DNA of 53,251 nt. Origin: Gekko japonicus (Eukaryota). The notes under the pieces are model-generated. The model had not been told where the DNA came from. It was given only the letters and a program-made list of their open reading frames with translations, and did not search any database. The DNA is taken from the NCBI RefSeq assembly GCF_001447785.1, contig NW_015167563.1, forward strand, positions 702,596 to 755,846. The letters run 5' to 3'. A program made the translations under genes and the position numbers. Positions 1 to 53,251 of the stretch are shown piece by piece. Every line of letters begins with the position of its first letter. The first letter of the stretch is position 1.

Positions 1-429
1 ACGCTTTGCGCGTGCACATGGACTCCCAGACCAGCCCTGGACTCCCCCACTCTTTATGAGGTGAGGACTTGGCAACCCAATCCCCCCCAACACCAGGCAG
101 GCCGGTGTCTGTCAGGTGTAGGAGCAGGGCCAGGGTATGAATGTTTATGGGGAGATAGTAAAGGACAGTTCTAGGAACCATTCCGATGCGTGCCTCCCTC
201 ATGAACCTGAAGAAATGTCCACCACATCACCACTCCCTCACACCAACTCCCCCTCACACCTCTTACTGCCCTCAAGAAAGCTCCTGGCAAACGTCGAGCC
301 ACATACACCAATGCTACAAGGAGGAGGCAACTTAAGAATGTGGCAAAGACATTTGCACATAGTACTCCTGCAGTGCACAGAGCTGTACAGGCCAAGTACC
401 AGCAAGATCACCCTGAGGTGCTCAGAACA

Positions 430-802
430 ACACAGTCTCCATATCAGCAAAACAGTCCAGGAACACAAGTAGAGAGGCCATCAATTTCGTGGAAGGTAGC
501 AGGAGTGGACTTAGCAGACGACTGCTTCTTAAATGGACAGTTCTATATGGCCTGCTCCAGAGTGAGCTCATCAAGCAGCCTGGTGATTCTAGCACCTGAG
601 GGCAGAACCACCAATGTGGTTTAGAGAGATGTCCTTTAGTAGAGAGAGAAAAAAGTACGTATGTCTCACTTCATTTCTTACACTACAATCTTCTCTGTTA
701 GAATTCCTACAACAAATGTCACATTTCAAATTTCACATTATCAGTATTATAACTGGATTTATGGAACTTAAATACCGTAGCGAAGCACGGGTAGCAGGCT
801 AG
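430..802 (+). mobile_element. Helitron 3' fragment (PIF1-like helicase C-terminus remnant plus 3' hairpin and CTAG end)
   Basis: ORF 340-624 ends KVAGVDLADDCFLNGQFYMACSRV...TTNVV, resembling the Helitron helicase motif CFSHGQLYVACSRV...TxNVVY. Hairpin ccgtagc-gaa-gcacgg at ~775-790 is followed by CTAG (799-802) and T. The 5' boundary is not determined. Confidence 0.8.
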
Positions 803-1757
803 TAGTTATATATATAGTTATATGCCAACCATGTCCTGCCACTTAAACAGGTCAGTCTTAATACAAAAAATATAGACACAGAAATGTTCAAATACCAATG
901 AGAATATTTCAGTTTTCTAACACCCATTGCTACTGATCAAAAGGTCACTGTTGATAAATTTATTTATACCATCTTTCTCTTCTTGGACAAGTGACATACC
1001 ATTCTATGACTGAAACCCCCCACCCCAAGAATATGCCTGCAAGCTGCATTAAAAGATCTTGCAAACAAAATGATGGTACAGCACCTCCTAAAAACTTCTA
1101 AAGGCAATGTCCCCTCCCCTTCTGAGTGTATGTCACAACAGTGAAGAAATGGGCTCTAGAGCCTCTAGTAAGGGCCTCCCAACCTTTTTGAGCCTGCGTG
1201 CACCTTTGGAATTCTGACACATTGTGGTGGGTGCAGCAACAAAATGGCTGCTGCAGAAGGTGAAGCCAGCCACAAATGGCTGTCACAGCCGCCCTGAGCC
1301 TGTTCGCTGGGAGGGCAGGGTATAAATTGAAACAATAAAATAAAATAAATAAAATATCTTTCTACTGTGGTGGCAGCTGTTGTGCCGAAGCCACATTTTT
1401 AAAAATCTGCACAGCTAATCAGAAGCCTGAGCAAAAGCCCAACCTTGCCCCATCCCCTTTCTAAAAACACTTGTCGGGCATCAGGAAAGATGCTAGTTAG
1501 CACTGTACCCATGGGACACCACAGTTGATTCCAAGTGGACCATCATAAGCAGGGAAATGACAAAGTGGCAATCAGATTACAGTTGGTGCATGGTGACATA
1601 TGGGGAGGTAGTCTTTCAGATATGTGGTTCCTAAGTTTTAACTCATGAAGGGCTTTAGAAGTTATAGCCAGCAAGTTGAATTAAACTTAGAAGCAAATTG
1701 ACAGTCTCTCTCATTTGCCATCAAGTCACAGCTGACTTACAGCTGTTTTATAATATG

Positions 1758-2502
1758 CAGGGGTCATTTCCTGCAGGAGCGTGCAGGAGCGGAGCTCCGG
1801 CAGTAAAGAGCCCAGAGGTGGGCACATGCAGCAAGCCCCACCCCCTGCTCCCAGCAGCCCTCAGTCAGAGCAAGAAGCAGCCAGGTAAGTTGCAGAGCCA
1901 ACCCCCCCCCCCGGCCCCACGGTCCAAAACAGTCCAGGGGCACCTTTAAGACTAAGTTTTATTCAGGTAGAAGAAGAAGAAGAAGAGATTGGATTTATAC
2001 CCCGCCCTTCACTTGGAGTCTCAGAGCAGCTTACAAACTCCTTTTCCTTCCCCTCCCCACAACAGACACCCTGTGAGATGGGTGGGGCTGAGAGAACTCT
2101 AACACAAACTGCTCTTTCAGGAACAGCTGTGTCAGAGCTTGTGAGTGACTCAAGGTCACATCAGCAGGTGCATGTGGAGGAGTGGGGAATCAAACCCAGT
2201 TCTCCCAGATTAGAGTCCGCACACTTAACCACTACACCAAACTGGTTCTCCTAGATTAGAGTCTGCACACTTAACCACTACACCTAACTGGTACAAGCTC
2301 TCCCTCCTCTGCAAGGACAGATCTGCAGGCCCTCCCCCCCCAATAGCTAGCAATCCAAAAGAGTCCAGTGGAGCCTGAGCCATGGGTGTTGCCTTCTGAC
2401 ACACTTCCGGTGATGTCAGGGGGTGTGGCATATGCAAATACGTTATTCTAATGAGTTATGCTAATGAGCTCCTGCACTTCCTTTTCTACAAAATGACCCC
2501 TG
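1758..2502. mobile_element. Non-autonomous hAT-like DNA transposon (MITE) with nested SINE
   Basis: Perfect 12-bp TIRs caggggtcattt (1758-1769) / aaatgacccctg (2491-2502). Flanks ataatatg / attaatatg resemble a degenerate 8-bp TSD. Confidence 0.6.
1969..2291 (-). mobile_element. tRNA-derived SINE (Squam3-like) with (CTT)n tail and tandemly duplicated head
   Basis: The minus strand begins ccagtttggtgtagtggttaag (A box) then ggtttgattccc (B box) and ends in (CTT)n. The head segment is present twice (~2200-2245, ~2246-2291). Family name is from recall. Confidence 0.7.
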
Positions 2503-3299
2503 ATTAATATGCGAGATGTGTGCTTGACAGCTAGCCTCTGACAGCAGTCAAGCCTGTGTGTTCTGTACCAGTTGTAACTTCCAGGTTGTCTTCAAGGGCA
2601 GGCCAAGAAATAGACTGAAGTGTAAATAGTAGTCCAAATACAAATTACAAAAGCACATATTAACTTGACCACGTTGGCTGAGAGAACTGGCGAACCAAAT
2701 GCAAGAAAAGAACTTCAGAAGCCCCATGATGAAATTGCTATGATTTCTTAGAAAGCTTTGTTCTGTTTGAATAGGCCTTAACACTAAGGATTTCTTGGCT
2801 GCTCCAAATGTTAGTTTATGATGGTTATTGCCATTTCTCCTGTGAATGTGTACATTCGAGCTTTAAATAATGTATTATTTCTGCAGTTTATGAACTTTTG
2901 TTTCCATTGTTTCCATTCCTTCCCCACTCCATATCCTTATGCCATTCGGGGAACTACAGATTTCATGAATTAGGCTCTAGGGTATGAAAGTTTTGAGAGG
3001 TTTTTTTAATGCTCCTGCTGCCCCTTTTACCAGTTTGTCCTAGACTCACAAAAGTCCTGTAACGTCGCAGACACCTTATATTACGTACTGTTTTAATAAT
3101 ACTTTTATGGTGTACTGTGGGTTTTATATTTATGTTGGTCCTAGTTGTATTGAACCCATTTCCATAGACAATTGTTTGTAACCCTGCAAAACCTCAAACA
3201 GTCCCTTAGTCTTTAAAGGACCATTTTTATTAGGCTGACTATTTATGCAAGCGAATATTTCCTCCTCCGCAGAACATTTGTTTCACAGAACGTCGCCAC

Positions 3300-4700
3300 T
3301 TATGTCTGGGAAACCCGTTCTCAGTTTCGCGGCCTCCAAGGTTTCTATTCTCCGCTCGCGGGAGTAGAGGAAGGCCTGTCAGCCAGCCCTTGGAGTAGAC
3401 GGGAGAGGCGGACAAAGAGCTCTTAAACAAATAAGAAATGCGCTTCTACATGAGTGACTGCTCCTGTCCTCCAATAAGCAGAAGGCTTGTTGCAGAGTGC
3501 CAGCGCGACCCCGAGGAGTCTATAAAAGGAGACCACGCGAGACCGCGCGTTCCCCGTTCGGATAGCGCTGTAGTGCAGCGTTTTTCTGTCTCTGAGGCAA
3601 AAACCGCGCGGGAGAGAAGGGAGGAGCGGCGACCGCTGACGACATCGAAGTGACGGGGAGCAGATCCGGACGGCGTCTTTGGAACAGGGTTCCGGCAGGC
3701 CTGGGATCGCAACCGCAGCGGAATTTAACGTGAGTACCGAAGGCTCTCGAGGGTCAACCCGTCTAGATTTCGGGGGGGAGGGGGAGGGGAGAAGAGGCTG
3801 TGAGGCGGGATGGGCCTACGGAGCGAGCGCGGAGGCGCCGTTCTTGCCGCCTCTTTCCTTCGTTAGGCCTCAGTGACGTGGGGGCTTCCGTTGTGTCCCG
3901 TACCCAGGTAGACACAGTCGCGGCGCGGTCTTCGAGCAGGCACGATGGCCGACGTGGAGCAACAGCTTGGCGCCACTCAGAACGGGCACGAAGCGGAAGC
4001 GGCCGAGGGCTCCGCTGGTGGCGGCGGCGACGAAGAGCAGCAGCAGCAGCACCAGGAGCAGATGGAGGAGGAGGAGGAGGAGGAAGAAGAGGTGGTGGCG
4101 GCGGCCGTGGCCGAGGAGGAGGAGGAAGAGGAGGAGGAGGCGGCCGAGGCAGGGGACGGAGGCGAGGAGGGGCAGTCGGCCGCCCCGGCGGAGGCGACCG
4201 GCAGCCAGAATGGAGCCGAGGGCGACCAGATCAACGCCAGCAAGAACGAGGAAGACGCGGGGTGAGTGCGAGCGGCCCTCCTTTCCCGGCGCCATGCGGG
4301 CGACCGACGTGCTGGCAGCGAAGGGGTAGTAGGCCCGAGGCCGCTTCCGCTCTGCAGCGCTGCAGGCTCCGACAAAGGGCGGTTGTGGCGCAGCTGCGTG
4401 GCGCGAATCGGCCCTGCTGGCGAGGCTGAAGCAGACAATGAGCGGGGCCTGGGCCGCCACTACGGCGGCGGGACCCCACCTCCTTTGTTCTGGAGCTGCC
4501 TTTTGTTGCCGCCATGTGGTGGTGGTGGGAGCGCGGGAGAGATCCTTTTTTTTTTTTTTGGCCTGAAGTGGGAGGATCCGCCCCCCTCCCTGTGTTCTGT
4601 TCGCGCTCAGTCACGGCTTAATCATCGATGCATTTTAGGTAACCTTGAAGAGAAGTGTTTTCTCCCCCATTACTTGGGCCGGTTTTCTCCCCCCCCCCTC
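3300..4700 (+). promoter_or_regulatory. CpG island / HNRNPAB promoter region
   Basis: GC- and CpG-rich stretch around the first coding exon. CCAAT at 3471, TATAAAAG at 3521-3528, and a candidate non-coding exon donor AAC|GTGAGT at 3729/3730. Confidence 0.75.
3945..4261 (+). CDS. HNRNPAB: HNRNPAB first coding exon (acidic low-complexity N-terminus)
   Basis: ATG at 3945; MADVEQQ...[14 protein letters not shown]; donor GTGAGT at 4262. Confidence 0.93.
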
Positions 4701-7700
4701 CGGGGGATATACAGAGTCCTTTCTTCTTAACACTAAAGATTGTACTATAAGCATAGGAGGCTGTATAAATAATAGTATTGGCGAATCTACTATAGATGCA
4801 TTGGTATTTGTGGAATTTAAGATGACATCGGTTCATATGGTGTTTGGGAAATAAAAAAGCTGAAGAGAGTGGCTAAGCTGTTGCCTTTCTTGTTTTGTTG
4901 GCAGTTGAAGCTGATTAATTCTGTCCGATTTTTCCTGGCCCTTGTGATGCTTTTAGTTGAAGCATAGTAGTTTCTTCCCACAGGCAGTCAAACTAGCCCC
5001 TGGCCTGGTGCCCTGTGACTGTGGTATTTATATACAAGGTGTGCTGCTTCAGGATTTTGATGCTGCCATACCCAAACGGGTGTCTCTTCATTATGGACTT
5101 CTTTTACTCAACTGTAATAACAAAAAAATTTATTCTAAATATTCTGTTTCCATTATGTCAGACCCTATAGTATTTGTGAAAAACCTTTTCAAATTGTGGA
5201 TACTTTAAATGAGTAACTACAAATGGTCACTGCTTTATAAAGGGGTCAGTGGGTCCAGTTTATCAATAACTTTGAACAGCTATGCAACTTTTAAAAACTT
5301 GCTTTGACACGGGACTAACCCGTTTTGGAGTAACTCAAAACAGCTTTTGCTAAAACAAACTGATATGGTAATCTGGGATATTGGGCAATGTTCTTATGTC
5401 AAATACATGGATTAGAAAGATTTAGGGGGGAGTAGTGTGCAGTAAGTAGCAAAGGAAACTGTATGGTTAATTCATGTTCAGTACCGAGGTGTTCATTATT
5501 TAATGAAAATTATGTTTTGTCAACTACTAGGATTAAGGTTTGAGTTGCTTTATTTTATGCAGGGCTGGTTGGTTTGTAATCTTTGGTGTATCTGAAGTAT
5601 AAAGGCCCCCCCCCCCCCCATTTATAGTGGTTGGTTGGTGTCAAGGCTCAGCCAGCCTTGAGTATAGGTTTGGAGCATGTTAGGTTAAAATGCTCCAGTA
5701 AGTATAATATGCCTAAATTCTTGAGCAAGAAGGAAGAAAGTACCAGAAAATAAAATTAGGGGTACCTTAATTTAAAGTGTTGGGATGAATTACCCAAACT
5801 ACTGCTTCCTAACTGATTTAAAAATACCAGTTTTCAACATACATAGTATCTTAGCTGAAGCCTTGTGTGAGTTTTAATTGTAGATAACTGAAACTCGAAT
5901 TGAGTTTGTGTTGATATACCACCATTTATGAGATGTCTTAAGTCTTTTTAATGGTGATTTATGTATTATGAACTATTTGCAAGACAAAGGTACAAGTCCT
6001 AAAGGAATGGAAGGTGGAGCAACTGCTCATTTGTATTAACATATTTAGATAAGATATTATTAATGGTAACTGTTGCTGCATTAATACTCTTTTTATTTCA
6101 GGAAAATGTTTGTTGGGGGCCTTAGCTGGGATACAAGCAAGAAAGACTTGAAAGACTATTTCACAAAATTTGGTGAGGTGTCTGACTGCACAATAAAGAT
6201 GGACCCCAATACAGGAAGATCAAGAGGTTTTGGGTTCATTCTCTTTAAAGAGGCTGCAAGTGTTGACAAAGTAAGTTTGAAGGGTTAAAAACCTAAATTC
6301 TTAGTATTCTTGTAAATCTGCTAATTTCATTCTGACTTTGTTAAATTATTTTTTTAGGTTTTGGAACAGAAAGAGCACAAGTTAGATGGACGTGTGATTG
6401 ATCCTAAAAAAGCAATGGCAATGAAGAAGGATCCTGTGAAGAAAATATTTGTTGGTGGACTTAACCCCGAAGCAACAGAAGATAAAATCAGGGAATATTT
6501 TGGAGAATTCGGAGAGGTGTGTGTAGAAATATTAAAATTTCAAGACATTTTGAAGCCATAGGATAAAAAACTCCTCCCCATTTTTGGGGGGAGGGGGGAA
6601 TGAAATTTTTGGGAAAATAGACATATATGCAGTACTTATTGTCCTAAACTAATTTTACTGCTTAGCAATATACAATGCATCAATTATAAACATATAAAAC
6701 TGCAAAATTTCCAAAATTAAAATGTATAAATGGTTTTCTATAAGCAAAGTAGCAAATATACCCAATACTTGAGAGAAAACTGCAAGGTGATGCTCCCTAT
6801 GCTGTCTTTGCACATGTACTTTAATTTTTGCTGTCTCGTTAGAGAGAGCTCGGTTTTCAGTGTAACTTTAAGAGTTTTCCCTCTGAGATTTTGGTGTAGT
6901 TTCTGCCCTACCTCCTGCCCCCCCCCCTCCCCAGCAAGGTAGGGCAATAAGATACTTGTTATCCAGTCTGTGGGTATATGTGTCTCAGTGGTTTGGGGGA
7001 GAGGTGAAAAGGTCAACCACAAGGGAGGTCAGAAAGACAACAGAAGGTATGCAACTGTTGAAAAGCAGTGAAGCCCTGCAGGGTCCCCTCATGAAGATTA
7101 GGTAACCTTGTAGGTGCAGAAATCAATCTTGGATTTAAGAGCTGTCTGTCTACACCATGCCCACCTTGTCTTTAAAAGCATTTTACTCATTGGTAAAAAG
7201 GCCTCAGAAAAAAGCTTTTGTCTGAGTTTTCCGGTTGGGGTTTTTTTTACATCTGTAGGTGTGTGACCTTGAGCATATTTTAACTATTATAATAGATATA
7301 ATTAATTTGCAAAGTAAAAGAGTTTAACTCCAGGATAGCTTAACTAAAGGTACAGGCTTGTATCCAGCCAACTCCAGTGGCATGTGTGTAGATGTGCCCT
7401 GCATGTATTTTAGAAGAGGGAGAAGGAACAACATCTTTTCCTTCCTTACTGCAGCCATCCTCAGGATGTTGATTCATGTGGATCCAGGAATCATCTTTCC
7501 AGGGCTTGAAAGTAACTGCTCAGAGAGGAATGTGGGGAAAATCAGCACTCATATTAAATGGAAGGACTGTGGTAATTGGGCACAAGCTGTCTACCTCTTC
7601 TGTAGCCTTGGCTCATGCCCTTCTGCGGATAAAAGTGGAGAACAGTCAACTTCTGACAGTGAATTACTGTCTCTACAGCAATAGTGATTTTGAAAGCAAC

Positions 7701-10229
7701 CTCCCCAGTAACTTGTGCTCATTAATAAAAGATGTGAAGACTTGAACTTCAGAGGGAATGGATCAGTTAGCCAACATACAGTTAGCCAGTTAGATAGAAG
7801 AATCAGTTGGGAAAGCCTTGTTCCCAGTAGATCCAGAAATTTTAGAGCAAAATGTGTCTTTCTTAAAAAGAGGCTGTTGTCTAGTAAAGCTTTTGAGGCC
7901 TGAGTTATCAGGTGATGTAATACAGTAGATTAATCCAGTTGAACATTATTGTTGTTTTATCAGATTGAAGCAATTGAACTTCCAATGGATCCAAAGACCA
8001 ATAAAAGAAGAGGCTTTGTGTTCATCACATTTAAGGAAGAAGATCCAGTCAAGAAGATTATGGAGAAAAAATTCCACAATGTCAGTGGCAGTAAGGTAGG
8101 AATTAATGACAATGGGGTTATCTAACTTTCAGACTTAATAGCTCATATAAGTGATATTCACATGAAAATACAGTTGGAGAAAATGTGCACTTTGAGATAG
8201 AGTATTGATTTAATACATTCTAAAAGATCCCAAACTTTCAGTTATGATTACAGTAGTGGGTAATGATCACTTTGAATAAGATTTTAAATCATAGTAAAGG
8301 CTGATGGACTCTGAATTGTGCCTTGAATTCAACAATATGTTAGAGATTAATGGGGGGTGGTTTATAGGCACTTAAAATTTAAATGTAAAATTAGAAGAGA
8401 GAGAAATGAGTATGTTTGACTCAGTTTATAGAAATGAAATTGAAGTAATGACTTATTGTAACTAAGCTTGTTGGAGATCTCCTCTCTTGGGTTTTTAGAT
8501 AGTAGTGGGTTTCTTTACTTTGTCCCTGTATGTGTAGTTCCCTATATCCTTTTTCCTTTGTAGTAGTTGTAGAGATATAAAAATAATTTTTAAAAAAATC
8601 CCCTCTGGGGGAATAATAAAAAAAAAGAGAGATTTTAAATCATGAAGAAAAATCAATTTTAAACGACATGTTTTGAAATTTATCCTTTTAAATATTTCTG
8701 TCTCATTCTCTGTCCCATGTCCCCCTGTAGCAGCTTACACTAAGGCATACCTGTTGTACTGAAACTTTGAGTAGGGAGTGAGGGATCTAGCCCCAAACCT
8801 GAACAGTACAGTGTTGCAGGAGAGGCTTTTCTTTTGCTGTATAGTAGAGTTATGGGGGAATAGGAAATTGTGGTTGGGCGTGTATCCCTGACCTTAATTT
8901 CATCTATTGTTGCAAAATGCAGTAAGGTATTTGGGGCTTTGCCCTCTTTTCAGCTTCAGGTGGTGGTCATGGGAATTTCTTGATTATACGAAAGGAGCTT
9001 CTTGTAATTATTTTATGCTGTCTCCCTTTTAAATAAACAACAGATTATAATCACCTACCACAAACACCTAGCAGAAGTAAGCCTCTGTGAACTTGACATA
9101 CAACCAATGAACAAGATAGTGCACTGATTAACTTACAGGAGAATAGAGTAAGGAAGAGTCTTCAGAATAGTTTCTGTGACAGGCTTTGCTATGATGATGC
9201 TTAAAGAAGTAGCCAACTGGATTGGTAGATGCTGCTCTGAATGAAAAGGGGCATTTTAGAAGGTACACAGGTGGGAAATAGCAGATGCATTACCTTGTGC
9301 AAAAAAAAGGACACTAACTGCACAGGTGCTTAAAAAAAGCTGCAAGGCCTGTCTGCCTTTAAACCATTGAAAACTTGATCTGTTCTCATAGTCTCATTTG
9401 AAGAACATACGTGAACAAATAATTACTGTTTCTCAGTTGAAAAGTTTAACATACACTTGTACTTCAGTTGTCTGTAATGAAGTTTGAAATGTAGTATAAA
9501 GAGTTGCTTGGCCTTAATGCAAGAAATGGAGGAATGAAAAAATGTTGTAAATGGAACCATGATTAAAAGGGGATTTGGCTGCTATTAAGTTTTTAAAATA
9601 ATAGTTGAAGATGCTACTGTTCAAGGATCCTAGTACCATGTCAGATTTTATATTTTTGTAGATTGATATGTATTTGCATTAAAATTTCACTCAGCTGTGT
9701 TTACAAACTTTGAAAGCTGCTTATATGGTGTTCTACTGTTATTTTTCAGTGTGAGATAAAGATAGCCCAGCCGAAAGAAGTGTATCAACAACAGCAGTTT
9801 GGTTCTGGGGGTGGCAGAGGAAGAGGTGGAAGAAGAGGTGAGTATTGTACACGCTACTTTAGTATGGACACGTTCTAAAACAAACTTCTATACTAAAATG
9901 GGATTTTGTGGATGGTTTTCCCTTCTATAGCTCAAAGTCAAAATTGGAATCAAAGTTATGACAATTACTGGAACCAGGGTTATGGGAGTCAAGGATACGG
10001 CTATCAGCAAGGTTATGGTGGCTATGGAGGCTATGATTATTCAGGATATGGGTATTTTGGATATGGACCGGGCTATGATTACAGTAAGTAAAGTGAACTG
10101 TATTGGGTATATGTAAGCATAACTAATTAGCAGTTTAATGCATTTAATCTCTTGTTCACAGGTCAAGGCAGTTCAAATTACGGAAAGGCTCCAAGACGTG
10201 GTCATCAGAATAACTACAAGCCATATTGA
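3945..10229 (+). CDS. HNRNPAB: Heterogeneous nuclear ribonucleoprotein A/B (spliced, 7 coding exons, 361 aa)
   Basis: join(3945-4261,6102-6270,6358-6516,7964-8095,9750-9837,9931-10083,10162-10229) = 1086 nt, all GT-AG and in frame. It has [13 protein letters not shown], two RRMs (MFVGGL/RGFGFI; IFVGGL/RGFVFI), a Gly/Tyr-rich tail and a C-terminal HQNNYKPY. It lies next to PHYKPL as in other amniotes. Confidence 0.96.
6102..6270 (+). CDS. HNRNPAB: HNRNPAB coding exon 2 (RRM1)
   Basis: tttcag acceptor; [20 protein letters not shown]...ASVDK; gtaagt donor. Confidence 0.96.
6358..6516 (+). CDS. HNRNPAB: HNRNPAB coding exon 3
   Basis: ttttag acceptor; [19 protein letters not shown]...FGEFGE; gt donor. 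Confidence 0.96.
7964..8095 (+). CDS. HNRNPAB: HNRNPAB coding exon 4 (RRM2)
   Basis: tatcag acceptor; [31 protein letters not shown]...SGSK; gtagga donor. Confidence 0.95.
9750..9837 (+). CDS. HNRNPAB: HNRNPAB coding exon 5
   Basis: tttcag acceptor; [29 protein letters not shown]; gtgagt donor. Confidence 0.93.
9931..10083 (+). CDS. HNRNPAB: HNRNPAB coding exon 6 (Gly/Tyr-rich, 153 nt, frame-preserving)
   Basis: ctatag acceptor; [18 protein letters not shown]...GPGYDY; gtaagt donor. Confidence 0.92.
10162..10229 (+). CDS. HNRNPAB: HNRNPAB last coding exon (PY-NLS-like end)
   Basis: tcacag acceptor; [21 protein letters not shown] then TGA (10227-10229). Confidence 0.94.
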
Positions 10230-10777
10230 TCAAAGGTATTCAGGTATGCAGTGGCAAGCTCTAATGCAGGACTGCTGCATAGGTTTTGTACTCAATGCTG
10301 TAGATGGACATTACAATTATGTACCAAATTTAACTTTACAATAAATTTCTATGGCCTGTTATGTGTATCAGAAGAGCTCCCTTGGAAACGTCTTTGTTTA
10401 ATATTTACAGATAATAGTTGTTTAGACAGTGTGGTGTGTAAATTTCAGCCTTGCTGAAGATTAATGATTTTATGGATAGGTTAGATTGAAACTGATTTTG
10501 AGGCTCTGCTTAAAGCTGCAGCTCTGCATCTAGGGGCTGCCTTGGAGTGAACTATGAACTATGTTATTCCAGTTGTACAGAATAAGATGCATCTTAGGGA
10601 ACCAGTGTCACTTTCCACCTTTTTATTTTGTATTGGTTTTGTGTCATACATTTCCTGTAATGGAAGTGTTAATTTTACTGTACTTTTTGGTACCTTTTTG
10701 GAATCTAATGTATTGTAAGGTATTTTACATGTGTTCTGATCACCATGACATGGATATTGATGCTATTCTAGCTTTTG

Positions 10778-10783
10778 AATAAA
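10778..10783 (+). terminator. HNRNPAB polyadenylation signal
   Basis: AATAAA about 550 nt after the stop, at the end of a U-rich 3'UTR, followed by tgctgtgtg. Confidence 0.75.
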
Positions 10784-12069
10784 AAAGCATAATCCAGTGC
10801 TGTGTGCCATTATTCAAGCTGTCCAGTTACAGATCAGTGACAGAGTTGTGGAAGTTTAGTGGAAATGTTGGTGTCTAGTGCATACATTTCAGTGGTTGGA
10901 TTTAGAGCGTGCCCTAACCCTAAAATCAATGACTGACCAGAAAAAGTTAATTAGAATAGTTACAGGTTCAAAAGGGTAGTCTTATCATACAAAGATAAGA
11001 AAAGAATGTAAGAGGAGAACTGTGGTGGGTGGTTAAGGCTGCTAAGGCTTTCAGGAAAATGCATAGATTTCTATACCATCAGCTGCAAGTGTCTGGCTTG
11101 TTTAGGAATTGGTGCTGCCTGAATGTACGGAGATTTCTTGGACCTTTAGTGTAGGGTTCAAGGCTGTATTTTACACACTCAGGGCAATGTCAGACATTTT
11201 TATTGCACATCAGAGTCTACTTTTTGTATCTGAGTTTAATTTAACTGTGCCACTGGAAATGATCTGAAAACATGTTCAGCACTGTTCATACAAAAAAGCC
11301 TTGGAATATCTGTGTAGTGCATGATTTGTATCTGAAGCCACTCAGATTAAAGTTAATTTGCTGACTGAGGGCTTTCTTGTATGTGTTCACTGAAAATGTA
11401 TTAACTATAGACTTCTGCACTTAATGCTTGAAATAACTTAATGTGTTGCCTGAAAAGTTGATTTTTCAGTATTTATGTGTCTGGGTCTTTTCTGAACAGT
11501 CCTCATGCTGGTAATGATTCTGATTTTTTAAATTAGAAGCAGCATAGGTAATAGCATTAACTAGCTTTTCAGTATGAAATAGTTGGAATCCAGTGTTCTT
11601 TCTGACATAAAAATGCCATTTTAATATAGCACATTATACTGTGCTGAGCCTCAACACTGCTGTATTTAAAATGCATACTATTCAATGCAAGAATTGAAAA
11701 CCTGTACCTAATGTAGAAGGCTGCTGCAAACTTAATGTAGCCTGCTTTTAATCATACCTAAGGGTGTGGGGAAGAGGCTGTGAGGATTGTGTGTGTGCCT
11801 CTGTCAGAATTCTGAAAAACGGATACAGCCGAATCTGGTTGTTGTTCAAATGTAGACCAGTAGTGTACTGAATGAAAAATAAAAGCTGGATATACTTTCC
11901 ATGTAAATCTAGGTGCTGTTAGTAAAAACTTCATTTTCTGTTGGAAAACCAACAAAAGATGTTAGCAACTTTAAAACTTGGGGGGGGGGGAACCCCAATT
12001 TTTTAAAAAATATTTGAGGTACTGGCACAACTTAAATGCTGACCTGCTCAAGTGTTTTTCAATAGCTGC

Positions 12070-12333
12070 TGCTTTCATTGCTAAATTTTATTTAGCAAAC
12101 AGAACATGCACATAATATTGAAAAGTATTGATGTAATAGTTACAGGCAACTATAGCAGCTTTCCTTGCTATCTAAAAAGCTGGGCTAGCAGATAATTGTT
12201 GAAGAGCTTCAAACCTTCTGTACCACTGTCATTTTAACAAAATAGTGACACCCATTCAATAATTACATTAAGCAAAAGTGGAAGTTTACTGTCTTAAACT
12301 AGAATCAAAACAGTAGAATTCAGCATCTTTTAT
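12070..12333 (-). other. PHYKPL: Putative non-coding terminal exon of PHYKPL
   Basis: Minus-strand donor G|GTGAGC at 12543/12542, 27 nt after the stop. Acceptor tctttttcttacag ends at 12334. AATAAA lies downstream. Confidence 0.55.
12087..12092 (-). terminator. Candidate PHYKPL polyadenylation signal
   Basis: tttatt on + = AATAAA on -, downstream of the putative terminal exon acceptor at 12334. Confidence 0.55.
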
Positions 12334-12569
12334 CTGTAAGAAAAAGAATGAATATGTATTAAACATCCACACTTTAAAGCTTTCTATAACAATTTTATAA
12401 TATGCTACCATAGATCATTGTGAGACCATAATTGGTTAAATTAAAAGCTTGAGCCTAATTTGGTCTCCTCTGTGGAAAACTTTATTTTTGTATTTTGATT
12501 TGTCAGTTTGTACTTGAATTCTGACACAGATGAAATGCTCACCATTTGAAGTGAAGGAACTGAATGGTT

Positions 12570-37036
<24,467 letters not shown>

Positions 37037-37719
37037 GGCTCCTCCGCCCGGGAAAGGAAGCCCGAGCGCGAGGAAAGAGGCGGAGTTGGCGCTTCCGTCG
37101 GTGCCGGGGCCCGCTGAGCTTCGGAGCGCGATGGCCTCCGAGGAGGAGGGGAGGGGGGCCTCCGGCAGCGCTTGTTTGAAGGGATGGTTTTTCAATGAGG
37201 AGGTCCCTGGTGTAAAGGCACCGAGCTTTCCTGCGGGGGCTGCCTGGCTCGCTGTCTAGTTGTCAGAGCGTAATGCAGCTTTAGATCCGGAAAGGCTGCG
37301 TGATGTACGGCTGTAAAAAGCACAGGCCGGGGGTGGGAGCGACAATAATGGTACTTGCTACCCTCCTCGATGTGTGTCTCCGGGGTTTCGCTCTTTGTCA
37401 GGCTGCTACATTTTTCAGAATGAAAACACGAAGCCTTTAACAGGTGCAGGTCTTCTCACATATTTTAGATGGGAAGATGCCAGTTTGGAGAACCGGCTTG
37501 GGTCTGGTCTGGCCCTGTAAACAGCCTGGGTGGGAAACCACATGGGAATCTTTTATGGAAGAGTTAGAAAGCAATATATTAATAATTGGATCTACGAAAG
37601 CAGGGATCCCCAAACCATTTTGAGCCTGTGGCACCTTTGGAATTCTGACAGAGTGGTGGGCTGCTGCAGAAAGCAAAGCCAACCATGAAGTCAGAGAGCA
37701 AGGTTCTATACTAACAGTA

Positions 37720-38072
37720 AGGTAAGGTAAAGGTTCCCTTGCTCGAAAGCCAGTCGAGTCCGACTCTAGGGTTGCGGTGCTCATCTCCGTTTCAAAGCCA
37801 AAGAGCCAGCGCTGTCCGAAGATGTTTCCGTGGTCATGTGGCCGGCATGACTAAACACCAAGGCGCATGGGACGCTGTTACCTTCCCACTGAAGTGGAAC
37901 CTATTTATCTACTTGCAATTTCTTGCTTTTGAACTGCTAGGTTGGCAGGACCTGGAACTAGAGACGGGAGCTCACTCCGTCATGCGGCACACTCGGGTCT
38001 CGAACTGCTGAACTACTGACCTTCCACAGCCTGCAGTTCAGCGTCTTAACCACTTGAGCCACCGCAGCTCCT
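37720..38072 (-). mobile_element. Sauria SINE (copy 3)
   Basis: Highly similar to copies 1 and 2. TSD (ct)atactaacagta (37706-37719 / 38071-38084). Confidence 0.9.
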
Positions 38073-38339
38073 ATACTAACAGTACTCTTCATCATTTCAG
38101 GCAGAATTTCTGTTTAAAAAGATGCCTTTTAAATCTGGACAGCCAGTTGGAAGGCTTGTTAGGCAAGAGCCCCACCTAGTACCGTCCAGTTTCTGAAAGC
38201 ATTTGGCAGGTACCAGAAAAGGTGTTGGTGGGCTCATGGTATCCATGGGGACCACACTGGGAACCCCCCACTTAAAGGAAAAGCTAACTTCCAACAACAC
38301 TAAGCTCAATAGATCGGGAAAGCTCTCAAATATAAAGTA

Positions 38340-38385
38340 CTAGGAAAAAGGCCCGTTGTGGAAATAAATACAACGACCTCTAGAA
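38340..38385 (-). mobile_element. Possible Helitron 3' terminus
   Basis: The minus strand reads hairpin cgttgt...acaacg, then tttttcCTAG and T. Confidence 0.4.
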
Positions 38386-38444
38386 AGAGGCTCTGGGCGG
38401 GTGCCCTGGACTTGGACACTCAGTGTCAATTTGCTGTGGCGACC

Positions 38445-38960
38445 TCAGCAGGGTATAATGACACTGAGTCCACCATTTTCTCCAGAGGAACTGATCTCTG
38501 CTACCTAAAGAACAGTTGTAATTTTGAGTGAACTCCAGCCCTCACCTGGAGATTGGCAACGATGGTTCCCCAGAAGGGAATAGTTGGTTTGGAGGGTGGA
38601 GTCTATAGCGTTGTACCTGTCCGAGGTCCCACGCCTCCTGAAACCTCACCCTCTCCAGGCTCCATCCCTCACATCTCCAGGAATTTCCCACCTGGAGTTG
38701 GCAACCCTATCTCCTTACCAGCCAATCATCAACCTACCTTTAGTTCCCCCTCACTTTTCAGCTTTCCACCCCCCACACACCTGCAACTTCTCCCATGCTC
38801 TGAAGCCCTGACTGCTACGTCACATTGGCTGTCATACGGGGGCCACCTCAGCAGCATATAAGGATACAGAGCCCACCATTTTCTCCAGGGGAACTGATCT
38901 CTGCCATCTGGAAAGCAGTTGTAATTCTGAGTGATTTCCAGCCCTCACCTGGAGATTGGA
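38445..38960. repeat. Cluster of unclassified interspersed repeat copies (related copy at ~39617-39820)
   Basis: Recurrent ccattttctccag(a/g)ggaactgatctctg...cctggagattggcaac units. Confidence 0.6.
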
Positions 38961-40224
38961 CACATTTTACCTCAGAACAGCAAACTGTTTCGAATGTTAG
39001 AGGCAAAAGCCAATCAAGTCGCATATGCAAACGACCTCTGTGTTCCGAGGCAAAGGCCAATGAGGCTGCATATGCAAATAACCTCTGTGTTCTGACTGGC
39101 TATGGGGGGGAGAGGAACAGCAAACTGTTTAGAATGTTGGAGGCAAGACTCAAGCAATGCAGCCAGTGGATAGGGACAGATTCTAAATAAATATAAAAAA
39201 ATATTCTGAGTGACACACCAGGGTGCCAACCAATTCCGGAGCATGTGGAATGTTCTAGAGAAGTGCCACAACCATTCGGATTTTATTTATAAGGGAGATT
39301 AGTGGTGGCTGTGGTTCCCAACATTTTGTGGCTGCTTCTGCTCAGGCCTGCTGGGTGCCGCAGGTACAATGGAGAAAACCCTGAACAGAATTGATACAAA
39401 ATGGGCAATGCTGGCAGCCAGTTCAGAGAATTGGCAATGCCTACCTCATGTGCTGTTTATAAGGTCAATGGCTGAATCCAACATCCAGGATTGCACATCC
39501 CCCTCCAAGTAGTCAGAGAAAATGTATTTGCAGAAAGCTAGCTTCTGTGATATTACGGCCTACACATATCAAATTGAACATTTGGTTCTCCCCAGAAATG
39601 TCATGCTTACACCTAACCTAGGATTGCCTACTCCAAGTTGGAAAATTCTTGGAGAGGGGGGTGGAGCCTGGGGAGTGCAGGGTTTGGGGAAGAGACCTTA
39701 GCAGAGTATAATGCCATAGAGTCCAAAGCAGCCATTTTTTCCAGAGGAACTGACCTCTGTGATCTGGAAATAAAGTGTAATTCTGGGAGATCTCCAGGCC
39801 CCACCTGAAGTTTGGCAACTATAATCTGACCAGAGGTATCTATGCAGCTTTCCAATTTTGTTTTGTTTTAATCTTCACAATGTCTAGATCTCTACCCATT
39901 GTCCTGACAACAACCAGTGACCCAGAGATAGACCGCTCACGGAGAGACTGCCCTTAGCTTTTCATCCTTGTTTTGTCAGCTCAGGTTATAGCATGGGAAT
40001 TTTTCTTGAGATTCATCTCCAATGAATGTAGTGGGAACTACTTCAGAATAAATATGCATATGATCAGCCCATTTATTTCACATTAAGCATACAGTACTTC
40101 CAGTGTTTTGCAATGGGAGTATTTGCAAGGAAGTGGTTTGAAAATTATAGGTTATCAACACAATATAATTTTTCTAATCAGAAATAATAAAACCACTAAT
40201 CTTAATGCCAATGCCTTTATAACT

Positions 40225-40308
40225 CTGGGTTTTGGCCACTGTGTGACACAGAGTGTTGAACTGGTTGTGCCGTTGGCCTAATCCAACATGGCTTATTTTA
40301 TGTTCTTA
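40225..40308 (+). mobile_element. Short CR1 3' end fragment
   Basis: ttttggccactgtgtgacacagagtgttg...ttatgttctta matches the other CR1 3' ends in the window. Confidence 0.75.
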
Positions 40309-43300
40309 TCAGTGCTGCAGTTTGATATATATTCAGATCACTGTAAAATAATGTGTACAAGCTGTTTATTTGAAAAGTGTCCAAATATCAATTCTTACTT
40401 ACTATGGATTACTGCACAAAGCAATGTTTGGGAACACTGTCAAGCAGCACAGTGTCTTATAAATTTACAAAGCAGTAAATGTAAATTTTCAGTTATTAAT
40501 GTATAATACTGTATTAATGCCTTCATTTTTAAAAATAGTTGTTCCCCCATATTACTACTTAATATAACACTTGTTCTGGCATATATACATGTTTAAAATG
40601 TTACAGGAAGATGTAATCAGTAACAGCTGAACATGTTCATTGCATACAATATTCTCTTCTAACATTGTTTGAAAGCAAAGCTTTACATTTTACTGATGTT
40701 CTGAAGTGTTTTTCAGATAAGCATTTAAATACATTCAAAAATTCTTCATAAGAGGCACACACTTCCAAGCTCTTTTATCTCTTCTCAATTACACTACCCA
40801 GTGAATAGGATTACTTGCATGAAAATAAAGCTTGTATGAGCAGTTTGTAAGATCAGTCTCCAACTTAGCTAAATATGGACCTGTCAGCCTCTCCCATCTC
40901 CACATTCACCTGTCTTCTGTATATTTCTTGAATATGTCAGAATTTTACTTAATATAAAATACAAGTTGTAGCTAATTAATTGTTATTGATAATTGCAGTT
41001 ATGGAGTGCGGTATATACTAGGCCACATGCTGACACTCTGTGCTCAGCAACAGAGATCAGTAATTGGTTTCCCCTGGGCCAAATACAGGACCCTGAAAGA
41101 TACTACAGGTTACTCAGTTACCGAAGTAGAGGTGAAAAGGGTATAGCAGCAGTAGTACTTATAGTAATAGAACTTGCTACCAGGTTACAGAAGGGATGTG
41201 TTTTAAGCTGCAGACCCACCACCCTTCACTGCCTTCTCAAAGTGGCCTTCTAGGAAACCCGTTGTAGTTGTTGACCAGAGCTGGAGAATCATGGTATCTT
41301 GCGAGGCAGAATCAGCAAAATGTCACTGCATATTGTTTGAGTATGTTCAGTTTCTATGCAATGTGGTGGGCACCTGTGGTGATAAGATTGATTGATAAGA
41401 CACATTCTGATTATAATTATGTATCTTTCTAACTTCTTTACAACCCGTGTAAAGTGCCTACTAAATTAGGTTAGAATTGAATGCTGGCAGTGTTTTCTCA
41501 TGATTACAACAAAGCATCCTGTAAAAACTAACCCCCATAATAAGGCATAAAAGCAAGTTCTTAAATTACTGAGATGATCCATTAATTTTGAACCCAAGAA
41601 ATACCTGAATTATAAACTGCCTATTTTTCCAAATGAGTGTATTTGATGAGTGCTGTTTATTCAGCATTTGAGACTACTCTGGAAGGCACAGAATAAATGT
41701 CAGTGCCAGTTAACCCTGGCAATTATGTCTTCCTGCATAATGAATGTTGCCAAATTATAGTTGTCCACCATACAATGCAGCTTTAATTGCTGCAGCCAAG
41801 TTCGATCAAACTAGTCAGTCAAAAAATTTCTTTAAAAATTAAAACCATGAAACCTAGGAGTGAAAAATGAAGGTGAATATCTTAGATGTTGGTTGTTCTT
41901 GGTTTCCACCCAAATTAAGAACAATTTCAAGTGTTGTAAAATGAAGTTTTCTTAAATGTAGTTTACACACTAAACCATGCTCTGAAAATAAGCTGTTTTC
42001 TCAAATGTATAAAGCAATCTCTGCATTAATAATAATTTTAAAAAATCTGTAAGTCTTATGGTGCCTTTAATGCCAACAGATTTCTTGTGGCATAAGTTTT
42101 TTTTAAAACTGTTTCAATACTGCCATAGCTGTGCGTGGTACTTTACAGACCACATGAAATAGATTCCTGCCCTAAGGGGCTTCTGGACTAAAATTTGACA
42201 TGGGGAAACAACAAAAAGGAGAAGGGGGGGTGGAGATGGGGAAAAACAGATCAAATTCATTACAGTCACATGTTGTTAGGATCAGTAGACAAAGTTCTAG
42301 AACCTAGTTGTAGACTACCATGAAAGTATGTGCCACAATAAATGTTAGCCATAAAGGTACCACAAGATGAGGGTGATACTTTTTGTAACAAACTAAGAGG
42401 CAACCTCTGGAAATCATCGCATCTTTATAATCTTCTGCAGTGCTCTTATCCAGTGGTGATGTATGGTAGCCTAACCACCCTTACAAACACAGGGCATTTT
42501 CCCAAGTTCCCACACCGTAAAGTGATGGAGTCACTATGATAAATAATAAAAAAACGGCTAGCATGGGGCCATTTTGTGGGCAGTATTCAATTAGCACTCA
42601 AATGTGTACAATAGCTTTAACTGACACCTCCAAGTAATTTGAATGAACCATATGAATCTATAACAAATGCAGAAGGGTAAAAATAAAAGCTGCAAAGAAG
42701 ACATTCTGTCCACCTCCATGCAGAACTTACAAGTAGCTCACGCATAGAGTTCTGTAGCATCCCACACAGGGAACCACTGTTGAGGAATAGTAACAATGAA
42801 TGAATTCTGCTGTGCAGACCAGTGATGTCAGAAAAGCTGTTTAGAGGGTTATCTTGGGAAGGCGACTTCTCTATCTTCCTAATCAACCTTACAGGATTAG
42901 TGCAATAATAAAATGAAATGATCCCATGCATCATTCTATTTTTTGGTATCTAAAGGATTTCGAAGCTCCTTGGAGAATGGGAATGGAAAATGCAGTTACA
43001 CTATTAGGAACAATGATGCAGAGTAATACATTTAATCCTAACACACTAGTTGTATCTAGAGGTGAGGAAATTACCTTTAATGCATACCATGGGGGGGGGG
43101 GGAATGAAGGGCTTAAACATACAGATAAGCTAGATAAAACAGAGTTTACTAGCTTGCCAGTAGTGTGTTTTTAATGAATGCTTTCTAAAGGAGATTTTAG
43201 TAATAATGAAGTACTTTGAAATATTTCTTCTGGATTAATTGTTGTGGTGCTATGACTGGTAATCTTTAACAATCCAAAACATTTACTATTCCTGGTACAG

Positions 43301-44698
43301 AGACATTTGGCTTTGATCCTAAAAAATACCTTAGATTGTATTAGCCACAGGGGCAGGTAAGATGAGACTAGATTTCATAAACAATGATCAAGACACACGT
43401 GATTTTTTTGAGTTCCCCCTTCCAATACCTGTTCTTGCAAAGCCAGCAAGTTAGTCTTTAAGCCCCTCCAAGTTAAGAGAAATTATTCAAAAATTTGGCA
43501 CAAGAAGTTTCTAAAGGGAAGATGAAAAAAATTAAAGAACAGCTGTCAGATTTTAGGGTGACAACGTCTGAGAAAAGGAACTCTCACAAAAATTCAAGAG
43601 CAGGTGCATCCCCCTGGCTACCATTGTGAAGAGTTACCACGTTCCTAGCATTTTCTATTTGATGCAGTGAATGTATGTATCTCACTGTTAACCTTACCCT
43701 AATCTGCTCCACAGCTTTCACACCACCATTAGCCCAAGACAGAGTGACACTGAATATTAAGTATAACAGTTCACACTGCAGACTGGAGAAAGGGAATTTG
43801 CTAGAAGAGTGGAGGAAGCAGTGTGCTGCAGAGAAAGACAAGTTGCTTTTACGATCTGTGGGCTAACAAGTTTTAGTGGTATCGTTCTTCCTAAGGTCTG
43901 TAAAAGAGTTACCTGTGCATTGACTTTCAAAGAAGCCTTGAAAGGTGGTCTCTTGTACTGGAAGTTAAAAGCATTTCCCTTGGCAAAATGTATTTAACTT
44001 GTCTTTCTGAACTCAGTGACATTCATCTTCATTTATACAACAGTTTAATATTATAAAGCAAAATAGTATCACATACACCTCAAAAGTAAAATAAAGTTAT
44101 CTTATATATAACTCAAATTGTTGACAAATGAAGCAATGCTAGCTTTATAATCTCAATTTTTCTTTGTGTAGCCTGCATCTTCTGCCATGAAGACTTGTAC
44201 AGATTAAAGCATTGATAGCAGTTTGTCTAGAAGGCTTTAACAAGCACTACTAATACAAATAAGTATATGTTATTGCTAAAGGATCACAAGACAGCAGTTC
44301 AGAACCCTCTTTGACCTACACTCAATGAAAGCACCATGTTATCCCTACAGAAATTAGCACTGGCCAGTAATGCAAACCAGCATTTTGGAATATGCTTAAA
44401 TCCACCTCTGGGGAAAAGAGTGTGTAAAACATAGCTAGGATGGAGCCAATTAGCACCAGTGGTTTTTCCTTCCAAACGTCTTAGGTTTTGTTCAAGCAGG
44501 AACAAGAAAGGGAAAGAAACTAAACCTAACAAAGAACTCCAAAACCAAGCAAAGGTTAGTGGAAAGGAGGGCCAAAATTAAAACCTTTTCATAAAAAGAG
44601 GTACATGTATTTATTGATAATATCAAATTAAAACATATATAGGGGCCCAATTACAACCAATATATATAAAACATAACCATAACCAGGGCTAAAAGAGT

Positions 44699-44741
44699 TG
44701 ACCTGACGCGTTTCGGCCGAATCGGCCTTCCTCAGAGGTCA
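44699..44741 (-). ncRNA. Type I hammerhead ribozyme (minimal, Penelope-type)
   Basis: Minus strand: UGACCU-CUGAGGA-A-GGCCG-AUU-CGGCC-GAAA-CGC-GUC/AGGUCA. Stem I is 6 bp, the CUGANGA and GAAA core boxes are intact, stem II is 5 bp, stem III is the palindrome ACGCGU, and the cleavage triplet is GUC. Confidence 0.85.
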
Positions 44742-45008
44742 TACAAATGTGGCTAGATGGTAAAAAGCTTTTTACTTGTGAATATTGTGGCAACACAATC
44801 AAAGAAGGTTATTTGTGGACCATAGGTGGATTTTATAATCACTGGGCTAGTGATTGCACTAAAAAGGTTTCATGTGCATATTTATCCTGTGCCTGGTTAC
44901 TTTACTTCTGAACAATTTACTTTATGGTCCTTATTGAATTTGTATTGTGTATATATTCCTGATTGTGTCTTTATGAATGTAACTATTTACCATTTAGCCA
45001 CATTTGTA

Positions 45009-45042
45009 TGACCTCTGAGGAAGGCCGAAACGCGTCAGGTCA
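45009..45042 (+). ncRNA. Hammerhead ribozyme copy with stem II deletion
   Basis: UGACCU-CUGAGGA-AGGCC-GAAA-CGC-GUC/AGGUCA. It lacks 9 nt of stem-loop II relative to the minus-strand copy. Confidence 0.65.
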
Positions 45043-47556
45043 ACTCTTTTAGCCCTGGTTATGGTTATGTTTTATATATATTGGTTGTAATTGGGCCCCT
45101 ATATATGTTTTAATTTGATATTATCAATAAATACATGTACCTCTTTTTATGAAAAGGTTTTAATTGTAGGTTTTGTTCAAACCATGTATATATTACCCAT
45201 TGGTTCTTGTAAATGTGGATATTTATCATAAAATTGCTAAAAGATCTTGGTTCAGCGGTCAAAGGGTACAAATGCTCCATGATACTGCAACATAAACTTT
45301 TTAGTTAGTTTTGCTCGGTCAGTTTTGCAGCTCCTGAACTGACTGACTGGTTGGCGGTTCCTAACTCAATGAGAGCTTTTAACAGCTGTAAGACAGAGAA
45401 CAGTTCAGAATATACAGCTACTTCTTTTGCAGTGATGCAATATGCAGTGCCAGCTGAATTTTTCCTTGTCCTGCAGGTGTTAAAAGCACTGGTTTACTTT
45501 GAAGCTAGATGTTAGCAATTTATCTTCCAGTAAAGCTTTCCTTTTCACTCTCATACAAGTAAGTTACTTTTAGCATGTTCTGTAGCATTTCTGTCATATG
45601 AGCTAGTGTACTATAGGGGTTAAGAGTGAACTAGGACTTGGGAGACCTAAACTGCATTGCCATTCAGCTGTGAATCTAACTTATTGACTTGGGACAGTCA
45701 CTCTTGATTTAAATGCATGGTTAAAATGCATGTGAGAAGAACTATGTACACTGCCCTGAGCCCCTCACAGGCAGAATAAACAAGTAACAGATATGACTGT
45801 TGGATGCTGGACCTCTCCTAAGGCATCCCAATCCTCATTCATATACATTCCTGTATACAGCTCAAATCATTATCCCCGTATCTCTACTTCTTGGGAAGTC
45901 AAGAAACATATTGGTTAACATGGTTTTGACAACAGAACACCTGTTAAGATTATGGCTCTTCCACATTTAATGGAAACTGAATAAATCGATACCAGAGTTT
46001 GAAGCCAGCATGGCGTTTTATGTCTGTTAGAAGAAATCAGTAAACATTGAGGCTGTATACCATAAATAGGGAAGTCAATTTGTCCTTGGAGTGTACAATA
46101 TTATATAGGTCCAGTCAATAATGAAAACAGGGCAATTGAAGTGAAATGAAATTGCCATGTCATTACAAATGAGGCTATTCAACAGATGCTGCTTATGAAT
46201 GTGCTTAAGTTCTTGGAATGAGTAAGATGGAACTCAATGATAGCCAGGCCAATAATGGCCCATATTCAGGACAATGTTTTAGTGTAACCACCCTGCCTTG
46301 TTCACACTCATAATCCATTGGAACGAGCTGCATTTTTGTGAGATGGTAGAGCAGTTCCATGATTTACACATTAATCATATTTGGACTGGACCAGATGTAT
46401 GTATGTGGGTGTTTAAAGATGGGTGCATGTTGTCATATTTTGCTGAAGGAACCACCATTGTATCATGGGTATATTGGCATAAAAATGCACCTTTGTTCTG
46501 GAGGTGGAACAGCAGTTTCCATGACCAATTGAATCACCAGTACTACTTAGTAAACTGCTAATTTTACCATCGGTAGCTCTACTTGGGGCATGCTTACAAA
46601 ATAAATTCAAATACTACTACTAAAACTATTTGAGGTATGAGTTTGGCTGTTACTATGGCAGTAGGGAAGAAAGGTAAAAATGGGAATCCAGCAAGCCTGG
46701 CACATTCAGGGAATGAAGTACTGTACTTCAAACACAAACCCCTTCCATGTTTGCAAACAGGAACTGTCAACTCATAGCCTGAAGAGCTTTAAGCAGAATT
46801 TGTGTTATGCCCTAATCTGTAAATGGAGATGAATATTACACAGTTTCCTTTGCTGGAAAAAGTTGTTTGGTAAGTGAGGCACTCCCAAGTTTTCCAACTC
46901 TGCGAGAGTTCTGCAAAAGAATCAGCATTTAGTGTCAGATTGCAGAAAGCTTGACTGAGCGTTTCCCCCTCCTAAAGAAAAGGTTTCTTCATAGGAGAAA
47001 CATCCACAGACAGTCGAGTCAATCATAGTGTGCCAAGTTGGAGGCATGTAGCAGCATGCATGGTTACACTTCTGTGATCTTTGCAGGCTGGAAACTCTTC
47101 CTGCACTCGTCCAGAGGCCAAGTTTGTCTCATTTCTAAGGCTGCGTCTTTTTTTTCTTTTTTGTTTTCTCCTCCTTTTGCATCTGCGTCTATGTGCAACA
47201 GAATCGCATCGTTGAAAGCCAAGATTAGAAAAGTCCCTTCTCCATGCAATAAGGCACACTAGGTAAATTTTCTCAGTGCTGTTAGTCCACACAGTAGCGT
47301 TAGCAGCGAACAACAATCATTCTCAACTACTTCAGCATGTCCAGTTATAAAACTCCAGATGGTGTGTATGCATGTCCTATGGGTCCTGGAAATGTTTATA
47401 TCTTAAAAATCCATACGGGACAGCGTCCAATATAAAAAAATCAATATATTACTGTTGAAGACTTATTGTTTTTCTGACTTTTCTCTTTTTTCGTATAAAA
47501 ATTAGAAAAGGTCAAAATATATCACACTATTATTTACAGAGTTCATGCTTGTAGGA

Positions 47557-49510
47557 TCACTGAAAAAGAACACAAACATGTTTTAAAATACAGGCACAGC
47601 ATGCATCTCATCCTCATATACTGTGAAACAGTTCTACTTTGTTAACATGCTTGCTATAACATCACCCTGAAATATTTACAGGTTTCACTAACAAAAGTCA
47701 GTAATATTTCCTGAACGTCTTCAAATTGGGATCATCGAACTAGGTGGTTTGTTTTAAATGGGGCTTTCAGAATCCTTCCATCAGCTGTCCTCTCTATGAG
47801 GTCTAGGTACACAACAATGCTCCCTCTAAGCTGTGGAATCTTGGGAGCAAAAATTCTACTTTGTGAACTACTGGCAAAGTCACAATACAAGAACTCGTGG
47901 GCACTCAATGAAATTGCTGAGCAGTCGGGTTAGAACAGATTAAAGGAAGCACTTCTTCACCCAAAGTGTGATTAATACATGAAATTCACCATCACAGGAG
48001 GTGGTGGCAGCCACAAGCATGGACAGCTTCAAGAGGGAATTAGATAAACATATGGAGCAGAGGTCCATCAGTGGCTATTATCCACAAGGTATAGATAGGA
48101 ACTCTCAGTCTGGGGCAAGTGATGCACTGTATTTCTTGGTGCTTGGGGGGGGCAACAGTGGGAGGGCTTCTACAGTCCTGGCCCCACTGATGGATCTCCT
48201 GATGGCACCTGGTATTTTTGGCCACTGTGTGACAGAGTGTTGGACTGGATGGGCCATTGGCCTGATCCAACATTGGCTTCTCTTATGTTCTTAAGTTGTG
48301 AGTGAGCAATTTGGCTACTGCATAAATTAGTTTGTTCTGGAGCCATCCTTCCTGATCTGAGAAAAAAATGTGTGAGCTGGAAGCTAAAAAAATGTGAGCT
48401 AGTTCACATTAGCTTAGAGGGAACACTGGTACACCACCACATCTCACTGTGTATTGCCCTTCTCAGTATATGTTGCCTTGACACCATCGTACTACAGGAC
48501 AGCTGCATAGACCTCTGCAGAACACCATGAATGAATGTACACAGAGGTCCAATCTTTAAGGAACAGGAGTTGGAAAAAGTGTGAACATTTCTCAGGCAAC
48601 GGGGCCATCTTTTCCTGATCTGCTGTGTTGAAATGCATGTGTCCCCTGCAATTCAAAGTGAGGGCAATCAGAGGTTTCATTTGCCCTCAAGTCACAAAGC
48701 TCAGTCTGATTGGTTATGTGGTATGATCCCAACTGGTTGGGATCTCACTGTTAAAAGCAAGCAAACCTGGCATTAGAAATGATTTATTCTTCAAATGTAT
48801 ATATTTAGTCCATTAGCAGTTTTAAGGGCACACATTGTTTTATTAATCTTTTTTATTTCCTGGTGTGTGTTATAAATTAAGAGTTTGTGTTTCTTTTTGT
48901 TCCTTTCCTGTTCCTGATATTTGGCACTTCCTGGGAAGTGTGCGTGCGTGTATGTATGTGTATATACACAGGAATATGACAGCAAACACAAAAAGGGATT
49001 AAAATGATAAATGGAGAGAGGGATTCTGCATCCCAAAAGTTCCCTTCCCCCCAAAGTTCCCCAGATGTTTAAAAAGGAAACATTTTCAGTGCTGAAGTCA
49101 CAATATCTGGCTGAATGTAAAGTAAGTGGGGATGGGGGGGGGGGAGCACAAAGCATCCAGAATTCCCTTCCTTCTGTTGCTTCTTTACTTGGAATCATTT
49201 TAACTTCTTTTCCTGCTGTGTGCAGCAGCCAGTGTTCAAAGATGTGGATCTGCTGCCATCTTGTGTTGGCCCATCCTAAGCTGTACTAACTTGAAATTTG
49301 TTGTAAAATCACAATAAAATACTAGAATATAAAGACCAGATGCAAATTCAGCATGAAAACTGAAGGAAAGCCAGATTTCTATGCTGTTATGTAGGAGAAC
49401 TGGGAGAGCACTGTTGTTATTCTTGCTGACCGAGGAACCAATATCAGCTTGAAAACAGCCAAAGTACATACCTTGTGCCAACATCCTGGTACTGGTAATC
49501 CATCTGGTCC
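47557..49510 (-). CDS. COL23A1: Collagen alpha-1(XXIII) chain, C-terminal exons only (gene continues beyond the window)
   Basis: 39-nt exon 49510-49472 (ttgtag / gtatgt) encodes GPDGLPVPGCWHK, the C-terminus typical of membrane collagens XIII/XXIII/XXV. The next exon starts with TGA at 47559-47557 after tctttttcag. Position upstream of PHYKPL supports COL23A1. Confidence 0.88.
47815..48428. mobile_element. hAT-like MITE with nested CR1 fragment
   Basis: 18-bp imperfect TIRs caatgctccctctaagct / agcttagagggaacactg and an 8-bp TSD gtacacaa / gtacacca. A related TIR starts at 53223. Confidence 0.72.
47877..48293 (+). mobile_element. CR1 LINE 3' fragment
   Basis: EVVAATSMDSFKRELDKHME peptide and a ttatgttctta tail. 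Homologous to 30669-31211. Confidence 0.85.
49472..49510 (-). CDS. COL23A1: COL23A1 penultimate exon
   Basis: GGA CCA GAT GGA TTA CCA GTA CCA GGA TGT TGG CAC AAG flanked by AG and GT. Confidence 0.9.
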
Positions 49511-51976
49511 CTACAAAAAACAATGAACAATTTTGTATGCTATTGGAAGACAGTTAAACATATCATATAGAAAAACCCACCACATTCTTTTGTGATGAAC
49601 TGGCAAGATCCACAACTGTAACACCAGCTGATATAAATGTGCATGCAGTAAAAAGTGCTGTTTGTGCAAAAGCAGGTAAGTACTTAATAAGACGAATTTT
49701 TTTTAAAAAAAAGTACAATTGACAAATCACATTAAATAGGTACCTTTAACAGAATCAAGTAATCAATGCAATTTACCAACGACTCCTTTTAAAACCTAAA
49801 AAAGCCTGCTAAATTCTAGTAGGTTTAACTGCTGGACTCAGAATTTTTCGGTTTTTGCAGTAGTAGCATTTTGATGAAAAGAGATAACAGTTACACACTA
49901 ATATACCCCATCTGTATACCAATTTAGCAATATTTCTTTTAGTTACTCTCTAAGAGAATATCTCTGAGCTTGAATCCAGAAGCTATAAGTTTTTAAAAGT
50001 GGAAACTACAATGACAATGGCTAGGATAGCCAGTCTTTATGCCCCAGCTTACGTATACCATTTATACTGGTCTCCTATGGCTACAGTTTATGTCTGTCTG
50101 TCTGTCTATTCACATTTATACTCCGCCTTCCCTGTGAACAGGCTCAGGGCGGATCACAGTTTGCACTTAGGCCTTACAACATTACAACAAGATAAAATAG
50201 TAATAATTGATTAAAACCAATAGAACAGCATTAAAACAGTAAACACCAGTGATTTATTTACTTCATTTATACCCCACTTTCCTCCCCTGTGGGTATCCCC
50301 CCTGAGCAATCATCATTTCCTTTTCACTGCTAGGGAAGAAAAAAAAATCTGAGTCCTCCCAGCACATGGGTTCAACTAATATGACCATGTCTACCAACAT
50401 CACAAGACAGATGACTGCTAGCCTTTGATATATACAAGATCACACAGATACACAGCGAGAGTTGCCTTTAATTCTGCCTGCACATTCTGAAGCCACCCAG
50501 ATGATTTGCACAAACATGGTGTGATTCACAAGCCAATGACATCTAGGTAAAGCTGAAGTAGTTGATGAATGCTATATATACGGTAAGTTGGTGCCACTCT
50601 GATCTTGGCATTTATCACTTCATAGACAAATCCATCGTACATTAGAACATAAAACATTACTGGAACTATAATAAGTTCAATGGAGCCTTGTATAACACAT
50701 TTTGTTTCTTCACTGTTCCATGTCACTTTATATTCTTTGGAAGTGCGGAGAGTTTAGTCTATCTTGCCTAAAATCCTTCTCCAAGCAGCTTTTCTCACTG
50801 TTAGGTTTCAAATGTGTGCTTGAAACATATCCCAACATACCCTGAATTTCTTTTTGTGGGAAGCAGAAAATGGAGATATGGTGACAAGGAAAAGGTTAAG
50901 CATGTCCTCCCTCCTTCTCCACTTCCCTACTTTAATTCATCTTTCCAAAAGTGGCTTTGCTTTTAATAAGACTTTAAGGCACTGCTATGCAAGGTGACAA
51001 TGTAATGCGTAGTTAGCTCCCGAGTGTGCGAACGACAGACTTCTGTGCAGCACACAAGTGTCCTGATTCCCAGGGTCCCTCAGTAGATGTTGCAAAAAGG
51101 CTTCTCTGAAGGAAAGGAGGATGAGAACCACGAAACTATGCAAACAGCTTAGGACAGTTCAAAGGCTGATACTGAGCACCAACTTGGTGCTTGAGAAACT
51201 GTGCTCTAATGCTTTCAAGACATTGCTATGACACCTAGCTAAGCTCAGAAGTTGACAGAATGGCTGTCCACCAGTGGACCATGCAGAATCACTCCAAACC
51301 AAGCACACTCTTCAGGACCAAAGCATACGTGGGGTGTGTGGATTAGTGAATAGGCACACATGAGCCAGGGCTCATTCAGGGACCCAGAAAGAGGGAATGG
51401 GGGGGCACAAAGGGCAACTACCGATGAGAAATTATTTTAGCCTAAACTATAACTGAATATGTTTGATATTTATTTATAAATGTCATCTCAGTATGCCTAT
51501 CATTGTTGGATATATATACCTCTCAACTAAAAGTCTGCCTGGAATCACATTATGGTCCACTCTTCAAAGTCACCATGCTCACAGCTATGCCCAAAGGTTT
51601 CTCTGTAACTCCTTAGTACTCTGTGGGGTGCTGTGGACATTTTGCTCTCAGATAATCCTGAGCTCATGGTTTGCTCTCAGATAAACCCCAGGCTCCATCT
51701 CTGTTAAAGGAATTAGGTTGCAGTGACTCTCCGGGGACTCAGCTTGAGACTCTGCCAGTCATATTAGATGATATTGGCTCTGATGGACCAATGGCCTGTC
51801 TCGATATAAGGCAGCTGCATGTGTCTGTTGCTCTTGGAATTGCTCAGTATTTCCAGTGGGTAGCCCTATTAGTTTTGCTTAATATTGCCTGGTTTACAAG
51901 GCCCCTGTTGGCTATTCTGGCCTGCCCAGACTTTGATAGTTGGATGGAGCCAGAGAGCACTGGAGTACCAAGGGTG

Positions 51977-52067
51977 AGGCAATAAGAGGGTGCACTGAAA
52001 TACCCCCGAGGTGGTGGGAGTGGTCCATCCCAAGTGCAGGCAATAAGAGGGTGCACTGAAATACCCC
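51977..52067. repeat. 30-bp direct repeat pair
   Basis: aggcaataagagggtgcactgaaatacccc at 51977-52006 and 52038-52067. Confidence 0.8.
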
Positions 52068-52835
52068 AGAACCGAGGGAAGGGGAAAATCTATTGGCCAC
52101 CAGAAGTTTATCGGCATTGTCAAGAGCAGCCTTCAGTCTTTTGCTATTAACGTTCCATTTCTTTCTTTTTTTAAAGTATGTAATTGTTTCACATTCAGGC
52201 AATTTAACTATTCAGGAAACTGAAATGGTTCCAAAATGTAAAATTGCCAAATGGAAAAAGGGCAGGCCCGCAATTTAATAGACGTCTTATTTTTCCAAAG
52301 CTCAGACTGAGCTAGCTAACAGCTAAGCATGGTGTTCAATGCAAAGCAACTGTCCCAGGTGCAGAATTAAAGTGGTGGGTGGTGTTTCCCTCCCCCCTCG
52401 CACACTACATTGAGAGACTCGCTGAGAGTGAAGGTGCCAGAATGGGACATGCAGGCAGCCAGTGTATGGGCAGAGAGGAGGAGTTGGAAGGGGGATCCCC
52501 ACCGCCAGTGCACTACCAGAGTTTTCCCAGGCCAGTGGAATACACGGCCCAAAGAGGTGAGTACCACGTGTGCTGCTGCAGTAGTCTGGGGCAATCACGT
52601 GGGCTCCAGGCTCCCTGGCCCCTCCCACCAGGTGACAGATCCTGGGGGTGGCTCCTCCAAAGTTTGACTGGTCAGAAAGCAAAAGGGGAGTTGAGCGAGG
52701 CCAATTGGGAATGTGAGTGGGCAGCATCTCCTGGGTTCATCCATGACTTGGGGCAACGGAGGGGTGCTGGGGCACTGGGCGGTGTGGGCAGGAATGGAGG
52801 CATTGTGCAGTTCAATAAAATAACATTTTTTTGCT

Positions 52836-53012
52836 CTGACCTGGATAGCCCAGGCAAGCCTGATCTTGTCAGATCTTGGAAGCTAAGCAGGACCAACCCT
52901 GGCAAGTACTTGGATGGGAGACCTCCAAGGAATACCAGGGCTCTGAAATGTCCAAGCCCCACTAAGGGTCACCAGAAGTCAACCATGACTTCCAGGCACA
53001 CACACACACACA
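52836..53012 (+). mobile_element. 5S rRNA-derived SINE (copy 3)
   Basis: gatcttgtcagatcttggaagctaagcagg...agtacttggatgggagacctccaaggaatacc is 5S-like; it ends in (CA)n. Confidence 0.72.
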
Positions 53013-53251
53013 AAATACAAAAAAGAAAACAAATTGTTGTGTAGAGAAAGGTGTGTGTTAAAAATGATCCACTCTGGGTATGCTACTGGCACAGAGGCCC
53101 TGCATGAGCCAGTTAAATGGACAGATGAAGCTGCCTTCTACACAGCCAAGCCATGGGTCCATTGAGGCCACTATGACTAGTGGCAGCTTTACAGGGTCTC
53201 GAAGACAAAAGGATCGCAAGTCCAGGGTTCCCTCTAAGCTGAGTCAGTATG

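What the first reader, a model, noticed from the sequence alone, without database searches (positions are those of the whole stretch)
44699..44741. Complete hammerhead ribozyme on the COL23A1/PHYKPL sense strand, about 2.8 kb past the COL23A1 stop codon
Seen: the minus strand reads UGACCU CUGAGGA A GGCCG-AUU-CGGCC GAAA CGC GUC/AGGUCA, with all catalytic core nucleotides, a 6-bp stem I, a 5-bp stem II and predicted cleavage between 44705 and 44704. Known: Penelope-like retroelements carry minimal type I hammerheads whose palindromic stem III (here ACGCGU) favours cleavage as a dimer. Inference: it is co-directional with COL23A1. Between the stop (47557) and the element I saw only an ATTAAA (45966-45971) and no AATAAA, so long-3'UTR or read-through transcripts could contain a self-cleaving site. 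That site might shape COL23A1 3' ends or limit read-through into the PHYKPL promoter.
Basis: partly seen in the sequence, partly recalled or inferred. Interest (0 to 1): 0.8.

Follow-up and report, generated by a model that had tools for sequence, protein, structure and literature searches.

The report
Retrotransposon hammerhead motif in 3' UTR
The hammerhead ribozyme motif is really there, but it is the standard small ribozyme carried by a Penelope-like jumping gene that landed as a fold-back insertion in the long 3' untranslated region of a collagen gene, where it is most likely locked in a long hairpin and silent.

Summary
The minus strand at 44741->44699 reads a complete minimal type I hammerhead. 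It has a 6-bp stem I, a 5-bp stem II, every core nucleotide, a palindromic ACGCGU helix III and a cut site between 44705 and 44704. Shuffled sequence gave no such motif.

It is not free-standing. It lies in one arm of a 671-bp insertion (44496-45166) flanked by a perfect 14-bp target-site duplication. The two arms are inverted and near-identical, with their 3' ends pointing outward, and an extra tail sits at one end only. This is the published layout of truncated Penelope-like element (PLE) insertions. The copy in the other arm lacks stem II.

The motif meets the published PLE min-hammerhead criteria. No Rfam hammerhead model scores it.

A spliced RNA contig shows a minus-strand terminal exon starting at 47559 with TGA. 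Transcribed sequence of similar depth lies on both sides of the insertion, so long 3' UTR isoforms probably contain the motif in sense.

Cleavage is unlikely. Only one sense copy is present, published PLE hammerheads are inactive as monomers, and the hammerhead fold costs about 56 kcal/mol against the ~190-bp fold-back. No read ends pile up at the cut site.

The scan has noted many similar PLE hammerheads elsewhere in this genome, including fold-back pairs. This is an ordinary new member of a known kind.

The parts
44699..44741 (-). Complete minimal type I hammerhead motif. Predicted cut after C17, between 44705 and 44704.
   Evidence: Sequence read; descriptor scan gives 1 hit against 0 in 300 shuffles; local fold -17.2 kcal/mol with stems I and II.
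45009..45042 (+). Second hammerhead copy in the opposite arm. It lacks 9 nt of stem II (only GGCC is left), so no helix II can form.
   Evidence: comparison of the two arms.
44576..44767 (-). Arm 1 of the inverted repeat (PLE 3' region holding the intact hammerhead and an AATAAA).
   Evidence: the repeat finder I1 (143 nt, 100%) and I2 (46 nt, 96%).
44983..45165 (+). Arm 2 of the inverted repeat. In a minus-strand transcript it is the antisense of arm 1 and is transcribed first.
   Evidence: whole-element fold.
44768..44982 (.). 215-nt unique centre between the arms (the loop of the fold-back). It is the extra 5' sequence of one of the two truncated copies.
44496..44575 (-). [quoted passage not shown] It is multi-copy in RNA data.
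   Evidence: Sequence; raised depth and paralogue variants at 44506-44562; tail concept from PMC8557442 and PMC11167929.
44482..44495 (+). Left target-site duplication, TAGGTTTTGTTCAA.
45167..45180 (+). Right target-site duplication, TAGGTTTTGTTCAA.
44610..44615 (-). AATAAA brought in by the insertion, about 90 nt downstream of the hammerhead cut site on the gene's sense strand.
47557..47559 (-). TGA stop codon at the first three bases of the terminal exon. The acceptor AG is at 47561-47560.
   Evidence: Sequence. The X1 contig of 2917 nt matches 45162-47561 and then leaves the genome for 517 nt; the intron contig has depth 2 against 109.
45966..45971 (-). ATTAAA, the only poly(A) signal between the stop codon and the insertion's upstream edge. 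Coverage in run X21 falls just downstream of it.

Best explanation
The motif is the minimal type I hammerhead that Penelope-like retroelements (PLEs) carry in their terminal repeats. It arrived with a young, heavily 5'-truncated PLE insertion (44496-45166).

The insertion consists of two copies of the element's 3' region in head-to-head orientation, with their 3' ends facing the two 14-bp target-site duplications. The likely mechanism (inferred) is that both nicked target strands primed reverse transcription of element RNA and the two cDNAs met in the middle. One copy started at the more distal start site and kept the tail.

Long isoforms therefore carry the motif in sense.

In those transcripts the antisense arm is made first, and it pairs with the hammerhead arm into a ~190-bp duplex. 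No second sense copy is present to build the dimeric helix III. The motif is therefore most probably catalytically silent here, a passenger of the transposon and not a host 3'-end device.

Shown: the motif, the insertion anatomy, the spliced terminal exon, transcription on both sides and the fold energetics. Inferred: the insertion mechanism, continuity of single transcripts through the element and the lack of cleavage.
For: - Motif and core.
- It meets the features that Cervera & De la Pena list for PLE min-hammerheads: an unpaired nucleotide between 9 and 10.1, a G10.1-C11.1 pair, and palindromic 15.2-16.2.
- Insertion anatomy: a perfect 14-bp TSD, arms 100% identical over 143 nt and 96% over 46 nt, and a tail at one end. 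This matches the described PLE insertion structure of 5' truncation, an adjacent inverted truncated copy, a tail at one end and a variable TSD. Pairs of min-hammerheads 100-700 bp apart on opposite strands are also described.
- The Anolis PLE protein cleaves and extends both target strands and has two reverse-transcription start sites that define the tail.
- The family is multi-copy and transcribed: depth is 160-524 over the element against 82-110 in the flanks, with paralogue variants.
- Transcription context: a spliced contig covers 47561-45162 (depth 109), and colinear contigs cover 44536-42106 (depth 82) and 42104 to about 40312 (depth 93). The intron has depth 2.
- Silence: the whole-element MFE is -380 kcal/mol as a fold-back. 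The enforced hammerhead fold gives -324.4, a cost of +55.6, and stem I pair probabilities are about 1e-34.
- Published activity: monomeric min-hammerheads show no detectable cleavage and dimers show low cleavage. The Anolis PAc hammerhead is inactive without PLE protein, and no RNA-seq ends are seen at its cut site.
- Reads: about 18 reads cover 44706 in X20, and no pile of starts or ends is reported at 44704/44705 in any run.
Against: - No reverse-transcriptase or GIY-YIG coding sequence lies in or next to the insertion. The PLE assignment therefore rests on the motif type and the insertion anatomy, not on homology to a named element.
- The tail is 80 nt, longer than the published 30-40 nt.
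- No Rfam hammerhead model reports the motif.
- The RNA evidence is weak on the key point. The raw-read libraries look unstranded and shallow. Reads over the element come largely from paralogues. No contig bridges the element. Standard RNA-seq captures 5'-OH and 2',3'-cyclic-phosphate ends poorly.
- Equilibrium folding does not exclude kinetic, protein-assisted or trans-dimer cleavage of a small fraction of molecules.
Confidence: 0.8

Rival explanations
1. The hammerhead self-cleaves long-3'-UTR or read-through COL23A1 transcripts, as a dimer with another molecule. It thereby shapes COL23A1 3' ends or insulates the PHYKPL promoter.
For: The motif is core-complete and in sense. Transcripts reach and probably cross it. 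Many transcribed copies of the same family could act as trans-dimer partners through the ACGCGU palindrome, which forms a 6-bp helix of about -7.5 kcal/mol. PLE protein can activate such a ribozyme in vitro.
Against: The antisense arm in the same transcript sequesters the motif at a cost of +55.6 kcal/mol. Monomers are inactive and dimers weak in vitro. No read-end pile is seen at the site, and contig depth is similar upstream (109) and downstream (82-93). The likely PHYKPL promoter CpG island is about 7.5 kb further on, at 36.5-37.5 kb, with AATAAA signals in between. The perfect TSD and identical arms mark a recent insertion, so there is no sign of host selection.
Confidence: 0.05
2. What matters to the host is not the ribozyme but the insertion's other features. 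One is a ~190-bp perfect RNA hairpin in the 3' UTR, a possible substrate for ADAR editing or for Staufen- or Dicer-type recognition. The other is a new AATAAA at 44615-44610 that could create an alternative poly(A) site.
For: The fold-back has an MFE of -380 kcal/mol. An AATAAA lies on the sense strand inside the element. Contig depth drops slightly, from 109 to 82, across the element. A>G and T>C mismatches occur in the arms, for example at 44706, 44721, 44747, 45004, 45005 and 45007.
Against: The mismatches sit among G>A, C>T and transversion differences that point to paralogue reads, so editing is not shown. Contig depths are flat averages. No poly(A)-bearing loose ends were reported near 44590.
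Confidence: 0.12
3. The element is an animal retrozyme: a tandem hammerhead repeat that is cut out and circularised into a small circRNA.
For: Type I hammerheads with a short palindromic helix III are also typical of animal retrozymes, which derive from PLE terminal repeats.
Against: There are no direct tandem units, only two inverted copies, one of them broken. A single intact ribozyme cannot release a unit-length RNA. No back-joints were reported.
Confidence: 0.02
4. The motif is a chance match with no biological origin as a ribozyme.
For: No Rfam hammerhead family reports it, even at E<=10 on a 101-nt stretch.
Against: Shuffles gave no hits. A second copy lies in the other arm of a TSD-flanked insertion. 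All four non-descriptor features of PLE min-hammerheads are present.
Confidence: 0.01

Closest known systems
Minimal hammerheads (min-HHRs) of metazoan Penelope-like elements (Cervera & De la Pena 2014, PMC4209133; dimer cleavage per Lunse et al. 2017 as summarised in PMC6765202)
   Same: Type I topology and a complete core. One unpaired nucleotide between A9 and G10.1, and a G10.1-C11.1 pair. Helix III is reduced to a palindrome (ACGCGU) that can only form between two copies. A second copy lies a few hundred bp away on the opposite strand within a truncated element. Reptile genomes are among the hosts.
   Different: Helix II is 5 bp (the Schistosoma families have 7-8) and helix I is 6 bp (4-5 there). 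No PLE ORF is attached, so the parent family (Poseidon, Neptune or other) is not identified. Activity is untested.
Poseidon PLE of Anolis carolinensis (PAc; PMC11167929)
   Same: A lizard PLE with a hammerhead in its terminal repeat. Insertions have tails defined by two reverse-transcription start sites. The protein nicks and extends both target strands. The hammerhead is inactive without the element's protein, and RNA-seq shows no ends at its cut site.
   Different: In PAc the ORF start codon lies at the start of stem II. This motif has no ATG there and is followed by about 200 nt of non-coding 3' sequence. I made no sequence comparison with PAc because no PAc sequence was at hand.
Animal non-LTR retrozymes (PMC7229834; bioRxiv 10.64898/2026.07.22.740005)
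   Same: PLE-derived, non-autonomous, hammerhead-bearing repeats. When they overlap exons they are mostly in 3' UTRs.
   Different: Retrozymes are direct tandem repeats that give circRNAs. Here the two copies are inverted and only one is intact.
Host-gene hammerheads with proposed regulatory roles (rodent CLEC2 3' UTR discontinuous hammerhead; amniote intronic HH9/HH10). From my own knowledge and the citations in PMC4209133.
   Same: A hammerhead in sense orientation within a host transcription unit, in one case in a 3' UTR.
   Different: Those are stable monomers with loop-loop tertiary contacts, and they are conserved at orthologous loci. This one is a dimer-type minimal motif inside a young transposon insertion, with no evidence of conservation.

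Membership tests
Hammerhead ribozyme, type I | Conserved core C3-U4-G5-A6-N7-G8-A9, G12-A13-A14, the A15.1-U16.1 pair and H17 at the cut site | tested here: met
   CUGAGGA / GAA / A...U / C read directly. The descriptor scan finds it.
Hammerhead ribozyme, type I | Three helices around the core, with the open end in helix I | tested here: inconclusive
   Helices I (6 bp) and II (5 bp) fold. Helix III cannot close as a monomer because A-U and C-G would enclose only 2 nt. It forms only as an intermolecular 6-bp ACGCGU duplex.
Hammerhead ribozyme, type I | Match to the Rfam hammerhead covariance models (for example RF00163) | tested here: not met
   No hammerhead family was reported at gathering score, at E<=10 on 801 nt or at E<=10 on 101 nt. 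These models expect a real helix III and loops.
Hammerhead ribozyme, type I | Site-specific self-cleavage | not testable with these tools
   This needs in vitro transcription or end-specific RNA sequencing. RNA-seq gave no end pile at 44704/44705, which is only weak evidence.
PLE minimal hammerhead (min-HHR) | [quoted passage not shown] | tested here: met
   An extra A follows CUGAGGA. Criterion from PMC4209133.
PLE minimal hammerhead (min-HHR) | Conserved G10.1-C11.1 pair | tested here: met
   GGCCG...CGGCC directly flanks the core.
PLE minimal hammerhead (min-HHR) | Palindromic positions 15.2-16.2 / loop 3 | tested here: met
   CGCG lies within ACGCGU.
PLE minimal hammerhead (min-HHR) | Location in a PLE terminal repeat or a truncated PLE insertion | tested here: inconclusive
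   The PLE-type insertion anatomy is present: TSD, inverted truncated copies and a one-sided tail. No RT/GIY-YIG sequence lies in the insertion, and there was no reference PLE to align to.
Animal non-LTR retrozyme | Direct tandem repeats, each with a hammerhead, able to release unit-length (circular) RNA | tested here: not met
   Only inverted copies are present, one of them defective. No back-joints were reported.
Host-exapted regulatory hammerhead (CLEC2 / HH9 type) | A stable monomeric fold in its native transcript | tested here: not met
   In the native transcript the motif is paired to the antisense arm. The hammerhead fold costs +55.6 kcal/mol.
Host-exapted regulatory hammerhead (CLEC2 / HH9 type) | Conservation at the orthologous locus in other species | not testable with these tools
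   No other vertebrate genomes were available. The perfect TSD and the 100% identical arms argue for a recent insertion.

The most novel reading that the evidence does not exclude
A fraction of long COL23A1 3' UTR transcripts is cut at 44705/44704. This could happen if the hammerhead folds co-transcriptionally or with help (a PLE-encoded protein or an RNA chaperone) and dimerises in trans with abundant transcripts of the same PLE family. Transposon activity would then be coupled to the 3'-end processing and stability of a host collagen mRNA.
Probability: 0.04. Interest if true: 0.6.

Novelty: new member of a known kind. Interest (0 to 1): 0.2.

Why it matters
As it stands, this is one more copy of a known transposon-borne ribozyme in a genome that holds many. 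Its main use is for annotation. The site should be labelled as a truncated fold-back PLE insertion with one intact and one broken min-hammerhead, lying inside an expressed long 3' UTR.

It would matter only if cleavage in vivo were shown. That would be a case of a transposon ribozyme acting on a host mRNA. The locus offers a natural test bed, with a sense ribozyme, a built-in antisense competitor and a probably polymorphic young insertion. Nothing seen here suggests the test would be positive.

Tried and rejected
- Rfam scans at three stringencies gave no hammerhead hit. The only local hit, MIR8562 at 32.8 bits against a gathering score of 211, is an artefact of the long inverted repeat.
- I scanned the window for further hammerheads. 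The only other hit, at 36536-36495, has no stem II and I rejected it.
- I searched for collagen Gly-X-Y exons to verify COL23A1 and found none. Only the stop-codon exon of that gene is in the window, so the gene name stays unverified. I translated the 30-letter loose end of the spliced contig by hand only (Gly/Pro-rich, ending just before TGA).
- A metagenome pattern scan gave 8 loci with the same core pattern. Six have a complementary stem I of 4-6 bp with different sequences. At least L002 and L004 look like dense-ORF bacterial contigs, so they say nothing about the PLE family. I dropped this line.
- The search of earlier findings by sequence came back blank.
- Lunse et al. 2017 (PMC5785218) is not held. 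I cite it only through the review PMC6765202.
- I considered reading the A>G / T>C mismatches in the arms as ADAR editing. I rejected this as unproven because paralogue reads and reads exchangeable between the two identical arms explain them.
- A cofold of two 43-nt motifs gave an extended duplex through the stem II palindrome, not the double-hammerhead. Dot-bracket energy evaluation cannot represent the true double-hammerhead because helix III crosses helix I, so I evaluated only the 6-bp helix.

Full report
**1. Observation**

Read on the minus strand, 44741->44699 is UGACCU-CUGAGGA-A-GGCCG-AUU-CGGCC-GAAA-CGCG-UC|AGGUCA.
- Every invariant hammerhead position is present: C3 U4 G5 A6 N7 G8 A9, G12 A13 A14, A15.1, U16.1 and H17=C.
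- Stem I is 6 bp. It can extend by 2 bp past an A.A mismatch.
- Stem II is 5 bp, starting with G10.1-C11.1.
- The 15.1-16.1 segment ACGCGU is a perfect palindrome.
- One extra A lies between A9 and G10.1.

The specific pattern occurs twice in the window against 0.00 expected. A relaxed minimal-hammerhead descriptor finds only this site, and none in 300 dinucleotide-preserving shuffles.

**2. What surrounds it**

The second pattern hit is on the + strand at 45009-45042. It is the same motif with 9 nt of stem II missing, so helix II cannot form.

The two motifs lie in the arms of an inverted repeat. Arms 44576-44718 and 45023-45165 are 143 nt and 100% complementary. Arms 44722-44767 and 44983-45028 are 46 nt and 96% complementary. 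A unique 215-nt centre separates them.

Outside the left arm are a further 80 nt (44496-44575). The whole 671-bp block (44496-45166) is then bracketed by a perfect 14-bp direct repeat, TAGGTTTTGTTCAA, at 44482-44495 and 45167-45180.

Each arm points its 3' end outward towards a target-site duplication. Each carries a poly(A) signal on its own strand: AATAAA on the minus strand at 44615-44610 for the left arm.

The literature describes exactly this insertion structure for Penelope-like elements (PMC8557442):
- strong 5' truncation;
- an adjacent inverted truncated copy that gives inverted repeats;
- a tail extension at only one end;
- target-site duplications of variable length.

Cervera & De la Pena also report pairs of min-hammerheads 100-700 bp apart on opposite strands as remnants of truncated PLEs.

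A purified Anolis PLE protein cleaves and extends both strands of its target. It starts reverse transcription at two adjacent internal sites that define the tail (PMC11167929). This gives a simple mechanism for a head-to-head pair with 3' ends outward and a tail on one side. That mechanism is my inference for this copy.

The perfect duplication and the identical arms indicate a young insertion.

**3. Family assignment**

Cervera & De la Pena list four features that were not part of their search descriptor and that recur in PLE min-hammerheads:
- families with covariation;
- a nucleotide between 9 and 10.1;
- a conserved G10.1-C11.1 pair;
- palindromic 15.2-16.2.

The last three can be tested on one copy, and all three are met. 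The first needs other genomic copies, which I could not fetch.

Rfam's hammerhead models do not report the motif at any threshold tried. This is expected for a motif without a real helix III, but it is recorded as a failed membership test for those models.

The insertion holds no RT or GIY-YIG coding sequence, so the parent PLE clade is unknown.

RNA data show that the element is multi-copy and transcribed somewhere in the genome. Depth is 160-524 over it against 82-110 in the flanks, with many paralogue-type variants.

**4. Gene context**

One contig of run X1 (2917 nt, depth 109) matches 45162-47561 and then continues for 517 nt that are not in the neighbouring genome. The break lies at the AG of a polypyrimidine-AG acceptor. 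A contig from the intron has depth 2.

X1 therefore holds spliced RNA. A minus-strand terminal exon starts at 47559, and its first codon is TGA. Read by hand, the unmatched end encodes a Gly/Pro-rich peptide running straight into that stop. This fits a collagen, but the name COL23A1 could not be verified, because no Gly-X-Y exon lies in the window.

The downstream gene is a class-III aminotransferase on the minus strand. Pfam Aminotran_3 hits occur in profile order from 25.9 to 15.3 kb, consistent with PHYKPL. A CpG island at 36.5-37.5 kb is its likely promoter.

ATTAAA at 45971-45966 is the only signal between the stop codon and the insertion's upstream edge.

Colinear X1 contigs of similar depth cover 44536-42106 (depth 82) and 42104 to about 40312 (depth 93). 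The latter ends near AATAAA at 40370-40365. The simplest reading is a 3' UTR of up to about 7 kb that runs through the insertion.

No contig bridges the repeat, so continuity of single molecules is inferred. In run X21, coverage falls just downstream of ATTAAA at 45971-45966. This suggests a shorter isoform in that sample.

The three raw-read RNA runs look unstranded and shallow. Depth is about 1-10 (summed over both mate orientations) over most of the stretch, rising to about 16 in places in X20 and X21.

**5. Does it cleave here?**

The evidence says probably not.
- (a) Helix III cannot close in a monomer, and the transcript has only one sense copy.
- (b) The transcript's other copy is antisense and is transcribed first. 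The minus-strand transcript folds into a ~190-bp near-perfect hairpin (MFE -380 kcal/mol). Enforcing the hammerhead stems raises the energy by 55.6 kcal/mol. Stem I pairs have probabilities of about 1e-34 in the ensemble. Without the upstream arm, the local hammerhead stems do form.
- (c) Published min-hammerheads show no monomer activity and only weak dimer activity. The lizard PAc hammerhead is inactive without the element's protein, and its authors found no RNA-seq ends at the cut site.
- (d) About 18 reads cover 44706, one base from the cut, in X20. No accumulation of read starts or ends is reported at 44704/44705 in any run. Contig depth upstream and downstream of the element is similar.

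Point (d) is weak. The reads are largely from paralogues, and standard libraries under-sample 5'-OH and cyclic-phosphate ends.

**6. Comparison and novelty**

This is a new copy of a known kind: a PLE min-hammerhead within a truncated fold-back PLE insertion. HHR-bearing PLE derivatives that overlap exons have been noted mostly in 3' UTRs in Xenopus.

The scan's own notes, which are unchecked AI notes, list 158 hammerhead findings in this genome. They include fold-back pairs with one intact motif, and sense-oriented motifs just downstream of the NDUFAF6 stop codon and in a CAND2 intron. A first-stage note on this window also describes the same insertion (44482-45180) as a Penelope-like inverted repeat, and I confirm that.

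**7. Verdict**

The origin and orientation parts of the interpretation are supported. The proposed host function is unsupported and is disfavoured by the anatomy. Interest is low (0.2). The residual novel possibility is protein-assisted or trans-dimer cleavage of the host mRNA, at about 4%.

The N run at 19956-20089 was left untouched.

Noticed in passing
window 52835-52947 (+): 5S rRNA-like sequence, Rfam RF00001 at 40.7 bits (gathering score 38), with several broken pairs in helix I. It is probably a 5S pseudogene or a 5S-derived SINE head.
   Followed up: no
window 47815-47876: A 62-nt segment in the last intron has RNA depth hundreds of times that of its neighbours (X1 about 53,000; X20 about 50 per orientation). 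Reads run off both edges into other sequence, with a consistent continuation to the right of 47876. It looks like a fragment of a very abundant transcribed repeat or small RNA.
   Followed up: partly
window 47557-47561 (-): The terminal exon of the upstream gene begins exactly with its stop codon (acceptor AG at 47561-47560, TGA at 47559-47557), so the last exon is entirely 3' UTR apart from the stop.
   Followed up: partly
window 45940-45971 (-): In RNA run X21, depth falls from about 16 (summed over both mate orientations; 46137-46333) to about 2 (45743-45939), just downstream of ATTAAA at 45971-45966. This suggests a proximal poly(A) site. Other runs keep coverage for kilobases beyond it.
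   Followed up: no
window 44609-45108: RNA reads over the two arms show A>G in the left arm (44609, 44706, 44721, 44747) and clustered T>C in the right arm (44994, 45004, 45005, 45007, 45108). This could be A-to-I editing of the hairpin, paralogue differences, or reads swapped between the identical arms. It is unresolved.
   Followed up: partly
window 44728-45022 (+): An Rfam MIR8562 'hit' (32.8 bits against gathering score 211) is only the long inverted repeat being read as a miRNA-precursor hairpin.
   Followed up: yes
L002:6218-6247, L003, L005, L004:4582-4611, L007:793-823, L008:3847-3878: Metagenome contigs carry the same core pattern (CUGANGA-N-GGCC..GGCC-GAAACGCGUC) with 4-6 bp of complementary but different stem I sequences. 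L002 and L004 have dense long ORFs like bacterial contigs, and the L002 motif lies between two ORFs. These may be dimer-type minimal hammerheads outside animals.
   Followed up: partly
window 26890-29794 (-): Long stop-free minus-strand segments with reverse-transcriptase-like sequence lie inside the aminotransferase gene's intron. This is a LINE-type insertion, not a PLE.
   Followed up: no
window 3501-4500 and 36501-37500: There are two CpG islands. The one at 3.5-4.5 kb overlaps a + strand Gly/Arg-rich open frame. The one at 36.5-37.5 kb is the likely promoter of the minus-strand aminotransferase (PHYKPL-type) gene.
   Followed up: no
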